Sequence record: OZ035790.1
From: Felixounavirus LF110P4
Length of the DNA: 64,000 nucleotides
Direction: 5' to 3' (one strand)
The notes beneath the pieces are model-generated. The model saw nothing but the letters and a program-made list of their open reading frames with translations. It did no database searches and had not been told where the DNA came from. Below are positions 1 to 64,000 of this stretch, piece by piece (the first letter of the stretch is position 1; each line of letters opens with the position of its first letter). Both the position numbers and the translations under genes were made by a program.

Positions 1-29
1 CTGAATAATTCTATTTGCGGAGGCGCTTA

Positions 30-1631
30 ATGGACTTAAATGCTGTTAAGCAGAAGCGAGTGGAAGATGTTAGGAAAGTCCTAGCTGGAGAGTTGGGGCT
101 TTCTGATGAAGTAAAAGAAATTATCAAATCATTCGGTAAAGACCCCTCTAAATTCCTTCCAACTCAAATTCTGACTTTATTAAGATACACACCAGACCAA
201 GTTCGCCTCATCTTTAAATTGATGACTGATAAGAACTATGTAGCCCCTCAGCCGGGTTCTCAAGAGGTCTTTTTAAATACTAATGCTGACTTGGTTCTCT
301 ATGGTGGTGCTGCTGGTGCTGGTAAAACTGCCGCATTGTTAATGGACTCTTTAAGATTTATTGAAGACCCTAACTATAATGCTGTATATTTCCGTCGAAA
401 TACAACACAGTTACAAGGTGGTTTATGGCCTGCTGCAAAGAAACTATTTGGTAAGTTTGGTGGGATTCCTCACGAGCAGAAAATGACTATCACATTCCCT
501 TCTGGGGCGACTATCAAGTTTACCTACCTAGAACTTGAAAAGCACGCTGAAGGTCATCAGGGTATTGAATACTCAGCTATTTACTTTGACGAAGGTACAC
601 ACTTCTCTGCTTCACAGATTTCATACCTACAGACCCGTCTACGTTCTGGTGCTGAAGGTGATTCATACATGAAGATTTCTATGAACCCAGATAGAGACCA
701 CTTCATTTATGATTGGGTAGAGCCATTCTTAGATGAAGAAGGTTACCCAGACCCTGAGAAATGTGGTCGTATTCGTTGGTATGTTATGAATGATGGTGTG
801 ATGGTTTCTGATTGGGAGAGAGACAAGATTCTTGAAATGTTCCCTATTGAGATTCCTCAAACATACACCTTCATCTCTGGTACGATTGATGATAACCCAA
901 TCCTTGACTTCTTAGAGCCTAAGTACCGTGGTAAGTTGGAAAACAACACCCCTGTAAACGTTGCAAGACTTCGTTTCGGTAACTGGAAGGCTCGTGCAGA
1001 AGGTTCAAACTACTGGCAAAGACAATGGTGTGAGATTGTTGATTCACTCCCAGAAGATGTATTTGATGTTAGAGCATGGGACTTAGCAGCAACTTTACCA
1101 TCTGAGATTAACCCTAATCCAGACTGGACAGCAGGTGTTAAGATGGGTAAATCTAAAAAAGACGGTTGCTATTATATCATTGATGTAGTAAGATTTAGAG
1201 ATAGACCCTCTGGAGTCGAAACACAAATTAATTTGACTGCTGAAAGTGACGGTAAGCGAACTGGTATTTTTATCCCTCAAGACCCAGGCGCTGCTGGTAA
1301 ATCCTACGCAACATCCCTCATCAGGAAACTTGCCGAGAAAGGCTATCGAGCAAGAGCTAAACCAACAAATAAAGATAAAGTTACCCGCTTTGCGGGATTT
1401 TCTGCTGCTTCTGAGGCTGGACTTGTAAAAGTCTTGAGAGGTAGTTGGAATGAAGCTTACTTTCAAGAGCTTGAAGGCTTTTGTGGTGATGGCAAAACTA
1501 AAGATGACCAAGTGGATGCTACCAGTGATGCTTTCAACAGTCTTAACGAAGTTAAATTATTCAAGCCACCATCAATGGGTGCTCACACAGACTTAGTGAG
1601 GGGAAACCCATATGAGGGGCTTAGACGTTGA
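30..1631 (+). CDS. terL: terminase large subunit
   Basis: ORF 15..1631 (TTG in track; first ATG at 30). Walker A P-loop GGAAGAGKT near the N-terminus; first gene of the head module, followed by portal. Confidence 0.85.
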   Translation: MDLNAVKQKRVEDVRKVLAGELGLSDEVKEIIKSFGKDPSKFLPTQILTLLRYTPDQVRLIFKLMTDKNYVAPQPGSQEVFLNTNADLVLYGGAAGAGKTAALLMDSLRFIEDPNYNAVYFRRNTTQLQGGLWPAAKKLFGKFGGIPHEQKMTITFPSGATIKFTYLELEKHAEGHQGIEYSAIYFDEGTHFSASQISYLQTRLRSGAEGDSYMKISMNPDRDHFIYDWVEPFLDEEGYPDPEKCGRIRWYVMNDGVMVSDWERDKILEMFPIEIPQTYTFISGTIDDNPILDFLEPKYRGKLENNTPVNVARLRFGNWKARAEGSNYWQRQWCEIVDSLPEDVFDVRAWDLAATLPSEINPNPDWTAGVKMGKSKKDGCYYIIDVVRFRDRPSGVETQINLTAESDGKRTGIFIPQDPGAAGKSYATSLIRKLAEKGYRARAKPTNKDKVTRFAGFSAASEAGLVKVLRGSWNEAYFQELEGFCGDGKTKDDQVDATSDAFNSLNEVKLFKPPSMGAHTDLVRGNPYEGLRR

Positions 1632-1647
1632 TAGCTAGGTGAGAAGA

Positions 1648-3114
1648 ATGGCAGATATTACAGAAACACAAGAAAGCTTACCACCATTTAGAATGGGTGA
1701 AGTAGGTTCTTTGGGTCTGAAGGTTAAGAATGGAAGAATCTATGAAGAACCTCGTCAGGCACTAAGGTTCCCTGAAAGTATTAAAACTTTCCAATTAATG
1801 ATGCGTGACCCTGCTGTAGCAGCATCTGTAAATATTATTAAGATGTTTGTCAGAAAAGTCAACTGGAGATTCGTACCTCCAAAGGGAAAAGAGCAAGACC
1901 CTAAAATGCTTGAAAGAGCAGACTTCTTTAATTCTTTAATGGATGACATGGAGCATGATTGGGCAGATTTTATTAATTCTGTAATGTCATTCTGCACTTA
2001 TGGGTTCTGTGTTAACGAGAAAGTTTATAAGAAGCGTCAGGGTAAGAAAGGAAAGTACCAGTCAAAATTTGATGATGGTCTAATTGGATGGGCTAAATTA
2101 CCAATCAGAAACCAGTCAACGCTTGATAAGTGGTATTTTGACGAAGACTTTAGAAAAGTTACTGGTGTTAGGCAGAATCTTAGAAATGTTTCACATATTG
2201 CTGGAGCAATTAATCTTGGAGAAAGACCACTAACAAGAAAACTCCCACGAGCTAAATTCATGCTGTTTAAGTATGACGATGAATATGGAAACCCAGAAGG
2301 TCGTTCACCATTACTTAATGCCTATGTGCCGTGGAAGTATAAAGTTCAGATTGAAGAGTACGAAGCAGTCGGTGTTTCAAGAGACTTGGTAGGTATGCCA
2401 AAAATTGGTTTACCACCAGATTATCTGGATGAAAATGCAGAACCTGAAAAGAAAGCTTTCGTACAATACTGCAAAACTGTTGTTAACGATATGATTGCTA
2501 ATGATAGAGCAGGCTTAATCTGGCCTAGATATATCGACCCAGATACTAAAGAGGATATTTTCGAGTTCTCATTAGTTTCTAGACAGGGTGCTAAAGCATA
2601 CGATACAGGTTCTATTATTGACAGATATTCCAAGCAGATTATGATGGCATTTATGTCAGATGTTCTTGCTATGGGTCAGTCAAAATATGGTTCATTCTCT
2701 CTTGCAGATTCTAAGACAAGCTTACTAGCAATGTCAGTAGATATTCTGCTTAAGCAGATTAAGAACGTAATTAACCGTGATTTAGTTGCACAGACTTATG
2801 CTCTTAATATGTGGGACGATGAAGAACATGTACAAATCACTTATGATGATATCGAAACTCCAGACCTTGAAGCAATTGGTTCTTATATCCAGAAGACTGT
2901 TGCAGTAGGTGCTTTGGAAGTTGACAAAGAGCTATCTAACAAGCTTAGAGAGCATATTGGTCTTCCTCCTGCTGATGAGTCTCAGCCAGTATCTGAAAAG
3001 CTTTCTCCAAATAGCCAAAGTCGTTCAGGAGATGGTTATAAGACCGCTGGAGAAGGTACTGCAAAGACACCTTCAGCGAAAGACCCAAGCACAGCAAATA
3101 AGGCAAATAAATAA
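1648..3114 (+). CDS. portal protein
   Basis: ~490 aa ORF directly after terminase; ATG 1648 preceded by aggtga RBS; acidic/basic C-terminal tail; position and size typical of portal. Confidence 0.65.
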   Translation: MADITETQESLPPFRMGEVGSLGLKVKNGRIYEEPRQALRFPESIKTFQLMMRDPAVAASVNIIKMFVRKVNWRFVPPKGKEQDPKMLERADFFNSLMDDMEHDWADFINSVMSFCTYGFCVNEKVYKKRQGKKGKYQSKFDDGLIGWAKLPIRNQSTLDKWYFDEDFRKVTGVRQNLRNVSHIAGAINLGERPLTRKLPRAKFMLFKYDDEYGNPEGRSPLLNAYVPWKYKVQIEEYEAVGVSRDLVGMPKIGLPPDYLDENAEPEKKAFVQYCKTVVNDMIANDRAGLIWPRYIDPDTKEDIFEFSLVSRQGAKAYDTGSIIDRYSKQIMMAFMSDVLAMGQSKYGSFSLADSKTSLLAMSVDILLKQIKNVINRDLVAQTYALNMWDDEEHVQITYDDIETPDLEAIGSYIQKTVAVGALEVDKELSNKLREHIGLPPADESQPVSEKLSPNSQSRSGDGYKTAGEGTAKTPSAKDPSTANKANK

Positions 3115-3614
3115 TGGCTGAAGTTATCTCTATTTCAAATGCTACACGGGTGCATTCGTATAGAGGTGTTCTTATCATCACTGACAAGTTATCTGTAGAG
3201 GCTGGCTCAAGGGTCAGCCTTTCAGGTTATGTAAGTGATGGTGGAGCCTCTGACGTTTTCACTATTTGTAGGTTACTTGATGCACCAATGAGTGGAAAAC
3301 CGTTTATTTCAGGAAATTGTAGTGAAATTGTTAAAATTCCATTTGACAGTTCATGCCTTTTGGGTGTAAAGTTATATAACTGCGAGAATAAACGTATCAA
3401 TGTTAATAGCATTGAAGCCGCTTTCATTACCCTCGACACTGCATTTCAATCTCCAATGACAGTTAATAAAGAAACAAACAGACTTGAATACATTTTTTCA
3501 CAAAATGATTACAAAGTACTTGTCAAAGGCAAAGTATATGATATGATTGTAAATGTGGTAGATGAATCTGGTAACCATTCAACAGTCCTTAAACAAAAAG
3601 TAAGGTTTAATTAA
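3114..3614 (+). CDS. hypothetical head-module protein
   Basis: 166 aa ORF between portal and prohead protease; no recognisable motif. Confidence 0.4.
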   Translation: MAEVISISNATRVHSYRGVLIITDKLSVEAGSRVSLSGYVSDGGASDVFTICRLLDAPMSGKPFISGNCSEIVKIPFDSSCLLGVKLYNCENKRINVNSIEAAFITLDTAFQSPMTVNKETNRLEYIFSQNDYKVLVKGKVYDMIVNVVDESGNHSTVLKQKVRFN

Positions 3615-3946
3615 TGGGAACATTAACTATTGATGGTAAGAATAAAATCCTCGCCACGCTAACCCCAACGACTATTATTTTACACAATGTAGACCCAACG
3701 GCAGACCCTACAGCAAATAAGGTTACTCAGCCAGTGGCTATTTATTTTTCTGAACCGGATAATGGCTTAATTGCCTCAGAAGATACAGTTAATATTACTG
3801 TTCCAGCTTCTGCAACGGTCTCACACTATAGCTTGTGGGATGCTAACGATAAATGCGTGGCAACTGGTGCTCTTAGCAAACCTCAATTCTTTGCTGAAGA
3901 AGGTATCTATGTTATCTCTTCAGTCTCTGTAGATTTAAACAAATAG
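3614..3946 (+). CDS. hypothetical head-module protein
   Basis: 110 aa ORF, start overlaps upstream stop; head module context. Confidence 0.4.
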   Translation: MGTLTIDGKNKILATLTPTTIILHNVDPTADPTANKVTQPVAIYFSEPDNGLIASEDTVNITVPASATVSHYSLWDANDKCVATGALSKPQFFAEEGIYVISSVSVDLNK

Positions 3947-3957
3947 GGTGAGTAAAA

Positions 3958-5304
3958 ATGAGTTCGAATATCTTCAGACTTGCTGATAGATTATTCAACC
4001 AACCTTTACTAGCCACTGAATCATTAGCTCACTCAGCAGCAACTTATGTGAATAACAGATTGCTGGGTGATGTCCAAGCAGCAGTAAACTTTGATAAACC
4101 CAAAGGTGAAGCAAGAAGTCTTTTAAAAGTAAAAGATGACATTGCTATTATTCCTATTATGGGTGGTTTAACCCATCGTATGACATTCATTGATGCAATG
4201 TGTACTGGTGGATTAAGCTCTTATGAAGGTTTGCGTAGAGGCTTTGACGAAGCTTTAGCAGATGAGTCAATCAAGACTATTGTTCTGCATATTGATTCCG
4301 GTGGTGGTGAAGCTTCAGGTTGCTTTGAATTAGCACGTCACATTATGGCTTCAAGAGGCCAAAAGAAAATTATTGCTTATGTAGATGAGTTCGCTTGTTC
4401 CGCTGCATACGCTCTTGCATCTTCTGCTGAAGAAATTATTGCATCACCAGATGCAGATGTTGGTTCTATTGGTGTAATTATGGTTCATCAGGAATTAACT
4501 AAGGCATTTGAAAAGAATGGCGTAACAATTAACGTCATCAAAGCTGGTGAGTTTAAAGGTATGGGTTCACCATTCCAAGCACTCTCAGAAGAAAGCAAAG
4601 AAAGACTTCAAAAGAGAATTAATGATACCTACGCAACCTTTACAGGTTTTGTAGCCGAATCTCGTAATCTCTCTGAAGAAGCTGTAAAGAATACTGAGGC
4701 GAATGTTTATTCTGCTCAGGAAGCTCTTGAACTTGGTTTAATTAACTCAATCATGTCTCAAGATGATTTCTTAAATTACTTACAAGGTTCTGAAGAGGCT
4801 CCTGTAAGTTTAAACGTTAACAATTCAGGTGAAGAAATGACTGAACAAGAAAAGCAAGAACTAGAAGCTTTGCGTCTTCAGGTTGCTCAAATGAAAGCTA
4901 AAGAACAGGAAGCTGCTTTGTCAGATTTGACTAATAAGATTTCTGCTTCTGCTGAAGCTTTTGGATTTGATGCAAAAGAAGCTGCAACGACTATTTTAGG
5001 TGCTGGTCTTGATAACCCTCTGAGTGTTCTATTTATGAATGCTATGGAAGGTGCTAACCAGAAACTTAATGAAACTATCGCGTCCCATGCTTCTGCAATG
5101 GAAGAAAAAGAATCAGAAATTACCAAGCTGAAAGAAACTGCTGGTGCTGTTCTTGAACATTCCAACGCTATGGAAGAAGTGGGTAATGACGGCGAAGCTG
5201 ATTTGGTTGAAGAAGAAAAAGAACCAGCTAAGAATGCTTCCGAAGACACCGCTGAACAACGCAAACTGGCTCTCCAGAATGCTCTAAAATCTCTTATCAA
5301 ATAA
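3958..5304 (+). CDS. prohead protease / scaffold fusion (S49 ClpP-like peptidase with C-terminal coiled-coil acidic scaffold domain)
   Basis: N-terminal half resembles S49/SppA-type serine peptidases (HIDSGGGEASG, VDEFACSAAYALAS); C-terminal ~170 aa is E/K/A-rich and coiled-coil-like; sits between portal and capsid. Confidence 0.7.
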   Translation: MSSNIFRLADRLFNQPLLATESLAHSAATYVNNRLLGDVQAAVNFDKPKGEARSLLKVKDDIAIIPIMGGLTHRMTFIDAMCTGGLSSYEGLRRGFDEALADESIKTIVLHIDSGGGEASGCFELARHIMASRGQKKIIAYVDEFACSAAYALASSAEEIIASPDADVGSIGVIMVHQELTKAFEKNGVTINVIKAGEFKGMGSPFQALSEESKERLQKRINDTYATFTGFVAESRNLSEEAVKNTEANVYSAQEALELGLINSIMSQDDFLNYLQGSEEAPVSLNVNNSGEEMTEQEKQELEALRLQVAQMKAKEQEAALSDLTNKISASAEAFGFDAKEAATTILGAGLDNPLSVLFMNAMEGANQKLNETIASHASAMEEKESEITKLKETAGAVLEHSNAMEEVGNDGEADLVEEEKEPAKNASEDTAEQRKLALQNALKSLIK

Positions 5305-5315
5305 GGAACACAATA

Positions 5316-5693
5316 ATGGCATATCAAGGTTTTACTAAGTTAGGTAACAGAGAACCTCTGAATGATATCATTCTTTGGGAACAGATTACCCCAACAGGCC
5401 ACTCTCGTAAAGAGTACACTCCAGTTGCTTCAACAGAATACCGTGTAGGTGAAGTTCTGAAAGCAGATGGTACTAAGGTACAAGCTGGAGAAGAAGCCCA
5501 AGCAGACTCTGTATGTATCGTTAATTTCTACGCAGACCTGCAACTGTCTTATCATGGTCAGTTGAAAGTGGTAGGTATCCACCGTGATGCAGAACTAAAA
5601 GACCTGCTGACTCTTGAATCAAGCGTTAATGCTGATGAAGTCAAGAAAGCTTTGGCTGCTAAAGGTATCGATTTCGTACCAACTGGCCTGTAA
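5316..5693 (+). CDS. putative head decoration protein
   Basis: 125 aa ORF between protease and major capsid gene (lambda C-D-E-like order); optimal-codon-rich. Confidence 0.4.
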   Translation: MAYQGFTKLGNREPLNDIILWEQITPTGHSRKEYTPVASTEYRVGEVLKADGTKVQAGEEAQADSVCIVNFYADLQLSYHGQLKVVGIHRDAELKDLLTLESSVNADEVKKALAAKGIDFVPTGL

Positions 5694-5726
5694 TAACAAT
5701 AATAAGACCTTCTGGAGAATTTTACA

Positions 5727-6833
5727 ATGTTGACTAATTCTGAAAAAAGCAGATTTTTCCTTGCTGACCTGACTGGTGAAGTCCAGTCTATCCCAAATAC
5801 TTATGGGTATATTTCCAACTTAGGTCTGTTCCGTTCAGCACCAATCACCCAAACGACTTTCCTTATGGACTTGACTGATTGGGATGTTAGCTTGCTTGAT
5901 GCGGTAGACCGTGATAGCCGTAAAGCAGAGACTAGCGCACCTGAGCGTGTTCGTCAAATTAGCTTCCCAATGATGTATTTCAAAGAAGTTGAAAGCATCA
6001 CTCCTGATGAGATTCAGGGTGTACGTCAGCCAGGCACTGCAAACGAACTGACTACTGAAGCTGTAGTACGTGCTAAGAAGCTGATGAAGATTCGTACCAA
6101 GTTCGATATTACTCGTGAGTTCCTGTTTATGCAAGCTCTGAAGGGTAAAGTTGTCGATGCTCGTGGTACTCTGTACGCTGACCTGTACAAGCAGTTCGAC
6201 GTTGAGAAGAAGACTGTTTACTTCGACCTTGACAATCCTAATGCTGACATCGATGCTTCTATCGAAGAACTGCGTATGCACATGGAAGACGAAGCTAAGA
6301 CTGGCACTGTAATCAACGGTGAAGAAATTCACGTAGTTGTTGACCGTGTATTCTTCAGCAAACTGGTTAAGCATCCTAAGATTCGTGACGCTTATCTTGC
6401 ACAGCAGACTCCACTGGCTTGGCAACAGATTACTGGTTCTCTGAGAACTGGTGGTACTGACGGCGTTCAGGCTCATATGAACACCTTCTACTACGGTGGT
6501 GTTAAGTTTGTCCAGTACAACGGTAAGTTCAAAGACAAGCGTGGTAAGGTTCACACTCTGGTGAGCATTGATAGTGTAGCAGCAACTGTTGGTGTTGGTC
6601 ATGCCTTCCCTAACGTATCTATGCTGGGTGAAGCTAACAACATCTTCGAAGTGGCATATGGCCCATGTCCTAAGATGGGTTATGCAAATACACTTGGTCA
6701 GGAACTGTACGTATTCGAATACGAAAAAGACCGTGACGAAGGTATTGACTTCGAAGCTCACTCTTACATGCTGCCATACTGCACTCGTCCTCAGTTGCTG
6801 GTAGATGTTCGCGCTGACGCTAAAGGTGGCTAA
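5727..6833 (+). CDS. major capsid protein
   Basis: 368 aa ORF after protease and decoration genes; strongly biased codon usage (CTG, CGT, GGT, AAC) suggests high expression; synteny. Confidence 0.7.
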   Translation: MLTNSEKSRFFLADLTGEVQSIPNTYGYISNLGLFRSAPITQTTFLMDLTDWDVSLLDAVDRDSRKAETSAPERVRQISFPMMYFKEVESITPDEIQGVRQPGTANELTTEAVVRAKKLMKIRTKFDITREFLFMQALKGKVVDARGTLYADLYKQFDVEKKTVYFDLDNPNADIDASIEELRMHMEDEAKTGTVINGEEIHVVVDRVFFSKLVKHPKIRDAYLAQQTPLAWQQITGSLRTGGTDGVQAHMNTFYYGGVKFVQYNGKFKDKRGKVHTLVSIDSVAATVGVGHAFPNVSMLGEANNIFEVAYGPCPKMGYANTLGQELYVFEYEKDRDEGIDFEAHSYMLPYCTRPQLLVDVRADAKGG

Positions 6834-6853
6834 TAAACTTAGGAGGGTTATGA

Positions 6854-7303
6854 ATGTGTTATACAGGCGACCCAGCCAATAACCCTCTTGATAGAGTAAG
6901 AATCCTCTGCACAGACACCAATAATGATGAAATTCTTATTGAACAGTCTGTGCTAGAGTGGTTCTATCTAGAATCTGGAAAGGATGAAAAGAAAGCAGCC
7001 ATCAAAGCTCTTAAATATTTACTCTTTCAAGTAGCCAAGATGGGAGATGAGAAGGTTGGTGGTGTTTATTTACGTAACTCTTCCAGATTCAAATCTCTGA
7101 AAGCTGTTTATGATGACCTTGTTAAAAGCTCTGTTTCAGGACTACCCTATGCAGGTGGTATTAATCAGTGTGATATTGATATGCGTCGTCAGAATCCTTG
7201 CTCTGTCAAGAAATACACAGAATATGGTGATGCTGCCAGATACGAAGGCAGAGATTACTGCAACCGTGTTAATGGCGTATTTATTATCGAGCGAGATGAA
7301 TAA
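6854..7303 (+). CDS. hypothetical head-tail joining protein
   Basis: 149 aa ORF with strong aggagg RBS; between capsid and sheath. Confidence 0.4.
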   Translation: MCYTGDPANNPLDRVRILCTDTNNDEILIEQSVLEWFYLESGKDEKKAAIKALKYLLFQVAKMGDEKVGGVYLRNSSRFKSLKAVYDDLVKSSVSGLPYAGGINQCDIDMRRQNPCSVKKYTEYGDAARYEGRDYCNRVNGVFIIERDE

Positions 7304-7785
7304 TGGTTAAAAGGGTTATTCACCCCGCGAGAGCAAAATTAGTCGGGGCTATGAAGAACTTGCAAACGGCTAATGCTCAAGTTGGGTATTTTCAAGAACA
7401 AGGTCAACATAGCTCTGGTTTTTCTTATCCTGCTTTAATGTATTTACAAGAAGTTATTGGGGTTCCTTCAGCTTCTGGTAAAGTATATCGTAGGTTGTTT
7501 GAAATCACTATGATGCTAAACAAACAGACCTTGTTAGAGCAGACTAAGAAGAATCTATATAAGCAACTTAGCAGTCTCAACACAGACCCTTCAAATACCT
7601 TAGAAGCATTTGCAAAGAATGCTCAAAAGGCAATTAAAAGAGGTTTTGGTAATTCTGCTATCCTCCCTCCTAACGCACCTTCCACAGTCAAGAAAAAAGG
7701 CTTTAACGCACCTCTTGTTGAGACAGGTGACTTAAGAGATAACCTTGCTTATAAAATTTCTACTAAGAAGGGTATTAAGAAATGA
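7303..7785 (+). CDS. hypothetical head-tail connector/completion protein
   Basis: 160 aa ORF, start coupled to upstream stop; synteny. Confidence 0.4.
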   Translation: MVKRVIHPARAKLVGAMKNLQTANAQVGYFQEQGQHSSGFSYPALMYLQEVIGVPSASGKVYRRLFEITMMLNKQTLLEQTKKNLYKQLSSLNTDPSNTLEAFAKNAQKAIKRGFGNSAILPPNAPSTVKKKGFNAPLVETGDLRDNLAYKISTKKGIKK

Positions 7786-8183
7786 GACTCTTAAACAGAC
7801 ACAGCTTTGTAGTAAAGCGTAAAGTCTCTGAAGACGGCTATTATAATGATGATGGTGATTGGGTAGCTTCACAAGATATTGTAGAGGTTAACTGCAAAGG
7901 TAATATCCAGCCATATATCAAAGGTTCTGTAAAGAATGGTACACAGATTGCTTTACCGGAAGGTATTAGACTCACCGATACAAGAATCCTGTATACCACA
8001 TATAAACTTAGAACTTCAGATGATGTAGAGTGGAATGAGTCTGATATTGTTATGATTGATGGTCATGAGTATGAAGTATTTATGACTATGGATTGGTCAC
8101 AGCAATTAGCCCATACGTCCCATTATGAATATATCATTATTAGAAGGGATAAAATGAATGCAGTTAGAAACAGCAGAACTTGA
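7782..8183 (+). CDS. hypothetical head-tail connector/completion protein
   Basis: 133 aa ORF overlapping neighbours by a few nt. Confidence 0.4.
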   Translation: MRLLNRHSFVVKRKVSEDGYYNDDGDWVASQDIVEVNCKGNIQPYIKGSVKNGTQIALPEGIRLTDTRILYTTYKLRTSDDVEWNESDIVMIDGHEYEVFMTMDWSQQLAHTSHYEYIIIRRDKMNAVRNSRT

Positions 8184-8757
8184 AAAAGGTCTAGTTAGAA
8201 CCTTAGTGGATGTTATTGGTCACAGATTAGCTCGTGATAAAAATAATAGACCAAACGTAATTAGAGCTTACCCTTCTGATAACTCAAATGACAAAGGTTT
8301 AAAACCTGACCAGCCATTTATCACCGTATATTGTCAAGATGCTGCAACACCTTATGGTTGGGTTCTGGATAAGTTTGTTGAGGATGATGTAGTTTGCTAC
8401 AGAATTGCTTTTCAGATTCCAGTATTAATTACGGTGAATGGTAAAGGTGCTCACAGTATTATGCTTGAGCTTAAACAACGATTAGAGATGAGTTCAGTCA
8501 GAGATTTAATCCTTGAAGAAACAGGGGCTACAGTACTAGACACTGGAGCAATCCCGAATGACTATACTTATCTCAATACAGATTTCGAAAATTCTGCACC
8601 TCTTGTTGTAACTCTTGTAAAAAACTCAGTCCTGAAAGATGAACGTGGAAGTATTATTGAGCGTGTCATTGTTGATGGTGAGTTGGTTTATGAAGAAGGA
8701 CAAGAGCCACCAGAATATACTATCCATCTAGATGTAGACTCCAAAGGGGTAAAATAA
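8158..8757 (+). CDS. hypothetical tail completion protein
   Basis: 199 aa ORF directly upstream of sheath gene. Confidence 0.4.
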   Translation: MQLETAELEKGLVRTLVDVIGHRLARDKNNRPNVIRAYPSDNSNDKGLKPDQPFITVYCQDAATPYGWVLDKFVEDDVVCYRIAFQIPVLITVNGKGAHSIMLELKQRLEMSSVRDLILEETGATVLDTGAIPNDYTYLNTDFENSAPLVVTLVKNSVLKDERGSIIERVIVDGELVYEEGQEPPEYTIHLDVDSKGVK

Positions 8758-10110
8758 ATGTGGAATCCAATTGTTAATGTAGATATTACATTGAACACCG
8801 CAGGAACTACAAGAGAAGGTTTTGGCTTGCCACTATTCTTAGCTTCAACAGACAACTTTGAAGAAAGAGTCCGTGGTTACACTTCCTTAACTGAAGTTGC
8901 TGAAGATTTCGATGAAAACTCTGCTGCATATAAGGCTGCTAAACAACTTTGGAGTCAGACTCCTAAAGTAACTCAGCTTTATATTGGTAGACGTGCTATG
9001 CAGTACACTGTATCAATCCCTAATGCTGTTACTGAAAGTACTGACTATTCAATTACTGTAGCTGCTGGCGGTGGAATTTCTCAACCATACCAGTACACAG
9101 CACAAGATTCAGACACTGCTGAGAACGTGTTGCAACAGTTTAAAACACAGATTGAAGCTGACCCAACAATCAAAGATAAGGTTTCTGTGAACGTAACTGG
9201 TAGCAATGGTTCTGCCACAATGGTTATTACCAAAGCTGGTGATAATGACTTTGTGAAAGTAACAACTACAGCACAGACTGTATATATTGCAAGTACAACT
9301 GCCGATACAGCATCAACTGCTCTGGCAGCTATTGAAGCTTATTCTACTGACTGGTATTTCATTGCAGCAGAAGATAGAACTCAACAGTTTGTCTTAGCAA
9401 TGGCTTCTGAGATTCAGGCTCGCAAGAAAATCTTCTTTACAGCTAACTCCGATGTAACAGCACTGCAAGGTACAGAGTTAGCCAGTGCAAATGATGTTCC
9501 AGCACAGCTTGCTAAGAGTATGTATACTCGCACAGTTTGCTTGTGGCATCACACAGCGGCAGAAGATTATCCAGAGATGGCATACATTGCTTATGGTGCT
9601 CCATATGATGCAGGTTCAATTGCTTGGGGTAATGCTCAGCTAACTGGTGTAGCTGCTTCTCTACAGCCAGCTAATAAGAGACCTCTGACAAGTATTCAGA
9701 AGTCAGCTTTAGATGCACGTCACTGTAACTTTATTGACCTTGATGGTGGTGTTCCAGTGGTTCGTAGAGGGATTACTTCTGGTGGGGAGTGGATTGATAT
9801 CGTCCGTGGTGTTGACTGGTTAGAATCAGACCTGAAAACTTCTCTGAGAGACTTGCTAATTAACCAGAAGGGTGGTAAGATTACTTATGATGATACTGGT
9901 ATTACCCGTATTCGTCAAGTCATTGAAACCTCTCTACAAAGAGCAGTCAACAGAAACTTCCTGTCATCTTACACAGTTAATGTTCCTAAAGCCTCTCAAG
10001 TTGCTTTAGCAGACAAGAAAGCACGTATCCTAAAAGACGTTACCTTCGCAGGTATCTTAGCAGGTGCTATCTTGGATGTTGACTTGAAAGGTACAGTGGC
10101 TTACGAATAA
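8758..10110 (+). CDS. tail sheath protein
   Basis: 450 aa ORF followed by a ~150 aa tube gene, chaperone pair and tape measure: canonical contractile-tail order. Confidence 0.65.
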   Translation: MWNPIVNVDITLNTAGTTREGFGLPLFLASTDNFEERVRGYTSLTEVAEDFDENSAAYKAAKQLWSQTPKVTQLYIGRRAMQYTVSIPNAVTESTDYSITVAAGGGISQPYQYTAQDSDTAENVLQQFKTQIEADPTIKDKVSVNVTGSNGSATMVITKAGDNDFVKVTTTAQTVYIASTTADTASTALAAIEAYSTDWYFIAAEDRTQQFVLAMASEIQARKKIFFTANSDVTALQGTELASANDVPAQLAKSMYTRTVCLWHHTAAEDYPEMAYIAYGAPYDAGSIAWGNAQLTGVAASLQPANKRPLTSIQKSALDARHCNFIDLDGGVPVVRRGITSGGEWIDIVRGVDWLESDLKTSLRDLLINQKGGKITYDDTGITRIRQVIETSLQRAVNRNFLSSYTVNVPKASQVALADKKARILKDVTFAGILAGAILDVDLKGTVAYE

Positions 10111-10125
10111 TAGAGGTAAATTGGA

Positions 10126-10572
10126 ATGGCTATGTATCAGCAATATTCCCCTAAAGACGTTGTATGTAGCTGGAATGGTATTGCCATTGAAGGCTTTGCC
10201 CCAGACTCATTCTTGCGTCTACAGAGAACATCACCACTTGTGACACCAGTTGTTGGTGCAGGTGGTCAGGTTGCTCTGACAAGAAATGCAGACAAGACAG
10301 GTACTATCGAGATTGAGTTAATGCAGACTTCTCTCTCTAACCAGATGCTTTCTGCAATTCAAGCTAAACAAGACAATATGGAACTTGAAGAAGACATCTC
10401 TTCTAACTTCGTAATCTACGACCCATCAGGCTCTGTTCTGGCAACTGGTATTAATGCTTGGTTGCAGGAGTTACCACAGATTGAACTTGGTCGTGACCAG
10501 AACTCTAAAACTTGGATTTTTGGTTGTGAGAAGCTAGACTACACTTCTACAATTCCAGCGTCAAGTGTTTAA
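10126..10572 (+). CDS. tail tube protein
   Basis: 148 aa ORF after sheath; followed by intrinsic terminator. Confidence 0.6.
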   Translation: MAMYQQYSPKDVVCSWNGIAIEGFAPDSFLRLQRTSPLVTPVVGAGGQVALTRNADKTGTIEIELMQTSLSNQMLSAIQAKQDNMELEEDISSNFVIYDPSGSVLATGINAWLQELPQIELGRDQNSKTWIFGCEKLDYTSTIPASSV

Positions 10573-10584
10573 TAAATCCTATAA

Positions 10585-10616
10585 GGGGGAGACTTTAAAA
10601 GGTCTTCCCCTTTTTT
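10585..10616 (+). terminator. intrinsic terminator after tail tube gene
   Basis: gggggagac-loop-ggtcttcccc then TTTTTTGTTT. Confidence 0.65.
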
Positions 10617-10645
10617 GTTTCTTTTAAAAGTATTAAGGAATCACA

Positions 10646-11044
10646 ATGAAAACAGAATCTAGAGTAATTAATGGTAAGAAAGTAAATATCGTTCTGCTTG
10701 GGGCAAGAGATGGTATTAAGATGTCTATGAAGTTGGGTAAAATTGTTGTTCCAACTTTTGCACAGATGCTGTCAAGTCTGACTGACAAGGGTAAGAAAGA
10801 AGCTCCAATGGTTCCATTTAAAGAACTTGTTGAAGCTTGTTTTGACAGAATTGAAGAAATTAACCTTGAAGAAATGGCTACCCTGTTATTTCAAGGAGCA
10901 ACTGTTGATGACTTCCCACTTAATATTGATACATACTTCCAAGCAAACTATGGTGAATTTATTGATTACTTAGCATTTGCGCTGGAGGCAAACTTCGGAA
11001 GTTTTTTCGAAGCAAGCATTTTCAAAAGCCTAACTTCTCAGTAA
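10646..11044 (+). CDS. tail assembly chaperone (G-like, zero-frame product)
   Basis: 132 aa ORF between tube and tape measure; contains slippery heptamer near its 3' end. Confidence 0.6.
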   Translation: MKTESRVINGKKVNIVLLGARDGIKMSMKLGKIVVPTFAQMLSSLTDKGKKEAPMVPFKELVEACFDRIEEINLEEMATLLFQGATVDDFPLNIDTYFQANYGEFIDYLAFALEANFGSFFEASIFKSLTSQ

Positions 11045-11285
11045 ACATGGGTAACACTCTACAGACACCACTAACTGATGCTGCTGTAGAGGCAACCTAT
11101 GAAGAAGCAGACGAGATGAAATTTGTGCTTGCTATTTATGGTATGGAAGGGTGTAAAGAAACACTTGACCAACTCTTTGCTATGACATTCTCTGATTTAT
11201 TATCATTGAGACAATTTCTTGAAATTCAGAGGTCGTATAAAGAGGAAATTGCTTACAACGAACTTAGAAGAGCAGGAAAAATGTA

Positions 11286-11286
<1 letters not shown>
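10646..11286 (+). CDS. tail assembly chaperone -1 frameshift fusion product (GT-like)
   Basis: -1 frame is open from 10966 to 11286 and overlaps the end of the 10646 ORF; T_TTT_TTC slippery site at 11002-11008; canonical position upstream of tape measure. Confidence 0.5.
11002..11008 (+). other. candidate -1 programmed ribosomal frameshift slippery heptamer (T TTT TTC)
   Basis: zero-frame codons agT TTT TTC; -1 frame continues into the ORF annotated 11047..11286. Confidence 0.5.
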
Positions 11287-19305
<8,019 letters not shown>

Positions 19306-19307
19306 TA

Positions 19308-20495
19308 ATGGCAGTAGGTGAAATTCAAATTAGTGCCTTGCCTCAAGCAGCCTTACCAATTGACCTTAGCGATATCTTCCATCTTAAGCAGGGTATTGAG
19401 GATAAGAGGTGCACTCTTGAGCAATTGCTTGCTCCACACTCAAGCCTAAGAAATAACCCTCATGGTGTTACTAAAACACAAATTGGTTTAGATAATGTTA
19501 TTAATGCTCTTCAGTTAGTTGCTGCAAATAACTTATCAGATGTTGCTAATGTCGCTGAGGCAAGGGCAAATTTACAGATTATGTCTTCAGAAGAGGTTAA
19601 TAATCTTGTTCAACAGCATATTCAGGACAAGAGCAACCCACACAATACAACTAAGGCACAGGTAGGGTTGAGTAATGTTCAGAACTGGACAACATCGAAC
19701 CTTTATAACGAAGATGCAGATAAGTATGCTACAGCAAGAGCAGTAAATAACTTGTACAAGGCTGTTCAGGCTTCTTATCCAGTAGGTACTATCCATCTTT
19801 CCATGAACTCTGCAAACCCTTCTACGTATTTAATTTGTGGAGGAACTTGGGAGTTAGTTTCAAAAGGTAGAGCATTGGTTGGTTATGACTCTGAAACAAG
19901 ACCAGCAGGTTCTGTATTTGGTGCTTCAACTGTCACTTTGTCAGTTAATAACATGCCTCAACACTCTCACTCTGTGTCTCTTAGTGGTGGTGGTCACACC
20001 CATAATGCAACGGTGTCAATTTCAGCTTTTGATTATGGAACTAAGACTACCAACTCTTTTGACTATGGAACAAAGACCACTAACACGACTGGTAACCACA
20101 ACCATGTGGGCAGTGGGTCAACAAATGCGGCTGGTGCTCACAACCACAGATTGACCTATGAAGCAGGTGGTGGTTTATCGGAAAGACCTGCAATGGTTTG
20201 GTCTACAAGGAATGACCAATCATGGTACTCAGCAGATGCTGTCTGTGAAGTCGCTGGTTCACACACTCACTCTTTCAGTGTTACCACTAACACGACTGGT
20301 AACCACAGCCACACGGTTGGTATTGGTGCTCACAGCCATACGGTCGGTATTGGTTCACATACACACAATGGTACTGTGGCAGTTTCTTCTTCTGAGCATA
20401 CACATAGCGGGAACACTAACAGTGTTGGTGGTGGACAAGCTTTCAACATTGAGCAGCCATCCTTCGTACTGTATGTATGGCAGAGAACAGCTTAA
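19308..20495 (+). CDS. tail fibre protein (short) with phage tail-fibre repeat and HxH-rich tip
   Basis: Two NPHGVTKTQIGLDNV / NPHNTTKAQVGLSNV repeats; C-terminal HSHS, GHTHN, NHNH, SHTHS, AHSHT, SHTHN, EHTHS motifs resembling T4 gp37/gp12 metal-binding tips. Confidence 0.75.
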   Translation: MAVGEIQISALPQAALPIDLSDIFHLKQGIEDKRCTLEQLLAPHSSLRNNPHGVTKTQIGLDNVINALQLVAANNLSDVANVAEARANLQIMSSEEVNNLVQQHIQDKSNPHNTTKAQVGLSNVQNWTTSNLYNEDADKYATARAVNNLYKAVQASYPVGTIHLSMNSANPSTYLICGGTWELVSKGRALVGYDSETRPAGSVFGASTVTLSVNNMPQHSHSVSLSGGGHTHNATVSISAFDYGTKTTNSFDYGTKTTNTTGNHNHVGSGSTNAAGAHNHRLTYEAGGGLSERPAMVWSTRNDQSWYSADAVCEVAGSHTHSFSVTTNTTGNHSHTVGIGAHSHTVGIGSHTHNGTVAVSSSEHTHSGNTNSVGGGQAFNIEQPSFVLYVWQRTA

Positions 20496-20504
20496 TTTCT
20501 TTAC

Positions 20505-20527
20505 AGGGGCTTGATAGCCCCTTTTAA
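20505..20527 (+). terminator. intrinsic terminator after short tail fibre gene
   Basis: aggggc-ttgata-gcccc then TTTT. Confidence 0.5.
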
Positions 20528-20541
20528 GAGGAAAATTTATA

Positions 20542-22926
20542 ATGGCAGATTACAAGTTGAGTGAATTAAACTCAATCGATACAATCCGTTCAGATGACCT
20601 TCTTCATGTCAGAGTTAAAAAGAGACCTGAAATGCTGGGTGATGAAGACCGTCGAATGACCTATCAAGACTTCTTAGCTTCTTTTAAACTTGAAAGATTT
20701 GTTCAGATTGCTGGTAGCACTATGACTGGTGACTTAGGGATTGTTAAGTTACTTTATGGTGGTAAGGCAGTCTTTGACCCAACAGGCTCTTCTGAGATTA
20801 CTATTGGGGATGTTTTAAAGACTTTTAAAATCAACGCAAATGGCCTTAAACTAACTATTGCAGATGCTTCAAGGTCGGCAACTGTTTATCATACTCTGAA
20901 TAAACCAAGCCCTAATGAACTTGGGATGAGAACTAATGAAGAGAATGATGCAAGATACTCAAGATTAGCGGCAAATAACATCTTTACCTTCCAGCAAGTT
21001 ATCCAAGCAAATGGTGAAGCTATTAGGTTAAAAAACTCTTCTGAGAACTCACCGTTGTATATCAGAGGTCAGGATAGTGCTGGGGTTAATAGGTGGTATG
21101 TAGGTAATGGTTCAGGGAATGATGATGTTATTATCTACAACTACAAGACCGGTTCCCAAGTTAATCTTACTAATGATATTGCTATCAATAAAACACTAAG
21201 AATCACTGGTCAAGTTCAACCTTCTGACCTCTCTAACTTAGATGCTAGATACTTTACTCAGACAGCAGCTAATCAGAGATTTGCACAGTTAACTGCGAAT
21301 AACACTTTTAGTGGTTTAAACACCTTCAGCAACTATATTAGTGTTAGCTCTAATGCTGCTGCTATCATGCTAAAAAATAAAGCTGTTAATGAGTCTTTGT
21401 TCATCCTAGCAAAAGATGTTGAAAACAATAATCTGTGGTATATCGGTAAAGGTGATGCAAATGACAATATCACATTTTACGATTACAAAGGCAATACCTC
21501 AATTGTCTTAAACTTGTCTGGTGTTGCGTTTAATAAGGATGTAAAAATCACTGGCCAAGTTCAGCCATCTAATTGGTCTAACATTGATTCTCGATACATT
21601 CCAGCAGCTACTTTGAGTAATCTCCCTAAACTTAATGTGGCAAACACTTTCGTGAATGTGCAAACTATCGTATCAAATAACGAAGGTGTAGTATTAAGAA
21701 ACTTGACACAGGGGCAGCCACAATATATCCGTGGTGTTGATACTGCGAATGTATCTAGGTGGTGGGTAGGTGTAGGTGGCACAAATTCTACTGATGTAGC
21801 CTTAAACAACAGCTACTCTGGGACTCAAATTACTCTTATGCCTTCAGCGATTAAGGCTAATAAGAATCTAACCATTACTGGTCAAGTTCAACCTTCTGAT
21901 TGGTCTAACTTAGATGCTAGATATTTTGTTAAAACTCAGTTATTAAACCAATCCTTAATGACTGTCTCTGTAGATAACCTTGGAAACCCTTCAGGTTTTA
22001 ATCTTGGATATTCAGGTTTTGTCAGAAACAATCAGGTTACTAGTGGACTGAAAGAATTGGCAATTCATGTTGCTCACTCTAATAAGACTGCTGCACATGC
22101 AAGAGGAATCTCTTTTGTGTATGGCTCAAATGGACTGGCAACATTTACCTATGCCTATGACAAAGACGGCAGATATGCTGGAGAAGCACAGATTTATACA
22201 ACTGCCTTTAAACCAACCCCTTCAGATATTGGTGCATACACTAAAGCTGAAACTGACCAGAAGATTGCACAGGCAGTAAGTGACTCTACAGACCTTAATA
22301 AAATCTATCCAGTAGGTATTGTAACGTGGTTTAACAGCAACGTTGACCCTAATACAGCACTTCCTGGTCTAACTTGGACGTACCTGAACAATGGTGTTGG
22401 GAGAACTATTAGAATTGCAGCAGCAAATGGTTCAGATGTTGCTACAACTGGTGGTTCAGATTCTGTGACGTTAGCTGTTGGTAACTTGCCATCACACACC
22501 CATAGTTTCTCTGCTACCACTTCATCTTTTGATTATGGTACGAAGGGGACTAACAGTACGGGTGGTCACACTCACTCCGTAAGTGGCACAACAAGTGCTG
22601 CTGGCAACCACGCTCACCACTTAGGTCTGCTATTAGTTAACGGTGGTGATGCTCTGTACGGGTATACAACCGTTGGTAACAGTCTGCCTAGAACACTTGA
22701 CTGGCTTGACAGAAGAGACAATAAATTTCCTAACACTAACACGACTGGTAACCATACACACACATGGTCTGGTACTACAAGTGGTGCTGGTGACCATTCC
22801 CACTCTGTAGGTATTGGTGCTCACAGCCATACAGTTAGTGGTAACACTGGTAGTACGGGTTCTGGTTCAGCGTTTAGTGTTACTAACCAGTTCTACAAGT
22901 TAATGGCTTGGGTGAGGACTGCTTAA
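20542..22926 (+). CDS. tail fibre protein (long) with three internal ~110 aa repeats and HxH-rich tip
   Basis: 794 aa; three repeats each ending ITGQVQPS(D/N)(L/W)SN(L/I)D(A/S)RY(F/I); C-terminal HxH cluster; shares a 23-nt identical stretch with the 19308 gene. Confidence 0.8.
20950..21930 (+). repeat. three tandem ~330-340 bp coding repeats inside long tail fibre gene
   Basis: repeat ends at ~21203-21250, 21546-21600 and 21874-21927 encode near-identical ITGQVQPS...RYF motifs. Confidence 0.7.
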
Positions 22927-22933
22927 TCCCTTG

Positions 22934-22962
22934 TTGACTGATTGTTAAGATGGTGTTAATAT
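22934..22962 (+). promoter_or_regulatory. sigma70-like promoter (TTGACT-17-TAATAT)
   Basis: ttgact at 22934-22939, taatat at 22957-22962, upstream of 23006 ORF. Confidence 0.4.
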
Positions 22963-23005
22963 TCTTTATGGGTATTCTCACCATCTTGGCTGATGAGGTG
23001 ATTAA

Positions 23006-23200
23006 ATGCCTACAATCCTAGCAATTCTTCTAAAAAATCTAGGTAGCTTCTTCTGGAAACTCATTTTATCCCTTCTAAGTGAATACATGATTGAGAAAGT
23101 GTTCTTTAAGCTTGCAAGATACCTTGCGAGTAAAACAGACACACCTATTGATGATGAGTTCGTAGATAACTTAGAAAAAGCTTTTAAGGGGGAGAAATAA
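23006..23200 (+). CDS. small membrane protein (possible holin-like)
   Basis: 64 aa; gaggtga RBS; hydrophobic N-terminal segment ILAILLKNLGSFFWKLILSLL; downstream of tail fibres. Confidence 0.45.
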   Translation: MPTILAILLKNLGSFFWKLILSLLSEYMIEKVFFKLARYLASKTDTPIDDEFVDNLEKAFKGEK

Positions 23201-23566
23201 ATGAAGTGGCTAGAGGAAGCTTTTAAAAATAATATTGGTGCAATTGTAGTTGGTATTTTTAGTGTTATTGGGATGTATACCACCATGCAAGTTTCGGATG
23301 GTAAGCAAGAAGTGTCTGTCACAACAAAGTTACAGCAGCTAGATAATTACAGCAAAGCTAATTACTCAGCTATTCGTGATTTACAGTCTGACATGAGACT
23401 GATTCAGCTAGGGATGGAGAACCAGAAAGTTCAGTTAGAGAATGTTAAGGGTGAAAACGCAAAACTTACCAAAACTCTTGATAAATTCTCTGACAGTGTA
23501 AATAATCTGGCTCAATCAGTATCAGCCCTCCAAGCTATTACTGAGAAGAACACAAAAGAACACTGA
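23201..23566 (+). CDS. membrane-anchored coiled-coil protein (possible lysis-related or fibre assembly)
   Basis: 121 aa; aagggggag RBS; one TM helix (IGAIVVGIFSVIGMY) then coiled-coil-like region. Confidence 0.45.
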   Translation: MKWLEEAFKNNIGAIVVGIFSVIGMYTTMQVSDGKQEVSVTTKLQQLDNYSKANYSAIRDLQSDMRLIQLGMENQKVQLENVKGENAKLTKTLDKFSDSVNNLAQSVSALQAITEKNTKEH

Positions 23567-23574
23567 AAATAAAA

Positions 23575-23612
23575 TTTTAAGGCTCCTTTTTACGGGAGCC
23601 TTTTTTGTTTTT
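23575..23612. terminator. bidirectional intrinsic terminator between convergent gene blocks
   Basis: ggctcc-tttttacg-ggagcc hairpin flanked by an A-tract upstream and T-tract downstream. Confidence 0.7.
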
Positions 23613-24510
23613 ACTTACCTACTGACAAAGGTGCTTCAATCTTTCCTGCATGTTTGTAGTTGTTGATGCCACCAATAAAGTCACTTGCAGTAAGATGTTT
23701 AAGGTCACTTAGAGTGTTAAGCTGTACACCAATCTCAAAAGTAGGTGCATGGAACTCTTCATTGTTCATCAGTTCATAAACCTGCTTCATATGGTTCTGA
23801 TAAATTTGAGTATCTCCAAAGACACCTATCAAGTATCGTGGAGTGTATCCAGTCATCTTACAAAGAACTTCTAAGATAAAGCCATAAGACGCAATATTAA
23901 ACGGAAGTCCTAAAAAGGTGTCTACAGAACGCTGATACCATTGTAAGTCAACTTCACCTTCGTTAGTGATATAAATCTGAAACAGTACATGACAAGGTGC
24001 TAAAGCCATCGAGTTAGCTGCAATATCTGCTGCATTCCAAGCATTAACAAGCATGTAGCGGTCTGTAATATCACCCTTCATCTTCGTTACTAAGGTCTCT
24101 AACTGGTCTACAACACAACCATTATGACCTTCAAAGTTTCTCCACTGAACCCCGTAGATTCTCCCACCTGCATCTTCTAACCAGTCTTGTTCAGAAGAAT
24201 AGTTAGAGCTTAACCAGCGTTTAAAATCATCTGACCAGATAGTCCAGCGTTCCCCATCATTTTCACCCCAAGTACGGTAACGGAGTTCGCCAAGTTTATT
24301 CTCACCATTCAGGAACCATAAAGCTTCCCCGATAACTTGCCGTGTAAACACCTGTTTAGATGTTAAGAGTGGGAAACCAGTACGCATATCAAAACGAAAT
24401 TGTGGTGGAGCAAATGCAGAGATAACATCTCCAGTTCGTGTAGTACGCAGTTCACCAACGGATAAAACATGGTTCAGGATATTTTTGTAACTCAAATCAG
24501 CTTGTGACAT
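23611..24510 (-). CDS. thyA: thymidylate synthase
   Basis: ThyA signature including active-site ALAPCH and LQWYQRSVDTFLGLPFNIASYG motifs; 299 aa, colinear. Confidence 0.95.
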   Translation of the reverse strand: MSQADLSYKNILNHVLSVGELRTTRTGDVISAFAPPQFRFDMRTGFPLLTSKQVFTRQVIGEALWFLNGENKLGELRYRTWGENDGERWTIWSDDFKRWLSSNYSSEQDWLEDAGGRIYGVQWRNFEGHNGCVVDQLETLVTKMKGDITDRYMLVNAWNAADIAANSMALAPCHVLFQIYITNEGEVDLQWYQRSVDTFLGLPFNIASYGFILEVLCKMTGYTPRYLIGVFGDTQIYQNHMKQVYELMNNEEFHAPTFEIGVQLNTLSDLKHLTASDFIGGINNYKHAGKIEAPLSVGK

Positions 24511-24511
24511 A

Positions 24512-25057
24512 TCAAAAGTGTCCTTTTACTTGTGGAACATAAATCTCAAAGGTTGCTTTACCATCATCTGAGGGTCTTGACTGCACCTTTGCAAATACAC
24601 GGCTATCATACAGTTTATCGAAGAAGTTTTCAAAAGGTAAATGTACAGTGACCTCTTCAGTAACTTTATGGAAAACAGTATGGAACACTACATCAGCATA
24701 TGGTAAAGCATTGACAAGGACACCTGCACCACCAATTACAAAGACATCTTCATCAATAGAGCTATCAAGATACTTCAAAAATGCTCCAAAGGATTCTTTG
24801 CTGGCCTTAGCATACATTACATCATCTTTGCCAAAATCTATGCCTAAATATGGTACAGAATTTGTTAAGATTAGGTTTGCACGTTCTGGTAATGGTTTGC
24901 TACCCAGAGTCTTAAAAGTCTCATTACCCATCACTACTAAGTTGTTTTTAGTGAGTCTCTTAAACTCTTGCATATCTTGCTTATGTCGAGGCCACGGCAT
25001 ACCAGTTGGAGTACCAAATTCACCGTTTTCACCACTTGCAAATATTAGCTTAATCAT
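24512..25057 (-). CDS. frd: dihydrofolate reductase
   Basis: 181 aa; DHFR-like N-terminus IKLIFA...GMPW and VVMGNETFKTLG motif; adjacent to thyA. Confidence 0.85.
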   Translation of the reverse strand: MIKLIFASGENGEFGTPTGMPWPRHKQDMQEFKRLTKNNLVVMGNETFKTLGSKPLPERANLILTNSVPYLGIDFGKDDVMYAKASKESFGAFLKYLDSSIDEDVFVIGGAGVLVNALPYADVVFHTVFHKVTEEVTVHLPFENFFDKLYDSRVFAKVQSRPSDDGKATFEIYVPQVKGHF

Positions 25058-25314
25058 TTTGTAAACCCTTTCTTAATGAACCAGTTGATGACACTCTTCA
25101 CAACTTTACTACGATGGTAGATAAAATGTGGAGAGGGTTGGTATGAACCATAAGCCCAGAAAGCGATAATTTCATTACACCCTGTGCATCGGGTACTTTC
25201 TTCAGCAATATGACCGTTGACTATTTCACTTACCTCACCTTGTAAGTCTGTACACCCACAATGTGGGCATCGGATAGGTGTTCCATCAGACTCATAGCAG
25301 TGTTCAATTTTCAT
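25054..25314 (-). CDS. small zinc-ribbon protein
   Basis: 86 aa with CPHCGC ... CTGCNE cysteine pairs. Confidence 0.45.
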   Translation of the reverse strand: MKIEHCYESDGTPIRCPHCGCTDLQGEVSEIVNGHIAEESTRCTGCNEIIAFWAYGSYQPSPHFIYHRSKVVKSVINWFIKKGFTK

Positions 25315-25830
25315 TTACTTAACCTCAAAAACTGGCTCAAGAACCAATATAAAGTCTACACAGTCATCTTCTTCATCCAGAATACCATCAAAGTTCTTAG
25401 GAACGAAGTCGAAGAGGCTCATCACAAAGCAGTCAGAAGTGACCTTGATAGTTCCTCCCATGTTCTCTACAGTTAACACTGTACGACTTTCTTTTACCTC
25501 CCTCAGAAGATTACCCACAAAGTCATCTAAGAAGTACTTCATCAGTGACTTAAAACCTTTAGGATAATCTGTACCAGAGTATGTTTCAATCTGAGGCACA
25601 AGCTTAACATTTATACTAGTCTTTGTTAAGAACGTGTTAGAGAACATACTATCAGGTAGTTTGCAAACAATCTTTCCAGTACCTTCATGTTCAATCTCAA
25701 CAAAACCAGCTTCGTCGCCACATGTAACTATTTTAAAAGATGCTTCATTCTCATACTGTGAAGCCATAAACTTTTTAAGCATCTCTTTAAGGAAATCTGC
25801 ATGAGCATCTTGTAAGTAGATATCAATCAT
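25315..25830 (-). CDS. hypothetical protein
   Basis: 171 aa ORF in compact leftward operon. Confidence 0.4.
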   Translation of the reverse strand: MIDIYLQDAHADFLKEMLKKFMASQYENEASFKIVTCGDEAGFVEIEHEGTGKIVCKLPDSMFSNTFLTKTSINVKLVPQIETYSGTDYPKGFKSLMKYFLDDFVGNLLREVKESRTVLTVENMGGTIKVTSDCFVMSLFDFVPKNFDGILDEEDDCVDFILVLEPVFEVK

Positions 25831-25843
25831 AGTTAATCACCTA

Positions 25844-26203
25844 TTATGGGAACAGACACTTAATGTCATCATTTTTGAAAACGAAACTTGTGTAGTTGTG
25901 ACCGTCAACATCCAGCCAAACAGCCTGAACATCTACACCATCAAGATTCTGGTAAAGCTCTTTGATGAAGTGGTCTTTCACAACCTGACTGCTAGTTGTT
26001 TCCAGTTTAATGTTTGAGATTGCTGAGCCTACAGCCATATAGCCCATGACACGTTTCTTCTCAGTGTGCTTAATCTTACCATCTTTGTAAGCCATAATGA
26101 GATTGGAGAGAATCTTCACACCATAATACTTTTCAAGGTGAGTTGGTACGCCATAAAAGCCTAATGCGAAGTTTTCAGAGTGGATAATGTTTTCACGTTT
26201 CAT
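25844..26203 (-). CDS. hypothetical protein
   Basis: 119 aa ORF. Confidence 0.4.
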   Translation of the reverse strand: MKRENIIHSENFALGFYGVPTHLEKYYGVKILSNLIMAYKDGKIKHTEKKRVMGYMAVGSAISNIKLETTSSQVVKDHFIKELYQNLDGVDVQAVWLDVDGHNYTSFVFKNDDIKCLFP

Positions 26204-26204
26204 A

Positions 26205-26504
26205 TTAATCTGCCAACCTTAAATTGAAATTAACACCAAATTTTTCACATACTTCCAACATATACTCAAGGGAGACGTTACCAGTGAGATGGATTATGTT
26301 GGATACACGAGCCTGAGAGATACCACAAATTTTAGCAACTTGCTCTTGAGAAAGACCTCTGGATTTAATCTCTCTCTTAAAACGATGTGCAACGAAGTCT
26401 CTCATTTCGTCTACATCCATTGGACAAATATAACTCTCCATTTCAGCCTCTCTATCAGCCTCCCAATCATCTTGTGGGGCATAAGGGTCAAAAACCTCAT
26501 TCAT
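26205..26504 (-). CDS. XRE-type helix-turn-helix protein
   Basis: HTH-like segment GLSQEQVAKICGISQARVSNIIH; likely ATG at 26504 with ggaag RBS (track ORF extends to 26534). Confidence 0.5.
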   Translation of the reverse strand: MNEVFDPYAPQDDWEADREAEMESYICPMDVDEMRDFVAHRFKREIKSRGLSQEQVAKICGISQARVSNIIHLTGNVSLEYMLEVCEKFGVNFNLRLAD

Positions 26505-26709
26505 CTTTCTTCTTCCGTTTGCGTGAAGTGTCAATTAATGAATCTATGTTTGTAGCCCTAACCTTTTCACGTTCATCGTTAAGATAATCATCAAGAGCCT
26601 TTTCAATCTGTGAATCATCTTGACAGATGACTGTAAAGACTGTAAAGCCGTCTGTATCGTCAATTATCTTACCATAACCGCTTCTGGGATGTAACTTTTT
26701 AAGAGCCAT
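26497..26709 (-). CDS. hypothetical protein
   Basis: 70 aa ORF with basic C-terminus. Confidence 0.35.
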   Translation of the reverse strand: MALKKLHPRSGYGKIIDDTDGFTVFTVICQDDSQIEKALDDYLNDEREKVRATNIDSLIDTSRKRKKKDE

Positions 26710-26710
26710 A

Positions 26711-27094
26711 TCAGATACCTGTGCAGCTTCTGTTTTCTAAGAAATACTCAACACCATACATGGCTTTTTGCATCAAATCTTCTTTAAACTGAATACGATG
26801 ATTGAGCATAGTTTGTACATCAATATCGTCATGGTGTTTCTCTTTAATATTTGCAGATTGTAGGAAATACTCTGCAAGAACACGATACTGATAGTCAGTT
26901 ACCTTATCAGTCATCTCTGTTAAAGACTCTTCAGAGATTGGTTTCAGTAGCTCACCATTAGCTAGAGCAACACCTTTTACAATCTGGCAAGTATCTTCTG
27001 GAACACCTGACAAGTCCACATTTGGGAGTTCTGTTGCATTGACTGGTAAATTCATTGCCATAACCATTGCAGCAGCTAATAAAATCTTTTTCAT
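26711..27094 (-). CDS. secreted (periplasmic) protein of unknown function
   Basis: 127 aa; N-terminal Sec signal peptide MKKILLAAAMVMAMNLPVNA; has its own promoter. Confidence 0.55.
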   Translation of the reverse strand: MKKILLAAAMVMAMNLPVNATELPNVDLSGVPEDTCQIVKGVALANGELLKPISEESLTEMTDKVTDYQYRVLAEYFLQSANIKEKHHDDIDVQTMLNHRIQFKEDLMQKAMYGVEYFLENRSCTGI

Positions 27095-27132
27095 AATGAC
27101 CTCAAAGTTATATTAAATTTTGTATTACATTG

Positions 27133-27167
27133 AGTATAAAAATAAGCTATAACACCTGACTTGTCAA
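27133..27167 (-). promoter_or_regulatory. sigma70-like promoter (TTGACA-17-TATTTT, TATACT further downstream)
   Basis: minus-strand ttgaca at 27167-27162, ~40 nt upstream of the 27094 start codon. Confidence 0.45.
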
Positions 27168-27189
27168 CAGATTTTATAGCTTATTTGGC

Positions 27190-27592
27190 AGATTTTTTAT
27201 AAGGCTACTGCCATCCTTCCATACCCTACCTTACCACACCTAACCATACCTAACCAAACTACACCATACAATACCTTATTAAAAGACCCTCTTAAAGACC
27301 TTTTAAAAAGGTAAGTCTCATTTTAATGTAGCTCCGATTAACTACCCACACCTTACCTCACCTGACCTGACCTGACCCTACCTAGCATTACCGTGCCACA
27401 CCTCACTTAAAAACCCTCTTAGAAGACTCTTAAGTGATGTAATCGGATTTTAATGTAGCTCCGATTAACTACCCGCACTTTACCAAACCTCACCCTACCC
27501 TACCAGACCTTACCTAACCGCGCCGTACCTCATTAAAAGACCCTCTTAAAGACCTTTTAAAAAGGAGCCTCCGAAGAGGCTACCTAGTCAAC
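27190..27592. repeat. composite non-coding repeat region A (NNACC pentamer tracts, conserved hairpins, 33-nt and 37-nt direct repeats)
   Basis: no ORF; exact 33-nt repeat at 27279-27311 and 27533-27565; 37-nt block 27403-27439 recurs at 28969-29005; pentamer tracts 27211-27276, 27344-27402, 27471-27531. Confidence 0.8.
27560..27587 (-). terminator. intrinsic terminator after the 27593 gene
   Basis: minus-strand agcctc-ttcg-gaggct hairpin followed by TTTTT. Confidence 0.6.
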
Positions 27593-28033
27593 TTAGAAAG
27601 GTTTTCTACGTTGCTTGTTAATGTTAGCTTTCATAGCAGCTAAATGGTTTTGCTGTTCAATTAGTCGTGAACGTTCTTGATGGCTAAGTACCATAGTGTT
27701 CACATTCTCAATCGCTTGAGTGGCTTGCTTTAAAGCACGACCAATCTTACCAGACATTTTACGTTTTGCAATAGTTGCTTGATGCTTAGGTTCAACCACA
27801 CGATAACCAACACCCATTGAAGCAACCAGATAAATCTTCTCTTCTTTAAGAAGCTTCTCAATAAACTTCTCAAGTCGATTTAAGCGTGTAAGCGCATAAG
27901 CCTTCATTTCATCTTCGTACTTAACAATGTCACCTTGATAAGTTGGCTTCACAATACCTAAGAAGGTGTCCATCTCAGAATGTGATACAGTGTCACCGTA
28001 ACTAAACTTTGCTGCTAATGCTTTTGTATTCAT
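27593..28033 (-). CDS. hypothetical protein (repeat-flanked cassette gene 2)
   Basis: 146 aa, basic C-terminus; start is 2 nt from upstream stop. Confidence 0.5.
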   Translation of the reverse strand: MNTKALAAKFSYGDTVSHSEMDTFLGIVKPTYQGDIVKYEDEMKAYALTRLNRLEKFIEKLLKEEKIYLVASMGVGYRVVEPKHQATIAKRKMSGKIGRALKQATQAIENVNTMVLSHQERSRLIEQQNHLAAMKANINKQRRKPF

Positions 28034-28035
28034 AA

Positions 28036-28641
<606 letters not shown>

Positions 28642-28654
28642 TTAGTTGATTGTT

Positions 28655-29005
28655 AAGTTGTTTGTAAAGAACCCTCAATAGAAGACTCTTTAGAAACTTG
28701 GTAGATTTTTAACGTGGCTACTACCATCCACCCACACTTTGCCATACCTCACCGCGCCTTACCCGACCTGGCTGCACCTTGCCTTGCCAAACATCACTTA
28801 AAAACCCTATGAGATACCCTATCGAGTATAATTTAAAGGCTCTTAAGTGATGTAAGTCTCATTTTAATGTAGCTGAGACTAACTACCCATACCCTACTTT
28901 ACCTTGCCGTACCGTACTTTACCCGACCACACCGGACAATACTTAACCCTACCTCACCCGACCGGACATCACTTAAAAACCCTCTTAGAAGACTCTTAAG
29001 TGATG
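28655..29005. repeat. composite non-coding repeat region B (NNACC pentamer tracts plus hairpins with 10-bp arms)
   Basis: hairpins with catcacttaa / ttaagtgatg arms at 28792-28852 and 28967-29005; stem-loop 28855-28880; pentamer tracts 28724-28790 and 28884-28966. Confidence 0.8.
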
Positions 29006-29035
29006 CTGGTGAGTACCCGTTGGTCTATGCTGTTC

Positions 29036-29063
29036 AGTATACTCACCAAATTTTCTATGTCAA
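29036..29063 (-). promoter_or_regulatory. sigma70-like promoter (TTGACA-16-TATACT) driving the repeat-containing leader and cassette
   Basis: minus-strand ttgaca (29063-29058) and tatact (29041-29036), immediately downstream of the ligase stop. Confidence 0.45.
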
Positions 29064-29069
29064 CAACTT

Positions 29070-30173
29070 TTATTCATAATCTCGTATAATGAGACCAACA
29101 GGGAACTGTAAAGAACCCTTACGAGTCATCTTCTGGAACTGAACCGTTAAAGGTTTCCCGATAAACTCTTCAGGATGCTCAGCAAGATACTGTTTCTTCT
29201 CATGAGTAGTCTTCCATGAGACATCTACAAAGACGTTAGGAAGAGTCTCTACAACGAACTTACCATGACCACGTTTATCAGTCTTTACACCAGTAACTTT
29301 AAACTCTTCAGTGTGCATCTTCTTGTGCTTAATCAAGAAGTATGAACGGTGGCCACACTCATAGAAAGATTCTTCAGAGATTGAACGGTACATTGCACCT
29401 TCAAACTTAGCTTCAACCCACTTATCATGAGCTTCATCAAATTCTTCCCAAGAATTTACACGACGAGACTTAACAGGAATAACTTTACAGCCATCTCTGA
29501 AGTCATTCAATGGTGAAGTCTCAATAATATCTCTACGCTCAGGCCACGTCTTAGTGCTGTCACAGATATCGTACCAGTAAAACTTGAGTAAATGTCGGTC
29601 AGGATTGTCTTCATTTTTAATCATGGAGACAATATCTTCTAAGTCCAACCCGTGAGCATAGATTTCACCATCAAATTCATCAACGTCTTTATGGAGCCTC
29701 AACATTGCCATAATGTCAGGTATTAGCTCAGTAGGAATTTTATAAATAGTGTTCTCACGAGAATATGCTGTAAATACGCTGCCAATACTTAAGTGTCTTG
29801 AAATTCTACAACGGACACCATCAAGTTTTGGTTGAGCATCAGCAGGGAACTTCAGATACTTTGCATGGCTAACCTTTGCAGCATCATGAGCAAGCTGTAC
29901 ACCTACCTTCTCAGTATTCTGTGCAGACTCTTTTGTGTAAGAATAACCTTTGCGGTCAACTTGCTTTTTATACTTAGCAGCAACTTCAAAGAGGGCTTGC
30001 TGTTCAGTGTTACGCTCATTCTTTTTACCGATGTTTTTAGGTTCTGCTGTATACTCTTCAAACATCATCTTGCCATTTTCTTTACCGTAGGTTGTAATAA
30101 CTTTGTCACCTACAGCAACGCATGACCAGACGTTGAAGGAACCGTCTTTATTTTGTTTGTACAGAATTGTCAT
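29070..30173 (-). CDS. ATP-dependent DNA ligase
   Basis: adenylation motif KLDGVR; ATG at 30173 with gaggt RBS (track ORF extends to 30209). Confidence 0.85.
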   Translation of the reverse strand: MTILYKQNKDGSFNVWSCVAVGDKVITTYGKENGKMMFEEYTAEPKNIGKKNERNTEQQALFEVAAKYKKQVDRKGYSYTKESAQNTEKVGVQLAHDAAKVSHAKYLKFPADAQPKLDGVRCRISRHLSIGSVFTAYSRENTIYKIPTELIPDIMAMLRLHKDVDEFDGEIYAHGLDLEDIVSMIKNEDNPDRHLLKFYWYDICDSTKTWPERRDIIETSPLNDFRDGCKVIPVKSRRVNSWEEFDEAHDKWVEAKFEGAMYRSISEESFYECGHRSYFLIKHKKMHTEEFKVTGVKTDKRGHGKFVVETLPNVFVDVSWKTTHEKKQYLAEHPEEFIGKPLTVQFQKMTRKGSLQFPVGLIIRDYE

Positions 30174-30366
30174 TTTTAACCTCTGAGTGATACCAAGTGT
30201 CACAAGCATTACATGCGTAAAGCTCTAAGTCGTTTTTATCTGGTTTATGGAAACAGTTTGACCCACAACGACACCGGAATAACTTACCATCAACACGAAG
30301 AATGAATGTTTCAAGCTCACCATCTTCTGTAAGAACTGCGTTCTTAAATTTATCTTCTACAGTCAT
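30148..30366 (-). CDS. small zinc-ribbon protein
   Basis: 72 aa with CRCGSNC ... CNACD cysteine pairs. Confidence 0.4.
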   Translation of the reverse strand: MTVEDKFKNAVLTEDGELETFILRVDGKLFRCRCGSNCFHKPDKNDLELYACNACDTWYHSEVKNDNSVQTK

Positions 30367-30569
30367 TTTCTCTTACCACCAATCTCTACGTCAATAACTT
30401 GAACATCACCAGCAACATCAAACTTATGAATGATGCTTTCCACAGTGTAAGTCCAACCATCAATGCGAACCAACTCACCTTCTCGTGGAACTATTGGATT
30501 ACGTTGAGCTACGGTTGTAGTGGAGTGAACAACATCATAACAGTAGATATAGTTTACTAGAACTTCCAT
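30363..30569 (-). CDS. hypothetical protein
   Basis: track ORF 30363..30668 trimmed to internal ATG to avoid 89-nt overlap with the lipoprotein gene. Confidence 0.35.
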   Translation of the reverse strand: MEVLVNYIYCYDVVHSTTTVAQRNPIVPREGELVRIDGWTYTVESIIHKFDVAGDVQVIDVEIGGKRK

Positions 30570-30579
30570 CTTGAGCACC

Positions 30580-30837
30580 TCACTCAATAACAGTAGTGTG
30601 TGATTGACCATTTTTGCCATAGCTATAAGATGTTGTTGTTTGAGAGTTTGGACACCTGACAACAACAATGTCTCTGCTTATGGCATCACCATGTAACTTA
30701 TAGACTCTGCAATCTTGCATCTCTGGTGGGAGGCTATAAGAAGCGTTTTTGTCCTCGTAAGAGGGATTACAGCCAGATAGAAAAATTACTCCAAGTGCAA
30801 CCATTGCTTTCACACAACTCTCAACCTTATTGTTCAC
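30580..30837 (-). CDS. small lipoprotein
   Basis: 85 aa; signal peptide with lipobox LSGC; GTG start preceded by gagagg RBS. Confidence 0.5.
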   Translation of the reverse strand: MNNKVESCVKAMVALGVIFLSGCNPSYEDKNASYSLPPEMQDCRVYKLHGDAISRDIVVVRCPNSQTTTSYSYGKNGQSHTTVIE

Positions 30838-30969
30838 GATAGTCTACCTCTCTGTATGTTTTTAAATAGTGAGTGATGAGTTCTGGTAATTCACTACGTT
30901 TAACGTTTGAACGAAGAAGTGTCCAGTCAAAACCTTTACCAACCCTTCCCCAGAGACTGTACATTTTCT

Positions 30970-31203
30970 TCATAGCAACTCCAGAATATCAATACGTTCA
31001 CCTTTGAGTACTCCAGTACGGTCTTTTGCAATCTTACCTTCAACAATAAGAATGTGTGCAGACCTTAAAGTGTCACTGTTAAAGGCTTTTACGAACTTGC
31101 TAGGCATCACTACAATACACATCTCCTGAATCAACTCTGGAGTATAGCAGTTGTCGTGAAGTTGCTGAATAACGTCTGCAAGTGTCATTTTTGATGTCTC
31201 CAA
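30970..31203 (-). CDS. hypothetical protein
   Basis: 77 aa ORF. Confidence 0.35.
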   Translation of the reverse strand: METSKMTLADVIQQLHDNCYTPELIQEMCIVVMPSKFVKAFNSDTLRSAHILIVEGKIAKDRTGVLKGERIDILELL

Positions 31204-31394
31204 TACTCAATGTCAATAAGTTCTTGTGCAATGCTTTTCAGATTACCTTTCAAGAAAACCTTCTCAGAACCTGAAAGAGATGAATTGTCAATTAACCTGT
31301 TCATTCTCTCAAACAACTTCTGCTTACGATTTTTGATAGTCTCCTTTGAAGCACCTTTCATCATCGCTGCATGGGTTCTTCCACGATGGCTCAT
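31185..31394 (-). CDS. hypothetical basic protein
   Basis: 69 aa ORF. Confidence 0.35.
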   Translation of the reverse strand: MSHRGRTHAAMMKGASKETIKNRKQKLFERMNRLIDNSSLSGSEKVFLKGNLKSIAQELIDIEYWRHQK

Positions 31395-31445
31395 AAGCCC
31401 TCCTATACAAGATACAGTATAAGGTACTCTTCCCTGAGCACCTTG

Positions 31446-31961
31446 TCAACTTAGTTTTGCAAACTCTCCGTGGAGTTTCACAGCAGCTTCACAGTAAGCT
31501 TTATGGGCTTCTTCTTCCGTTGTGTATGTCCCTATATGTATAGTCTTGCCATTATGGTTAATCTGGGCTATCCACTTACCAGACTTGCTTCTACTTGTGC
31601 CTTTTAAGTTTTTTGATGTTCTAGGTTGTCTCCTGTTAGACATGTTCTGTTCTTTTGTGGCCTCTCTTAGATTGTCCCAAGCATTATTCAAACCATCTCC
31701 ATCTTTGTGGTCAATATGTTTATCAGGCCACTTACCTGTCATCCAGAACCAAGCAATTCGGTGATTACCTGTCCTGTACCCTAAAATCTGTGTGTGCATA
31801 TACACACCAGACCTTGTGCGCTTAATTGCTCCAGCTTGGCTTCCAATAACCACCCTACTACTATGTGGAGGTCTGCCAATCCATGTTAAGACCCCTGTTT
31901 CGGGGTCATAATCTAACCAAGACTTTAACTGTTCATGTGTGAATCCACAATCTCTCATCAA
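31446..31961 (-). CDS. HNH homing endonuclease with AP2 DNA-binding domain
   Basis: HNH_3-like IDHKDGDGLNNAWDNLR plus AP2-like GTSRSKSGKWIAQINHNGKTIHIGTYTTEEEA; overlaps DNA polymerase gene by 4 nt. Confidence 0.8.
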   Translation of the reverse strand: MMRDCGFTHEQLKSWLDYDPETGVLTWIGRPPHSSRVVIGSQAGAIKRTRSGVYMHTQILGYRTGNHRIAWFWMTGKWPDKHIDHKDGDGLNNAWDNLREATKEQNMSNRRQPRTSKNLKGTSRSKSGKWIAQINHNGKTIHIGTYTTEEEAHKAYCEAAVKLHGEFAKLS

Positions 31962-34657
31962 TGCACCTCATACCAGCTCTTACCAACCTTACCTGTGCCA
32001 GTTACAAGTGTCTCACTCTTCAAACCTAAATTCTTAGATGCCTGACCATACATCCAGTCAGTTATGGCTTTAACTTCTTGAGTCATACTTTCTGGGCATT
32101 CCCAACTGTTTTCATCGTGGTATGCCAGCAAAAGCCTAGCACCAATTGCTGGTTTTCGTCCATTTAATTTTGTCAGTCCTTCTTCACATGCTCTTCTACA
32201 AGCAAGGTTAATTGCCTCATTTTGAATCTGAGCCTCCGAACCCATAAGCAAATAATTCAATAACTTATGTGGAGATTTGCACCACAACCAAGCTCCAGCA
32301 ACTTTTACAAAGCCCCCTTTAGAGATTGCAGCAGTCTTACCAAACACCTCTTCAAGTGCCTTTTTAGTTGCTTTGTAGTCAGCTTCCAAATCATCCAGCA
32401 ACTTCTTAATTTTAGGCAAACGGATAAAGTAAGTCTGCTTAGTCAGTGCACCTTCCTGAGTAGTTGCAGCTTTAATCGTCTTAGCAAACTTCTCATCACC
32501 TGCACCGAACAGCAGTGCATAGATACCGTTCTTAGCTTTCTTACGACCTTTGCTAATCTCATGAAGAAGGTTCTCATCCTGAGTAGCTCGACAAGTCAAG
32601 ATGTCCTGCTCATCGTTCAAGCTAAAGTAAATACTGTTCAGTGTATGTGCATCAGTCCCTGAATAGACAACGTACAGGTCATTCTCAGAGTCATAGCGAA
32701 GGTACTTATCAATCTCTGGGTTGAGGTACTCATCAAAGTGTTTGCAGTAATAGCGTCTATCTTCTTGACGAATAAACTCAATCTCTTCTTTACCTTGCGT
32801 TACCGCTTTGGTGAAGTCTTTGTCACCCATAAAGTTACAAAGGAGGACTAGCTGGGCTGAGTTCATGTCTACAGAGACAACGTTAGTACCTTCTTCACAA
32901 ATCCACACTGCCCTCATTGGTTCCCCATAGACAGCAGCACCAGACGGTACGTTTACAATACCGTACTGTGTCATACGTCCAGTTGAAGTACCAAACACCA
33001 TTGCACCAGCACTAAGGCGACCATCTGGACGAATCTGGTTCAACCAACCTTTTTCATCATCCTTTGAGTTCTCAATAGTTCTGCGTCGGTGCATCAAAGT
33101 GTAGTATTTAGCAATCTTCTGTCCAAGCTCACCTTCAATCGTATCGTAAGATGATTCAGTAAGTTTTGGTGAAGTACGGATTAAGCAAGGCTCAAGCAAA
33201 TCTGTGTACTTCTTCACAGACCAGTTATGCTCAATGTACTGGACGCCTTCGTGTTCAACATAACTCAAACCACACCGCTCAACCATTTCCTGCCACTTAG
33301 GATGCTTTGTAATCATCTTTTTATTGTCTTTGAAACGACAAACTTTGACAGGGCGACCATCAGAGTCTTTCTTGTAGTTCCAGTCATCTGGAATCCAACC
33401 AACTGATTTCAAGTAGTCTTTAACAACTGCTACCTGAGTCATACGAGAAACTTCAAACTCAATTGGTGTATATGGTGCATCAATCAAACCTGTGTAGCGA
33501 CTTGACTCAAGTTCAAAGTGGTTAACAACGTGGCTGTTATAGTACTTCACAGTTTTGACTGTTTTTACTGGCTTCCAGTCTTTGCATTTCTTACCAATCT
33601 TTGCGTTCAACTCATTGCAAATTGCACGAGCATCCTTCATTGCTACAAAGCCTTCCTTGTACTCTTCACCAGTTACAGTGTTGGTTGGTGTATAGCAATT
33701 CCTTTTTTCAATGTTAAAAATCTTTGTAGTTGGCTTACCAAATGGTTTGATTTCGTATGTCTGCATCTCGCCATTACGTACCTGCTGACGATACTTTGTC
33801 TTAGGGTACTTGGTAATTCTTTTCAGTCCATCTGCATGACCAAATGTTTCAACATACTCATTCCAAGCTTTTGCAAACTCTTCTCCAGTGACTTTACCTT
33901 TGGTCTTAATAGTTGGAGGTAGATGCGGTTCAACTTCTGAAGCAAGTTCATTAGTCAACTTGTCAAGTTCCTTTACATGGAACTCCATAAGCTCTTTATC
34001 AGCTTTCCAACCATTGATAGCCTGTTGACTCATCCAGAAAGATGTTTCTTTAGCTCGCATGTAAGTTTCATAAGTGTCTATACCACACTTCTTAAGCTTG
34101 AGATACTCGTTATCAAGTGCCCGTTTAGTTTTGGCGTTAATACGGATATCTTCTACAACACGAGTGAAGATTTCTGCATTCCACACACCCCAATGCTCAA
34201 TCTCTGGCTTACGAACACCAACACGAGCACCCCATGCAGCCAAACCATGAGCACCTTTATAACCCTTTGGAGTTGGTCTATCCATCCACTGAACACGAGA
34301 CTGGATAAGAGAATCCTGAAAGTAATTACTCCACGGTTTACACTTTGGGTTATCAAAGTTCCATAAATCAGGTGCAATGTGATTAAAAACCCACCAGTCA
34401 TAACCGAGACCGTTATGGATGCAAAGACGTTTTGCCTTTAACGCAAATTCAACACCTTCACGTAAACCACCCTTAATGTACTTGGTATACTTGTGACCGA
34501 GGATAGGTTCATCTGTAAAGACCCATACAGGTGGCTCTTCATCGTCAGATTTATAGTCTGCGAAAGCCATTACGTGCACTTTAGTGAACTCAAGGAGTAA
34601 ACCATCAGTTTCTGTATCACCAACTAAATGTAAGTTTTTAAAATCTACGTTTTCCAT
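31958..34657 (-). CDS. DNA polymerase, family A, with 3'-5' exonuclease domain
   Basis: ExoI DTETDG; motif A DMNSAQL; motif B KNGIYALLFGAG; motif C YHDE; ATG at 34657 with agagggag RBS (track ORF extends to 34687). Confidence 0.9.
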   Translation of the reverse strand: MENVDFKNLHLVGDTETDGLLLEFTKVHVMAFADYKSDDEEPPVWVFTDEPILGHKYTKYIKGGLREGVEFALKAKRLCIHNGLGYDWWVFNHIAPDLWNFDNPKCKPWSNYFQDSLIQSRVQWMDRPTPKGYKGAHGLAAWGARVGVRKPEIEHWGVWNAEIFTRVVEDIRINAKTKRALDNEYLKLKKCGIDTYETYMRAKETSFWMSQQAINGWKADKELMEFHVKELDKLTNELASEVEPHLPPTIKTKGKVTGEEFAKAWNEYVETFGHADGLKRITKYPKTKYRQQVRNGEMQTYEIKPFGKPTTKIFNIEKRNCYTPTNTVTGEEYKEGFVAMKDARAICNELNAKIGKKCKDWKPVKTVKTVKYYNSHVVNHFELESSRYTGLIDAPYTPIEFEVSRMTQVAVVKDYLKSVGWIPDDWNYKKDSDGRPVKVCRFKDNKKMITKHPKWQEMVERCGLSYVEHEGVQYIEHNWSVKKYTDLLEPCLIRTSPKLTESSYDTIEGELGQKIAKYYTLMHRRRTIENSKDDEKGWLNQIRPDGRLSAGAMVFGTSTGRMTQYGIVNVPSGAAVYGEPMRAVWICEEGTNVVSVDMNSAQLVLLCNFMGDKDFTKAVTQGKEEIEFIRQEDRRYYCKHFDEYLNPEIDKYLRYDSENDLYVVYSGTDAHTLNSIYFSLNDEQDILTCRATQDENLLHEISKGRKKAKNGIYALLFGAGDEKFAKTIKAATTQEGALTKQTYFIRLPKIKKLLDDLEADYKATKKALEEVFGKTAAISKGGFVKVAGAWLWCKSPHKLLNYLLMGSEAQIQNEAINLACRRACEEGLTKLNGRKPAIGARLLLAYHDENSWECPESMTQEVKAITDWMYGQASKNLGLKSETLVTGTGKVGKSWYEVH

Positions 34658-34687
34658 TTTTACTCCCTCTAAAATCATTAACCTCAT

Positions 34688-34914
34688 ACATTACTGCAAA
34701 AAATTATAAAAAGCAAGTTGACAATGCACTTGACAAGGTGTTAATCTTTGCGAAGTGGGTTTTTACTTAAAAGGTTACTTAACAGTTTAACTATACAGAT
34801 ACTTTAAAACTCTTAAAAGATTATTTAATAGCTTTTAAAAAGCTTTAAAGTATAACGTATAGAATACGTTAAGATAAAAGATTAAAACTTAATAGTTACT
34901 TAAAAGAGGCTTAC
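34688..34914. promoter_or_regulatory. divergent control region between leftward and rightward gene blocks
   Basis: TTGACA boxes at 34718 and 34730 (+), minus-strand TATAAT at 34703-34708, repeated cttaaaag motifs, palindrome aacgtat-aga-atacgtt at ~34853-34869. Confidence 0.5.
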
Positions 34915-35337
34915 ATGCAGAAAATGTTTGTTCACCCAGACATAGCTGACTTTGTTAGAGCTTTGCAGAAGTTGGAAGAACTTGACATTGCTGCTCAACG
35001 GGAATATGCTCACCATCACAGGAGAATGGTTGATATACAACATGAAATAGAGTTGTCTGAAAACTATGAAGATGACTTAAAATGCTCTGTATTTGAGCAT
35101 ATGAAAGATGTTGCTACAGCAAGACGTAAAGCTAAAGACACAGTTGCTTTACTAGATTCTCTTAAAAAGAGGTTGCAAAGTGGTACAGACCTGTGTAATC
35201 TAGCGTCACTGATTAACGATGTTGAAACTTCTTGGGATAGGCACTATTATCCACGTTCTGAAAAGACACTTGACTTTTCTTCATCAGAAAACTTAAAATG
35301 TTCTAGAAAGAAACTTAACCAACTGAGAGAGAAATAA
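34915..35337 (+). CDS. hypothetical protein
   Basis: 140 aa ORF, first gene of rightward block. Confidence 0.4.
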   Translation: MQKMFVHPDIADFVRALQKLEELDIAAQREYAHHHRRMVDIQHEIELSENYEDDLKCSVFEHMKDVATARRKAKDTVALLDSLKKRLQSGTDLCNLASLINDVETSWDRHYYPRSEKTLDFSSSENLKCSRKKLNQLREK

Positions 35338-35338
35338 T

Positions 35339-36151
35339 ATGAATATCAATGTGGAACAGATGCTTGAAGAGAAAGGTGTTGATGAAGCATTCTTAATCAA
35401 TGCCGTAGAAAGCATGGCTATGATTCTTCGTGGAAATAACTACACAGAACAGTTTATGCCTGCAAGCTACAACTTACCTGAAGACAAGTCTGATAGTAGT
35501 GCTTTTGCAGAGCAGGTTAATATGATGCTGTGTGACAAAACGCTTGCTTTAGCATCTATCGTTGTAGGTGTCGATGCTCTTGCAGAGTTCATTTTTTATG
35601 AGATGCAGAAAAATGACTATATTGCCATGACATCTGAAGAAAAAGACTCGCTGCTGCTCTTAGATAATGATGAGCTAGTTGGCCTGTTAATTTCTTCAAC
35701 GAGTGCTGTTATGGCTGCTCTTGAGAAGCGTATGAATGAGAAGTTGTCACGGTATGAAAAACTTGATTGGGGCGTAGAAGAATTAAACCCACGAATCAAA
35801 GAGATTATCCAGCAAACCAAAGCTTCTTTGGAAGAAGCTGTGAAAGATGATTATGTAGCTGGCATAGAACCACTACAGGTGAAAGTTGCATTGATGATGC
35901 CAGCTATCTCTACGATGATGAATATCGTTGCATTAATCCAGCTTTCACAGATGATGGGTACAACCATCGAGTTCATTGAGAGTATGACTGGTGGTGTCAG
36001 TATGCAAGCAATCAATGATGTTTTGGTGAGCATTGGAGCTTCAATCATTGAAGAGAAACTGCGCATTAACTTTGGTGACGATTTTGTGAAGCAAATCGCA
36101 GCTATGGCTGAAAAAGAACACTCACAGATTACCACTGAACAACTGCACTGA
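35339..36151 (+). CDS. hypothetical protein
   Basis: 270 aa ORF, coupled to upstream gene. Confidence 0.4.
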   Translation: MNINVEQMLEEKGVDEAFLINAVESMAMILRGNNYTEQFMPASYNLPEDKSDSSAFAEQVNMMLCDKTLALASIVVGVDALAEFIFYEMQKNDYIAMTSEEKDSLLLLDNDELVGLLISSTSAVMAALEKRMNEKLSRYEKLDWGVEELNPRIKEIIQQTKASLEEAVKDDYVAGIEPLQVKVALMMPAISTMMNIVALIQLSQMMGTTIEFIESMTGGVSMQAINDVLVSIGASIIEEKLRINFGDDFVKQIAAMAEKEHSQITTEQLH

Positions 36152-36169
36152 GTTTTTATAAATATTACA

Positions 36170-36196
36170 AGCCTCCTTAGTTGGGGGCTTTTTAGT
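36170..36196 (+). terminator. intrinsic terminator
   Basis: aagcctcc-ttagtt-gggggctt hairpin then TTTTT. Confidence 0.5.
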
Positions 36197-36212
36197 AATT
36201 AAGGGAGATAGA

Positions 36213-36956
36213 ATGAGTAATATTATCGCATTTACTGGAAAGGCACGCTCTGGAAAAGACACCTCATGTTCTATTGTGAAGAACATCTTAGAGGATGAGT
36301 ACGGCTACAATGTTGCTGTAATGGCCTTTGCAGACAACCTTAAAATGTCTGCATCAAAGATATTTGACCTGACTTGGAATGACCTGTATGGTGAAACTAA
36401 AGAGACTCCACAGGTATTTGACTTATCATATCCTGAACTGATGTTTAAAGTTACGGAAGCTATGGAGTTCACCTTCAGAGATGAACGTTACCATATGGAC
36501 TTCAAGCTTATGTCAGAGTTAACCGGACGATTAATCATGGAGCTTAAGAAGGTTGCTAAACCGACTCTATTGACACGTCTGGGGTTTAGTAAAAAGTATA
36601 AATTCTCATCAAGACAAATTCAACAGATTTGGGGTACTGAAGTTGTCCGTAAAGTAATGGGCGACAAGTTCTGGTCTAAAGACCTTGAAAAAAGAATGGT
36701 TAGATTCCATGAAATGTGCTCACTTAGAAATCAATATGGTTTTGTCTTAATCAGTGATTTAAGATTTGACTCTGAAGCTGAATGGCTGAGTAGATTTGCA
36801 CACCAAACTATTGAAGTAAAAAGAGACAATGTGGACAAAGTTTCATCACATGTTTCAGAAAATGGGATTTCTACAAAATATGAGCGTGACATTATTCATA
36901 ATAATGGTACTCTTGCAGACCTTGAGAACAAGCTAAGAGCCATCATTAAAGTTTAA
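36213..36956 (+). CDS. deoxynucleoside monophosphate kinase (T4 gp1-like)
   Basis: N-terminal P-loop IAFTGKARSGKDT and C-terminal HNNGTLADLENKLRAIIK resemble T4 dNMP kinase. Confidence 0.7.
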   Translation: MSNIIAFTGKARSGKDTSCSIVKNILEDEYGYNVAVMAFADNLKMSASKIFDLTWNDLYGETKETPQVFDLSYPELMFKVTEAMEFTFRDERYHMDFKLMSELTGRLIMELKKVAKPTLLTRLGFSKKYKFSSRQIQQIWGTEVVRKVMGDKFWSKDLEKRMVRFHEMCSLRNQYGFVLISDLRFDSEAEWLSRFAHQTIEVKRDNVDKVSSHVSENGISTKYERDIIHNNGTLADLENKLRAIIKV

Positions 36957-36964
36957 AAGAGAGA

Positions 36965-37165
36965 ATGAAGATGAGAGTAAAAGACAATTTTAAAGTTATT
37001 GACCACCGTTTAGTGGAACTCTCATCTCTTTCCAATGAGGTAATGATTGAACGTCTTAAGAGAGTTGAATCACGAAGGAAAGAGATTGCAGATGAAATTC
37101 ATGAACTGGACAAGATTGAAAACGGATTGAAGGCAGAACTACAACGAAGAGGTGCTAATGTCTAA
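36965..37165 (+). CDS. hypothetical coiled-coil protein
   Basis: 66 aa ORF. Confidence 0.35.
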   Translation: MKMRVKDNFKVIDHRLVELSSLSNEVMIERLKRVESRRKEIADEIHELDKIENGLKAELQRRGANV

Positions 37166-39143
37166 AGGTCGTAAATTGAAAGAGGCTGGTCAGTTTGTTG
37201 GTCATTGCGCATGTCCACGTTGTGGTTCATCAGATGCTGGTTCAATCTATCATCATGACGATGATTCTTATTCAATGACTTGCTTTAGTTGTAACAAAGG
37301 TTTCCCAGAGTGGGATTTTGATAAAGGACAAATCGTGAGCACTTATTCTACTGGTTCAGACAATAAAAACCGTACTTTCCGTGGAATGGATTTAGACGAT
37401 GTAAAAGAAAACCTTGAAGCAATGGACTTAAAAGACAGGAAGATTCCTGCAAAAGTTCTTGAGCGATTGGGTATCAAGGTTGACATTGACAGTGACGGTG
37501 AAATTGACGCACATTTCTACCCAACTTACAAACGCAATGAAGATGGCAAGCTAGAGCATGTTGGCTACCGTGTTCGGCACCGTTACCCAGAAGACCATCC
37601 AAAAGAGCACCTACGTGGTAAGTTAAAAGACTTTTCTGGTGGTGTTGGAGACATTAAAGGTGAGCTGGCAATGTTCGGTTCATGGATTGCTCCAGAAGGT
37701 GGTAACCGTCTATTCATCTGGGAAGGTGAGATGGAATGTGCGACAGCAATCTATATGACTTCTCTTGCGATTAAAGACAAGTCTCGTCGTAAGAATTACT
37801 GTCACGTATCTGTTCCATCAGGTGCAAACATCAAGTCTATCAAAGATAACTATCAGTACATTACATCATTTGATGAAATTTACTTGTGCTTTGATAACGA
37901 TGAAGCAGGTGCTAAAGCCACTAAAGAGGCTGCTGGTATCCTACCTATTGAGAAGGTTCGTTTATTCCAGTATCCAGAAGGTGTAAAAGACCTTAACGAA
38001 TGGTGGACAAAGTTCTATAAAGAGAAAGACACAGTTCTGGAAGGATTTAAGCAGCGTATCTACAATGCACCTCGTTACTGTCCTGCTGGTATCAAGAACT
38101 TTGCAGACGGTTTTGAGGCAATGAAGAATCGTGGTCAGATTCCATTGATTCCTTTCCCAGAATCTTTCGGGGATTTGAACAGACTGACTTATGGTGGTTA
38201 CGGTTTAGGCGAGATTACGACTATTGCAGCACCATCTTCAGTAGGTAAGTCAGCTTACACTCGTGAGATGATTTATTCAGCTTGGAAAGAGACTGAATAC
38301 AACATCGGTGTAATTCCGGTAGAGGATACCTATGAAGAGTTGATGGAGATGCTCTGTGCAATCCACCTGAGCAAGCAGATTTCTGAGATTCCTTATGATG
38401 AACGAGATTGGGATGAATTAAAGGGAGCACACGCCGAGCTTTCAAAAGGTCGTCGCATTCATATCGTTGACCATCAAGGGGCAATTGACCAAGATAACCT
38501 GCTGGAGTTTGTTGACTATCTTGTTAATAGTTTAGACTGTAAGATTATCATTCTTGACCCTATTACGTTGGCTCTGTCACGTTCTGATACGGATGAAGAA
38601 GAAGTCTTGTCTGAGTTATTGCGTCGTTGCAAACGCTACCAGTATGCGCAGGTAAACGTATGTCACGTTCGTAAGAGTGCAGGTGGTCAGAAAGCTAACT
38701 CTGAAGGTGGGGATATCTCTGAAGAGGATATCAAGGGTTCTGGTGCGTATTTCCAGATTTCCATGAATAATATTTTGTTAATGCGTAACAAGGTTGACCC
38801 AGACCCTGTTAAGAAAAACTTGACAAAAATCAAGTTAACTAAGTGTCGTCGTCATGGTAAGTCAACAGGTATTGCTGGTCATACTTGGTACAATCCAGAT
38901 ACAGGTCGTCTTATCAAAGCTTCTGGATGTGGTGTTGACATTGATGGTGCAGCAGAAAATATTCGTCAACAGTTTGGTATTGGCGAAGCTGAAGACCATT
39001 ATGATGACTCTTTGCCACATTATGAGGATGAAGTGTTTGACCGTGAGACTGGTGAAGTCTATACTGAAGAGCAGCGTCAAAGCTCAACGATTCCACCTGT
39101 ATTAAGTGAGGATGCAGATGACTGCCCGTTCGAAACTGAGTGA
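37158..39143 (+). CDS. DNA primase-helicase (T7 gp4-like)
   Basis: zinc ribbon CPRCGSSD ... CFSCNKG; TOPRIM-like CFDNDEAG; helicase Walker A APSSVGKSAY and Walker B IIILDP; ATG 37158 with gaggtg RBS. Confidence 0.85.
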   Translation: MSKGRKLKEAGQFVGHCACPRCGSSDAGSIYHHDDDSYSMTCFSCNKGFPEWDFDKGQIVSTYSTGSDNKNRTFRGMDLDDVKENLEAMDLKDRKIPAKVLERLGIKVDIDSDGEIDAHFYPTYKRNEDGKLEHVGYRVRHRYPEDHPKEHLRGKLKDFSGGVGDIKGELAMFGSWIAPEGGNRLFIWEGEMECATAIYMTSLAIKDKSRRKNYCHVSVPSGANIKSIKDNYQYITSFDEIYLCFDNDEAGAKATKEAAGILPIEKVRLFQYPEGVKDLNEWWTKFYKEKDTVLEGFKQRIYNAPRYCPAGIKNFADGFEAMKNRGQIPLIPFPESFGDLNRLTYGGYGLGEITTIAAPSSVGKSAYTREMIYSAWKETEYNIGVIPVEDTYEELMEMLCAIHLSKQISEIPYDERDWDELKGAHAELSKGRRIHIVDHQGAIDQDNLLEFVDYLVNSLDCKIIILDPITLALSRSDTDEEEVLSELLRRCKRYQYAQVNVCHVRKSAGGQKANSEGGDISEEDIKGSGAYFQISMNNILLMRNKVDPDPVKKNLTKIKLTKCRRHGKSTGIAGHTWYNPDTGRLIKASGCGVDIDGAAENIRQQFGIGEAEDHYDDSLPHYEDEVFDRETGEVYTEEQRQSSTIPPVLSEDADDCPFETE

Positions 39144-39399
39144 TAGTTATAAAAGAGAGGGGTTCACACCCTTCTTTGAAGAAAAAAGTTTAAATAAATT
39201 TCAGGAAGAGTGTTTGACAAAGATTGATAGGTTCTATAGAATGCTCTACATGAAATGTGATGGAGGTGTTGAGGTAGAAGAAAAGTTCCATCACAGCATA
39301 ATCACAGTCACTATTACTACACCTAAACATAATATTGGTTGGCTGTTTGTAATAAAAGAAAATGTGTTTGAATATCAAGTATATCGGAGAATATCATGA
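39118..39399 (+). CDS. hypothetical protein
   Basis: track ORF 39106..39399 trimmed to ATG 39118; overlaps primase-helicase 3' end. Confidence 0.35.
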   Translation: MTARSKLSDSYKREGFTPFFEEKSLNKFQEECLTKIDRFYRMLYMKCDGGVEVEEKFHHSIITVTITTPKHNIGWLFVIKENVFEYQVYRRIS

Positions 39400-39545
39400 A
39401 ACACTCTAAAGCATTTGAAAAAGTTTTTGGGGATTCCTTAAAAGCCACTGCTGGAAAACCAGCAAAATACTATGAAGAAAAACGTGTAAGAACTGGAAAA
39501 ACTGCACGTAAAGCAGCTTCTAAAGATAAGCACAACTTCCAGTAA
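39396..39545 (+). CDS. small lysine-rich protein (49 aa, absent from the >=60 aa track)
   Basis: ATG 39396 preceded by ggaga RBS; MKHSKAFEKVFGDSLKATAGKPAKYYEEKRVRTGKTARKAASKDKHNFQ. Confidence 0.45.
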   Translation: MKHSKAFEKVFGDSLKATAGKPAKYYEEKRVRTGKTARKAASKDKHNFQ

Positions 39546-39552
39546 TTAGTGT

Positions 39553-39581
39553 TTGACAATAGAGTATCAACAAACTAGAAT
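39553..39581 (+). promoter_or_regulatory. sigma70-like promoter (TTGACA-17-TAGAAT)
   Basis: ttgaca 39553-39558, tagaat 39576-39581, upstream of the SSB-like gene. Confidence 0.5.
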
Positions 39582-39617
39582 TGGTACTCTTCATAAATTG
39601 AGATAGAGGTTTAAATA

Positions 39618-40475
39618 ATGTCTAAAGTTGTTAAAATGAAAGCTCCGGTAGAGAAGTACAACGGTACTGAACGCCAAACTCTGCGTTACCTGCTGAAAGA
39701 TGTCTGGTTTTATTACCTGAACACTTCACCACGTCCGGGAAAAGGTAAATCCATTGATAAGAAATTCCCAGGAAAAGACTGTAACTACAGCGTATCAATT
39801 CTGGCAGAAGACGGTAACAAGCTCTTTAAAGAGTTTACTAAGTCTAAGAAGAACCCAGAAGGTTGGGATAAAGTTACTACTGAAGCAGTTGATGCAGATG
39901 ACTTCGAAGAGAAGTTTGGTTGCAAACCACCATTTGAAGCAGACACTTACTACATCTTGAAAGTAAGTCGTGCAGCAGCTTATAAAGATGGTGCTGTGTG
40001 GACAGCTAAACAGTCATTCCCTGTAATGCTGATTGAAGAAGTAAATGGTAAACGTGTAGCTGTTAAACAGCCGATGAAGAAAATCAAAGCTCAAGCATCC
40101 GATAAACATGAAGATGACAAGAACTATGATGTAATTCATCCAGATATTGCAGTTGGTAACGGTTCTTTTGGTAGTGTGATTCTTTCTACTCACTTCTACA
40201 CTTTTGAGAACAATGTTCTGACAAAACCTATTCAGGAACAGTTTATCATTGATACTCTTGTCCCTTACACTGGTGGTAATGGTGCTAACGGTGAACCTGA
40301 ACTGGATGAAGATGAACTGGCTATGCTTGGTCTTGATGGTGTTGAAGATAACGGTGAAATCACTGAAGAAGACGCAAAAGACCACAAACCTTCGAACGAT
40401 TCTGATGATGGTGATGATGAAGATTTGCCAGACCCAGATGACGAAGAAGATGAAGACTTCGATACAGAAGACTAA
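39618..40475 (+). CDS. single-stranded DNA-binding protein (T7 gp2.5-like, acidic C-terminal tail)
   Basis: 285 aa, biased codon usage; extremely acidic C-terminus DDGDDEDLPDPDDEEDEDFDTED; replication module context. Confidence 0.55.
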   Translation: MSKVVKMKAPVEKYNGTERQTLRYLLKDVWFYYLNTSPRPGKGKSIDKKFPGKDCNYSVSILAEDGNKLFKEFTKSKKNPEGWDKVTTEAVDADDFEEKFGCKPPFEADTYYILKVSRAAAYKDGAVWTAKQSFPVMLIEEVNGKRVAVKQPMKKIKAQASDKHEDDKNYDVIHPDIAVGNGSFGSVILSTHFYTFENNVLTKPIQEQFIIDTLVPYTGGNGANGEPELDEDELAMLGLDGVEDNGEITEEDAKDHKPSNDSDDGDDEDLPDPDDEEDEDFDTED

Positions 40476-40493
40476 TCTCTAAAAGTTACTTTA

Positions 40494-40522
40494 AAGCCCT
40501 GTACTTAGTATGGGGCTTTTTC
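40494..40522 (+). terminator. intrinsic terminator
   Basis: aaagccc-loop-gggcttt hairpin then TTTTT. Confidence 0.55.
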
Positions 40523-40537
40523 ATATGGAGAGTCACA

Positions 40538-41584
40538 ATGGAGAAGTACACATTAAAAAAACTTCCCGATTCAGTTACACATGTCTTTATTGACTCTGAC
40601 AGTATTGCCTATAAAGGTGCTTGTGTAGTTGAGAAAGCAAAATATAAATATGTCAATAAACTCACAGCAGAAGAATCTGAATCATTTGATAATGCAAAAG
40701 ATGCTGCAAGATGGTTAGCAGACCAGAGAATCCTTGTAGAAGAGCTTGGCCTAGCATTTGATGAAGATGAATGGGAAAGACAGACTTGGAAAGAAGCTAA
40801 GAGTGAAAAAGAAGCTATCATGGCTACTCAGCAGGTTCTTCAGGAATGGCTTAAGGTTGTTGGTAAAGAAAGAACTTGGGTAGGTTATTTAACAGAGAAA
40901 GGTGTGCATAAACATAAAGACATTAAAGGTCTTGAGCACCAATATCAAGGGAACCGTAAAGATGCTGTCACACCAACACACTTAGTTGCTTGTCGTGAAT
41001 ACCTTCTGTCAAGACCAGAGTTCAAATTGATTCTTGATGGATTTGAAGCTGACTCTATCGTTATTGCTAAAGCTGAAAAGATGGGTAAAAAGGCTGCCTT
41101 AATGAGTATTGATAAAGACCTTCGCCAAGCTGAAGGGACTTACTGCATTGATATGACCTATGAAAAGTCGCCTTTGATTTTCATTGCTGATAACAACGTA
41201 GGTGAAATTTGGGATTGCCCAATAAAATCGACACCAAAAGCTAAGAAGACAGTTGGGGTAGGTTTTAAATTTCTTTGCTATCAAGCCGTGGCTGGTGATA
41301 ATGCGGATAATTATTTTGGCTTAAAGGGTGTTGGCAAGGTTACTATAATGAAAGCCCTTGAAGGCAAAACCACCTACAAAGAGTGTCTTGATGCAATTTA
41401 TGAGCTTTATGCTAAGAAAGAGTCATACACTTATATCTCGTGGGATGGTCAAACAATTACCAGAACACCTTTAGAGTTAATGCAGCAACACTTTTTCTTA
41501 GCTTATCAGGAAAGAAACAAGAAAGATGATTTCACTTTTGATAAGTATGGATGGACACCAAATGTTAACCCAACAAACTCTTAA
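40538..41584 (+). CDS. 5'-3' exonuclease / flap endonuclease (RNase H-like)
   Basis: N-terminal acidic PIN-like FIDSDSIAY; H3TH-like GLKGVGKVTIMKAL. Confidence 0.6.
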   Translation: MEKYTLKKLPDSVTHVFIDSDSIAYKGACVVEKAKYKYVNKLTAEESESFDNAKDAARWLADQRILVEELGLAFDEDEWERQTWKEAKSEKEAIMATQQVLQEWLKVVGKERTWVGYLTEKGVHKHKDIKGLEHQYQGNRKDAVTPTHLVACREYLLSRPEFKLILDGFEADSIVIAKAEKMGKKAALMSIDKDLRQAEGTYCIDMTYEKSPLIFIADNNVGEIWDCPIKSTPKAKKTVGVGFKFLCYQAVAGDNADNYFGLKGVGKVTIMKALEGKTTYKECLDAIYELYAKKESYTYISWDGQTITRTPLELMQQHFFLAYQERNKKDDFTFDKYGWTPNVNPTNS

Positions 41585-42053
41585 AGAATACCTACACTAT
41601 GACCCCGAAACAGGGGTCTTTACTTGGATTAAGAAGTCTGCTAGACACACAAAAATTGGCTCTGTTGCAGGTACAAACTTAAGAGGGTACACCAGAATTT
41701 ATTTGTTTGGTAAGGGTTATTATGCACATACTCTAGCTGTTCTGTATATGGATGGATACCTACCTGAGTGTGTTGACCATAAAAATCATGTAACACTAGA
41801 CAATCGATGGGTAAATCTTAGGGCATGTACATTATCAGAGAACCAATGCAATAGGTTGCTCAATAAGAACAATAAATCAGGTGTTAAAGGTGTGTACTAC
41901 AAAAAACAGTATGGTAAGTGGTCTACACAGATAACTTTTAAGAAGAAAGTTTACTTCTTCGGAAACTATGACACTATTGATGAAGCAGCAGAGGTTGTAA
42001 ATAGGGAACGCCAACGTTTACACAAAGAGTTTGCTAATAAAGGTGATGAATGA
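41547..42053 (+). CDS. HNH homing endonuclease with AP2 domain
   Basis: YDPETGVFTW, HNH_3-like VDHKNHVTLDNRWVNLR, AP2-like GVKGVYYKKQYGKWSTQITF; paralog of the 31446 and 55269 genes. Confidence 0.75.
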   Translation: MDGHQMLTQQTLKEYLHYDPETGVFTWIKKSARHTKIGSVAGTNLRGYTRIYLFGKGYYAHTLAVLYMDGYLPECVDHKNHVTLDNRWVNLRACTLSENQCNRLLNKNNKSGVKGVYYKKQYGKWSTQITFKKKVYFFGNYDTIDEAAEVVNRERQRLHKEFANKGDE

Positions 42054-42550
42054 GAAAAATAAAAGGTTTTGGCAATTGCCCTGAATATGGACATTGGGTT
42101 TCACTATGTGGTGAAGTTGACCCAGCAAAGCACTTTGGTTTTGTCTACCTAGTATACTGCAAAAAGACCGGACAGTACTATTTGGGTAAGAAACAGCTTA
42201 ACAGTGTGACCAAAAGAAAAGTTGCTGGGAAGACTCGGAAGAAGGTAGTCACTAAGGAGAGTGATTGGATGACTTATGAGACTTCTTCTGAGTATATTAA
42301 AAAAGATATTGAGAGCTTTGGAAAAGAATTTTTTGACTTTTACATTATCCAAACCTACTACACAAAAGGTGGCCTAGTCTATGGTGAAGCAAACCTTCAA
42401 CATAAATTCGATGTAATGACAAAAAGGATTGACTCTAAGCTCAGACTCTTCTACAATGCCAACATTGCAGCAATTAAGTTTATCACTAAAGAAACTTATG
42501 AAGATGCTGAAAAAAGAATCCATAAGGTAATGAAAGCGAATTGTGCTTGA
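42050..42550 (+). CDS. hypothetical protein, possible GIY-YIG-like nuclease
   Basis: FGFVYLVYCKKTGQYYLGKK loosely resembles a GIY-YIG motif. Confidence 0.3.
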   Translation: MRKIKGFGNCPEYGHWVSLCGEVDPAKHFGFVYLVYCKKTGQYYLGKKQLNSVTKRKVAGKTRKKVVTKESDWMTYETSSEYIKKDIESFGKEFFDFYIIQTYYTKGGLVYGEANLQHKFDVMTKRIDSKLRLFYNANIAAIKFITKETYEDAEKRIHKVMKANCA

Positions 42551-42571
42551 TAACTATTGAGAGAGAATAAA

Positions 42572-42802
42572 ATGTTTAACAAAAGTAAAGCTGTGAGTCA
42601 TGTAGCAAAGGTTGACAGCAAGATTGAAGAACTTGAGCGCATTCTTGCAAATGCCAGAGAGTCAATAATTAAAGAAGTTGAAGCTGTTGAATCTCAAATG
42701 CAACACCTAATGCTTAAACGTCAAGAGTTACGTGAGCATCTGGAATATATTGAAACACGAGAGCTAAAGGTTAACAGATTTTTAAGGAGTCCAAATGTTT
42801 AA
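42572..42802 (+). CDS. hypothetical coiled-coil protein
   Basis: track ORF 42557..42802 trimmed to first ATG. Confidence 0.35.
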   Translation: MFNKSKAVSHVAKVDSKIEELERILANARESIIKEVEAVESQMQHLMLKRQELREHLEYIETRELKVNRFLRSPNV

Positions 42803-43550
42803 CTCAAGAGAAGCAGTAAAAAACTGGAATCTTCGTTGTGGAAACACTCAAAAGCAACCTTACAGTGATGAGTATTGGGAATCTTTAAAATCCCAGTCTC
42901 TGTGTATGCTTGAAGAAGCAAAAGAGCTTGTAAAAGCAATTGAAGAGAAAGACCCCATTGAGACACTGGATGCTCAGGCAGATTTGCAATATGTTCTTGA
43001 TGGTCTGATTTATCTGTCACAACATGACCATAACGGTGCTATGAAAGCTGTTTGCCATAATAATGACCTGAAGTACACAGATGACTATGAAGAAGCTTTA
43101 AAGCGTCTTGTAGATGTTGAGAAGCGTACTGGTCAAGAGTGTATCATCAGAATGTCAGTGGTTGATGGTAAAGAGTGGTATGCGATTGTCCGTGCAGCCG
43201 ATGGGAAGATTATGAAGCAATCAAACCTCCCTAAAGTGCAGCTTGGTGAATACATTGTAGAGCTTGAAAGCCAAGAACTTTTTGTGGTAGTATCTGAGAC
43301 ATGCGTTATCTGCAAAGGTATTGTAGGTAGCTTAAAGGATTTGGGTGTAGATGGTTTTGTAGAAGTTAATCCAATTACCTCTAAAGCAGATAAAGATTTC
43401 TGTAAAGAGAATGGACTATGGATTGCAGATATTGTCTACTATGATGGTGAGCAGTTCCATGTAACCTCATACCCGAAACTGAATTATGATGCTAATAACC
43501 TGAAGTGCTGGTTAAAAGGGGTTGGTTATAATGGATTCACAGAACATTAA
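42795..43550 (+). CDS. hypothetical protein (N-terminal region with weak MazG-like acidic helices)
   Basis: 251 aa; EEAKELVKAIEE ... DLQYVLDGL pattern only weakly suggestive. Confidence 0.3.
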   Translation: MFNSREAVKNWNLRCGNTQKQPYSDEYWESLKSQSLCMLEEAKELVKAIEEKDPIETLDAQADLQYVLDGLIYLSQHDHNGAMKAVCHNNDLKYTDDYEEALKRLVDVEKRTGQECIIRMSVVDGKEWYAIVRAADGKIMKQSNLPKVQLGEYIVELESQELFVVVSETCVICKGIVGSLKDLGVDGFVEVNPITSKADKDFCKENGLWIADIVYYDGEQFHVTSYPKLNYDANNLKCWLKGVGYNGFTEH

Positions 43551-43854
43551 TAAAGAGGGTGTGGCTCAGAAGAGCCACTTCTCAAACTACAATATTTCTA
43601 TGACGGTGTTTATGAATGACCCGTTACTAGAAAAATATGGTGAGACTCCAGATACACTTCTGGACAATGAACAAGTTTTAAAAGCAGTCCTGTACAAATA
43701 TGGGATTGATATTGAGAAAGAGTATTCTTTTGAAATCTGCCAACACAGGAATACTTTCGGTAAAGTTGTGATGGCTCCGCTCTTTATGGGTGTAGAAAGG
43801 ACTGACTATGGTTGGCTGTATCTGAAAAGAAACTTGGAGAAATACCGTGTTTAA
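43531..43854 (+). CDS. hypothetical protein
   Basis: track ORF 43522..43854 (TTG) trimmed to ATG 43531. Confidence 0.35.
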   Translation: MDSQNINKEGVAQKSHFSNYNISMTVFMNDPLLEKYGETPDTLLDNEQVLKAVLYKYGIDIEKEYSFEICQHRNTFGKVVMAPLFMGVERTDYGWLYLKRNLEKYRV

Positions 43855-44182
43855 AGCAAAAAAGCTATCTTATGATGATATCATTTCTGGCGCTAAATTA
43901 GGTGTTGACAGTCTCGGACAAGACGTTAAACACGGAGACACAGTGATGTACTGTGATGACCGAAGAGGAAGAAGTGCAATCTTGTTTGGAAAAGTTGTAT
44001 GTAAAATACGCGGTAATTATGTTGTTTCAGATATGGATGTCAACGTCGCACAAAAGCTCAAAACAATCATGGATAGCAAGATTTCATCATGGCTCTTAAA
44101 TTGTATGCACGCATCGTCAATCACAAAGGTAAGTGATAAGTTTTACGATATGTGGCAGAATGAGCAAATTTTCAAGATTTAA
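43847..44182 (+). CDS. hypothetical protein
   Basis: 111 aa ORF followed by terminator. Confidence 0.35.
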   Translation: MFKAKKLSYDDIISGAKLGVDSLGQDVKHGDTVMYCDDRRGRSAILFGKVVCKIRGNYVVSDMDVNVAQKLKTIMDSKISSWLLNCMHASSITKVSDKFYDMWQNEQIFKI

Positions 44183-44187
44183 ACTAG

Positions 44188-44212
44188 GGAGCCTCTTCGG
44201 AGGCTCTTTTCA
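44188..44212 (+). terminator. intrinsic terminator (UUCG tetraloop)
   Basis: gagcctc-ttcg-gaggctc then TTTT. Confidence 0.65.
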
Positions 44213-44228
44213 TCTGTAGGATTTAAAA

Positions 44229-46463
44229 ATGATTAAGACAATTAAAAAATCAAACGGTACAGTAGTAAGCTTTGACCCAGAAAGACTGAATAAATGGGCA
44301 TCATGGGCAGATAAGCGTGGAATTATCTGGTCAGAAGTCACTATGGAAGCTATGAAACGTGTCTATGAAGGTTGCACTACAAAAGAGATGCACCAAGCCA
44401 TGATTGATGTTTGTGTTGATAAACAAACTCAAGAGTACTCAGATATGGCTGGACGGCTACTTCTAGGAATTATCTACAAAGAAGCCTTTGGAGGCTTTAC
44501 TAAGGTTCCTACGCTGGTTACCTTCGTTAAAAATATGGAGAGAGCAGGACTTTGGGAGAAGATGGACTATTCTCAGGAAGAGCTTGAATACCTGCAAGGG
44601 TACATTGTGCACTCAAAAGATATCTCTTATGGTTATGCAGTCCTGAAACAGTTCAGAGACAAGTATGGTATCCGTGATATTAAAACTGGAAGACTTTTTG
44701 AGTCACCACAATTTATGTTTATGGGTATGGCTATGAAAGCCTTTGAGAAGCAACCAAAGCACCGTAGACTGCAAGATGTTATCAAGCTGTACACTTACCT
44801 ATCTGACCTGAAGATTAACGCTCCTACGCCCTATTTAAACGGTTTAAGAGCAACTAAATCGGGCTATGCGTCATGCTGTTTGATTAAGGCAAATGACACT
44901 GCTGAATCACTTGGTATTGCTGCAAAGGTTGCTTATGATATGACTACAAAGCAAGCTGGTATCGGTATGCTGATGGAGACTCGCACTATTGGTGATGGTA
45001 TCCGTCAAAACACTATCGAACACATGGGTAAACTGCCTTATTACAAGCTTGTACGTTCATCTGTAGAGGCAAACAAACAGAAGAGTCGTGGTGGTTCAGC
45101 TAATAACTTCTACACTGCTCTAGACCCGCAGATTGAAGATTTACTGCGTTTGAAGCACCCTACAACGGTTCCTTCTAAACGTATTAATGAGATGGACTAC
45201 TCATTCGGCACAAACGATTATTTCTGGCAGTGTGTTCAGTATGATACAGATTGGTTGCTATTCTCTTACAAAGATGCACCAAAACTCTATGACATGTTCT
45301 ACACAGCATCTGCTGATGAGTTTGCTATGGCAGTTGGTCACGCAGTACATTCAGGAGTTAAGCACAGACGAGTCAAGGCTCGTGAAATTGCTAAGCTGTT
45401 TATTCAACAGCGTTATGCTACAGGTCGTGTGTATCCATTCTTCACTAACAATGCAAACACACATACACCATTTAAAGAACCATTGAAGATGTCAAATCTT
45501 TGTATGGAAATTGTGTTGCCAGTGTATGGTTTTGAGAAAGAGACAGACCTTTACAGAGACGATGCTGTGAAAGAGGATGGTGAGGTGGCTCTTTGCTTCC
45601 TAGCTAGTTTGGTTGCAGGGAGAATTTCAGAAGATGAATACGCTGACGTTGCTTATTATGCTCTTGCAATGGTTGACTCCGTTATTGACCTTATGGATTA
45701 TCCGTATCCGTCGATGTGTAACCATGTTCAGAAGCGTCGTTCTGTTGGGATTGGCCTTACAAATGTGGCTCATTACCTTGCGAAGAACTACGTGAACTAC
45801 TCTTCACGAGCAGGTAAAACGAAACTTCATGAACTTGCAGAGATGCACTCTTACTATCTGCATGAAGCCTCGCTGAGACTTGCTAAAGAGCGTGGCGTTC
45901 CAGAGTACATGAAGTTCACTAAGTATCCTGAAGGCTGGGTTCCTCCAAAGACAGCTAACAAGAAGATTGATGAGAAGCATGATGCAAAACTGAGATATGA
46001 TTGGGATGACTTAGCACAACGTATCAAAGAAAACGGTGGCATCCGAAACTCTGTACTTGAGGCTTATATGCCTAATGAGAGTTCTTCACTGGCAACTAAT
46101 ACGACAAATGGCTTGTACCCAATTCGTGACTTTATTTTAACTAAAAAGTCTGCAACTGGTAACGTGCTGTTTATTGTTCCAGATTATGAAGAGTTGAAGT
46201 ATGTATATGAAATTGCTTGGGGTATTGACACCTTTGACCTGATTGATTGTTATGCAATTGTTCAAAAGTTCACTGGTCAAGCTATCTCTTCAGATTTCTA
46301 TGTTGACTACGCAAAAGCTAAGAAGGTATCATTGGCTCAAGCTTTGAAGTACATGATTTATGCCAACTCGGTAGGTATGAAAACCATGTACTACCTTAAC
46401 AGTCGCATTGGTGTAGGTAAATCTGCACTGCAAGATGCTTATTGCGAGGGCTGTGGTGTTTAG
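44229..46463 (+). CDS. nrdA: ribonucleoside-diphosphate reductase alpha subunit (class Ia)
   Basis: N-terminal ATP-cone; catalytic NLCMEIVLP; C-terminal cysteine pair CEGCG; 744 aa colinear. Confidence 0.9.
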   Translation: MIKTIKKSNGTVVSFDPERLNKWASWADKRGIIWSEVTMEAMKRVYEGCTTKEMHQAMIDVCVDKQTQEYSDMAGRLLLGIIYKEAFGGFTKVPTLVTFVKNMERAGLWEKMDYSQEELEYLQGYIVHSKDISYGYAVLKQFRDKYGIRDIKTGRLFESPQFMFMGMAMKAFEKQPKHRRLQDVIKLYTYLSDLKINAPTPYLNGLRATKSGYASCCLIKANDTAESLGIAAKVAYDMTTKQAGIGMLMETRTIGDGIRQNTIEHMGKLPYYKLVRSSVEANKQKSRGGSANNFYTALDPQIEDLLRLKHPTTVPSKRINEMDYSFGTNDYFWQCVQYDTDWLLFSYKDAPKLYDMFYTASADEFAMAVGHAVHSGVKHRRVKAREIAKLFIQQRYATGRVYPFFTNNANTHTPFKEPLKMSNLCMEIVLPVYGFEKETDLYRDDAVKEDGEVALCFLASLVAGRISEDEYADVAYYALAMVDSVIDLMDYPYPSMCNHVQKRRSVGIGLTNVAHYLAKNYVNYSSRAGKTKLHELAEMHSYYLHEASLRLAKERGVPEYMKFTKYPEGWVPPKTANKKIDEKHDAKLRYDWDDLAQRIKENGGIRNSVLEAYMPNESSSLATNTTNGLYPIRDFILTKKSATGNVLFIVPDYEELKYVYEIAWGIDTFDLIDCYAIVQKFTGQAISSDFYVDYAKAKKVSLAQALKYMIYANSVGMKTMYYLNSRIGVGKSALQDAYCEGCGV

Positions 46464-46518
46464 TTTTAACAACTATGAGGGTCGTAAAAGACCCTCTAAA
46501 AATAACTTTGGAGAGACC

Positions 46519-46776
46519 ATGAAAGATTTAATAGAAAAACATGAGCGACCAATATACTTGCTCTACAAACCCCGCAAAACATTGTACTATGTGAGCAGCA
46601 CAGGTATCATGATAAAGCAGAATGATGACTTATGGGTCACTGGAGCCTCTTACATCTCTACAGCAGATGGTAAAATCTACGCAAGACCTTATGAGATGTT
46701 TAACAAAGAGAATTGGGAAGTTTTAGACAGAAAACAAGCCTTAGAAATGATAAAGAAAGGAGAAATCACGCTATGA
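46519..46776 (+). CDS. small protein between nrdA and nrdB
   Basis: track ORF 46435..46776 trimmed to ATG 46519; stop overlaps nrdB ATG (ATGA). Confidence 0.4.
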   Translation: MKDLIEKHERPIYLLYKPRKTLYYVSSTGIMIKQNDDLWVTGASYISTADGKIYARPYEMFNKENWEVLDRKQALEMIKKGEITL

Positions 46777-47846
46777 TTAACCAGCACCCAATCTTTTTAG
46801 GTGGTGAGAGAAAAACTTTTGACTCACTCAATAAGCACTACCCAAAAATCTTTGAACTTTATAAACAACAAAAAGCACAAGACTGGTCAGAAGATGAGTT
46901 CCCTTTTGAACAATCACGTCTTGATTTTGAGAGTGTCCCAGCATCAATGTCAGGTGTAATGCTTGAGATTCTTAAGTGGCAATGGGAAGCAGACACTCAA
47001 GTTGCTAAGAGCTTGGCATTTGCCTTTGCACCTTTTATCTCTGATGACATTTATGCAACTGCAATTATGAAGCAGTCTGAGATTGAAAACCTACATGCTC
47101 TTACTTACTCAGAGATTGTAAGACAATGTATTAAAAACCCTGAAACAATCTTAGATGAGATTAACCAGAATGTTGCTGTGCAAGACCGATTAAAAACTGT
47201 GAATCGTGTTCTTGAAGAATTACTGGATGAAGGTATAAACTATCGTCTGAGTTATGTGCGTGACTCACTTCTGGACAAAGACCCTTTACACTTCCATAAA
47301 GTGATTCTGAAAGGTCTATTTGCAGTGACTGCACTGGAAGGAATATCTTTTATGGCATCCTTTGCATGTACTTTTGCACTTGATGCTCAAGATAAATTTC
47401 AAGGTATTGCTCAAGCTGTCCAGAAAATTATGCTTGACGAAATCCTTCACACTAAAATTGATATTGAAGTTTTAAAAGAAACTTTAAGAGATGATGAGTG
47501 GCAAAAAGCTTTCCAACAAATTCTTCCAGAGATTAAAGTAATCTTAGATGAAGTAGTTGAAAGTGAAGAGAAATGGTCGTATTATATCTTCTCCGAAGGA
47601 CGTGCTGTAGTTGGGTTAAATACAAAGCTTCTTCATGAGTGGGTTTACTATAATGCTGCCCCACTGTATGATATGTTTGGCATTCCCAGAGATTTTGTAG
47701 CTCCTAAAGAACCACCTTTGAAGTATATGATTAAGAAGATGGAAATTGATAAAGAGCAGAATGCTAATCAGGAGCAACAGAACGGTGCGTATTTATTGAA
47801 TACTGTTGTAGATGATTTGAATAGTGGATTTTTAGAGGTTCCTTAA
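46773..47846 (+). CDS. nrdB: ribonucleoside-diphosphate reductase beta subunit
   Basis: 357 aa after trimming to ATG 46773; ferritin-like helical protein between nrdA and a glutaredoxin-like gene. Confidence 0.8.
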   Translation: MINQHPIFLGGERKTFDSLNKHYPKIFELYKQQKAQDWSEDEFPFEQSRLDFESVPASMSGVMLEILKWQWEADTQVAKSLAFAFAPFISDDIYATAIMKQSEIENLHALTYSEIVRQCIKNPETILDEINQNVAVQDRLKTVNRVLEELLDEGINYRLSYVRDSLLDKDPLHFHKVILKGLFAVTALEGISFMASFACTFALDAQDKFQGIAQAVQKIMLDEILHTKIDIEVLKETLRDDEWQKAFQQILPEIKVILDEVVESEEKWSYYIFSEGRAVVGLNTKLLHEWVYYNAAPLYDMFGIPRDFVAPKEPPLKYMIKKMEIDKEQNANQEQQNGAYLLNTVVDDLNSGFLEVP

Positions 47847-48088
47847 TGACTTATGTAATTTACTCCAAAACTGGATGCCCTCAGTGTGAGACTGCAAAGA
47901 ATTTTGCGAAAGCTCGTGGTATTGACCATGTTGTGAGAATGTTAGGGCAGGATTATGAACTGCCAGACCTGATGGATATTGCACAGATGCCAGTTCGTCA
48001 GATGCCATTCATCATGAAAACTGACGGTCAAAACCTAAAACCTGTTGGGACGCTACAGAATTTTATGGCAGAGGTGAATAATGCTTAA
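47846..48088 (+). CDS. glutaredoxin/NrdH-like redoxin
   Basis: 80 aa with N-terminal CPQC active-site motif; adjacent to nrdB. Confidence 0.75.
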   Translation: MTYVIYSKTGCPQCETAKNFAKARGIDHVVRMLGQDYELPDLMDIAQMPVRQMPFIMKTDGQNLKPVGTLQNFMAEVNNA

Positions 48089-48287
48089 ACGCATTTGGGA
48101 AGGTTTGGTTGTTGATGCACCAGCTATTGTGATTGGTATGCTGATTGTTAACCTATTTACTGACTTTGAACAAGGTTCATTGTTTGGAGCCATGTTACTA
48201 TGGGTTATCTTCGAAATATTAGAGATACAGCTAGGCATCACTGAAAAACTAAGAAAACTCGTTTCAAAGTTTTCTAAAAAGATTTAA
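48081..48287 (+). CDS. small membrane protein
   Basis: 68 aa, two hydrophobic segments; gaggtga RBS. Confidence 0.4.
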   Translation: MLKRIWEGLVVDAPAIVIGMLIVNLFTDFEQGSLFGAMLLWVIFEILEIQLGITEKLRKLVSKFSKKI

Positions 48288-48292
48288 AATGA

Positions 48293-48318
48293 AAGGGTCT
48301 CTTCGGAGACCTTTTTAG
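48293..48318 (+). terminator. intrinsic terminator (UUCG tetraloop)
   Basis: gggtctc-ttcg-gagacc then TTTTT. Confidence 0.65.
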
Positions 48319-48335
48319 CATGTAAAGGGGCAATA

Positions 48336-50480
48336 ATGAACAAAGTACAGATTATTAAAAAGAATGGCTCACTTGAAGAACCTGATATCAAAAAAGTTTT
48401 AGCAGCAGTAACTAAGTCAGCTAACAGGGTTGGATATAAAGAACTCCCACCAGATGTTACCCAAGCTCTTGAGTCAGCATTTATGAGGATTCTGGTAAAG
48501 TCCACTAAACAGAATAATTTGCTAATTTCGGTAAATGATATTCACAGTATTGTTGAGGGTGCTTTGGCAGAAGTCAATCACGAAATCTATGAGTCTTACT
48601 CAACATATAGAAATTACCGTAAAGAAGTTGCTCAAAATTGGGATGAACTCTACCAGAAGACCAGAGATACACTCTTCTTAGGTGACAGAGAGAATGCTAA
48701 CTTTGACAGCAGTTTAATTTCTACAAAAGGTTCAATTATTCGTGGTTACCTGACTAAAGAAATCTTTAAGCAGTACCATTTAACACCAGAGGAACTTGAA
48801 GCCATTGAAAAAGGGTTTATCTATATCCACGATTTAAGAGACCTGATTTTTGGCGGCATTAACTGTTGCTTGTTTGACATTGGTAAAGTACTGAAAGGTG
48901 GCTTTGAGATGTCTGGCATCGAATACTGTGAACCGAAGTCTGTGCTGTCAGCCTTACAGGTTATTGGTGATGTAGTTCTTTCAGCAACTGCACAGCAATT
49001 TGGTGGATTTACTTTAGCAGAGATTGATAAGGTGCTTGTACCGTATGCTAAAAAGTCTCTACGCTACCATGCTGAGAAAGCAGCATCTTACGGTATTCCT
49101 AAAGAACATTACCACAATTATGTCATGGAGCAGCTACAGCTTGAATTAACTCAGGGTTTCCAGTCACTCGAAATGAAACTAAATACTGTACCTTGTAGCC
49201 GTGGTGATTTTGCATTTACAACTTTGACATTTGGATTACTTGACTCAGATATGTCTAATGAAGACAACCGACTGCAATACATGATTGCAAACACCATTCT
49301 TGATGTTCGCATGAATGGACAAGGTAAGAGTAAGAAGCCTGTTGTATTCCCTAAACTGGTTTATATTCATGACCAGAAGAGACACGATGAGAATATCTGT
49401 CAAGGCCAACTGTACAGTAAAGCTATAGAGTGTTGCTCTAAAGCGATGTATCCAGATTTCTTAAGTGTATCTGGTCATGGTGCTGTAGCAGAAGCTTTTG
49501 AGCGTTCTGGCAAGGTAATCTCGCCGATGGGTTGTAGAGCCTTCTTATCTCCATATCTTAACGAGGATGGGGAAGAGTTCTACGTTGGTCGTGCTAACAT
49601 TGGTGCTGTATCTTTGAACTTACCAATGATTTACCAGTATTCTAAAGAGAATGGTTTAGATTTCTGGAAAGAGCTTGATAAGTACCTAGAGATGATTCGC
49701 AACTTCCACAAGAAACGCTACGAAATGATTGCTAATATGCCAGCAAGTTCTAACCCTCTTGCGTTCACACAAGGTGGTCTGTACAAAGGAACTAAGAAAC
49801 CTACTGACAAGGTTGGTTGGGATATTGTGAAGTCCTTCACAGCTTCTTTTGGTGTTACTGCGCTTGATGAGTTGTCTGTTCTTGCTGAAGGTAAACGACT
49901 TCATGAAGTTGGAAGCTATAGTTTTGCATATGATGTTCTGGCATACATTAACATGAAAACCGAAGAGTTTAAAAATGAAGATGGCTTCTTATATGCCGTC
50001 TATGGTACTCCAGCAGAATCACTATGTGGGACTCAGCTAAAACAGTTCAGAGATATGTTTGGGGTTATCAAAGGTGTTTCCGATAAGGAATACTTTACAA
50101 ACAGTTTCCATATGAATGTTGTAGCAGACATCTCACCATTTGAGAAGCAGGACTTAGAAGAGCCATTCTTCCATATCTGTAGAGGCGGTAGAATCCAGTA
50201 TGTAAGAGTAGCTAACCCAGAAAACTTATCAGCACTTAAGAGCTGTATTACAAGAGGAATGTTGAAAGGTTTCTATCAGGGACTTAACTTTGACTTAGCA
50301 ATCTGTGAACATTGTGGTAACAGGCCAAAGGCTGATGTTGAAGAATGTGAAGTTTGTCACTCACATGATATCTCTGTGATTAACAGGGTGTGCGGGTACT
50401 TGTCATTCACAAAAATTAAAGGTCAGTCTCGAATGAATGACGCTAAGATGGCAGAAATTAAGGATAGGGTTTCTATGTAG
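48336..50480 (+). CDS. nrdD: anaerobic ribonucleoside-triphosphate reductase
   Basis: N-terminal ATP-cone; zinc ribbon CEHCGN...CEVC; glycyl-radical motif RVCGYLS near C-terminus; 714 aa colinear. Confidence 0.9.
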   Translation: MNKVQIIKKNGSLEEPDIKKVLAAVTKSANRVGYKELPPDVTQALESAFMRILVKSTKQNNLLISVNDIHSIVEGALAEVNHEIYESYSTYRNYRKEVAQNWDELYQKTRDTLFLGDRENANFDSSLISTKGSIIRGYLTKEIFKQYHLTPEELEAIEKGFIYIHDLRDLIFGGINCCLFDIGKVLKGGFEMSGIEYCEPKSVLSALQVIGDVVLSATAQQFGGFTLAEIDKVLVPYAKKSLRYHAEKAASYGIPKEHYHNYVMEQLQLELTQGFQSLEMKLNTVPCSRGDFAFTTLTFGLLDSDMSNEDNRLQYMIANTILDVRMNGQGKSKKPVVFPKLVYIHDQKRHDENICQGQLYSKAIECCSKAMYPDFLSVSGHGAVAEAFERSGKVISPMGCRAFLSPYLNEDGEEFYVGRANIGAVSLNLPMIYQYSKENGLDFWKELDKYLEMIRNFHKKRYEMIANMPASSNPLAFTQGGLYKGTKKPTDKVGWDIVKSFTASFGVTALDELSVLAEGKRLHEVGSYSFAYDVLAYINMKTEEFKNEDGFLYAVYGTPAESLCGTQLKQFRDMFGVIKGVSDKEYFTNSFHMNVVADISPFEKQDLEEPFFHICRGGRIQYVRVANPENLSALKSCITRGMLKGFYQGLNFDLAICEHCGNRPKADVEECEVCHSHDISVINRVCGYLSFTKIKGQSRMNDAKMAEIKDRVSM

Positions 50481-50487
50481 AATACAA

Positions 50488-51066
50488 ATGAATTACGAAC
50501 TAATATATAATGCAATTATTAAAAAGGCACATTCTGAAAGGGGTGTGCCTCTCACATACTACAAATGTCAAGGTAAGGGTTATGAAAGACACCATATCAT
50601 ACCAGTATGTCTAGGTGGCGATAAAATTAGTGGAGATAACATTGCTTTACTTACACCTAGAGAGCATTATATAGCTCATAAATTACTGGTTAAGATGTAT
50701 CCAAACAATCATAAGTTATGGTTTGCATGGAGCAGGTTAGCTCATGATGGCCTAGATAGGAAAATATCATCCAGAGACTATGAAAAGGTAAGGGCTTTAA
50801 ACTCGAAAGCTCTATCGATTGTGAATAAAGGTAGGGTTTTCACTGAAGAGCATCGAAGACGATTAGGAGAAGCTCAAATAGGTAATACAAAGTCAAAAGG
50901 TTGTAAAAGGTCTATGGAAACAAGGAAGAAGATGTCAGAAGCCGGAAAAAAGCCAAAGAAAAAGAAAACTTGCCCGCATTGTGGCATGACTGGTGGTGCT
51001 GGTAACATGACTCGATATCATTTTGACAATTGTAAGAAAAAAAAAATAACCTTATGTAAAACTTGA
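50488..51066 (+). CDS. HNH homing endonuclease with NUMOD-like repeats
   Basis: HNH motif RHHIIPVCLGGDKISGDNIALLTPREH; NUMOD3-like FTEEHRRRLGEAQIG and SMETRKKMSEAGKK; between nrdD and nrdG. Confidence 0.75.
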   Translation: MNYELIYNAIIKKAHSERGVPLTYYKCQGKGYERHHIIPVCLGGDKISGDNIALLTPREHYIAHKLLVKMYPNNHKLWFAWSRLAHDGLDRKISSRDYEKVRALNSKALSIVNKGRVFTEEHRRRLGEAQIGNTKSKGCKRSMETRKKMSEAGKKPKKKKTCPHCGMTGGAGNMTRYHFDNCKKKKITLCKT

Positions 51067-51121
51067 CAAGGTGGTGTGGGTCTTGATAGGCTTACATCAC
51101 CTTTTTATTTGGAGTTACATT

Positions 51122-51457
51122 ATGGACTTGTGGCTTTATGTAGCAGTTTGTGGGATTGTATGTCTGATAATCTTATTTATTCTTGGAATAATGCGATTTA
51201 GAGACATCATACAGTCAGATTTTTTGCCTGAGTTTGCCATGATGGTTGGAGTTATTGCACTTTGTGTCTTGGCGGTGTTCTATTCATACAAAACTGTGAT
51301 ATGGATGAAGTCAAACAATTGTGTAAAAACTCATCAACATCGTGAGGTTACTTATTTTGTGAGTGTACTTAGTGGGAACACCACTGTACTTGTCCCACAA
51401 ACTTCTGTAGAGTATCTTTACACATGTGATAATGGTAAAACTATATGGTGGAATTAA
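51122..51457 (+). CDS. small membrane protein
   Basis: two predicted TM helices; track ORF 51071 (GTG) trimmed to ATG 51122. Confidence 0.35.
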   Translation: MDLWLYVAVCGIVCLIILFILGIMRFRDIIQSDFLPEFAMMVGVIALCVLAVFYSYKTVIWMKSNNCVKTHQHREVTYFVSVLSGNTTVLVPQTSVEYLYTCDNGKTIWWN

Positions 51458-51459
51458 CA

Positions 51460-51660
51460 ATGGCAACACTCTTAAAGGTATTGACACCCACACTACACAT
51501 AGTAATCTTCTTCTTTGGGGTTAGTGTTATGGTATGGGGTTTTTCAGACCCACAATGGAGTTTCTCATATCATGGTCAGATGGATTTATGGTCATGCTTC
51601 AAACCATTTTTAGGGTTAGTCATAGCATTCAGTGCATTACCAACTAAGGTGAAATTATGA
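51460..51660 (+). CDS. small membrane protein
   Basis: hydrophobic segment HIVIFFFGVSVMVWGF. Confidence 0.35.
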   Translation: MATLLKVLTPTLHIVIFFFGVSVMVWGFSDPQWSFSYHGQMDLWSCFKPFLGLVIAFSALPTKVKL

Positions 51661-52052
51661 TTAAGTTGAGCCAAAAACAGTTAGAGTGGATTAAAGATTA
51701 TGCCTCAGAGTGTGGCTCTTGTGAAAAGAATCACGTAAGATACTCAACATTCCACACGGTCTTCACATTGTATATCGGCGACAATGTTCTAAGTGATTCT
51801 GTAGAAGATGGTGTAGCATTGCCTAATGAATTGCTTGACAAATTAGCTGTAGTCACTGGAACTTGGTCTGAAGAAGATGGTCACGAACTATCTGATGATG
51901 TTGTCTTCTACAGTCTTGAAAACATCATGAATCCAGAGTACATTATGCTAATGACTTGCGCACAAGATTGTGTACCATTACAAAACTTCATTAAAGAGCA
52001 CTGTGAAGAATTTATTACTAAACAGGTTCCTTGTCAGGTGGTGTTTGAATGA
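51657..52052 (+). CDS. hypothetical acidic protein
   Basis: 131 aa ORF. Confidence 0.35.
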   Translation: MIKLSQKQLEWIKDYASECGSCEKNHVRYSTFHTVFTLYIGDNVLSDSVEDGVALPNELLDKLAVVTGTWSEEDGHELSDDVVFYSLENIMNPEYIMLMTCAQDCVPLQNFIKEHCEEFITKQVPCQVVFE

Positions 52053-52348
52053 GTAAAACAATTCGAAGAAAAGGTTTAAAGAACGTTCATGGACTCTATG
52101 AGTGGAGAAATGAGGTACGTAACAGAGAAAATGCTTCAGATGTCTACTTCCATTCTGATATGATGTCCAGAAAAGGTGGCTCTTACGACTTCACAAGCCA
52201 GCCTTGTAGAGAGATTAAGAAGGCCACTAAACGTCTTACAAGAACACAAATAAGGCAGCTTTCTAAGACATCCTTCTTAGATGAAGATTTTGATATTGAT
52301 AGCAAGTCTCCAAAGAAATCCGCTAAGAACACTTATATGTATTGGTGA
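52049..52348 (+). CDS. hypothetical basic protein
   Basis: 99 aa ORF. Confidence 0.35.
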   Translation: MSKTIRRKGLKNVHGLYEWRNEVRNRENASDVYFHSDMMSRKGGSYDFTSQPCREIKKATKRLTRTQIRQLSKTSFLDEDFDIDSKSPKKSAKNTYMYW

Positions 52349-52357
52349 GGTAACTAG

Positions 52358-52843
52358 ATGAATTACATGGAGATTCGACCATTTGACACAGCTAATGGTG
52401 AAGGGGTTCGTGTAAGCCTCTTCGTAGCTGGTTGTAAGCATCACTGTGAAGGTTGCTTTAATAAGGAATCTTGGAAGTTTAATGCTGGTAAAGAGTTCAC
52501 TTATGCAAACCTTTATGGCATCATTAAGTTAATGGATGATAATGCCATCAGTGGGCTGTCAATACTTGGTGGAGAACCTCTGGATGATAGAAACATTCAA
52601 GAGGTTACCAACATATGCAAACGTATTAAAACCGTTTACCCAGAAAAATCTATCTGGCTCTGGACAGGTTTTCAGTTACATGAAAAAATTCACCTTGATG
52701 TGATGAAATATGTTGACGTGGTGATTGATGGTAAGTATGATTCATCTAAACCAACAGTTAAACCGTATCGTGGTTCAGATAACCAAAACCTCTGGAGAAA
52801 AGAGTACGGATGGCAAGGTGATTGTCAGTGGAGAGCAGAGTGA
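52358..52843 (+). CDS. nrdG: anaerobic ribonucleotide reductase activating enzyme (radical SAM)
   Basis: radical-SAM cluster motif CKHHCEGC near N-terminus; 161 aa; ggtgagg RBS. Confidence 0.85.
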   Translation: MNYMEIRPFDTANGEGVRVSLFVAGCKHHCEGCFNKESWKFNAGKEFTYANLYGIIKLMDDNAISGLSILGGEPLDDRNIQEVTNICKRIKTVYPEKSIWLWTGFQLHEKIHLDVMKYVDVVIDGKYDSSKPTVKPYRGSDNQNLWRKEYGWQGDCQWRAE

Positions 52844-52939
52844 TTATTCTGGCAAATGGACTAAGGTATAACTCCAATTGGTATCACTGAAGAAGAACTT
52901 CATAAGTTCTGTATTAAACTTTAATGAGAGAGACTAAAA

Positions 52940-53206
52940 ATGGGAATTTTAGGTAATATGAAAGCTGGATTCTTAAAGGCACTGGAAAAAGCAGCAGCAA
53001 TTGTTTCTATGACTGGAAAGCAGGTCGGTGTAGATGCTTCAGCGGTTGCACAGGTTCTTGCAAGCCAAATTGAACAGCAGCCTTACATCTACGTAGGACG
53101 TGGTAAAGGTGGTAAGAAACAAGCCCACCGCCAATCTGGTGCAGCAGCTATTAAACGAGCAGCTAAGAAAGCTCGTAACCGTAAACGTAACAAGAAGGTT
53201 AAATAA
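52940..53206 (+). CDS. hypothetical protein with basic C-terminal tail
   Basis: 88 aa ending KKARNRKRNKKVK. Confidence 0.35.
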   Translation: MGILGNMKAGFLKALEKAAAIVSMTGKQVGVDASAVAQVLASQIEQQPYIYVGRGKGGKKQAHRQSGAAAIKRAAKKARNRKRNKKVK

Positions 53207-53208
53207 CC

Positions 53209-53529
53209 ATGAGCAAAGTTTATAACACTCGTAAATTACAGATTTTCGTACTGTGCCAGTTTATGGCTAAAGAATGCAACTTCTACTATTGTGGTACAGG
53301 TTTTATTAGCGATGATGATGGCTCATACCTCCCATTCAAAGAAGCTGTAAAACTCTTTAATGAAGAGAAAAGCTCTAAGAAAGATATTGAAAAGGTTAAG
53401 CTAACCTACAGCAAGAAAGATAAGAAGATTATCTGCCTAGATAACTTTGTGAAAGTTACTGGAGAAGCAAAAGAGTTTATGGATGAGAGTGAGATTTCAT
53501 TCACAAGCATCTTGAAAGTAGCTCAGTAA
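53209..53529 (+). CDS. hypothetical protein
   Basis: 106 aa ORF. Confidence 0.35.
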   Translation: MSKVYNTRKLQIFVLCQFMAKECNFYYCGTGFISDDDGSYLPFKEAVKLFNEEKSSKKDIEKVKLTYSKKDKKIICLDNFVKVTGEAKEFMDESEISFTSILKVAQ

Positions 53530-53540
53530 ACAGATACTAT

Positions 53541-53573
53541 AAGGGGACTGTAAAGGTTCCCTTTTTATTTTGG
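53541..53573 (+). terminator. intrinsic terminator
   Basis: aagggga-loop-tccctt then TTTTTATTTT. Confidence 0.5.
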
Positions 53574-53580
53574 AGGTAAA

Positions 53581-54096
53581 ATGTATCTGTCAAACCTGAA
53601 ACGTTCGGTTGCAATGTCAGTTCTAAGACTCAGCTTTGATGAGCGTCAAGAGTTTATAGACTCCCACAAATATGACCCTTCAAATTCTAATCACATGGTT
53701 CTTTGGAATCGTGATAACTTCCGTGAAAGAGCACTTGTCCGTTATTACCCACACTACACAATAGATAACCTGTATGAATGGTGTGTTGTGAAGAACACCA
53801 TTGCAACACTGAACAATCTTTGCAGGTATACGGGTAAGCAAACATTTACATTAGGTCATCACAAACCTGTTACAAAAGGTGGTGAACATCACTGTGCAAA
53901 CTGGTTTATCCAAACTAAAGCTGATAACCAGAAGCAAGGAGATAGCCTCCTAAGTATCCCTAAGATGACCTATGAAGAGCAAGAGAAATATATCAAAAAT
54001 AATATGCCAGATGTGCTTGACAACAACTATACAGATTTGGCAATATCTCTCCTGTTGAAGTTCGAGACAGTTTATAGGGCAACTTATAATGGCTAA
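53581..54096 (+). CDS. hypothetical protein with HNH-like motif
   Basis: LGHHKPVTKGGEHHCANWFIQTKADNQKQG resembles an HNH nuclease core. Confidence 0.4.
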   Translation: MYLSNLKRSVAMSVLRLSFDERQEFIDSHKYDPSNSNHMVLWNRDNFRERALVRYYPHYTIDNLYEWCVVKNTIATLNNLCRYTGKQTFTLGHHKPVTKGGEHHCANWFIQTKADNQKQGDSLLSIPKMTYEEQEKYIKNNMPDVLDNNYTDLAISLLLKFETVYRATYNG

Positions 54097-54367
54097 AGAA
54101 AAGTGGGAGATTTTAACATTAGTCAGTGAAGGAGGTAATGGTTGTGAAATGTACATGATACGTGGTCATGTTCCAGAGCCAATTGCACTTGAGATGGTAA
54201 ACAACTTTACAGATGGTTCTTACAAAGACTTAGGCGAACCAACTGTCAAGCAACAATGGGTTAAACCTGTACCAGACAGCACAGGTAACTGTAGTGTACT
54301 TTATCACGTTGTAGACCCTGCAAAATGCAAATCTGCAATGGCAGTAACAAACGTAACTTTTGATTGA
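54089..54367 (+). CDS. hypothetical protein
   Basis: 92 aa ORF. Confidence 0.35.
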   Translation: MAKEKWEILTLVSEGGNGCEMYMIRGHVPEPIALEMVNNFTDGSYKDLGEPTVKQQWVKPVPDSTGNCSVLYHVVDPAKCKSAMAVTNVTFD

Positions 54368-54378
54368 GAGAGAAAACT

Positions 54379-55260
54379 ATGAAAACATCTATCCGTGTTA
54401 CAGTTCATTCACCAACTAAAGGAACTCATGAAGAAGAGTTTAACATCATCCAATTTCCTTCTGGTGAGATTGGTGGACACTTTTCGCCAGAGTTTGTTGA
54501 TTTCACTGCTTATGCAGCATCATCCATCAACAATGTGATTATGATTGTAAAAGGTTATGATAAGGACACTTTGTTTGCTGTGGCACTTGCTAAAGAAGCA
54601 ATTGATGATTTAATTCCTCATGATTATGCTTTAAAGACTGTCATCTTTTACTACTTACCAAATGCACGTTATGACCGTCACATGTTTAAAGGCGACGCAG
54701 CAGCTTTAAAGGTTTTTGCTAAACAGGTAAATGCAATGGGATTTGGTGCAGTCTGTGCAGTTGACCCTCACAGTTACGTTCCAGATAACCTGTTTAACTG
54801 CTTCCAGAGTATTCCTCAAAAGGAGATTGCAGTCCACTATGCAAATGACCCACTGGTTGATTACTTAGTAGCCCCAGATGCAGGTGCTGCTAAGAAGGTT
54901 GCAGAGACCGCTAAAGAGGTGGATAAACCATATATCACAATGTCTAAGGTGCGTAACCTTAAGACTGGTGAAATTACTGGTATGCGAATCCTTGATGATG
55001 TTGATTTGACAGATAAAACCGTCATGATTCTGGATGATATCTGTGATGGTGGTCGAACCTTCATAGAAGCAGCTAAGCATCTTCGTGAAGCAGGTGCAAA
55101 ACGTGTGGAACTCTATGTAACACATGGTATCTTCTCTAAAGATGTTGAAAACCTTCTTGACAATGGTATTGACCACATCTACACTACAAACTCTTTAGGG
55201 GAAGCTAAAGACCGTGGTTTAACACATTATGGTCAAGTTACTGTAGCAAATTTGGACTAG
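54379..55260 (+). CDS. prs: ribose-phosphate pyrophosphokinase-like protein (PRPP synthetase family; candidate NARP1 Adps)
   Basis: phosphoribosyltransferase PRPP-binding motif VMILDDICDGGRTF; ~294 aa; paired with NAMPT-like gene. Confidence 0.75.
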   Translation: MKTSIRVTVHSPTKGTHEEEFNIIQFPSGEIGGHFSPEFVDFTAYAASSINNVIMIVKGYDKDTLFAVALAKEAIDDLIPHDYALKTVIFYYLPNARYDRHMFKGDAAALKVFAKQVNAMGFGAVCAVDPHSYVPDNLFNCFQSIPQKEIAVHYANDPLVDYLVAPDAGAAKKVAETAKEVDKPYITMSKVRNLKTGEITGMRILDDVDLTDKTVMILDDICDGGRTFIEAAKHLREAGAKRVELYVTHGIFSKDVENLLDNGIDHIYTTNSLGEAKDRGLTHYGQVTVANLD

Positions 55261-55268
55261 GTAACAGT

Positions 55269-55760
55269 ATGAATAAGGGTTATTTTGAAAAATACCTAAT
55301 ATATGAACCAGATACAGGTTTATTAATTTGGAAAGTAACCCTTTGCAGTACCGCTATTGCTGGTAATGTGGCTGGCACAAGGTCTAAGAAGGGTTATATC
55401 CAAGTCCAGATAAATAAGAAGAGGTACTATGCACATAATATTGCATGGATTATGTCTGGGGGTGAGATACCAAGTGGATATGAGATAGACCACATAGACC
55501 TTGATAAAGCTAATAATAAGTTGGAGAACTTAAGACTTAGCACAAAGTCACAAAATCAGAGGAATAGGGGTATACACAAGAATAATAAGACTGGTGTGAA
55601 GGGTGTAAGTTTTTGTAAACAAACAGGTCTTTACAAAGCAAGAGTCATGCTTTACCATAAAGAATACTTTTGTGGAAGATTTAAAACAGTAGAAGAAGCA
55701 AAAGAAGCTGTAATTAAAAAGCGAATAGAACTTCATGGTGAGTTTGCAAGACATAACTAA
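55269..55760 (+). CDS. HNH homing endonuclease with AP2 domain
   Basis: YEPDTGLLIW, HNH_3-like EIDHIDLDKANNKLENLR, AP2-like GVKGVSFCKQTGLYKARV; inserted between prs-like and NAMPT-like genes. Confidence 0.75.
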   Translation: MNKGYFEKYLIYEPDTGLLIWKVTLCSTAIAGNVAGTRSKKGYIQVQINKKRYYAHNIAWIMSGGEIPSGYEIDHIDLDKANNKLENLRLSTKSQNQRNRGIHKNNKTGVKGVSFCKQTGLYKARVMLYHKEYFCGRFKTVEEAKEAVIKKRIELHGEFARHN

Positions 55761-55776
55761 GAGAGAGAGATAAAAT

Positions 55777-57558
55777 ATGAGTAAGTCACTTTACGCAGTA
55801 CCAGCAGGTCTTAATGCAGATGCTTACAAGGCATCACATATATATCAGTATCCAGATGCTACACAGTATCTTATGTTGAACCTGACACCACGTAGTGACA
55901 AATGGTTTAACAGCCCCTTAGCAATTGACGGTGTAGTGGCTTTTGGTATTCAACGTTTTGTTAAAGACTACCTGATAGACCACTGGAATGCCACCTTCTT
56001 TGAACGTGACAAAAAAGAAGCAATTGACGAAATCTTAGAAGTCATGAACGGTGTTCTGGGTAAAGATGCTATTGGTCGAGAACATTGGGAAGCACTTCAC
56101 GACTTAGGTTATCTACCAGTTGAAGTATACGCTGTAGAAGAAGGTACAGTTGTTCCTATGCGTGTACCAATGATTGTCTTCCAGAATACTGTTTCAGGTT
56201 TCCATTGGGTAGCGGGGTATCTGGAAGATGCTTTCTCTGCTGAGATTTGGAAGGCTTGTACCATTGCAACTATTGCATTGCACTACAAACGTATCTGTAA
56301 GAAGTGGTCTGACCTTACTTGTGACAACGACTTGCATTTGCCTTATCAGTGCCATGATTTTGCTATGCGTGGTATGTCCGGCTTTACCGATGACGCATTT
56401 AACGCTGTAGGCCACTTAACCAGCTTTAAAGGAACTGATAGCTTCCCTGCTGTGTATACGGCTAAACGAATCTATGGACAGTCTTACCCAATATCTGATA
56501 TTGGTAGCTCTGTACCAGCCACTGAGCACTCTGTAATGTGTGCAAACATTGCTTGGGAAGGTGGTAATGAGTTGATTGAAGAAGAAAGACGCTTTAAAGG
56601 TGAGTTACAAACCTTCCGTCGTTTCTTAACAGAAACTTACCCAACTGGTATTGCAAGTATTGTTTCAGATACTTATAACTTCTGGAGAACTGTGTCAGAA
56701 ATCTTACCAGCACTCCGTAAAGAAATTATGGAACGTGATGGTAAACTGGTAATTCGCCCTGACTCTGGAGACCCTGTACATATTGTCACAGGTTATAAAG
56801 CAATCCACTTAGAGTGTGCTAAAAAGGCTTATTACGAGCACCTAAGCAAGCTTGAAGCCAGCGACACAATGTTGAATGCTGTTCTGAACATGAAGCTTGA
56901 AAACATCAACTATGGTATTGCTGGATGGCTACTGTCAGAAGGCTACGAAATGGTTGTTGACAGAGAAGACTTTGAAGTTGCTGATACAGTGCTGTTGAAA
57001 AACGCTTATATGGTTGGTTCTGCAAACGTTGTAACACGTCCTGTAGCGGAGATTGATGGAGCTATCAAGACACTGTATAACATCTTTGGGGGAACTATTA
57101 ACTCTAAAGGGTTTAAGGTACTGGATGAGCACATCGGCCTTATCTATGGTGACTCTATCACGCTGGAACGTGCAAACGAAATCCTGAAGCGTCTGTATGA
57201 AATGGGTTTTGCAAGCTCTAACGTAGTATTTGGTGTAGGCTCTTACACTTACCAGTACATGACTCGTGACACCTTTGCATTTGCTGTCAAAGCAACTCTT
57301 GCAAGCATTGGTGGTAAAGAGATTATGCTTGCAAAAGACCCTAAAACAGATAGTGGTGTTAAGAAATCTGCCTTTGGTGGTGTAGCACCTATGTGGGATG
57401 GTGAAAATCTGAAAGCTGTAGATGGCTATGGGTTCCAGAGCTTTGCAGATGCACTTGAACACCCAGCTTGTGCTTTACGTCTAGTCTTTAGTGACTCTGA
57501 GCAGTTCGGCTACACAACTCTTGGTGATATTCGAAATAATATTGACAAGCAGCTTTAA
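55777..57558 (+). CDS. nadV: nicotinamide phosphoribosyltransferase-like protein (NadV/NAMPT family; candidate NARP1 Namat)
   Basis: 593 aa; overall resemblance to NAMPT and genomic pairing with PRPP-synthetase-like gene. Confidence 0.7.
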   Translation: MSKSLYAVPAGLNADAYKASHIYQYPDATQYLMLNLTPRSDKWFNSPLAIDGVVAFGIQRFVKDYLIDHWNATFFERDKKEAIDEILEVMNGVLGKDAIGREHWEALHDLGYLPVEVYAVEEGTVVPMRVPMIVFQNTVSGFHWVAGYLEDAFSAEIWKACTIATIALHYKRICKKWSDLTCDNDLHLPYQCHDFAMRGMSGFTDDAFNAVGHLTSFKGTDSFPAVYTAKRIYGQSYPISDIGSSVPATEHSVMCANIAWEGGNELIEEERRFKGELQTFRRFLTETYPTGIASIVSDTYNFWRTVSEILPALRKEIMERDGKLVIRPDSGDPVHIVTGYKAIHLECAKKAYYEHLSKLEASDTMLNAVLNMKLENINYGIAGWLLSEGYEMVVDREDFEVADTVLLKNAYMVGSANVVTRPVAEIDGAIKTLYNIFGGTINSKGFKVLDEHIGLIYGDSITLERANEILKRLYEMGFASSNVVFGVGSYTYQYMTRDTFAFAVKATLASIGGKEIMLAKDPKTDSGVKKSAFGGVAPMWDGENLKAVDGYGFQSFADALEHPACALRLVFSDSEQFGYTTLGDIRNNIDKQL

Positions 57559-57570
57559 AAGTATATGATA

Positions 57571-57597
57571 AGAGGCTCCTACGGGAGCCTTTTTAAT
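57571..57597 (+). terminator. intrinsic terminator
   Basis: gaggctcc-tacg-ggagcc then TTTTT. Confidence 0.65.
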
Positions 57598-57611
57598 TTC
57601 TGGAGAATGCT

Positions 57612-57956
57612 ATGGACAACCTTTCCATATGGTTTAACAAGAAACCTGTGCAACCGAAATACTTACAAGTTGCCTATACAGACATCCTTGAAGTTCTCGG
57701 TAAAGAAAAGTTTGAAAAGTTTTGTGAAGGTATCTACAATCACCACTGCCAATTTGCTACAAAAGAAGGTATGTTTGTCATAGAACAGTTCTTTGGCAGA
57801 GACCCAGATGACTACGAAGAGATTAGCTTTGTAATGAAATACATGATAGAGTATATTGAAAATCGTGGATTCGAAGTTAATCCTGAATTTTATGAACATG
57901 AGGGTGTGCCTTTAGCAAAAGGTTTTGATGGCATACTCGTTAACTGGACTTGGTGA
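57612..57956 (+). CDS. hypothetical protein
   Basis: 114 aa with ggag RBS. Confidence 0.4.
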   Translation: MDNLSIWFNKKPVQPKYLQVAYTDILEVLGKEKFEKFCEGIYNHHCQFATKEGMFVIEQFFGRDPDDYEEISFVMKYMIEYIENRGFEVNPEFYEHEGVPLAKGFDGILVNWTW

Positions 57957-57961
57957 AAATT

Positions 57962-58297
57962 ATGAAAATCAAAGAGATGAACATCAACATTGTCTTAGAA
58001 GAGCGTTGGGAGAACATCAAGAAACCTGAAAATGGTCATAAGTTCCTTAACAAAATCTTGGTAGCAGCTAAAGAAGAACTGACTGGAAAGGTTGCAGCAG
58101 CAATCACAATAAAGGTTTGTGTAAAAGGTCTTCCACAACATCACCAGTTTGCACTTGACGAGTTTAAAGAAAGCTTCTACAATCCAAACAAACAGATGCT
58201 TGAAAGTAACTTTGCAGTATCTACAAGTATCGTTCATGACAGAAGCTTTATCCTTTACAAAAATATGAGAGGTGAGTCATGCAAGCATATTGGATAG
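57962..58297 (+). CDS. hypothetical protein
   Basis: track ORF 57950 (TTG) trimmed to ATG 57962. Confidence 0.35.
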   Translation: MKIKEMNINIVLEERWENIKKPENGHKFLNKILVAAKEELTGKVAAAITIKVCVKGLPQHHQFALDEFKESFYNPNKQMLESNFAVSTSIVHDRSFILYKNMRGESCKHIG

Positions 58298-58455
58298 AAA
58301 TTTTACTGTCACTTGGTAGTGTAGCAGTATTTGTTTACCTCCTTTGTAAGTACTTTGCAGAGCACAAAAAATGTGACTACTGTAATGGAGAGGGGTACAT
58401 AAGGGCAGGATGTTGCCCTATGTGTGGTGGTTCTGGTAAAATGTTTAATAAGTAA
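58279..58455 (+). CDS. small membrane-anchored cysteine-rich protein (58 aa, absent from the >=60 aa track)
   Basis: ATG 58279 after aggtgag RBS; one TM helix (WIEILLSLGSVAVFVYLL) then two DnaJ-type CxxCxGxG motifs (CDYCNGEG, CPMCGGSG). Confidence 0.5.
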   Translation: MQAYWIEILLSLGSVAVFVYLLCKYFAEHKKCDYCNGEGYIRAGCCPMCGGSGKMFNK

Positions 58456-58483
58456 TTTAACAGTAAACTAAGAGGAAAGTATT

Positions 58484-60850
58484 ATGCGCATGGTAAACGA
58501 CCACGCAGAAGTGATTAAGAGTTCAACTTCTTTAGAGACGTCTCAAGCACAGATTACAATGACACCTGAAATGTTCAGCCTTTTGAGTTCTGGTGTATAT
58601 ACCTTTAAAGAGAGGGCAGTGATTCGTGAACTGTCATGTAACGCAGTAGATGCTCAGAAAGAAGCTGGAAAAGAGAACATCCCGTTCCATGTGCATTTGC
58701 CTACTCGTTTTGAGCCTTACTTTGAAGTTCGTGATTTTGGAACTGGATTGACTCATGATAAAGTTATGAGTTTGTATCTGAACTACGGAGCTTCTACGAA
58801 GAATGACTCTAATGATTACATTGGTGCAATGGGTATCGGCTCAAAGTCACCATTTGCAATTGCTCAGTCATTCACAGTATCTAGCTATGTTGATGGTGTT
58901 GTTAATAAGTACTCTGTTTATCTTGAGAATGGTATTCCTCAAGTAACTAAGCTGACAACTAACCCAACAAAAGAACCTAATGGTTTAGCTGTACGTGTGG
59001 CAGTTGCTGACCACCGTATCTCAAAGTTCTTTGAAGAAGCTGGTAATGTATACTCATACTTTGCTGTAAAACCAGAAAGTAATATTGTGTACGACGATGT
59101 ATTAGCAGATATGAACGTCATTGCCCGTGAAGAGGGTGTTTATGATGCCATGATTCATAAGCTAAGCTGGCGTTCTAGTGATAACAGGACAGAGTTTAAT
59201 GTGGTGATGGGTAACATTGCCTACCCTGTTAACATGGAAGCATTACTTGGTGATGATTTCTTCAAAGTATTGCCAGAATTTTTCCGTAGGAGCGTAGACC
59301 TTGTAAACATCTACATGCCTATTGGTTCAGTTGCTATTGCAGCTTCTCGTGAAGCATTGCAGATGAATGATACGACAAAAAATGTCATCATTGAGGCTAC
59401 CAAAAAGATAACTGAAGCCATTACAAAGGATGTTATCAAGAAAGTTAATAACCAACCTACACTCATGGATGCTGCACAGGCTTATGCTGAGTTACGTTTG
59501 AACTCACGAGAGATGTTTAATGCTGTGTGTCCAAAGCTAGAGTGGGGCGGTGTTAAGCTTGATTCTCTGGAAGAAGAATTGCTAAACATTCGTCGTGGGA
59601 TTATCTACGCAGAAGACGGCTCAGTCATTTATGAACGTGACGGTAAAGGTAATATTAAGGTTGATAGGAACGGAAACAACATCCCTAAAGTAGATTATCT
59701 TTATAACCCAGTTGCTTATGTCAAGTTCAACTCTTTAGAGAGTAAGATTCGTGCAACAGCACTTTCCTACACTCAAGAGGCAAGTATGTTCAATATCTTT
59801 GGTGCAATGCGTAAAAGCCAAATTGAACAGTTTTTGTTCGTGATTAATGACCGTCGCAATAAAAACGGTACTGAGAAGACTGTAGGACGCAATCAAATCT
59901 TGCGTGGTGCATGTCGAGACTACGCTAACGAGTCAAGTCTGTTCCACAGATACAATGGTATTGTGTTTGTATTCTCGACTGAAAAAGAGTTAGATGATTT
60001 AATCAATCTACACAAACTTGATAAAAGCTTGTTAAAGATTGTGAAAATGTCTGATAAGGAGCACCATTACCAGCGCAAAGAAGCTGTAAGGGGTGTGGTA
60101 AAACTCTGGAAAGCTGTTCCAGCAGAAGGTGTAGCTGCCTATAAAGAGGTTTCAGAGGACTTCGATACAATTGAAGAACCTCAGCTTTACATTAAGGCAG
60201 TTGGTGATACAGTTGATGGCGAATGTTTTTGCTCATCTCCAGAAGATGTAGCCAAGTCAGTTGCTAATGTTACAGGGAAGACAGTCTATGTTTTCCGAAA
60301 AGCAAATTGGAAAAAGATACCAGAAGACTGGATTGAAGTAGATGAGAAACTCTTGAACGACAGCTTAACTGATGTTCATTGGATTAATCATAACAGGTAT
60401 ATGACACGTATCTATATGAATGGTGTCCTTGACCTTACAAGCAGTTGGATTATTGCCAGAAACTTTACGTTCAATAACAGGAAGATTTCTCGTGGCTATT
60501 GCTATTCACGGGATACAAACAAAACTATCTTCCTAGAAGGAAATGAAGAGGCTGTAGAGGCAATGTTCGGTAAAATCCAATACGTTGCTGCACCATTTGC
60601 ATACACTTATACCATTAGTGTATTGAAAACTTTGAAAGACTGTCTTGACAACGATACAAAGCTTTACAAGAAAATTAAGAAAGCTGGTGACCGTATGGTT
60701 ATTAAGGTGACAAACTATCTTTCAAAAAGAAAACAAGAAAACTTCTTGCTTTCTCATTTAGATTGGAATAAAGTGTCACCCATCGAAGTGAGTAAGTTCT
60801 TAGGTTTTGATGTAAAATGTGTTCCAGAAGGGACTACAATTTACGATTAA
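58484..60850 (+). CDS. rIIA: rIIA-like protein (GHKL ATPase domain)
   Basis: GHKL motifs: N-box ELSCNAVDA, G1 VRDFGTGL, G2 GAMGIGSKS; 788 aa; followed by rIIB-sized gene. Confidence 0.7.
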   Translation: MRMVNDHAEVIKSSTSLETSQAQITMTPEMFSLLSSGVYTFKERAVIRELSCNAVDAQKEAGKENIPFHVHLPTRFEPYFEVRDFGTGLTHDKVMSLYLNYGASTKNDSNDYIGAMGIGSKSPFAIAQSFTVSSYVDGVVNKYSVYLENGIPQVTKLTTNPTKEPNGLAVRVAVADHRISKFFEEAGNVYSYFAVKPESNIVYDDVLADMNVIAREEGVYDAMIHKLSWRSSDNRTEFNVVMGNIAYPVNMEALLGDDFFKVLPEFFRRSVDLVNIYMPIGSVAIAASREALQMNDTTKNVIIEATKKITEAITKDVIKKVNNQPTLMDAAQAYAELRLNSREMFNAVCPKLEWGGVKLDSLEEELLNIRRGIIYAEDGSVIYERDGKGNIKVDRNGNNIPKVDYLYNPVAYVKFNSLESKIRATALSYTQEASMFNIFGAMRKSQIEQFLFVINDRRNKNGTEKTVGRNQILRGACRDYANESSLFHRYNGIVFVFSTEKELDDLINLHKLDKSLLKIVKMSDKEHHYQRKEAVRGVVKLWKAVPAEGVAAYKEVSEDFDTIEEPQLYIKAVGDTVDGECFCSSPEDVAKSVANVTGKTVYVFRKANWKKIPEDWIEVDEKLLNDSLTDVHWINHNRYMTRIYMNGVLDLTSSWIIARNFTFNNRKISRGYCYSRDTNKTIFLEGNEEAVEAMFGKIQYVAAPFAYTYTISVLKTLKDCLDNDTKLYKKIKKAGDRMVIKVTNYLSKRKQENFLLSHLDWNKVSPIEVSKFLGFDVKCVPEGTTIYD

Positions 60851-60854
60851 AGTG

Positions 60855-60884
60855 TTTGACAAGGGGCTTCAAAGCCCCTTAAAA
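60855..60884 (+). promoter_or_regulatory. candidate promoter whose spacer is a stable hairpin (TTGACA-hairpin-TAAAAT)
   Basis: ttgaca 60855-60860; aaggggcttcaaagcccctt hairpin; taaaat; upstream of rIIB-like gene. Confidence 0.35.
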
Positions 60885-60929
60885 TAGCATCACAAAATGA
60901 TTTATTAACTAACAAGAGAGAGTAATAAG

Positions 60930-62039
60930 ATGACTACTAAAACTAAAGCACAGATTGACGCAGAAATTTACAAACTGGTTAAAGAAGGTAAGCTGACTAA
61001 AACAGCTATTGCACAGAAATTTAATACTTCAACCCGTTCAGTCGGTCGTGCTGTAGAGCGTCATGAAGCAACCTTAAAAGGGAATAAGAAGGCAACTTCT
61101 ACACCAGCTACGAAGACTTTGAAACAAGTTGCTAAGACCTTTAAGAAGAAAGCTGGAAAACCAGTTGAAAAGGTAGTTAAAGACGCTGTACAGAAAGCTC
61201 CAGTAAATAAACTGCACGAAGCTATGCAGAAAGATGACAAGATTGAGTACATGATTACTGGTGATTCTGTAATTATGACTTATGGTTCAGAATCTGAAAT
61301 TGTTGAGTCTACTCATCCGAACTATCAAGAGATTGTAGTTCATGTTGTGAAAGGTGAGTTCAAGAAAGCATTTGAACTGATGAACATTCGTAAGTCTATC
61401 GAAAACTTCACTCAGGGTGCTATCACAATCAAAGGCGACAAGCTATTCTACGGTGCTGTTGAGATGCGTTCTACTCTGGTTGACCGTATTCTTCACATGA
61501 TGAAGACTGGAGACAAAGGTTTTGAACGCCTTGTGATGTTCTTCGAAAAACTGATGGAAAACCCATCTAAAGACTCTGTAGAACAACTTTGGGGCTTCGT
61601 ATCTCACCTTGATGTCGAAATTGATGAGGAAGGCTACATCATTGGTTGGAAGAAAGTATCCACTCGTGAAGGCAAGCTGGTTGACTCCCACACCTACAAA
61701 GTACCTAATGATTTGGGTAACGTTGTAGAAATGCCACGTTGGATGGTTGATAATAACCGTAACGTGACTTGCTCTCAAGGTCTTCACGTTGGTGCTTGGG
61801 ATTATGTTCGTTGCTTCTCAGGTGATACAATTCTGAAGGTTCGTGTCCATCCACGAGATGTTGTATCTGTTCCAACTGATTACAATGATATGAAGATGCG
61901 CTCGTCTCGTTATGAAGTTGCAGCAATCGTTGATAATCAACGTAAGGTACTGAAAGCGTGGGATGGCAAGACTGAAGCTCTGCATGTCATCGTTGGCACT
62001 GCTGGTGAACTTATCTCTCAGCGTAAACGTGAAATCTAA
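60930..62039 (+). CDS. rIIB: rIIB-like protein
   Basis: 369 aa directly downstream of rIIA-like gene; biased codon usage; call by synteny only. Confidence 0.45.
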   Translation: MTTKTKAQIDAEIYKLVKEGKLTKTAIAQKFNTSTRSVGRAVERHEATLKGNKKATSTPATKTLKQVAKTFKKKAGKPVEKVVKDAVQKAPVNKLHEAMQKDDKIEYMITGDSVIMTYGSESEIVESTHPNYQEIVVHVVKGEFKKAFELMNIRKSIENFTQGAITIKGDKLFYGAVEMRSTLVDRILHMMKTGDKGFERLVMFFEKLMENPSKDSVEQLWGFVSHLDVEIDEEGYIIGWKKVSTREGKLVDSHTYKVPNDLGNVVEMPRWMVDNNRNVTCSQGLHVGAWDYVRCFSGDTILKVRVHPRDVVSVPTDYNDMKMRSSRYEVAAIVDNQRKVLKAWDGKTEALHVIVGTAGELISQRKREI

Positions 62040-62053
62040 TAAGTAATTTCTTA

Positions 62054-62083
62054 AAAGGCTGCTTCGGCGGCCTTTTTTATTTG
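62054..62083 (+). terminator. intrinsic terminator (UUCG tetraloop)
   Basis: ggctgc-ttcg-gcggcc then TTTTTTATTT. Confidence 0.65.
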
Positions 62084-62108
62084 TATTTTGTGCAGAGTGC
62101 TGTATAAT
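62081..62108 (+). promoter_or_regulatory. sigma70-like promoter (TTGTAT-16-TATAAT)
   Basis: ttgtat 62081-62086, tataat 62103-62108, upstream of 62140 gene. Confidence 0.45.
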
Positions 62109-62139
62109 TGTTGTCACGATAAACTAAACAGGAGAACCA

Positions 62140-62688
62140 ATGAAGAAATTGATTCTAGGTTTGTGCTTAATGTTTACAGCACACTTATCTTATGCAGTTG
62201 ACTGCCCAGAGCTATCAATTAGCCAAAAAGTAAACATGTTAAAAGCTTACCAGTATGGTGAGAATAACATGGGTAAAGGTTGGGGTATCACTCTAGCTGC
62301 TATAGCCTTACAAGAGTCAGAGTTAGGTCTGAAGGTAGAGAATAAAAAGACACATGATTATGGTATTTTCCAGAATCACTTGAAGACTGTTGTAAAGCGT
62401 AACAAAATTAGTCCTAATGTGGCTAAAAAGAAACTCTTAAAAGACTTTGACTATGCTGCAAAGGAAACGCACAAAGAACTTGAATTTTGGACAAAGGTGC
62501 ATGGTCAGCCAAAGTCAAAGAAGACTTTACAAAAAGTTTTAGCATCATATAATGCTGGGTATTCGTACAGAATCCCTAAAGCTAAGAAATATTCTCAAGA
62601 TGTCTATAACAACATGAAAGTCATCGCTCAATGTGAATTTGCAACAAACATTTCTAAGGTAAACCATGAAAAAATTAAGAAAGTCTGA
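62140..62688 (+). CDS. secreted lytic transglycosylase (SLT domain)
   Basis: signal peptide MKKLILGLCLMFTAHLSYA; SLT family-1 motifs: catalytic ES (IALQESELG), GIFQ (GLMQ-like), SYNAG (AYNAG-like). Confidence 0.65.
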   Translation: MKKLILGLCLMFTAHLSYAVDCPELSISQKVNMLKAYQYGENNMGKGWGITLAAIALQESELGLKVENKKTHDYGIFQNHLKTVVKRNKISPNVAKKKLLKDFDYAAKETHKELEFWTKVHGQPKSKKTLQKVLASYNAGYSYRIPKAKKYSQDVYNNMKVIAQCEFATNISKVNHEKIKKV

Positions 62689-63361
62689 TGAAGTCCTGTG
62701 TCATGCTTATGACTTGCATCCTCATGAGTTTGGTCTTGATTCCTGTGTATGGACTCCAGAACAGTGCAGGGATTTTGAAGACACAGCAAGAGAAGTTGTA
62801 TGTTCACTTGAAGAGTTCCACACATCAGAGCCAATTGTGAATGTTGTAGATAAAGAGACTGGACAAACTATAGGGGTAAGTCGTGATAGTTTAGTCATAG
62901 TCAATAAAGACCTTGTAGAAAAAGGTAACCTCATCTTAGCAGATATTGATGGTGTTCTTACAAATTTTAATCACGAAGATTGCTCAACGGAATTGACTGA
63001 TGGGTCATTCTCACAGTACACTAATCTTCTTGACTCTGTAAGAGCAAAACCAACGTATGTTTTTAGTATTATTGATGCAATTGCTAATCATGCTGCCATT
63101 GGACTCTTGACAGCGAGAGGTGAATCTCAGAGAATACCTACTGAGATGTTTTTAAGGCATAACATAGAGCATGACTACATGCTTTTTATGCGTGGTTTTG
63201 GAACTAACTCTATAAGTGCAGAAAGTTTGAAAGTGAGGATGATTCAGTCTTGCATCCTGCCTTACTTTAATATAGTATGTTTTATAGAAGACACAGAGAA
63301 GAATGTGCAGAAGGTGAACAGAATCCTTCCACACATTAAAACCATGTTAGTTAAACATTGA
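62666..63361 (+). CDS. hypothetical protein, possible HAD-like phosphatase
   Basis: LILADIDGVLTNF resembles HAD motif I (DxDGx); weak. Confidence 0.3.
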   Translation: MKKLRKSDEVLCHAYDLHPHEFGLDSCVWTPEQCRDFEDTAREVVCSLEEFHTSEPIVNVVDKETGQTIGVSRDSLVIVNKDLVEKGNLILADIDGVLTNFNHEDCSTELTDGSFSQYTNLLDSVRAKPTYVFSIIDAIANHAAIGLLTARGESQRIPTEMFLRHNIEHDYMLFMRGFGTNSISAESLKVRMIQSCILPYFNIVCFIEDTEKNVQKVNRILPHIKTMLVKH

Positions 63362-63371
63362 GAGAAAACTT

Positions 63372-63836
63372 ATGAACAATATCATTACGGTAGCACTGGA
63401 CGATACGGTAAACAAATCTGCAATAGTTCGTAAAATGATTCAAGGTAACTTTGAAGGTAAAATTTTTCGTGCTGTTAATGTAAAAGCTGATGGCAGCATT
63501 CGTGAATATCGTGCATTATTGAATGTTAAAAAACACGTAAAAGGTGCTGGTTCAACGACTGCACACAAAGAAAACCTGATGACTATCTATGATATGGGTA
63601 AGGCTTCAGAGTTAGGTGCTGAAGGTATCGTTAAAGAAGGTGCTCCGTATCGCTCTTTCAATCTGGAAACTACTCTTATGCTTTCCTTTACAAGTGATTC
63701 TAAAACAATCACTTACCTCTTTACTGATGCTGCAACGGTATCTGCTATTAAGGATAGCACTGTCAAAGCTGGCGTAGTTGCTGCTGCAAAAGCTTCTTCG
63801 ATGGCTGCGAATATCCTTGCTAAAGTCCTCGGTTAA
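63372..63836 (+). CDS. hypothetical protein
   Basis: 154 aa ORF followed by terminator. Confidence 0.4.
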   Translation: MNNIITVALDDTVNKSAIVRKMIQGNFEGKIFRAVNVKADGSIREYRALLNVKKHVKGAGSTTAHKENLMTIYDMGKASELGAEGIVKEGAPYRSFNLETTLMLSFTSDSKTITYLFTDAATVSAIKDSTVKAGVVAAAKASSMAANILAKVLG

Positions 63837-63846
63837 GGTTAAGATA

Positions 63847-63873
63847 CAGGCTCCTTCGGGAGCCTTTTTCATT
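63847..63873 (+). terminator. intrinsic terminator (UUCG tetraloop)
   Basis: ggctcc-ttcg-ggagcc then TTTTTCATTTT. Confidence 0.65.
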
Positions 63874-63888
63874 TTAGGAGATTGTTAA

Positions 63889-64000
63889 ATGACATTTAAA
63901 GAGTTCTGTCAAGCTACTTTCATAATTGTTTTCTTAGTTGGGGCAGGTGTCTGGGGAGGATACTCTTACAGAGACTACCAAGTTGCTGAAACTGAGCTAA
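63889..64000 (+). CDS. hypothetical membrane protein, 5' fragment truncated by window end
   Basis: ATG 63889 after aggag RBS; hydrophobic N-terminus; no stop before window end. Confidence 0.4.
   Translation, partial: MTFKEFCQATFIIVFLVGAGVWGGYSYRDYQVAETEL

What the first reader, a model, noticed from the sequence alone, without database searches (positions are those of the whole stretch)
27211..27276. Phase-locked NNACC pentanucleotide tracts (GGTNN on the transcribed strand)
At 27211-27276 the + strand reads cc-atcc-ttcc-atacc-ctacc-ttacc-acacc-taacc-atacc-taacc... with ACC recurring every 5 nt for more than 12 units. Similar tracts occur at 27344-27402, 27471-27531, 28724-28790 and 28884-28966. 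On the minus strand, which is the transcribed strand for the neighbouring genes, this gives (GGTNN)n with many AGGU/GGUGA Shine-Dalgarno-like motifs and GG/GGG runs. A 5-bp period is half a helical turn, which fits a protein-binding array on DNA, a ribosome/30S or RNA-binding-protein sponge in RNA, or G-rich structure formation. I do not recognise this as a known phage element.
Basis: seen in the sequence. Interest (0 to 1): 0.75.

Follow-up and report, generated by a model that had tools for sequence, protein, structure and literature searches.

The report
VIPR guide-RNA arrays in a phage
The five-base repeats are real, and they are the guide RNAs of a VIPR system, a phage-encoded RNA-guided DNA-silencing system first described in 2026 preprints, which this Felix O1-like phage appears to aim at a satellite element that parasitises it.

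Summary
Five tracts carry ACC/CC every 5 nt on the + strand (GGYNN on the gene strand). They score 8-9 of 12 phased hits against at most 4 in shuffles, and occur nowhere else in the 64 kb.

They are not a sponge, a G-quadruplex or a DNA-binding array. They are the five vrRNAs of a type II VIPR locus (bioRxiv 10.64898/2026.04.26.720920 and .720927).
- The 195-aa ORF between the two arrays is 97.4% identical over its full length to PDB 36pp "SUSP1 Vipr protein".
- The adjacent 146-aa ORF is 99% identical to the SUSP1 gene next to vipr (the vap position).
- Each tract has 11-16 YNNGG units followed by a 34-nt tail that forms a covarying pseudoknot.
- Across 542 units from 11 related phages, GGY is conserved and NN is close to random.

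Applying the published one-nucleotide-skip rule, four of the five guides match 91-95% of their NN positions in a roughly 10-12 kb E. coli satellite island. Matches with skips of 0, 2 or 3 stay at or below 77%, and permuted guides never reach the observed score (0 of 500). The fifth guide has no credible target.

Verdict: a real and remarkable element, but already known. What remains open is minor: the leader hairpins, one chimeric tail and the orphan guide.

The parts
29036..29063 (-). Sigma-70-type promoter TTGACA-16-TATACT upstream of the first guide array
   Evidence: The consensus scan scores it 11/12. The sequence TTGACATAGAAAATTTGGTGAGTATACT is identical in SUSP1 upstream of its vrRNA1. 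Transcription of SUSP1 vrRNA1 is reported by sRNA-seq in 10.64898/2026.04.26.720920. Promoter activity was not tested for this window.
28967..29005 (-). Leader hairpin before guide U1 (CATCACTTAAGAGTCTTC-TAA-GAGGGTTTTTAAGTGATG)
   Evidence: Inverted repeat I5. RNAfold gives about 19 bp and -20 kcal/mol, with G.U pairs that exist only on this strand as RNA. Its function is not established.
28855..28966 (-). vrRNA U1: 16 YNNGG units (28966..28887) plus a 34-nt pseudoknot tail (28888..28855)
   Evidence: Parsed. The tail is the type GGGTAGTT-AGTCTCA-GCTACATTAAAA-TGAGACT. Under the 1-nt-skip rule it matches 30/32 NN positions inside a satellite CDS.
28792..28852 (-). Leader element before guide U2 (longer, with arms CATCACTTAAGAGCC / GGTTTTTAAGTGATG)
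   Evidence: Inverted repeat I8 and the sequence.
28700..28791 (-). vrRNA U2: 12 YNNGG units plus the pseudoknot tail GGGTGGAT-GGTAG-TAGCCACGTTAAAAAT-CTACC. It sits in the same position and has the same tail type as SUSP1 vrRNA1
   Evidence: No credible target was found.
28036..28623 (-). vipr gene (195 aa, a RAMP-family guide-binding protein)
   Evidence: phmmer against PDB 36pp_D 'SUSP1 Vipr protein' gives E 1.5e-127 and 97.4% identity over residues 1-195. The residues the cryo-EM preprint names as functional are all present: H17, K33, R39, E71, M72, K82, G87, K88, R138, C173, D177, W178 and R179. There are no Pfam or NCBIfam hits.
27593..28033 (-). vap1-like accessory gene (146 aa)
   Evidence: 144/146 identical to the SUSP1 gene immediately downstream of vipr (AVU07_agp038). 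That this gene is 'vap1' is inferred from its position in the locus described by the preprint.
27566..27581 (-). Intrinsic-terminator-like hairpin after vap (AGCCTCTTCGGAGGCT followed by a T run)
   Evidence: Phage ASO1B annotates two rho-independent terminators in the corresponding intergenic regions, within the guide arrays, not immediately after vap.
27441..27532 (-). vrRNA D1: 11-12 units plus the pseudoknot tail (arms AATCGGA / TCCGATT)
   Evidence: It matches 21/22 NN positions upstream of the satellite 'transposase' CDS (L141 7203-7234) and 20/22 in L127.
27314..27405 (-). vrRNA D2: 11-12 units plus a tail whose hairpin arms are not complementary (AATCGGA / TGAGACT)
   Evidence: this tail is unique among the 44 compared. 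It matches 20/22 NN positions (22/24 counting the 5' unit) inside a 107-aa satellite CDS.
   Evidence: It matches 21/22 NN positions about 30 bp upstream of the 184-aa satellite CDS.
27279..27311 (-). Leader hairpin before D3. Equivalent elements lie at 27533-27565 before D1 and about 27404-27439 before D2

Best explanation
The tracts are the variable regions of five VIPR guide RNAs (vrRNAs). They flank a vipr-vap gene pair in a Felix O1-like phage, with two guides upstream and three downstream.

Mechanism as reported for the 97%-identical SUSP1 system, and inferred here:
- Each guide is transcribed from the minus strand.
- Vipr protomers bind one per 5-nt repeat and form a helical filament capped by the 3' pseudoknot.
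- The GGY bases are flipped out and held by the protein.
- The two variable bases of each repeat pair with double-stranded DNA that carries the same dinucleotides separated by one skipped base.
- The resulting R-loop triplex represses transcription.

Shown here by computation: the guides of this phage are complementary, under exactly that code, to genes and upstream regions of an E. coli chromosomal satellite island. That island carries tail genes related to this phage's own. The locus therefore most likely silences a parasitic satellite during infection.
For: Protein evidence:
- The vipr ORF is 97.4% identical over its full length to PDB 36pp 'SUSP1 Vipr protein', and all named RNA- and DNA-contact residues are kept.
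- The accessory ORF is 99% identical to its SUSP1 counterpart.
- The promoter, leader hairpin and tail types match SUSP1.

Repeat evidence:
- The five guides have 11-16 YNNGG units.
- Across 542 units from 44 vrRNAs in 11 phages, position 1 is G in 83%, position 2 is G in 99%, and position 3 is a pyrimidine in 100%. Positions 4 and 5 carry only 0.13-0.14 bits.
- In the tail pseudoknot and hairpin, 9 of 11 pairs show compensatory changes. 88.6% of cells are paired, against 28-42% when the partners are slid.

Target evidence:
- U1 matches 30/32, D1 21/22, D2 20/22 and D3 21/22 NN positions in the satellite islands under the 1-nt skip. The best scores with skips 0, 2 or 3 are at or below 0.77, and no permuted guide reaches the observed score (0 of 500).
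- Of 37 unique guides from 11 phages, 26 reach 80% under skip 1, against 1, 0 and 1 under skips 0, 2 and 3.
- The skipped bases of the U1 target fall on codon position 3.
- No guide matches the window itself.

Satellite and wider evidence:
- The satellite baseplate protein is 66% identical, and its tape measure 30% identical, to proteins encoded in this window.
- One satellite locus carries WP_096972665-667, whose accession numbers directly follow those of the satellite proteins the preprint cites.
- In IMG/VR, 29 of 49 loci with degenerate GGYNN tracts found by DNA pattern alone encode a Vipr homologue on the same strand, against 0 of 71 other hits.
- Mechanism and expression data come from 10.64898/2026.04.26.720920 and 10.64898/2026.04.26.720927.
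Against: - There are no expression, binding or silencing data for this particular phage. Everything mechanistic is transferred from SUSP1.
- Guide U2 has no credible target.
- The hairpin arms of the D2 tail are not complementary, so that guide may be impaired.
- The skipped bases of the D2 target fall on codon position 2, not the wobble position.
- For 10-11-unit guides the 80% threshold lies close to the chance maximum, so each individual call relies on the skip and permutation controls.
- I derived the tail structure from these same sequences, and only three or four tail types exist, so the independent covariation events are few.
- Both source papers are preprints.
Confidence: 0.95

Rival explanations
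1. The minus-strand RNA is a decoy or sponge that titrates 30S subunits or an RNA-binding protein through its many AGGU/GGUGA Shine-Dalgarno-like motifs.
For: The tracts are G-rich and contain AGGT/GGTGA strings. They are transcribed-strand repeats lying after a strong promoter.
Against: A sponge would not need hypervariable NN positions, and it would not match a satellite under one specific gapped code. Position 3 is always a pyrimidine and position 1 tolerates A or T, which is not a Shine-Dalgarno pattern. The adjacent protein is the solved guide-binding Vipr.
Confidence: 0.02
2. The G-rich non-template strand forms two-tetrad G-quadruplexes or persistent R-loops. These would act as a replication origin, a recombination hotspot or a transcription block, by analogy with the pentameric repeats of immunoglobulin switch regions.
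For: GG runs spaced by 3 nt lie downstream of a strong promoter. Copy number varies among relatives.
Against: G-quadruplex or R-loop formation does not require a conserved pyrimidine at position 3. It does not require a covarying 3' pseudoknot. It does not predict co-orientation with a Vipr gene in 29 of 29 unrelated loci, and it does not explain the target matches.
Confidence: 0.01
3. The tracts are a double-stranded DNA array of binding sites spaced half a helical turn apart, for a phage or host DNA-binding protein.
For: A 5-bp period equals half a turn. An HTH regulator gene lies nearby at 26205-26534.
Against: The tracts are strictly strand-specific relative to vipr in every locus examined. 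The leader hairpins contain G.U pairs and the tail forms a pseudoknot, both of which make sense only as RNA. Vipr co-purifies with these RNAs in SUSP1 (10.64898/2026.04.26.720920).
Confidence: 0.01
4. The locus is a genuine VIPR system, but its natural role in this phage is not anti-satellite. It might instead regulate the phage's own genes or host genes, or the arrays might be decaying remnants.
For: U2 has no target and D2 has a broken tail. Only about half of the related phage records found by DNA carry vipr: 132 records by tblastn against 257 by megablast.
Against: Four of the five guides hit the satellite at 91-95%, and none hits the 64-kb window above chance. Vipr is under strong conservation, at 97-100% identity across more than 110 phage records.
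Confidence: 0.05

Closest known systems
SUSP1 VIPR system (type II VIPR; Escherichia phage SUSP1, Ounavirinae), bioRxiv 10.64898/2026.04.26.720920 and 10.64898/2026.04.26.720927; PDB 36pp
   Same: Vipr is 97.4% identical and Vap 99% identical. The promoter, leader hairpin and three tail types are the same, as are the GGY/NN repeat grammar and the 9-16-unit range. The genomic position is the same (between the DNA ligase gene and a small-gene cluster), and so is the satellite target family.
   Different: This phage has two upstream guides where SUSP1 has one. All five NN guide sequences differ from those of SUSP1. One tail (D2) is chimeric. No experimental data exist for this phage.
Class 1 CRISPR-Cas effector backbones (Cas7/Csm3/Cmr4 filaments on crRNA)
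   Same: A RAMP-fold protein oligomerises along a guide RNA at a fixed register, and a thumb flips bases out periodically. The guide is capped by a conserved structured handle (as described in the two preprints).
   Different: The period is 5 nt with three bases sequestered and two read, rather than 6 nt with five read. The target is gapped by one base. The locus has no CRISPR repeats, no Cas1/Cas2 adaptation genes and no nuclease, and it is phage-encoded. No Pfam or NCBIfam Cas model matches the protein.
TRAP (trp RNA-binding attenuation protein) binding sites in Bacillus. I considered this from memory before finding the VIPR papers
   Same: About 11 triplets are repeated with a 5-nt period, each bound by one subunit of a protein oligomer.
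   Different: TRAP reads GAG/UAG, forms a closed ring, regulates attenuation and does not guide DNA recognition. There is no sequence or fold relationship, and this comparison was not tested further.

Membership tests
VIPR system (SUSP1 clade, type II) | A vipr gene encoding a small (~20 kDa) RAMP-family protein. The clade is defined by the authors as >90% identity to SUSP1 Vipr | tested here: met
   195 aa, 97.4% identical over the full length to PDB 36pp_D 'SUSP1 Vipr protein', E 1.5e-127. tblastn against SUSP1 and SUSP2 also gives 97.4%.
VIPR system (SUSP1 clade, type II) | Conservation of the residues that hold GGY and the DNA strands: H17, D177, R138, W178, E71, M72, R179, C173, K33, R39, K82, G87 and K88 | tested here: met
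   All 13 are present at the same positions. The 'T175' named in the preprint is V both here and in the deposited SUSP1 chain.
VIPR system (SUSP1 clade, type II) | vrRNAs made of 9-16 YNNGG repeats with conserved GGY and hypervariable NN | tested here: met
   The five tracts have 16, 12, 11-12, 11-12 and 11-12 units. Across 542 units, the GGY positions carry 1.2-1.9 bits and the NN positions 0.13-0.14 bits.
VIPR system (SUSP1 clade, type II) | A conserved 3' tail that forms a hairpin and a pseudoknot | tested here: met
   In the 34-nt tail, the pseudoknot helix has 3 of 4 pairs covarying and the hairpin 6 of 7. 88.6% of cells are paired, against 28-42% for slid controls. Exception: in the D2 tail only 4 of 7 hairpin pairs can form.
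VIPR system (SUSP1 clade, type II) | Minimal locus: vipr plus one vap gene, flanked by intergenic vrRNAs on the same strand, with no CRISPR array or cas genes | tested here: met
   The ORF map, the SUSP1 locus map, Vap at 99% identity, and no Rfam or tRNA hits.
VIPR system (SUSP1 clade, type II) | Guides match natural DNA targets under the 1-nt-skip code and not under other spacings | tested here: met
   Four of five guides match at 0.91-0.95 with skip 1, against 0.77 or less with skips 0, 2 and 3. No permuted guide reaches the observed score (0 of 500). U2 is unresolved.
VIPR system (SUSP1 clade, type II) | vrRNAs are expressed as ~100-nt RNAs and co-purify with Vipr; the complex represses transcription of targets | not testable with these tools
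   Shown for SUSP1 only (10.64898/2026.04.26.720920). It needs sRNA-seq, pull-down and reporter assays with this phage.
CRISPR-Cas class 1 | A CRISPR repeat-spacer array, and Cas protein families detectable by profile | tested here: not met
   No repeat-spacer array was found; the repeats have a 5-nt period or a ~127-nt unit. There are no Pfam or NCBIfam hits for the two proteins.

The most novel reading that the evidence does not exclude
The roughly 19-bp leader hairpins that precede every guide may be host RNase III-type processing sites. They are rich in G.U pairs and are not discussed in the accessible text of the preprints. Together with the conserved tails, they could also serve as recombination modules through which co-infecting phages swap, duplicate and re-tail guide cassettes. 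That would be a primitive way of updating the guide repertoire without an adaptation machine. The chimeric D2 tail fits this reading, as does the same guide body appearing with different tails in related phages. The orphan guide U2 could then point to a second competitor that has not yet been sequenced.
Probability: 0.3. Interest if true: 0.45.

Novelty: already known. Interest (0 to 1): 0.3.

Why it matters
VIPR is a newly described way of recognising DNA with RNA: a non-contiguous two-of-five code read by a RAMP protein that may predate CRISPR. This window shows the system in a common Felix O1-like coliphage. Vipr at 90% identity or more is present in 117 deposited phage genomes, all annotated as 'hypothetical protein'.

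With guides that were not demonstrably part of the original analysis, the window independently reproduces the published target code and the anti-satellite targeting. For annotation, it means that GGYNN tracts next to a ~190-aa unannotated ORF can be labelled as vrRNA/vipr. For the scan itself, it shows that a reader working from sequence alone can pick out this class of element.

Tried and rejected
- Rfam at gathering threshold and a tRNA scan of the whole window found nothing.
- Pfam, PHROGs and NCBIfam gave no functional family for the two proteins.
- Before the literature hit I considered several readings: a TRAP-like ring-protein site, a CsrA/Hfq sponge, a two-tetrad G-quadruplex, an R-loop origin like the Ig switch pentamers, primase or SF3-helicase iterons, and a TerS pac site. 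I dropped them all once the Vipr identity and the target code were established.
- A first literature search on Felixounavirus, repeats and intergenic regions led only to the PhageMaP paper on Bas63, which says nothing about these repeats.
- Supplementary tables of the VIPR preprint are not held, so its target list could not be compared directly.
- Exact-pattern scans for a target of guide U2 gave 0 hits in IMG/VR and 2 hits in GTDB genomes (an Acidobacteriota MAG and a Faecousia MAG), which is about the number expected by chance. U2's best score in the satellite loci (0.79-0.82) lies in a host gene, cmoB, and within the permutation null.
- Pfam, PHROGs and NCBIfam gave no function for the satellite genes that are targeted.
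- I did not run a structure prediction or fold search, because a solved structure of a 97%-identical protein exists.

Full report
**1. The observation**

I scanned the whole window for a motif recurring every 5 nt over 12 units. ACC reached 8-9 of 12 and CC reached 9-11 of 12 in exactly five places: about 27.19-27.29k, 27.32-27.42k, 27.45-27.56k, 28.71-28.81k and 28.87-28.98k. Twenty dinucleotide-preserving shuffles of the 64 kb never exceeded 4 for ACC or 5 for CC, and no other part of the window scored. All neighbouring ORFs lie on the minus strand, where the tracts read GGYNN.

**2. Anatomy**

The tracts are parts of a repeat unit of about 127 nt. On the minus strand each unit has three parts:
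- a leader hairpin;
- 11-16 pentamers;
- a 34-nt tail.

There are two units between the DNA ligase gene and a 195-aa ORF. They lie directly downstream of a near-consensus promoter, TTGACA-16-TATACT at 29063..29036. Three more units follow a 146-aa ORF and its terminator-like hairpin at 27581..27566. Rfam at gathering threshold and a tRNA scan found nothing. Neither protein has a Pfam or NCBIfam family; both fall in PHROGs of unknown function.

**3. The genome and its relatives**

The region is 90-94% identical to many Felixounavirus genomes (Felix O1-like myoviruses of E. coli, Salmonella and Shigella). In these records the two ORFs are 'hypothetical proteins', and the tracts are at most labelled 'repeat_region'. 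The lengths of the two intergenic regions differ among relatives, so the number of units varies.

**4. The lead from other phages**

Many hits are plain microsatellites. Dozens of unrelated contigs, however, carry arrays of degenerate GGYNN tracts of about 10-20 units with conserved flanks. [quoted passage not shown] A cryo-EM companion followed (10.64898/2026.04.26.720927).

**5. What the preprints report**

VIPR systems consist of a small RAMP-family protein (Vipr), an accessory protein (Vap) and vrRNAs. The vrRNAs are made of 9-16 YNNGG repeats with conserved GGY and hypervariable NN, followed by a conserved 3' tail that forms a pseudoknot in the SUSP1 clade.

One Vipr protomer binds each repeat. 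The GGY bases are flipped out and held by the protein. The NN bases pair with double-stranded DNA in which the matching dinucleotides are separated by one skipped base. The complex forms an R-loop triplex and represses transcription.

The model phage is Escherichia phage SUSP1 (Ounavirinae). It has one vrRNA upstream and three downstream of vipr-vap. Most of its clade's guides target a satellite element in E. coli genomes.

**6. Membership tests on this window**

*Protein.* The 195-aa ORF (28036-28623, minus strand) matches PDB 36pp chain D, 'SUSP1 Vipr protein', over its full length with E 1.5e-127 and 97.4% identity. The residues the cryo-EM paper names as contacting G1, G2, Y3, the skipped base and the non-target strand are all present: H17, K33, R39, E71, M72, K82, G87, K88, R138, C173, D177, W178 and R179. 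tblastn finds the protein at 90% identity or more in 117 phage records, including SUSP1 and SUSP2 at 97.4%. The 146-aa ORF is 144/146 identical to the SUSP1 gene next to vipr.

*Locus.* The SUSP1 intergenic regions show the same promoter sequence, the same leader hairpin and the same three tail types.

*Repeats.* Parsed in the authors' YNNGG register, the five guides have 16, 12, 11-12, 11-12 and 11-12 units. I collected 44 vrRNAs (542 units) from this window, SUSP1 and nine Felixounavirus genomes. Position 1 is G in 83%, position 2 is G in 99%, and position 3 is a pyrimidine in 100% (T 92%, C 8%). Positions 4 and 5 carry only 0.13-0.14 bits of information.

*Tail.* An ungapped alignment of 16 distinct tails supports an H-type pseudoknot. 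Columns 3-6 (the end of the repeat tract) pair with columns 17-20 in the hairpin loop, and three of these four pairs covary (GTAG/CTAC, GTGG/CCAC, AAGG/CCTT). In the hairpin, columns 9-15 pair with 28-34, and six of seven pairs covary. 88.6% of cells are paired, against 28-42% when the partners are slid by 1-3 columns. Two caveats apply: I derived the structure from these same sequences, and only three or four tail types exist.

**7. Targets of this phage's own guides**

A blastn search of the locus against 5,426 complete E. coli genomes found a vrRNA-tail-like sequence in 62 of them. In each case examined it lies inside an island of about 10-12 kb. The island carries a large serine recombinase, a baseplate protein, a tape measure protein, a gene annotated 'transposase', often an HNH endonuclease, several small hypothetical genes and a non-coding stretch of about 2 kb. 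It is inserted at several different chromosomal sites. One copy carries WP_096972665-667, whose accession numbers directly follow the satellite proteins cited in the preprint, WP_096972663 and WP_096972664.

I converted each guide to the pattern NN-x-NN-x... and scored every position on both strands of eleven such loci. The best matches were:

| Guide | NN match | Location | Context |
|---|---|---|---|
| U1 | 30/32 | L129 11223-11269 | inside a 184-aa CDS, coding sense; every skipped base on codon position 3 |
| D3 | 20/22, then 21/22 | L129 11455-11486; L141 9473-9504 | 30 bp upstream of the same CDS |
| D2 | 20/22 (22/24 counting the 5' unit) | L129 9857-9888 | inside a 107-aa CDS; skipped bases on codon position 2 |
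| D1 | 20/22, then 21/22 | L127 9132-9163; L141 7203-7234 | about 50 bp upstream of the 'transposase' CDS |

With 0, 2 or 3 skipped bases the best scores for these four guides were at or below 0.77. In 500 permutations of the unit order, none reached the observed score for U1, D1, D2 or D3. The window itself contains no match above chance.

Of 37 unique guides from the 11 phages, 26 reach 80% under the 1-nt skip. Only 1, 0 and 1 do so under skips 0, 2 and 3.

Guide U2 has no credible target. Its best score lies in a flanking host gene and within the permutation null. Exact-pattern scans gave no hit in IMG/VR and two chance-level hits in GTDB genomes.

The satellite baseplate protein is 66% identical, and its tape measure 30% identical, to proteins encoded in this window (13535-14311 and 11286-13508). 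This fits a satellite that exploits this kind of phage. The satellites carry one vrRNA with its own promoter and terminator but no detectable vipr. The functions of the targeted satellite genes remain unknown.

**8. Generality**

I built an HMM from 120 Vipr homologues and searched all ORFs of the 120 IMG/VR loci that the DNA pattern alone had retrieved.
- 49 loci have degenerate tracts (at least 8 units with at least 5 different NN).
- 29 of those 49 encode a Vipr homologue (E at or below 1e-8).
- That ORF is on the same strand as the tracts, with one stray opposite-strand tract in one locus, and is usually less than 100 nt away.
- None of the 71 loci without degenerate tracts encodes one.

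Several of the remaining 20 loci are short or cut at a contig end.

**9. Rival readings**

The other readings considered were a ribosome or protein sponge, G-quadruplex or R-loop formation, and a duplex-DNA binding array. None of them explains all four of the following:
- the invariant pyrimidine at position 3;
- the near-random NN positions;
- the RNA-only features (G.U pairs, the pseudoknot);
- the gapped complementarity to a satellite.

**10. Verdict**

The finding is real and belongs to a remarkable class of element. It is nonetheless a member of the already described SUSP1 VIPR clade (type II), so it is not new. My confidence is 0.95 for the identification and for the transferred mechanism. 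It is lower for the biological role in this particular phage, which rests on computed target matches only.

What remains open here is minor:
- the function of the leader hairpins, which fold into about 19 bp with G.U pairs at roughly -20 kcal/mol;
- the chimeric tail of D2;
- evidence that guides and tails are shuffled among related phages;
- the orphan guide U2.

Noticed in passing
window 28967-29005, 28792-28852, 27533-27565, ~27404-27439, 27279-27311 (minus strand): Every guide is preceded by a leader hairpin. One type is CATCACTTAAGAGTCTTC-TAA-GAGGGTTTTTAAGTGATG (about 19 bp, roughly -20 kcal/mol). The other is CCTTTTTAAAAGGTCTTTAAGAGGGTCTTTTAA. The stems contain G.U pairs, so they make sense only as RNA on this strand. 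I found no description of them in the accessible text of the VIPR preprints. They could be RNase III-type processing sites that separate the guides in an array; this is untested.
   Followed up: partly
window 27314-27347 (tail of guide D2): The two hairpin arms of this tail come from different tail types (AATCGGA / TGAGACT), so only 4 of 7 pairs can form. It is the only such tail among the 44 compared. The identical guide in phage Andreotti has an intact tail. A related guide body is joined to a third tail type in ASO1B, E9 and BPS15Q2. This suggests that recombination shuffles guides and tails.
   Followed up: partly
window 28700-28791 (guide U2): This is the only guide without a credible target in the satellite loci, IMG/VR or GTDB genomes. 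The guide at the same position in phage CL1 differs at several NN positions. The target may be a satellite variant or another element not yet sampled.
   Followed up: partly
L125-L131, L140-L143 (E. coli chromosomes); e.g. L129 816-13853: The satellite islands sit at five or more different chromosomal sites: wrbA/ymdF, tonB/yciI, within a DUF72 gene near yecD/yecN, lafU/dinB and lpxL/mdtG. Each carries one vrRNA with its own promoter and terminator (L129 ~12970-13100) but no vipr, so it would have to borrow the helper phage's Vipr. Several copies are disrupted by IS elements.
   Followed up: partly
L129 11900-12960: The ~2-kb non-coding part of the satellite contains several motifs such as GACCTCTTAAACGACCTTT and AAGACTTTTAAGAGACTTT. 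These resemble the reverse complement of the phage leader-hairpin core (GGTCTTTAAGAGGGTC). In the window the exact 9-mer TAAGAGGGT is almost confined to the VIPR locus: 4 of its 5 exact hits lie there. It may be a shared protein-binding site; this was not analysed.
   Followed up: no
IMG/VR loci L007, L008, L013, L021, L024, L028, L030, L067, L078, L081, L087, L090, L094, L105, L112: At least 15 viral contigs share an almost invariant block, GGTTAGGTTAGGTAAGGTTAGGTTAGGTAAGG. It is preceded by contig-specific iteron-like direct repeats (ATGTATAC..., CAATGGAC..., TGGATAC...). NN diversity is low and the loci contain no Vipr ORF. This looks like a different, unexplained element.
   Followed up: no
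IMG/VR loci L036 and L097: Uninterrupted GGYNN tracts of 41-82 units lie next to Vipr homologues. That is far longer than a single 9-16-unit guide. They may be the 'staggered/overlapping arrays' mentioned in the preprint.
   Followed up: no
phage collection as a whole: The region's DNA matches 257 phage records, but only 132 records give a tblastn hit to Vipr (117 at 90% identity or more). The locus therefore appears to be present in some Felix O1-like phages and absent from others.
   Followed up: no

What the first reader, a model, noticed from the sequence alone, without database searches (positions are those of the whole stretch)
27441..27466. Stem-loop module with compensatory base changes between copies
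The copy at 27441-27466 has arms aatcgga / tccgatt, while the copy at 28855-28880 has arms agtctca / tgagact. Both arms differ between copies but remain perfectly complementary, and the 12-nt loop ttttaatgtagc and the 3' flank aactaccc are identical. A third copy at 27314-27339 is a hybrid (agtctca with tccgatt) that cannot pair. Covariation that preserves pairing in two copies indicates selection on secondary structure, at RNA or cruciform level; the hybrid copy looks like a recombinant between the two variants.
Basis: seen in the sequence. Interest (0 to 1): 0.7.

Follow-up and report, generated by a model that had tools for sequence, protein, structure and literature searches.

The report
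Guide-RNA tail pseudoknot of phage VIPR

Summary
The window is a Felix O1-like phage (Felixounavirus). The hairpins lie on the minus (gene-sense) strand in two intergenic arrays that flank a 195-aa gene. That gene's product is 97% identical to the solved "SUSP1 Vipr protein" (PDB 36pp).

The conserved flank pairs with the hairpin's conserved loop, forming an H-type pseudoknot. Across 28 module variants 93% of pair cells are paired and 9 of 11 pairs change on both sides.

This matches the VIPR system of bioRxiv 10.64898/2026.04.26.720920 and .720927. There, vrRNAs are GGY/NN repeats plus an invariable 3' tail with a pseudoknot, shown by covariation and by cryo-EM.

The guide capped by the 27441-27466 hairpin matches 21 of 22 bases of a satellite-like element in Escherichia albertii under the published 1-nt-skip rule. 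The hybrid copy is private to this genome.

Verdict: already known. Possible small additions are the inter-guide hairpins and vrRNA units in phages that lack vipr.

The parts
27441..27474 (-). 3' tail pseudoknot of vrRNA D1 (R-type stem AAUCGGA/UCCGAUU; the finding's primary copy plus the flank GGGUAGUU that pairs with the loop)
27467..27532 (-). Repeat tract (guide) of vrRNA D1: 11 NNGGY pentamers. Its NN code matches an E. albertii satellite-like element at 21 of 22 bases under the 1-nt-skip rule
27314..27347 (-). Tail of vrRNA D2 with the hybrid stem (gene-sense AAUCGGA / UGAGACU, 4 of 7 pairs). Relatives with the same guide have an intact S-type stem
27340..27406 (-). Repeat tract of vrRNA D2 (11 pentamers), a guide shared by many relatives
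27187..27220 (-). Tail of vrRNA D3 (A-type: flank AAGG pairs with loop CCUU; stem UGGCAG/CUGCCA)
27213..27278 (-). Repeat tract of vrRNA D3 (11 pentamers)
28855..28888 (-). Tail of vrRNA U1 (S-type stem AGUCUCA/UGAGACU; the finding's second copy plus flank)
28881..28972 (-). Repeat tract of vrRNA U1 (16 pentamers)
28700..28733 (-). Tail of vrRNA U2 (D-type: GUGG/CCAC plus UGGUAG/CUACCA), identical to the tail of SUSP1 vrRNA1, the RNA imaged by cryo-EM
   Evidence: bioRxiv 10.64898/2026.04.26.720927
28726..28797 (-). Repeat tract of vrRNA U2 (12 pentamers)
28036..28623 (-). vipr gene (195 aa from ATG at 28623; the ORF lister starts it at an upstream GTG at 28638)
   Evidence: E 1.7e-127 to PDB 36pp_D 'SUSP1 Vipr protein', 190 of 195 identical; H17, E71, M72, R138, C173, D177, W178, R179 present
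27593..28033 (-). 146-aa gene in the position of vap1 (Vipr accessory protein)
   Evidence: 99% identical in the SUSP1 contig L020, same synteny; the name is inferred from the two-gene locus described in bioRxiv 10.64898/2026.04.26.720920
27566..27581 (-). Intrinsic terminator hairpin after vap1 (GCCUC-UUCG-GAGGC followed by a U run)
28967..29005 (-). T1 hairpin preceding vrRNA U1: 18-bp RNA hairpin with a UAA loop and 4 G.U pairs on the gene-sense strand
28792..28852 (-). T1 hairpin variant with a 22-nt apical insertion, between the U1 tail and the U2 tract
27401..27439 (-). T1 hairpin between the D1 tail and the D2 tract
   Evidence: (I9)
27533..27560 (-). T2 hairpin (11-12 bp, 3-4 G.U pairs) preceding the vrRNA D1 tract
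27279..27306 (-). T2 hairpin preceding the vrRNA D3 tract
29036..29063 (-). Sigma-70-like promoter P1 (TTGACA-N16-TATACT, 11 of 12) directly after the ligase stop codon. It would drive the upstream vrRNAs and vipr
   Evidence: conserved in all relatives
27139..27167 (-). Sigma-70-like promoter P2 (TTGACA-N17-TATTTT) embedded in the inverted repeat 27140-27186, just downstream of the last vrRNA
   Evidence: (I5)

Best explanation
The stem-loop is stem 2 of an H-type RNA pseudoknot that forms the invariable 3' tail of each vrRNA (guide RNA) of a type II VIPR (Viral Interference Programmable Repeat) system of the SUSP1 clade, carried by this Felix O1-like phage. The RNA is read from the minus strand. 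A run of 11-16 pentamers (NNGGY) precedes the tail. According to the 2026 preprints, one Vipr protomer binds each pentamer and sequesters the GGY. The two variable bases are presented for pairing with double-stranded DNA, skipping every third target base. [quoted passage not shown] The complex silences transcription of competing mobile elements. The stem sequence can differ between vrRNAs because only pairing matters. The loop and flank are conserved because they pair with each other and form the cap. Shown here: the protein identity, the repeat code, the pseudoknot covariation, the strand, and a natural target match. Taken from the papers: filament assembly, the capping role and silencing. 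Inferred: the hybrid copy at 27314-27339 gives a vrRNA with a defective cap.
For: Protein: the adjacent 195-aa ORF matches PDB 36pp_D 'SUSP1 Vipr protein' at E 1.7e-127, 190 of 195 identical, with the published GGY-contact residues present. Synteny: the layout is the same as the SUSP1 contig L020, which has 1 vrRNA upstream and 3 downstream of vipr-vap as the paper reports; the window has 2 and 3. Repeat code: 82 distinct arrays have lengths quantised in 5-nt steps, central G 96%, Y 98% (T 88% + C 10%), first G 78%, and free NN positions. Pseudoknot: 93.2% of cells are paired, 9 of 11 pairs change on both sides, and the pseudoknot helix is 99.1% paired with 3 of 4 pairs covarying. The loop lengths (2 nt, 1 nt, 7 nt A-rich) fit H-type geometry only on the gene-sense strand (established pseudoknot stereochemistry). 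RNA and strand: G.U intermediates occur only on the gene-sense strand. [quoted passage not shown] Function: the D1 guide matches an E. albertii element at 21 of 22 NN bases, where about 9e-5 chance hits are expected in Escherichia. That element encodes a tape-measure homologue of this phage's own (E 4e-74). Seven of 112 clade guides, D1 included, match it at 86% or more, the best three at 100% with the skipped base at the codon wobble position; the shuffled-control maximum is 83%, so six of the seven (92% or more) exceed it.
Against: No expression or binding data exist for this particular phage. Only four tail types exist, so the covariation rests on few independent events and on paralogues rather than deep phylogeny. 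I could not see the figures (S8, S9) of the preprints, so I cannot confirm that my base-pair assignment matches theirs pair for pair. One copy (L001) has loop GCCAC with flank GUAG, which is A.C on the gene-sense strand. The window's D1 target lies in a non-coding gap, whereas the paper says most targets are coding. Both sources are preprints.
Confidence: 0.93

Rival explanations
1. A DNA-level element: cruciform-forming inverted repeats plus 5-bp iterons that act as a transcription-activated (R-loop) replication origin next to the polymerase and ligase genes.
For: Two strong tandem sigma-70-like promoters and an extremely G-rich non-template strand (G 42%, C 9%) lie next to replication genes. 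The displaced DNA strand would have the same sequence as the RNA, so the covariation alone cannot separate the two.
Against: The hairpins rely on G.U pairs on one strand only (142 against 11), which a cruciform cannot use. GC skew simply follows transcription direction. The adjacent gene is Vipr, whose RNA partner has exactly this repeat. The guides match external targets under the published code.
Confidence: 0.02
2. Generic mRNA leader or intercistronic elements (terminators, RNase III sites, stabilisers), as some GenBank records annotate them, unrelated to guide RNAs.
For: The ASO1B record labels the T hairpins 'rho-independent terminator'. The S-type hairpin is followed by a U run 4 nt downstream. 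The T hairpins are 18-19 bp, close to RNase III substrate length.
Against: No proper U-tract follows the T1 or R-type hairpins. This reading does not explain the conserved loop-flank pairing, the quantised NNGGY arrays, or the target matches. The T hairpins may still be processing signals within the VIPR array, so this is a complement rather than a rival.
Confidence: 0.03
3. The perfect arms result from a mutational mechanism (template-switch 'correction' of quasi-palindromes) rather than selection on structure.
For: Only a few arm types exist. The hybrid copy shows that short-patch sequence transfer between units does occur.
Against: Template switching would not create G.U intermediates restricted to one strand. 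It would not maintain a second, interleaved helix between flank and loop in three different sequence versions. The pseudoknot has been seen physically.
Confidence: 0.02

Closest known systems
Type II VIPR system of Escherichia phage SUSP1 (Vipr + vap1 + vrRNAs; bioRxiv 10.64898/2026.04.26.720920 and 10.64898/2026.04.26.720927; PDB 36pp)
   Same: Vipr is 97% identical. The gene order is the same. The NNGGY repeat tracts are the same kind. The S, A and D tail types are the same, and the D tail is identical to that of SUSP1 vrRNA1. Targets lie on a satellite-like element that shares a tape-measure homologue with the phage.
   Different: The window has five vrRNAs (2 upstream, 3 downstream) instead of four (1 and 3). 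It has an R-type tail that the SUSP1 contig lacks. One tail has a broken stem. The guides are different.
CRISPR class 1 crRNA with its repeat-derived handle bound by Cas7-family RAMP filaments
   Same: A variable guide is capped by a conserved structured element, and a RAMP-fold protein polymerises along the RNA. The preprint draws this parallel itself.
   Different: There is no repeat-spacer array, no cas genes and no contiguous guide. The guide information is two bases out of every five. The cap is a 3' pseudoknot rather than a repeat hairpin.
Autoregulatory pseudoknot of the phage T2/T4/T6 gene 32 mRNA leader (recalled from memory: Du, Giedroc and Hoffman 1996)
   Same: Compact H-type geometry: a 1-2 nt loop crossing the deep groove of a 7-bp stem, and a roughly 7-nt loop crossing the shallow groove of a short stem. 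It serves as an anchoring point for a protein that coats adjacent single-stranded RNA.
   Different: No sequence relationship. In gene 32 the pseudoknot lies 5' of the coated region and controls translation. Here it lies 3' of the repeat tract and caps a guide filament.
TRAP-trp leader RNA of Bacillus (recalled from memory)
   Same: A protein oligomer reads a conserved triplet repeated every 5 nt with free spacer bases, and a flanking stem-loop is present.
   Different: TRAP is a closed 11-mer ring that uses the RNA only as a regulatory target, and its spacers carry no information. Vipr is an open helical filament and the spacers are the guide.

Membership tests
VIPR system, type II, SUSP1 clade | A Vipr (minimal RAMP-fold) protein gene flanked by long non-coding regions | tested here: met
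   E 1.7e-127 and 190 of 195 identical to PDB 36pp_D. The flanking gaps are 27095-27592 and 28639-29069.
VIPR system, type II, SUSP1 clade | Vipr residues that read the GGY motif (H17, R138, D177, W178, R179, E71, M72, C173) | tested here: met
   all are present at those positions. Position 175 is V, and this segment is identical to the SUSP1 chain.
VIPR system, type II, SUSP1 clade | Accessory gene (vap1) next to vipr | tested here: met
   The 146-aa ORF directly downstream is 99% identical and syntenic in the SUSP1 contig. That this ORF is the paper's vap1 is inferred from the two-gene locus description.
VIPR system, type II, SUSP1 clade | vrRNA tracts of 9-16 YNNGG repeats with conserved GGY and hypervariable NN | tested here: met
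   the window's five tracts have 11-16 repeats. Across 82 arrays G is 96%, Y 98% and first G 78%, with free NN positions and lengths quantised by 5.
VIPR system, type II, SUSP1 clade | Invariable 3' tail that folds into a hairpin plus pseudoknot | tested here: met
   (93.2% paired; both helices covary). The D tail is identical to SUSP1 vrRNA1. One of the five tails (27314-27347) fails the hairpin test.
VIPR system, type II, SUSP1 clade | Guides match natural targets under the 1-nt-skip rule, converging on a satellite or competing element | tested here: met
   D1 matches 21 of 22 bases. Seven of 112 clade guides, D1 included, match the same E. albertii element at 86% or more, and six of them (92% or more) exceed the shuffle maximum of 83%. 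The other four window guides gave no exact 10-NN match.
VIPR system, type II, SUSP1 clade | vrRNAs expressed as roughly 100-nt RNAs that co-purify with Vipr and silence transcription | not testable with these tools
   Shown for SUSP1 in the preprint. No data exist for this phage.
CRISPR array | Identical direct repeats of 23-50 nt separated by unique spacers, with cas genes nearby | tested here: not met
   the units are 127 nt with internal pentamers, and there are no cas families.
Any Rfam family | Covariance-model match | tested here: not met
   nothing better than E 0.78 and far below the gathering scores.
Intrinsic terminator | GC-rich stem immediately followed by a U-tract | tested here: not met
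   One search finds only the true terminator at 27566-27581. The tail hairpins have 12-nt loops and no adjacent U-tract.

The most novel reading that the evidence does not exclude
Two features are not discussed in the text of the preprints and may be new. First, the G.U-rich 11-19 bp T hairpins that sit between each tail and the next repeat tract may be the biogenesis signals that define vrRNA 5' ends, for example host RNase III sites. Second, roughly 100 Felix O1-type genomes keep complete, promoter-driven vrRNA units but have no vipr gene at all. UAB_Phi87 was verified genome-wide, and one of its guides still matches the satellite at 95.5%. Such 'orphan' guides could borrow Vipr from a co-infecting relative or act as decoys.
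Probability: 0.3. Interest if true: 0.5.

Novelty: already known. Interest (0 to 1): 0.25.

Why it matters
VIPR is a newly described RNA-guided DNA-recognition system, proposed to be older than CRISPR. For this genome the value is in annotation. Two regions that GenBank records label as 'repeat_region', 'DR_4' or 'terminator' are in fact five guide RNAs with a Vipr gene between them. At least one guide points at a satellite-like element in Escherichia albertii. Nothing here changes the published picture. The orphan arrays, the inter-guide hairpins and the naturally broken tail are small leads for people who work on VIPR.

Tried and rejected
- **Terminal repeat or packaging site:** rejected. 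UAB_Phi87 has 608-bp terminal repeats (PMC4837284) and the array is mid-genome.
- **Replication origin or iterons:** GC skew follows transcription only, and the structures are strand-specific RNA.
- **nut-like boxA (CCCTCTTA on the + strand):** on the wrong strand relative to the genes. It turned out to be one arm of the T hairpin.
- **Shine-Dalgarno plus small ORFs in the T element:** the AUG is not conserved and the downstream sequence is hypervariable.
- **'Conserved loop' of the T element:** my own misreading, corrected by folding.
- **TRAP-like ring, gene-32-like operator, ToxI-like decoy, two-tetrad G-quadruplex:** considered before the protein match and dropped.
- **Rfam:** no match.
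- **Pfam and PHROGs for flanking proteins:** only 'unknown function'.
- **More distant Ounavirinae (Erwinia, Pectobacterium and Hafnia phages):** no arrays within 6 kb of the ligase gene.
- **IMG/VR and metagenome pattern scans:** no new stem types.
- **E. coli complete genomes:** nothing resembling the arrays by blastn.
- **Exact 10-NN target scans:** failed for four of the five window guides.
- **Genome papers:** the Felix O1 and wV8 papers do not mention these elements.

Full report
**1. The observation**

The three copies are aatcgga-ttttaatgtagc-tccgatt at 27441-27466, agtctca-ttttaatgtagc-tgagact at 28855-28880, and the hybrid agtctca-ttttaatgtagc-tccgatt at 27314-27339. Each is followed by aactaccc. 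The exact 12-nt loop occurs nowhere else in the 64 kb window. Two degenerate relatives of the module lie at about 27187-27220 and 28700-28733.

**2. Context**

The window is a Felix O1-like phage (Felixounavirus, about 88 kb). Genes here run on the minus strand, in this order: DNA ligase 29070-30209, a 200-aa ORF 28036-28638, a 146-aa ORF 27593-28033, and a 127-aa ORF 26711-27094. The modules sit in the two long non-coding gaps and are confined to them. GenBank records of relatives label these stretches only as 'repeat_region', 'DR_4' or 'terminator'. The Felix O1 and wV8 genome papers do not discuss them.

**3. Anatomy on the gene-sense (minus) strand**

I compared about 40 related genomes, anchored on the flanking protein genes rather than on the hairpin. 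Each unit of about 127 nt has three parts.

- **(a) 'T' hairpin.** This is an RNA hairpin preceding each repeat tract.
- **(b) Pentamer tract.** This is a run of NNGGY pentamers.
It is preceded by the flank GGGUAGUU.

A near-consensus sigma-70-like promoter (TTGACA-N16-TATACT, 29063-29036) follows the ligase stop codon. A terminator follows the 146-aa gene.

The pentamer tract is very regular. In 82 distinct arrays the length changes only in steps of 5. The central G is 96% conserved, the following base is T in 88% and C in 10%, and the first G is 78% conserved. The two remaining positions are free. The strand is 42% G and 9% C.

The T element folds, on the gene-sense RNA only, into a continuous 18-19 bp (T1) or 11-12 bp (T2) hairpin that uses 3-5 G.U pairs. 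Over 38 distinct variants there are 142 G.U pairs on the sense strand and 11 on the antisense strand, and the sense folds are about twice as stable.

**4. The hairpin is half of a pseudoknot**

Across relatives only four stem types exist: AGUCUCA/UGAGACU (S), AAUCGGA/UYCGAUU (R), UGGUAG/CUACCA (D) and UGGCAG/CUGCCA (A).

The R type usually carries a G.U pair on the gene-sense strand, which would be A.C on the other strand. It is G-C in some phages and A-U in one lineage.

The conserved flank pairs with the 5' part of the conserved loop. This pairing is GUAG/CUAC in S and R, GUGG/CCAC in D and AAGG/CCUU in A.

On an ungapped 38-column alignment of 28 distinct variants:

- 93.2% of pair cells form standard pairs, against 27-37% with slid partners.
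- 9 of 11 pairs change on both sides.
- The flank-loop helix is 99.1% paired, with 3 of 4 pairs covarying.

The loop lengths are 2 nt, 1 nt and 7 nt (A-rich). They fit the classical H-type arrangement on the gene-sense strand only. On the opposite strand a 2-nt loop would have to cross the shallow groove of a 7-bp helix. That point rests on established pseudoknot stereochemistry, not on a tool result.

A metagenome scan fixed the flank and loop but not the arms. It returned only S and R stems, all fully paired, from Felix O1-like contigs. About 45 chance matches formed 0-4 of 7 pairs, which serves as a negative control. Caveat: there are few independent events, and the copies are paralogues within one clade.

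**5. Identification**

Pfam and PHROGs gave nothing for the flanking proteins. The PDB sequence search did. The 200-aa ORF (true start ATG 28623, 195 aa) matches chain 36pp_D, 'SUSP1 Vipr protein', at E 1.7e-127 with 190 of 195 residues identical. SUSP1 is a Felix O1-like phage.

Two 2026 preprints describe the system.

- **Discovery paper (10.64898/2026.04.26.720920).** VIPR systems pair a Vipr protein with vrRNAs of 9-16 YNNGG repeats. [quoted passage not shown] This is supported by a covariation figure on five tails (Fig. S9).
[quoted passage not shown] One Vipr protomer binds each repeat and sequesters the GGY. The NN bases pair with DNA while skipping every third target base.

The system silences transcription of competing elements, mostly a satellite of SUSP1.

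**6. Membership tests for this window**

- **Contact residues.** The GGY-contact residues H17, E71, M72, R138, C173, D177, W178 and R179 are present.
- **Layout.** The SUSP1 contig (L020) has the same layout, with one vrRNA upstream and three downstream, as published. The window has two upstream and three downstream.
- **Tail identity.** The window's D tail is identical to that of SUSP1 vrRNA1.
- **Repeat count.** Counting repeats as the paper does gives 12 for SUSP1 vrRNA1, matching the cryo-EM sample. It gives 16, 12, 11, 11 and 11 for the window's five vrRNAs. Twelve repeats plus a roughly 40-nt tail make the reported length of about 100 nt. From this I infer that the T hairpins are not part of the mature vrRNA.

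**7. A functional check with the published 1-nt-skip rule**

I scanned public collections with the inner ten dinucleotides of each guide. Four guides gave nothing.

The guide capped by the finding's primary hairpin (D1, tract 27532-27467) gave two exact hits. One is in an archaeal MAG, and about 1.1 chance hits are expected over the whole collection. The other is in Escherichia albertii NBRC 107761, where about 9e-5 chance hits are expected across Escherichia representatives.

The E. albertii match extends to 21 of 22 guide bases. It lies in a non-coding gap about 50 nt upstream of an ORF. The contig looks like a satellite or prophage. It lies next to the host gene wrbA, and its tape-measure protein is homologous to this phage's own (window 11286-12926, 32% over 555 aa, E 4e-74).

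Of 112 distinct guides from relatives, seven (the window's D1 included) match this contig at 86% or more, at five sites. Three guide variants, representing two unrelated sequences at two sites, match at 100% inside ORFs, with the guide bases on codon positions 1-2. The best shuffled control reaches 83%, so six of the seven (92% or more) clearly exceed it. This reproduces the published picture of guides converging on a satellite.

**8. The hybrid copy**

The two closest relatives (sp7 and Andreotti) carry the same guide array at this position with an intact S-type tail. The window differs only at the three 5'-arm positions (gene-sense AGUCUCA to AAUCGGA), and everything around them is identical. 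No other genome among those examined has the hybrid. It is therefore either a private short-patch conversion from the neighbouring R-type tail or an assembly chimera between 127-nt repeats. If it is real, this vrRNA lacks stem 2 of its cap (4 of 7 pairs).

**9. What may go beyond the preprints' text**

- **T hairpins.** They are strand-specific and rich in G.U pairs.
- **Promoter arrangement.** P1 and P2 bracket the arrays.
- **Arrays without vipr.** Arrays occur in about 230 phage records, but Vipr in only 129. UAB_Phi87 was checked across its whole genome. It has no Vipr or Vap1 homologue but has two complete vrRNA units after the ligase gene, and one of its guides matches the E. albertii element at 95.5%.
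- **Clade restriction.** More distant Ounavirinae lack the arrays near their ligase genes.

**10. Verdict**

The element is the hairpin of the 3' pseudoknot tail of VIPR guide RNAs, which is already described and physically resolved. Novelty: already known. Interest is low to moderate, resting only on the side observations.

Noticed in passing
window 28967-29005, 28792-28852, 27401-27439, 27533-27560, 27279-27306 (minus strand): Hairpins between each vrRNA tail and the next repeat tract. They are 18-19 bp (T1) or 11-12 bp (T2), with 3-5 G.U pairs that form only on the gene-sense RNA. By length arithmetic they are probably not part of the roughly 100-nt mature vrRNA, so they may be processing signals. 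The preprints' text does not mention them.
   Followed up: partly
NC_027360.1 (UAB_Phi87) 58100-58400; loci L024, L026, L030, L031, L036, L039, L040, L044: Felix O1-type genomes with no vipr or vap1 gene still carry one or two complete, promoter-driven vrRNA units between the ligase gene and the 127-aa gene. Absence was verified genome-wide for UAB_Phi87. Arrays occur in about 230 phage records against 129 with Vipr. The UAB_Phi87 guide matches the E. albertii element at 95.5%.
   Followed up: partly
L132 (Escherichia albertii NBRC 107761, NZ_BBMY01000192.1) 900-4011: A satellite- or prophage-like element next to the host gene wrbA. Its shortened tape-measure gene is homologous to this phage's own. 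Seven VIPR guides from different Felix O1-like phages, this window's D1 included, match it at five sites. The window's guide hits a non-coding stretch flanked by the 17-bp inverted repeat TCAGTTTTTAAAAAGCA / TGCTTTTTAAAAACTGA, about 50 nt upstream of an ORF of unknown function.
   Followed up: partly
window 29020-29063 and 27139-27186 (minus strand): Both promoters are embedded in inverted repeats. GGTGAGTA...TACTCACC spans the -10 and start region of P1. AAATAAGCTATAA...TTATAGCTTATTT encloses the -35 hexamer of P2. These could be operator-like sites, for instance for the HTH regulator encoded at 26205-26534.
   Followed up: no
window 28792-28852: One T1 hairpin carries a 22-nt apical insertion that forms its own extra stem and contains a TATACT / TATAAT-like hexamer. 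The same insertion occurs in several relatives.
   Followed up: no
window 28624-28638: The mechanical ORF list starts the vipr ORF at a GTG at 28638. The alignment to the solved SUSP1 protein shows that the real start is the ATG at 28623, preceded by GGAG.
   Followed up: yes
L002 (ASO1B), L022 (wV8), L001 and L003 (dune, Andreotti): Public annotations of this locus are misleading. T hairpins are labelled 'rho-independent terminator', tails or tracts are labelled 'DR_4' or 'repeat_region', and vipr and vap1 are 'hypothetical protein'.
   Followed up: yes
one search hits H67-H70: Distant Vipr homologues (32-42% identity) occur in Pseudomonas phage Medea1, Mycobacterium phage LittleE, Gordonia phage Trine and Listonella phage phiHSIC. 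This is consistent with the wide spread of VIPR types reported in the preprint. I did not check them for GGY/NN arrays.
   Followed up: no
L001 position about 1723 (phage dune): This is the one tail whose loop reads GCCAC while the flank stays GUAG. It breaks one pseudoknot pair on the gene-sense strand (A.C), the only such exception among about 100 copies.
   Followed up: no

Follow-up and report, generated by a model that had tools for sequence, protein, structure and literature searches.

Very probable guide-RNA genes of a type II VIPR system upstream of vipr in Felixounavirus LF110P4

VIPR and comparable repeat systems

VIPR (Viral Interference Programmable Repeat) is a CRISPR-like system of RNA-guided DNA silencing that was first described in two 2026 preprints (bioRxiv 10.64898/2026.04.26.720920, 10.64898/2026.04.26.720927). 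The system comprises Vipr, a minimal RAMP protein encoded by the phage, together with the accessory protein Vap and guide RNAs termed vrRNAs. Vipr is a protein of about 20 kDa with an RRM core, a G-loop and a thumb. Each vrRNA is composed of 9 to 16 YNNGG repeats and an invariant structured tail, which contains a pseudoknot in the SUSP1 clade. Cryo-EM of the SUSP1 complex reveals one Vipr protomer per repeat, with GGY sequestered and NN presented, and the residues assigned to G1, G2 and Y3 are H17, D177, R138, W178, E71, M72, R179, C173, and T175. The NN bases pair with dsDNA while every third target base is skipped, and transcription is repressed; in SUSP1, expression of the vrRNAs, their copurification with Vipr, and repression are documented by sRNA-seq, pull-down, GFP, and plaque assays (bioRxiv 10.64898/2026.04.26.720920, 10.64898/2026.04.26.720927).

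In SUSP1, a single vrRNA precedes vipr-vap1 and three follow it, vap1 being the second gene of the operon. The preceding one, vrRNA1, has 12 repeats and is the vrRNA that was examined experimentally. The SUSP1 vrRNAs are about 100 nt long by sRNA-seq and copurify with Vipr, and a construct in which vrRNA1 and vipr lie behind one upstream promoter is functional. Natural VIPR targets are competing mobile elements and self-targets are absent. The guides of the SUSP1 clade are mostly directed against a satellite in E. coli genomes, whose baseplate protein is 72% identical to SUSP1 YP_009199407. VIPR has been proposed to be older than CRISPR (bioRxiv 10.64898/2026.04.26.720920, 10.64898/2026.04.26.720927).

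In these descriptions, VIPR shares with the crRNA and Cas7 (RAMP) of class 1 CRISPR a variable guide, a conserved structured handle, RNA-guided recognition, and RAMP protomers that assemble into a polymer on the guide and flip out bases at regular intervals. However, the period in VIPR is 5 nt with three sequestered bases rather than 6 nt with one, every third target base is skipped, and the system is encoded by lytic phages and directed at satellites. The locus considered here also differs from class 1 CRISPR in having neither a repeat-spacer array nor cas1/cas2 or other cas genes.

Several other repeat arrangements invite comparison. CRISPR arrays consist of identical direct repeats (23-50 bp) with a unique spacer between each repeat and the next, and cas genes lie nearby. 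In type III toxin-antitoxin systems, tandem identical RNA repeats of about 36 nt are followed by a terminator and then by a toxin gene of the ToxN/AbiQ family. The TRAP-binding RNA of Bacillus trp leaders, a true cis-acting attenuator, carries (G/U)AG triplets separated by spacers of 2-3 nt that hold no information. It resembles the tracts described below in having about 11 or more conserved triplets, a variable spacing of two nt, and one triplet per protomer of an oligomer, but in the present tracts the information resides in the spacers themselves, the RNA is trans-acting with DNA as its target, and the proteins are not homologous. Finally, PeSL cassettes of T4-type phages are promoter-early stem-loop elements that flank accessory genes. 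Here, too, promoter/stem-loop repeats surround a cassette that is present or absent, and the junctions fall in the repeats; PeSL elements, however, have no GGY/NN tracts or guide function, and the gain or loss of the cassette at the present locus looks like a by-product of the repeats.

The vipr locus in the window

The window is the whole 64,000-nucleotide stretch of Felixounavirus LF110P4 DNA that was analysed. It comes from a Felixounavirus-like myovirus, and 259 phage records match its 27000-30300 segment, most of them with 90-95% identity. The genes around the locus are all on the minus strand, and the vipr locus sits between ligase and polymerase genes. Region 28624-29069 separates the DNA ligase gene, whose stop codon is at 29070, from vipr, whose ATG is at 28623, and within it lies the repeat region of interest, region B (28655-29066). 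A second intergenic repeat region, region A, spans 27095-27592. The two regions are built from the same composite unit: a conserved 5' element, 11-16 Y-N-N-G-G pentamers, and a conserved 3' stem-loop. The 5' element is the long hairpin H2 in some units and a CCTTTTTAAAAGG...TAAGAGGGTCTTTTAA variant in others.

A first-pass annotation had taken region B for an unusually long, structured leader of the gene that starts at 28623. The present analysis indicates that it is very probably the array of guide RNAs encoded upstream of vipr in a SUSP1-clade VIPR system of type II (Table 1). The locus shares with the SUSP1 system orthologous Vipr (97% identical) and Vap1 (99%) proteins, a genomic position flanked by the DNA ligase gene and a 127-aa gene, P1, the 8-bp inverted repeat, H2, the 12-repeat tract, the tail types, the vipr 5' UTR, the operon terminator, three downstream vrRNAs, and guides against the same E. 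coli satellite family. It differs in that two vrRNAs (16 and 12 repeats) are found upstream of vipr, where SUSP1 has one; the extra upstream unit is joined through H2', which has a 22-nt insertion. In addition, the guide repertoire is not that of SUSP1, one downstream tail is chimeric, and the backbone is Felixounavirus-like rather than that of a Suspvirus.

Table 1. Features of the vipr locus, in window coordinates
Feature	Coordinates	Strand	Basis or remark
Promoter P1, TTGACA-16-TATACT	29063-29036	minus	11/12 in consensus scan; probable promoter of vrRNA-B1, vrRNA-B2, and vipr-vap1
8-bp inverted repeat GGTGAGTA/TACTCACC over the P1 -10 element	29045-29038 / 29013-29006	minus	sequence
Hairpin H2, directly 5' of vrRNA-B1	28967-29005	minus	18-bp stem, 3-nt loop, four G·U pairs
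vrRNA-B1 guide, (YNNGG)x16	28966-28887	minus	tract parse
vrRNA-B1 3' tail	28886-28853	minus	includes the covarying stem-loop (28855-28880) of the first-pass annotation
Hairpin H2', directly 5' of vrRNA-B2	28792-28852	minus	H2 arms plus 22-nt insertion
vrRNA-B2 guide, (YNNGG)x12	28791-28732	minus	tract parse
vrRNA-B2 3' tail	28731-28699	minus	same type as SUSP1 vrRNA1 tail
vipr 5' UTR with Shine-Dalgarno GGAG	28624-28698	minus	short; weak promoter-like site 28668-28639, 9/12
vipr, 195 aa, minimal RAMP (predicted)	28036-28623	minus	97% identical to SUSP1 Vipr over full length
vap1, 146 aa, VIPR accessory protein	27593-28033	minus	99% identical to SUSP1 Vap1
vipr-vap1 operon intrinsic terminator	27581-27559	minus	GC-rich hairpin, then T run
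Downstream array, three vrRNAs A1-A3	27532-27186	minus	after operon terminator, before P2
vrRNA A1	tract 27532-27473, tail 27472-27440	minus	downstream array
H2 hairpin of downstream array	27439-27401	minus	between A1 and A2
vrRNA A2	tract 27400-27346, tail 27345-27312	minus	tail stem chimeric, non-pairing
vrRNA A3	tract 27278-27219, tail 27218-27186	minus	downstream array
19-bp inverted repeat around the -35 of P2, then T-rich run	27140-27186	minus	fold -17.8 kcal/mol, z = -6.1
Promoter P2 of next gene	27167-27139	minus	promoter scan

The 195-aa product matches PDB entry 36pp, 'SUSP1 Vipr protein', with E = 1.5e-127. Of the residues that contact GGY, H17, E71, M72, R138, C173, D177, W178, and R179 are all found. 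Residue 175, named as T175 in the companion preprint, is V in the window protein and in the translation of the SUSP1 genome; because V175 is common to both, the window Vipr equals that of SUSP1 at all nine contact positions. With a fold carried over from the SUSP1 protein, Vipr here is predicted to be a minimal RAMP that polymerises on GGY repeats. A Pfam search of this protein returned no ToxN-family match, and a search of Vap1 no domain. No Cas domains are present in the genes of the 26205-30209 block, and an Rfam scan of 26900-29300 (E <= 10) returned just three matches, all below threshold and attributable to chance.

Guide tracts

Period-5 CC/ACC tracts occur at only five places in the 64-kb window, all within 27203-27547 and 28732-28976, with two in region B and three in region A. 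The pair in region B had been noted in the first-pass annotation. The NN string of vrRNA-B1 is CC CG GA AG TA AT CC GT CG AA AC AC AA AA AG AT, and that of vrRNA-B2 is TT AA AA GC CA CG AA GC GA AT AA GT; their repeat numbers, 16 and 12, lie inside the published VIPR range of 9-16, and A1-A3 contain 11-12 repeats each. The sense strand of the tracts shows a strong skew of G over C (+0.5 to +1.0).

Comparison of 80 unique related tracts finds Y at position 1, G at positions 4-5, and near-random NN, with the detection rule itself biasing Y and G. Between phages whose flanks are near-identical, NN is wholly different and GGY is unchanged. The chimeric tail of A2 shows that units recombine with one another. 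Beyond these relatives, an exact scan of IMG/VR for (GGTNN)x6-GGT reveals like tracts in over 120 unrelated viral contigs, where they stand in tandem and are separated by short spacers that are conserved.

Tails and H2 hairpins

Region B contains three perfect 10-bp inverted-repeat pairs where shuffled sequence leads one to expect 0.04. The two hairpins with perfect 10-bp arms (catcacttaa/ttaagtgatg) that the first-pass annotation described, at 28792-28801/28843-28852 and 28967-28976/28996-29005, are among features that exceed chance, and as RNA their stems are in fact longer, 17-18 bp with G·U pairs. Folded as minus-strand RNA, H2 reaches -17.5 kcal/mol (z = -6.3), and H2' forms 17 bp at -27 kcal/mol (z = -8.7). 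The 22-nt insertion of H2' carries a small hairpin of its own and a TATACT motif, and the 61-nt H2' variant is also present in three related units. The 3' arm of H2 leads straight into the first repeats of the guide.

Each tail combines a hairpin with a pseudoknot, in which the hairpin loop forms 4 bp with the final repeats of the tract. In the B1 tail, GTAG (28886-28883) pairs with CTAC (28872-28869) and the hairpin is made of GTCTCA (28879-28874) and TGAGAC (28861-28856); in the B2 tail, the pseudoknot is GTGG with CCAC and the hairpin TGGTAG (28726-28721) with CTACCA (28704-28699). Folding and covariance comparison across homologues, a check proposed in the first-pass annotation, bears out the covarying stem-loop seen there. 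The 23 unique tails that could be parsed contain four hairpin-stem sequences, each fully complementary by Watson-Crick pairing, together with one variant that has a G·U pair, present in 11 copies, and another in which the change is compensated, and the pseudoknot takes three forms (GTAG/CTAC, GTGG/CCAC, and AAGG/CCTT). The stem of the A2 tail cannot pair. An alignment fold of 14 H2 variants yields 16 pairs, four of them invariant G·U/U·G, with one compensatory pair (CG to UA, four times) and several single-sided substitutions after which the bases still pair. Read from the opposite strand, each G·U would become an A·C mismatch, and therefore these structures belong to minus-strand RNA.

The accessible text of the VIPR preprints does not address a role for the H2 hairpin (bioRxiv 10.64898/2026.04.26.720920, 10.64898/2026.04.26.720927). 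Its position and structure suggest that the stems may serve in processing, as a substrate of an RNase III-like enzyme, or in stabilising the 5' end of the vrRNA. In particular, the 16-18-bp, G·U-rich H2 stems could be the processing sites that set the vrRNA ends, for example for RNase III.

Promoters, terminators, and the inverted repeat at P1

P1, which had already been recognised as a promoter about 410 nt before the vipr ATG, is the top promoter-like site within 26500-30500. A 22-nt probe (<=4 substitutions) finds it in 30 of 31 related loci, including SUSP1, and it is annotated as a promoter in the AYO145A record. On the minus strand, a scan of 28624-29036 found no terminator-like site, and the hairpins of region B have neither an alternative terminator/antiterminator pairing nor a T-run behind them. 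By analogy with SUSP1, whose promoter and layout match, and with no terminator in between, region B is very likely transcribed from P1 ahead of vipr. In ASO1B, the weak site at 28668-28639, in the vipr 5' UTR, is annotated as a promoter that has 3 mismatches.

The 8-bp inverted repeat over the -10 element, for which the first-pass annotation had suggested an operator or attenuator role, does exist, but that role finds no support: a repeat of this kind arises in about 23% of shuffles, the RNA folds no better than shuffles (z = -0.95), and the repeat is not distinguishable from chance. Its arms are identical across 11 related loci and SUSP1; because they are invariant, they say nothing about covariation either way.

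Downstream of vap1, the 19-bp repeat at 27140-27186 may be the terminator of the downstream array, overlapping the promoter of the next gene. An internal sigma-70 promoter ahead of the downstream vrRNAs was considered and rejected, the best candidate (TTAAAA-N17-TTTAAT/C) having no conserved A2 or T6 of the -10 element.

Targets in an E. coli satellite

The satellite was sought through similarity of its baseplate protein to SUSP1 YP_009199407 and is present in 474 of 5,426 complete E. coli genomes; seven copies were retrieved. It is about 12 kb long, is flanked by serine recombinases, and contains tape-measure and baseplate genes related to the phage's own. A BLAST search with repeat region A against the same 5,426 genomes gave no match, and so satellites cannot be found by tail similarity. 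Genes for vipr and vap are absent from the satellite. The satellite's own vrRNA must borrow Vipr in trans.

For target scoring, each GGY was replaced by one wildcard, following the published 1-nt-skip rule, and matching NN positions were counted. The best match of vrRNA-B1 (29/32 NN) is a hypothetical gene in the satellite of E. coli O157:H7 E32511 (L183:9001-9047), and that of vrRNA-B2 (22/24 NN) an HTH-domain gene in the satellite of E. coli O22:H8 RM10809-3 (L182:9000-9034), where only the two outermost bases are mismatched. Both targets are in frame, and therefore every skipped base is a codon wobble position. The downstream guides match at 21/24 (A1), 22/24 (A2), and 20/24 (A3), the A3 target lying over the -10 region of a satellite promoter. 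Thus, all five guides of the window match one satellite family, and it is shown computationally that they are aimed at satellite genes and one promoter. In 200 shuffles of NN order per guide, scored against the first five satellite loci, B1 reached at most 23/32 and B2 at most 19/24. Moreover, 76 unique related tracts compared with five satellite loci give 0, 44, 0, and 1 matches of at least 80% NN at skips of 0, 1, 2, and 3.

Within the 64-kb window there is no self-target, the best scores being 20/32 (B1) and 17/24 (B2), at most 71%. No perfect (100%) natural target was found, and the exact full-length B1 and B2 patterns have 0 matches in IMG/VR. A BLAST search with an "ideal target" for B1 recovered no locus superior to the one from which the ideal was derived; a search with a composite ideal was successful.

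Relatives and orphan units

In 31 related loci the promoters, hairpins, and tails are nearly invariant, and the distance from P1 to P2 falls into three classes. Loci of about 200 bp, Felix O1 among them, have one unit and no genes between the promoters; those of about 330-380 bp have two units; and those of about 1600-1900 bp have units on both sides of the two-gene cassette. The single tract of Felix O1 is visibly degenerate. Vipr is found in 117 of the 259 records, and roughly half of the Felixounaviruses are without vipr and vap yet keep one or two vrRNA units. Eight near-complete IMG/VR genomes likewise contain units and no vipr. In the orphan-unit genomes, of about 84-88 kb, neither vipr nor vap occurs anywhere, and the one or two units lie between P1 and P2.

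Of 15 orphan guides, seven reach >=80% NN against the E. coli satellite. One of these (92%) is absent from the vipr-positive sample, and most of the seven have long NN runs in common with guides of vipr-positive phages. Because of these common runs, the orphan units are most simply explained by a recent deletion in which the flanking arrays recombined with each other. It seems rather unlikely, though conceivable, that the orphan arrays are functional, with Vipr borrowed from a co-infecting phage, or that they act as decoys that titrate a competitor's Vipr. The retention of vrRNA units by vipr-less Felixounaviruses may be a new observation.

Weighing the alternatives

The first-pass reading of region B as a cis-regulatory 5' leader, that is, an attenuator or a protein- or RNA-responsive switch that controls the gene at 28623 with the -10 repeat as operator, would account for the distance of about 410 nt from P1 to the ATG, a stretch free of terminators, for the strong RNA hairpins, and for the inverted repeat overlapping the -10 element. 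The shared transcript is indeed probable. The regulatory part of that reading is nevertheless highly improbable. Identical units lie behind the operon terminator, and those of region A cannot be a leader because they come after an intrinsic terminator and before the next promoter. Units are also kept in genomes that have no vipr, the tracts are hypervariable outside GGY and match satellite genes, and the 8-bp repeat is within chance. Attenuation specifically was rejected on the position of the downstream and orphan units and on the missing terminator-like site in 28624-29036; neither a terminator/antiterminator alternative nor a T-run follows the hairpins. Because the units occur after a terminator and in vipr-less genomes, and because NN is hypervariable and matches satellite genes, the repeats are guide-RNA genes rather than a leader.

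A role at the level of DNA, as a recombination substrate for the cassette or as origin iterons in a replication module, with no function of the RNA, fits the occurrence of the cassette in only about half of Felixounaviruses with junctions inside repeat units, the inter-unit recombination seen in the A2 tail, and the location between ligase and polymerase genes. It is extremely unlikely, however: the invariant G·U pairs of H2 and the G·U variants of the tails make sense only in minus-strand RNA, the NN strings match the satellite specifically at skip 1, and the orthologous SUSP1 vrRNAs are seen by sRNA-seq and copurify with Vipr in the preprint data. Recombination instead looks like a by-product of unit repetitiveness. 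Even less credence attaches to a structural or sponge element outside VIPR (a G-quadruplex or R-loop, a TRAP-like (GGUNN)n site, an antisense rut, or a primase-site cluster). Such an element would explain the G over C skew and the strict 5-nt periodicity, but binding of one Vipr protomer per GGY repeat accounts for all of these features, and nothing in a structural element predicts in-frame, skip-1 NN matches to satellite genes. TRAP-like RNA, a G-quadruplex/R-loop origin, an antisense rut, and a T7-like primase cluster were dropped for this reason, since Vipr binding and skip-1 targeting explain the data; the same holds for BREX or PAM decoys, for geminivirus-like iterons with a nick hairpin, and for nut/boxA-like antitermination. 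A CRISPR array was rejected on the grounds that the conserved parts (tail and H2) come in several types, the variable parts follow the GGY period, and there are no Cas domains and no Rfam match. A type III toxin-antitoxin locus (ToxIN-like) was set aside given the missing ToxN-family match, the variable 5-nt repeats, and the lack of a terminator between repeats and gene.

A working model

With region B read as a guide-RNA array, P1 would drive a minus-strand precursor that contains H2, vrRNA-B1, H2', and vrRNA-B2, followed by the vipr and vap1 coding sequences. We infer the transcription start, the 5' and 3' ends of the vrRNAs, and co-transcription with vipr in this phage. From the precursor, vrRNAs of about 100 nt would be released, as sRNA-seq has shown in SUSP1, with the H2 stems presumably taking part in processing or stabilisation. 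One Vipr protomer would then load on each repeat, sequestering GGY and displaying NN, as shown for the 97%-identical SUSP1 protein. By the same analogy, NN would pair with dsDNA, skipping every third base, and the bound complex would repress transcription. For loading, DNA binding, and repression, the model thus relies on experiments with the SUSP1 system, whose proteins are 97-99% identical. The guides would direct the complex to genes and a promoter of the approximately 12-kb satellite in E. coli chromosomes.

Significance

The finding is already known, because the 2026 preprints describe the system together with its layout in this lineage of phages and the satellite that it targets. For this phage, it settles the composite repeat regions as guide-RNA genes of a VIPR system, and it indicates that VIPR loci can be detected from sequence alone by their period-5 GGY tracts, covarying tail hairpins, and distant promoter. 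The window adds natural guide-target pairs, namely B1 with the hypothetical gene of the O157:H7 satellite, B2 with the HTH-domain gene, and A3 with a promoter -10 region, and the 1-nt-skip rule is re-derived independently on a different data set. The comparison further supports H2 as a long, conserved RNA hairpin and shows that vipr-less relatives, including Felix O1, retain vrRNA units. Since the guides target the satellite, the system would silence a parasite of the phage.

The E. coli satellite and its relation to the phage guides

The E. coli satellite, a ~12-kb element, carries its own vrRNA, the guide RNA of YNNGG repeats and structured 3' tail used by VIPR, the RNA-guided DNA-silencing system. 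In copy L154 this RNA has the GTGG/CCAC tail type shared with the phage, together with an additional covarying stem, GTCG/CGAC. All five copies of the satellite that were checked (L153-L157) lack both vipr, which encodes the RAMP protein of the system, and vap, which encodes its accessory protein. Judged from sequence, the satellite vrRNA would thus depend on a helper phage and must borrow that phage's Vipr. The satellite is also a predicted target of A3, a guide encoded downstream of vipr. The matched promoter, TTGACA-N17-TAGTAT, lies ahead of the first operon gene of the satellite, and the predicted position of the target over its -10 region is consistent with transcriptional silencing.

In Felixounaviruses that lack both vipr and vap, the stretch from P1, the promoter upstream of vrRNA-B1 in the window, to P2, the promoter of the next gene, still holds one or two vrRNA units; the tract of Felix O1 is degenerate. 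Seven of 15 such orphan guides match the satellite at 80% or more of their NN (target-pairing) positions. One of these seven, in L010, has a 92% NN match and is absent from the vipr-positive phages sampled.

Possible exchange and recombination

Vipr protein identity is 95-100% across 116 phage records, and the flanking 3.3 kb of DNA is mostly 90-95% identical. These comparisons suggest that the vipr-vap1 cassette has been swept or exchanged among Felixounaviruses. In some relatives, DNA ligase is annotated as two CDSs (for example, phage tootiki, L002:3436-4733), and HNH homing endonuclease genes are dispersed between the ligase and polymerase genes; such mosaicism is ordinary for this phage group.

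The vrRNA-A2 tail combines arms of different types, so its stem is unable to pair. The chimera has the appearance of a site where two units recombined, and it may leave guide A2 defective.

Possible regulatory elements around the guides

The inverted repeat at P2 is conserved in all relatives, and its RNA fold has an energy of -17.8 kcal/mol (z = -6.1). A double role is conceivable for this repeat, as terminator of the vrRNA array and as operator for P2. In H2', the hairpin 5' of vrRNA-B2, the loop insertion contains TTTAAATTATACT, whose -10 hexamer, TATACT, is identical to that of P1. There is no convincing -35 element for this site, which could serve vrRNA-B2 as a weak internal promoter.

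Coordinates of features discussed
Feature	Location	Strand	Remarks
Satellite vrRNA	L154:8245-8299	(-)	E. coli D10 satellite; 11 repeats
Predicted A3 target	L154:9782-9816		20/24 NN; spans promoter -10 region
vipr-less loci with vrRNA units	L004:2323-2604; L005, L006, L008, L010, L014, L015, L020, L023, L024, L028		L004, Felix O1
vipr-vap1 cassette	window 27593-28623	(-)	
vrRNA-A2 tail, chimeric	window 27312-27345	(-)	5' arm ATCGGA type; 3' arm TGAGAC type
19-bp inverted repeat	window 27140-27186	(-)	17/19 complementary; around P2 -35, then T-rich run
TTTAAATTATACT	window 28820-28835	(-)	in 22-nt insertion, H2' loop
Tandem (GGTNN)n arrays	L039:4500-5100; L049:2200-3150; L046:10750-11800; L038, L034, L086		IMG/VR contigs

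Similar arrays in other viruses

Hypervariable (GGTNN)n tracts, 7 to >10 in tandem, also occur in unrelated IMG/VR viral contigs, where the spacers between tracts are short and perfectly conserved. In L046, a gene of ~200 aa is flanked by (GGTNN)n units, and in L039 a strong terminator hairpin marks the end of the array. These arrays presumably represent other VIPR types.

What the first reader, a model, noticed from the sequence alone, without database searches (positions are those of the whole stretch)
30580..30837. Small phage-encoded lipoprotein: candidate superinfection-exclusion or receptor-masking factor
The 85-aa ORF has a lipoprotein signal peptide with lipobox LSGC, giving a mature product of about 62 residues with two further cysteines. 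Phage lipoproteins of this size, such as T5 Llp, block the phage's own receptor. It starts at a GTG with a good RBS.
Basis: inference. Interest (0 to 1): 0.45.

Follow-up and report, generated by a model that had tools for sequence, protein, structure and literature searches.

The report
Conserved small phage lipoprotein, function unknown
A Felix O1-like phage carries a real, strongly conserved gene for a tiny membrane-anchored lipoprotein from a large uncharacterised phage family (DUF4884); it is unrelated to the known receptor-blocking lipoproteins, so what it does in the infected cell's envelope is still untested.

Summary
Window 30580..30837 (minus strand) encodes an 85-aa precursor with a lipoprotein signal peptide, lipobox LSGC (Cys23) and a 63-residue mature part with two more cysteines.

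The window is a Felixounavirus. The gene is the orthologue of Felix01p170 and is annotated only as "hypothetical protein".

It is a real gene: dN/dS is 0.01-0.28 among Ounavirinae. It belongs to a large family (PHROG 902; Pfam DUF4884 in precomputed tables; 1,190 clusters at 50% identity). In this family the lipobox Cys, the two further Cys and a CP motif are invariant or nearly so.

The Llp-like reading is not supported:
- There is no sequence or fold similarity to Llp, Rtp45, Spackle or anything else in the PDB.
- The gene lies in the replication operon, not beside a receptor-binding gene.
- Felixounaviruses bind LPS core, not an outer-membrane protein.
- Homologues in other E. coli phages carry inner-membrane retention signals (CDQ, CDA).

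It is not the o-spanin, which lies elsewhere.

Best guess (about 0.35): a periplasmic accessory factor that binds a conserved envelope component or the penetration machinery of incoming phages. This would be exclusion after adsorption, not receptor masking. The function is untested. Interest is moderate.

The parts
30580..30837 (-). Whole ORF: 85-aa lipoprotein precursor, stop codon included. Orthologue of Felix O1 Felix01p170.
   Evidence: ORF list and sequence. Annotated as an 85-aa hypothetical protein in Si3. Notes in UAB_Phi87 and ASO1A name Felix01p170. PHROG 902, E=1.1e-16. dN/dS 0.01-0.28.
30847..30852 (-). Shine-Dalgarno-like GAGAGG, 9 nt upstream of GTG 30837.
   Evidence: Read from the sequence. 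The duplex with the 16S 3' end is -7.8 kcal/mol, the best of the three candidate starts.
30772..30837 (-). Signal peptide, residues 1-22. The n-region MNNKVESCVK carries K4 and K10; the h-region is AMVALGVIF.
   Evidence: PS51257-type rule met. Aligns with the signal peptides of all homologues.
30811..30813 (-). Alternative start GTG (V9), giving a 77-aa precursor MKAMVALGVIFLSGC.... It matches the start position used by most orthologues.
   Evidence: 5' alignment of orthologues: ATG with AGGAGA or GAGAGG in JH2 and the Moogleviruses, and an in-frame TGA upstream in HP1. This start also passes the lipoprotein rule. Its SD is weaker, -4.2 kcal/mol.
30769..30780 (-). Lipobox L20-S21-G22-C23. Cys23 is the predicted diacylglyceryl and N-acyl attachment site.
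   Evidence: The Cys is invariant in alignments A1, A2 and A3. 215 of 227 members have a strict lipobox and the other 12 have a small residue before a Cys at the same place.
30583..30771 (-). Mature lipoprotein, 63 residues. Asn at +2 predicts outer-membrane sorting. A variable tether of about 10 residues is followed by a compact beta-rich domain.
   Evidence: AF2 models have pLDDT 69-70 and five strands. Conserved positions are Y34, L36-P37, C43, Y46, V59, C62-P63, Y71 and G74-K75.
30709..30711 (-). Cys43 codon, first of the two conserved non-lipid cysteines (presumed disulfide partner).
   Evidence: Invariant in 84- and 150-sequence alignments. 187 of 215 members have exactly three Cys in the mature part.
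30652..30654 (-). Cys62 codon, within the motif V-V-R-C-P-N-S; second conserved cysteine.
   Evidence: Invariant Cys, followed by a near-invariant Pro. A CP dipeptide is present in the mature part of 208 of 215 members.

Best explanation
SHOWN. This is a genuine protein-coding gene of a Felix O1-like virulent phage. It lies in the run of tightly packed minus-strand genes from DNA polymerase to DNA ligase. Its product has every sequence feature of a bacterial lipoprotein precursor. It belongs to a very large family of 75-150-aa lipoproteins that is essentially phage-borne (PHROG 902; DUF4884 in precomputed Pfam tables). Members occur in Ounavirinae, Vequintavirinae, jumbo myoviruses, Aeromonas Straboviridae and phages of Vibrio and Acinetobacter.

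INFERRED FROM ESTABLISHED LIPOPROTEIN BIOLOGY. The precursor is exported by Sec. It is lipidated at Cys23 by Lgt, LspA and Lnt. [quoted passage not shown] A small beta-rich domain then hangs in the periplasm on a tether of about 10 residues, locked by a C43-C62 disulfide made by DsbA.

INFERRED, MY BEST GUESS. It is an accessory envelope factor made with the replication genes. It binds something conserved in the periplasm. That could be a host envelope component, or the cell-wall and membrane penetration machinery of an incoming phage. The effect would be to protect the infected cell, for example exclusion after adsorption in the manner of T4 Spackle, TP-J34 Ltp or the plasmid entry-exclusion lipoproteins. 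It would not act by masking the phage's own receptor.

HOW LIKELY. About 0.9 that it is a real lipoprotein of this family. About 0.35 that the function is envelope-level exclusion or protection of this kind.
For: Identity of the window: 92-96% nucleotide identity to Felixounaviruses.

Real gene: pN about 0.1 where synonymous sites are saturated, and dN/dS 0.01-0.28.

Lipoprotein: the PS51257 rule is met here and in 212 of 227 homologues. 14 of 84 members hit Pfam LPAM_1. UniRef labels several homologues 'Lipoprotein'.

Family size and spread:
- 587 phage records by tblastn.
- 1,190 clusters at E<=1e-3, all 71-154 aa.
- BFVD fold matches are only to family members in Yersinia, Vibrio, Aeromonas and Acinetobacter phages.

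A conserved target rather than a variable receptor:
- The mature protein is about 76-92% identical across Salmonella, E. coli and Citrobacter Ounavirinae.
- The motifs YxLP..(D)C and CPxx.T...GK persist across hosts from Vibrio to Paraburkholderia.

A target reachable from either membrane: CN in Felix-likes, but CDQ, CDA and CDG in rV5-like, jumbo and Certrevirus phages of enterobacteria.

Expression with the replication genes: genes overlap or abut, and there is no terminator-like site on the minus strand in the run from the polymerase stop to the ligase (the only minus-strand one lies inside the pol gene). In ASO1A the annotated promoter lies upstream of pol and the terminator after ligase.

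Envelope clustering: in several other phages the gene sits among small membrane proteins or next to another lipoprotein.
Against: There is no functional evidence of any kind. Every database name is 'hypothetical protein' or an automatic 'Lipoprotein'.

No fold or sequence link exists to any characterised exclusion protein.

No partner gene is conserved across phage lineages.

The AF2 model is only moderately confident (pLDDT 70, pTM 0.46), so the negative fold searches are soft.

Early or middle timing is inferred from gene order, not measured.

The Asp+2 rule is established for Enterobacteriaceae, but it was not tested for these proteins.
Confidence: 0.35

Rival explanations
1. Llp/Cor/Rtp45-type receptor masking. 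The outer-membrane lipoprotein would bind the periplasmic face of the phage's own receptor protein. That would change its surface loops so that sister phages cannot adsorb to infected cells or to debris.
For: Its size, predicted outer-membrane location (Asn +2) and likely early or middle expression resemble Llp. Llp, Cor and Rtp45 share no common sequence family either, so lack of homology is not fatal (PMC12685063).
Against: - Felixounaviruses adsorb to LPS core, and no protein receptor is known (PMC13196588).
- Complete masking of abundant glycan receptors during a lytic cycle is considered futile (PMC11990801).
- The gene is not next to tail-fibre or RBP genes; it lies inside the replication module.
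- Relatives in E. coli phages carry inner-membrane retention signals.
- The family spans phages with very different receptors.
- There is no PDB sequence or fold match.
Confidence: 0.08
2. Host-takeover or anti-defence factor. The lipoprotein would inhibit a conserved host periplasmic enzyme or envelope system. Candidates include a protease, a peptidoglycan hydrolase, vesiculation, or an envelope-anchored abortive-infection sensor. This would keep the infected cell intact and productive, with no role in excluding other phages.
For: The same facts apply as for the best explanation:
- Conserved motifs across distant hosts.
- Either-membrane anchoring.
- Strong purifying selection.
- Co-expression with replication genes.
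- A wide spread in large virulent phages rich in takeover genes.
Against: There is no similarity to known periplasmic inhibitor folds such as Ivy, MliC/PliC or Spackle. There is no PADLOC or NCBIfam hit beyond signal-peptide noise. No host target is suggested by any result.
Confidence: 0.25
3. Lysis function. It would be the outer-membrane spanin subunit, or a lipoprotein regulator of lysis timing.
For: O-spanins are small outer-membrane lipoproteins, often with conserved Cys (PMC6139136). The phage has rIIA and rIIB.
Against: - Felix O1-like phages already have an overlapped i/o-spanin pair elsewhere: Felix01 5330-5841, with o-spanin MKRLSQSFIMFVLLIIMSGC... (PMC6139136 supplement).
- The i-spanin starts at window 63889, 33 kb away.
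- Neither neighbour of this ORF has a transmembrane segment (read from the translations).
- The lysin gene is about 38 kb away in ASO1A.
- There is no similarity to the Felix o-spanin.
Confidence: 0.05
4. Not a functional gene: a chance ORF with a chance lipobox.
For: A lipobox-like pattern arises by chance about 0.5 times per shuffled window. Two antisense ORFs in the real window also show it.
Against: dN/dS is far below 1. There are hundreds of homologues with invariant Cys, Pro and GK positions in unrelated phage lineages. PHROG 902 matches at E=1e-16.
Confidence: 0.01

Closest known systems
Pfam DUF4884 (PF16225) / PHROG 902: uncharacterised small lipoproteins
   Same: The window protein matches PHROG 902 directly (E=1.1e-16). 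PF16225 is listed in the precomputed tables for the representative of its 90% cluster (P0001) and for nearly every homologue found. Its length, signal peptide, lipobox and three-Cys pattern are typical of the family.
   Different: Nothing distinguishes it from the family. No function is known for any member. A local hmmscan against the Pfam-A copy provided did not return PF16225, so the Pfam label rests on the precomputed tables and on an NCBI product name in a related phage (PMC12210894).
T5 Llp, T1/phi80 Cor and Rtp Rtp45 (superinfection-exclusion lipoproteins that block FhuA or LptD)
   Same: All are small (about 6-7 kDa mature) phage-encoded lipoproteins of virulent phages, predicted to reach the inner leaflet of the outer membrane and made before lysis.
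   Different: There is no sequence or fold relationship. The gene is not adjacent to the RBP gene. The phage's receptor is LPS core, not an outer-membrane protein. Family members elsewhere are predicted to be inner-membrane lipoproteins.
T4 Spackle (periplasmic inhibitor of the gp5 tail lysozyme), TP-J34 Ltp and plasmid entry-exclusion lipoproteins TrbK/EexN
   Same: The resemblance is conceptual only. These are small exported or lipid-anchored proteins that stop DNA entry after adsorption, independent of the receptor. That would fit anchoring to either membrane and a conserved target.
   Different: There is no homology. The only TrbK and EexN matches are sub-threshold and confined to the first ~40 residues (signal peptide and N-terminal tether), and they occur in other family members. 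Spackle is helical and is not a lipoprotein (own knowledge; PMC7677548 is listed). No fold match was found.
Felix O1 o-spanin (JH2 family, Kongari et al. 2018)
   Same: It is another small outer-membrane lipoprotein of the same phage, with conserved cysteines.
   Different: It is a different gene, a different sequence and a different locus, overlapping an i-spanin gene. The ORF studied here has no i-spanin partner.

Membership tests
Bacterial-type lipoprotein precursor (PROSITE PS51257; Lgt/LspA/Lnt substrate) | Positively charged n-region, uncharged hydrophobic h-region, and a lipobox [LVI][ASTVI][GAS]C with the Cys at residue 15-35 | tested here: met
   K4 and K10; h-region AMVALGVIF; LSGC with Cys23. 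The rule passes for starts 30837 and 30813 and fails for ATG 30804.
Bacterial-type lipoprotein precursor (PROSITE PS51257; Lgt/LspA/Lnt substrate) | The signal is conserved in homologues | tested here: met
   212 of 227 pass the rule. The Cys is invariant in A1, A2 and A3.
Bacterial-type lipoprotein precursor (PROSITE PS51257; Lgt/LspA/Lnt substrate) | Actual lipid modification and globomycin-sensitive cleavage | not testable with these tools
   Needs labelling and processing experiments.
DUF4884 (PF16225) / PHROG 902 | Significant match to the family HMM | tested here: met
   PHROG 902: E=1.1e-16 over residues 8-83. Pfam: PF16225 is listed in precomputed tables for the cluster representative and 88 of the 91 homologues. 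A local hmmscan of Pfam-A gave no PF16225 hit, so the Pfam half is inconclusive by my own test.
DUF4884 (PF16225) / PHROG 902 | Family hallmarks seen here: mature part of about 50-140 aa (median 70), three Cys, and the motifs YxLP, DC and CP...GK | tested here: met
   Alignments A1-A3 and the residue statistics.
Llp / Cor / Rtp45 receptor-blocking SE lipoproteins | Sequence or structural homology to a characterised member | tested here: not met
Llp / Cor / Rtp45 receptor-blocking SE lipoproteins | Gene located beside the receptor-binding-protein or central tail-fibre gene | tested here: not met
   The gene lies between DNA polymerase and DNA ligase. Its neighbours are small soluble ORFs and an HNH endonuclease. 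The locus rule comes from PMC11990801.
Llp / Cor / Rtp45 receptor-blocking SE lipoproteins | The phage uses an outer-membrane protein as its terminal receptor | tested here: not met
   From the literature: LPS core is the receptor of Felixounavirus isolates (PMC13196588). This was not tested for this particular phage.
Llp / Cor / Rtp45 receptor-blocking SE lipoproteins | Outer-membrane sorting (no Lol-avoidance signal) | tested here: met
   +2 is Asn in this protein and in all Ounavirinae orthologues. Homologues in other enterobacterial phages have CDQ, CDA or CDG.
Llp / Cor / Rtp45 receptor-blocking SE lipoproteins | Exclusion or adsorption-block phenotype on expression | not testable with these tools
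   Needs plating and adsorption assays.
Two-component spanin, o-subunit | Gene embedded in, overlapping or adjacent to an i-spanin gene (N-terminal TMD plus a periplasmic coiled coil) | tested here: not met
   The upstream 48-aa and downstream 69-aa products have no hydrophobic segment (translations). The real i-spanin starts at window 63889. The Felix01 spanin pair is at 5330-5841.

The most novel reading that the evidence does not exclude
DUF4884 could be a new, very widespread class of phage-encoded periplasmic exclusion or envelope-control lipoproteins. Tethered to either membrane, it would neutralise a conserved step of cell-envelope penetration, such as a tail-tip hydrolase, a channel-forming protein or a host factor needed for DNA transit. 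Infected cells would then become refractory to many unrelated phages, whatever their receptor.
Probability: 0.2. Interest if true: 0.65.

Novelty: new member of a known kind. Interest (0 to 1): 0.35.

Why it matters
Small exported phage proteins are among the least understood parts of phage genomes. The few that have been characterised (Llp, Cor, Rtp45, Spackle) each revealed a distinct way of controlling the cell envelope.

This family stands out for several reasons:
- It is far larger than any of those: at least 1,190 clusters at 50% identity.
- It crosses phage families and host genera.
- It is under strong purifying selection.
- It appears to work from either membrane.

Finding its target would annotate hundreds of 'hypothetical' genes in therapeutic-type phages (Felix O1-like, rV5-like and jumbo phages). 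It could also expose a conserved envelope vulnerability or a receptor-independent exclusion mechanism that matters for designing phage cocktails. As it stands, the finding is an ordinary member of an already catalogued but uncharacterised family.

Tried and rejected
Searches that found nothing useful:
- Pfam-A hmmscan of the protein, close orthologues and all 84 members of A2 gave no family hit. It returned only LPAM_1 in 14 members plus noise.
- NCBIfam and PADLOC gave only sub-threshold matches, those to lipoprotein families confined to the first ~40 residues (TrbK, EexN, LptM), or noise.
- PDB sequence searches with one protein and with a profile gave noise only.
- The afdb50 library was unavailable.
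- The search for related loci on bacterial genomes failed twice because no stretch of the alignment was conserved enough, so chromosomal contexts were not surveyed. The single Paraburkholderia copy lies next to RdgC and Band_7 genes. I read that as likely mobile DNA, which is a guess.
- The promoter and terminator scan showed no enrichment over shuffles.
- Looking for a conserved neighbour across seven phage lineages found none, only a tendency to sit near small membrane proteins.
- Five literature searches found no paper that characterises the family or Felix01p170.

Ideas considered and rejected:
- O-spanin: rejected.
- Colicin-lysis-protein-like: only two of 84 members give weak Lysis_col hits (best E=0.016), presumably in the signal peptide; the mature part is about twice as long (own knowledge of colicin lysis proteins) and carries a conserved Cys pair.

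Caveats on two of my own attempts:
- I tried to estimate how many Felix-like genomes lack the gene from record counts (192 records with the gene DNA against about 257 with the pol segment). I do not trust that figure. One apparently unannotated case, SUT_S720, does carry an intact copy that was simply not called.
I disregard it as unverified.

Full report
1. WHAT IS IN THE SEQUENCE

The finding's coordinates hold an ORF on the minus strand, 30580..30837. It starts at GTG and is 85 aa long:
MNNKVESCVKAMVALGVIFLSGC|NPSYEDKNASYSLPPEMQDCRVYKLHGDAISRDIVVVRCPNSQTTTSYSYGKNGQSHTTVIE.

It has the three parts of a lipoprotein signal peptide: a charged n-region (K4, K10), an uncharged h-region, and the lipobox LSGC with Cys23. 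It passes my implementation of the PROSITE PS51257 rule. The mature part is 63 residues counting the lipid Cys, and it contains two further cysteines (C43, C62).

A GAGAGG lies 9 nt upstream of the GTG. It gives the strongest anti-SD pairing of the three possible starts: -7.8 kcal/mol, against -4.2 and -2.7.

Two qualifications apply:
- The strand is minus.
- The start is not conserved. JH2, HP1 and the Moogleviruses start at an ATG equivalent to codon 8-9, behind AGGAGA or GAGAGG. HP1 has a stop codon in the upstream extension. Annotators have used 74 to 89 aa.

GTG 30813 remains a credible alternative start. The mature protein does not change.

2. IS IT MORE THAN CHANCE?

A lipobox pattern alone is not convincing. 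Shuffled windows yield about 0.5 such ORFs. Two antisense ORFs inside the ribonucleotide reductase gene and the PHROG 3877 gene also match.

Conservation settles the matter.
- Among seven Ounavirinae orthologues, non-synonymous divergence stays near 0.1 while synonymous sites are saturated. Where it can be measured, dN/dS is 0.01-0.28.
- In alignments of 13, 84 and 150 homologues, the lipid Cys and the two other Cys are invariant. P37, P63 and G74-K75 are invariant or nearly so.
- 212 of 227 collected homologues pass the lipoprotein rule as called.
- 187 of 215 have exactly three Cys in the mature part.

3. CONTEXT

The window is a Felix O1-like myovirus, with 92-96% nucleotide identity to Salmonella phages SPT-1 and Si3 and to many E. 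coli and Shigella Felixounaviruses. An identical copy of the gene is in phage VpaE1_ev035.

Record notes identify the gene as the counterpart of Felix01p170. It is 'hypothetical protein' everywhere.

It sits in a run of tightly packed, overlapping minus-strand genes:
- DNA polymerase (31958-34687)
- an HNH homing endonuclease
- three tiny ORFs
- the lipoprotein
- two tiny ORFs
- DNA ligase (29070-30209)

The wider surroundings are replication and nucleotide-metabolism genes: primase/helicase, exonuclease, dNMP kinase, thymidylate synthase and DHFR.

No terminator-like site lies on the minus strand in the run from the polymerase stop to the ligase; the only minus-strand one (34412-34395) falls inside the pol gene. 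In phage ASO1A the annotated promoter lies upstream of pol and the terminator lies after ligase. Co-expression with the replication genes is therefore likely, but it is inferred.

The lysin gene is about 38 kb away in ASO1A.

The phage's spanins are a different gene pair. Kongari et al. place the overlapped i/o-spanins of Felix01 at 5330-5841, with o-spanin MKRLSQSFIMFVLLIIMSGC... (PMC6139136 supplement). The i-spanin begins at window 63889 and is cut by the window's end.

4. THE FAMILY

The protein matches PHROG 902, 'unknown function', at E=1.1e-16.

The large protein collection lists PF16225 (DUF4884) for the representative of its 90% cluster and for nearly every homologue. NCBI uses 'DUF4884 domain-containing protein' for a relative in a Drexlerviridae phage (PMC12210894).

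My own hmmscan against the Pfam-A copy provided never returns PF16225. I could not resolve this discrepancy.

tblastn finds relatives in 587 phage records. These include:
- Ounavirinae
- Certrevirus
- jumbo phages (PBECO4/UB, Serratia BF)
- Aeromonas Straboviridae
- Vibrio phage RYC
- about 295 Vibrio phages of 114 kb
- Acinetobacter Saclayvirus

A further profile search added an Erwinia jumbo phage, pEa_SNUABM_47. A profile search of 1.84 billion cluster representatives finds 1,190 clusters at E<=1e-3 and 668 at E<=1e-10, all 71-154 aa.

Contigs carrying the gene are phage-sized. The one clearly bacterial copy, in Paraburkholderia, lies beside RdgC and Band_7 genes.

5. STRUCTURE

AF2 with 84 and then 150 aligned sequences gives a small domain of five beta strands at pLDDT 69-70. 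The fold searches gave:
- Foldseek against the PDB: nothing below E=2.
- BFVD: only other members of the same family, in Yersinia, Vibrio, Aeromonas and Acinetobacter phages.

Sequence and profile searches of all PDB chains return only noise. That library should include T5 Llp in 8A60 and Rtp45 in 9RPS.

6. WHAT IT PROBABLY DOES

Steps that follow from established lipoprotein biology:
- Sec export.
- Lgt/LspA/Lnt processing at Cys23.
- Lol-dependent transfer to the outer membrane, because +2 is Asn.
- A DsbA-made C43-C62 disulfide.

The function is unknown, and everything beyond this point is inference. Four observations constrain it.

(a) The mature sequence is about 76-92% identical in phages of Salmonella, E. 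coli and Citrobacter. The core motifs persist in phages of Vibrio and Acinetobacter and in a Paraburkholderia genome copy. The target is therefore conserved, not a variable surface receptor.

(b) Within enterobacterial phages the sorting signal differs. It is CN in Felix-likes. It is CDQ in rV5-like phages, which is the classical strong Lol-avoidance signal. It is CDA or CDG in jumbo phages and Certrevirus. The domain therefore seems to work when tethered to either membrane. That argues against obligatory docking beneath an outer-membrane barrel.

(c) The gene is never seen beside receptor-binding genes in the loci inspected. It often lies among small membrane proteins or near another lipoprotein.

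(d) Felixounaviruses use LPS core as their receptor (PMC13196588). Masking abundant glycans during a lytic cycle is thought to be futile (PMC11990801).

My best guess is an accessory periplasmic factor. It would bind a conserved envelope component, or the penetration machinery of incoming phages, and so protect the infected cell. This is exclusion after adsorption, functionally like T4 Spackle, TP-J34 Ltp or the plasmid entry-exclusion lipoproteins.

My probabilities for the readings are:
- Best guess (post-adsorption exclusion or protection): about 0.35.
- Host-takeover or anti-defence inhibitor with no exclusion role: about 0.25.
- Llp-like receptor masking: about 0.08.
- A lysis role: about 0.05.
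- A non-gene: about 0.01.

7. COMPARISON WITH KNOWN SYSTEMS, AND NOVELTY

The ORF is an ordinary member of a catalogued but uncharacterised family (DUF4884 / PHROG 902). It resembles Llp, Cor and Rtp45 only in being a small phage lipoprotein. It fails three of their defining features that could be tested here: homology, locus and receptor type.

The exact protein is already in public databases. I file it as a new member of a known kind.

Interest is moderate at 0.35. Nothing here is surprising. Even so, the family's size, breadth, strong constraint and apparent either-membrane operation make it a worthwhile experimental target. If it proved to be a receptor-independent exclusion system, the interest would be clearly higher (about 0.65, at a probability of about 0.2).

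Noticed in passing
window 63889..64000 (+): The first 37 codons of the Felix O1 i-spanin (p014), at 100% identity, cut off by the end of the window. The overlapping o-spanin, a different lipoprotein, must lie just beyond the window.
   Followed up: partly
window 26711..27094 (-): A 127-aa ORF with a classical Sec signal peptide (MKKILLAAAMVMAMNLPVNA|TE) and two Cys. It matches PHROG 4332, unknown function. It is a second exported protein of this phage, 3.5 kb from the lipoprotein gene, and could be another periplasmic accessory factor.
   Followed up: no
window 31446..31961 (-): An HNH/AP2-type homing endonuclease gene is inserted between DNA polymerase and the run of small ORFs. The polymerase is one intact 909-aa ORF here, but it is annotated in two pieces, or interrupted, in Si3, JH2 and SUT_S720.
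   Followed up: no
window 30580..30837 and all homologues: The precomputed tables assign PF16225 (DUF4884) to nearly every family member. A fresh hmmscan against the Pfam-A copy provided never reports that family, even at E<=10. The model may be missing from the copy, or its version may differ.
   Followed up: partly
L020:8987-9214 (Salmonella phage SUT_S720, OQ871555.1): An intact orthologue, 96% identical and starting MWKAVIALGVVFLSGC, is present but not annotated. Neighbouring CDS calls overlap its position. This is a missed gene call in a public record.
   Followed up: yes
L006:3120-3392 (Escherichia jumbo phage UB): A second, unrelated small predicted lipoprotein (lipobox LTAC, 90 aa, several Cys) lies two genes downstream of that phage's DUF4884 gene.
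   Followed up: no
P0011, P0012 (metagenomic Felix-like contigs): These are frame-shifted 64-aa versions of the lipoprotein gene that lose the C-terminal half, including Cys62. They hint that the gene can be lost without killing the phage, unless they are assembly errors.
   Followed up: no
window 30580..30837 versus Si3 (L001:4582-4839): Synonymous divergence within this gene is high (pS 0.46) with almost no amino-acid change. The surrounding 3 kb is 94.5% identical, so divergence is locally mosaic.
   Followed up: no
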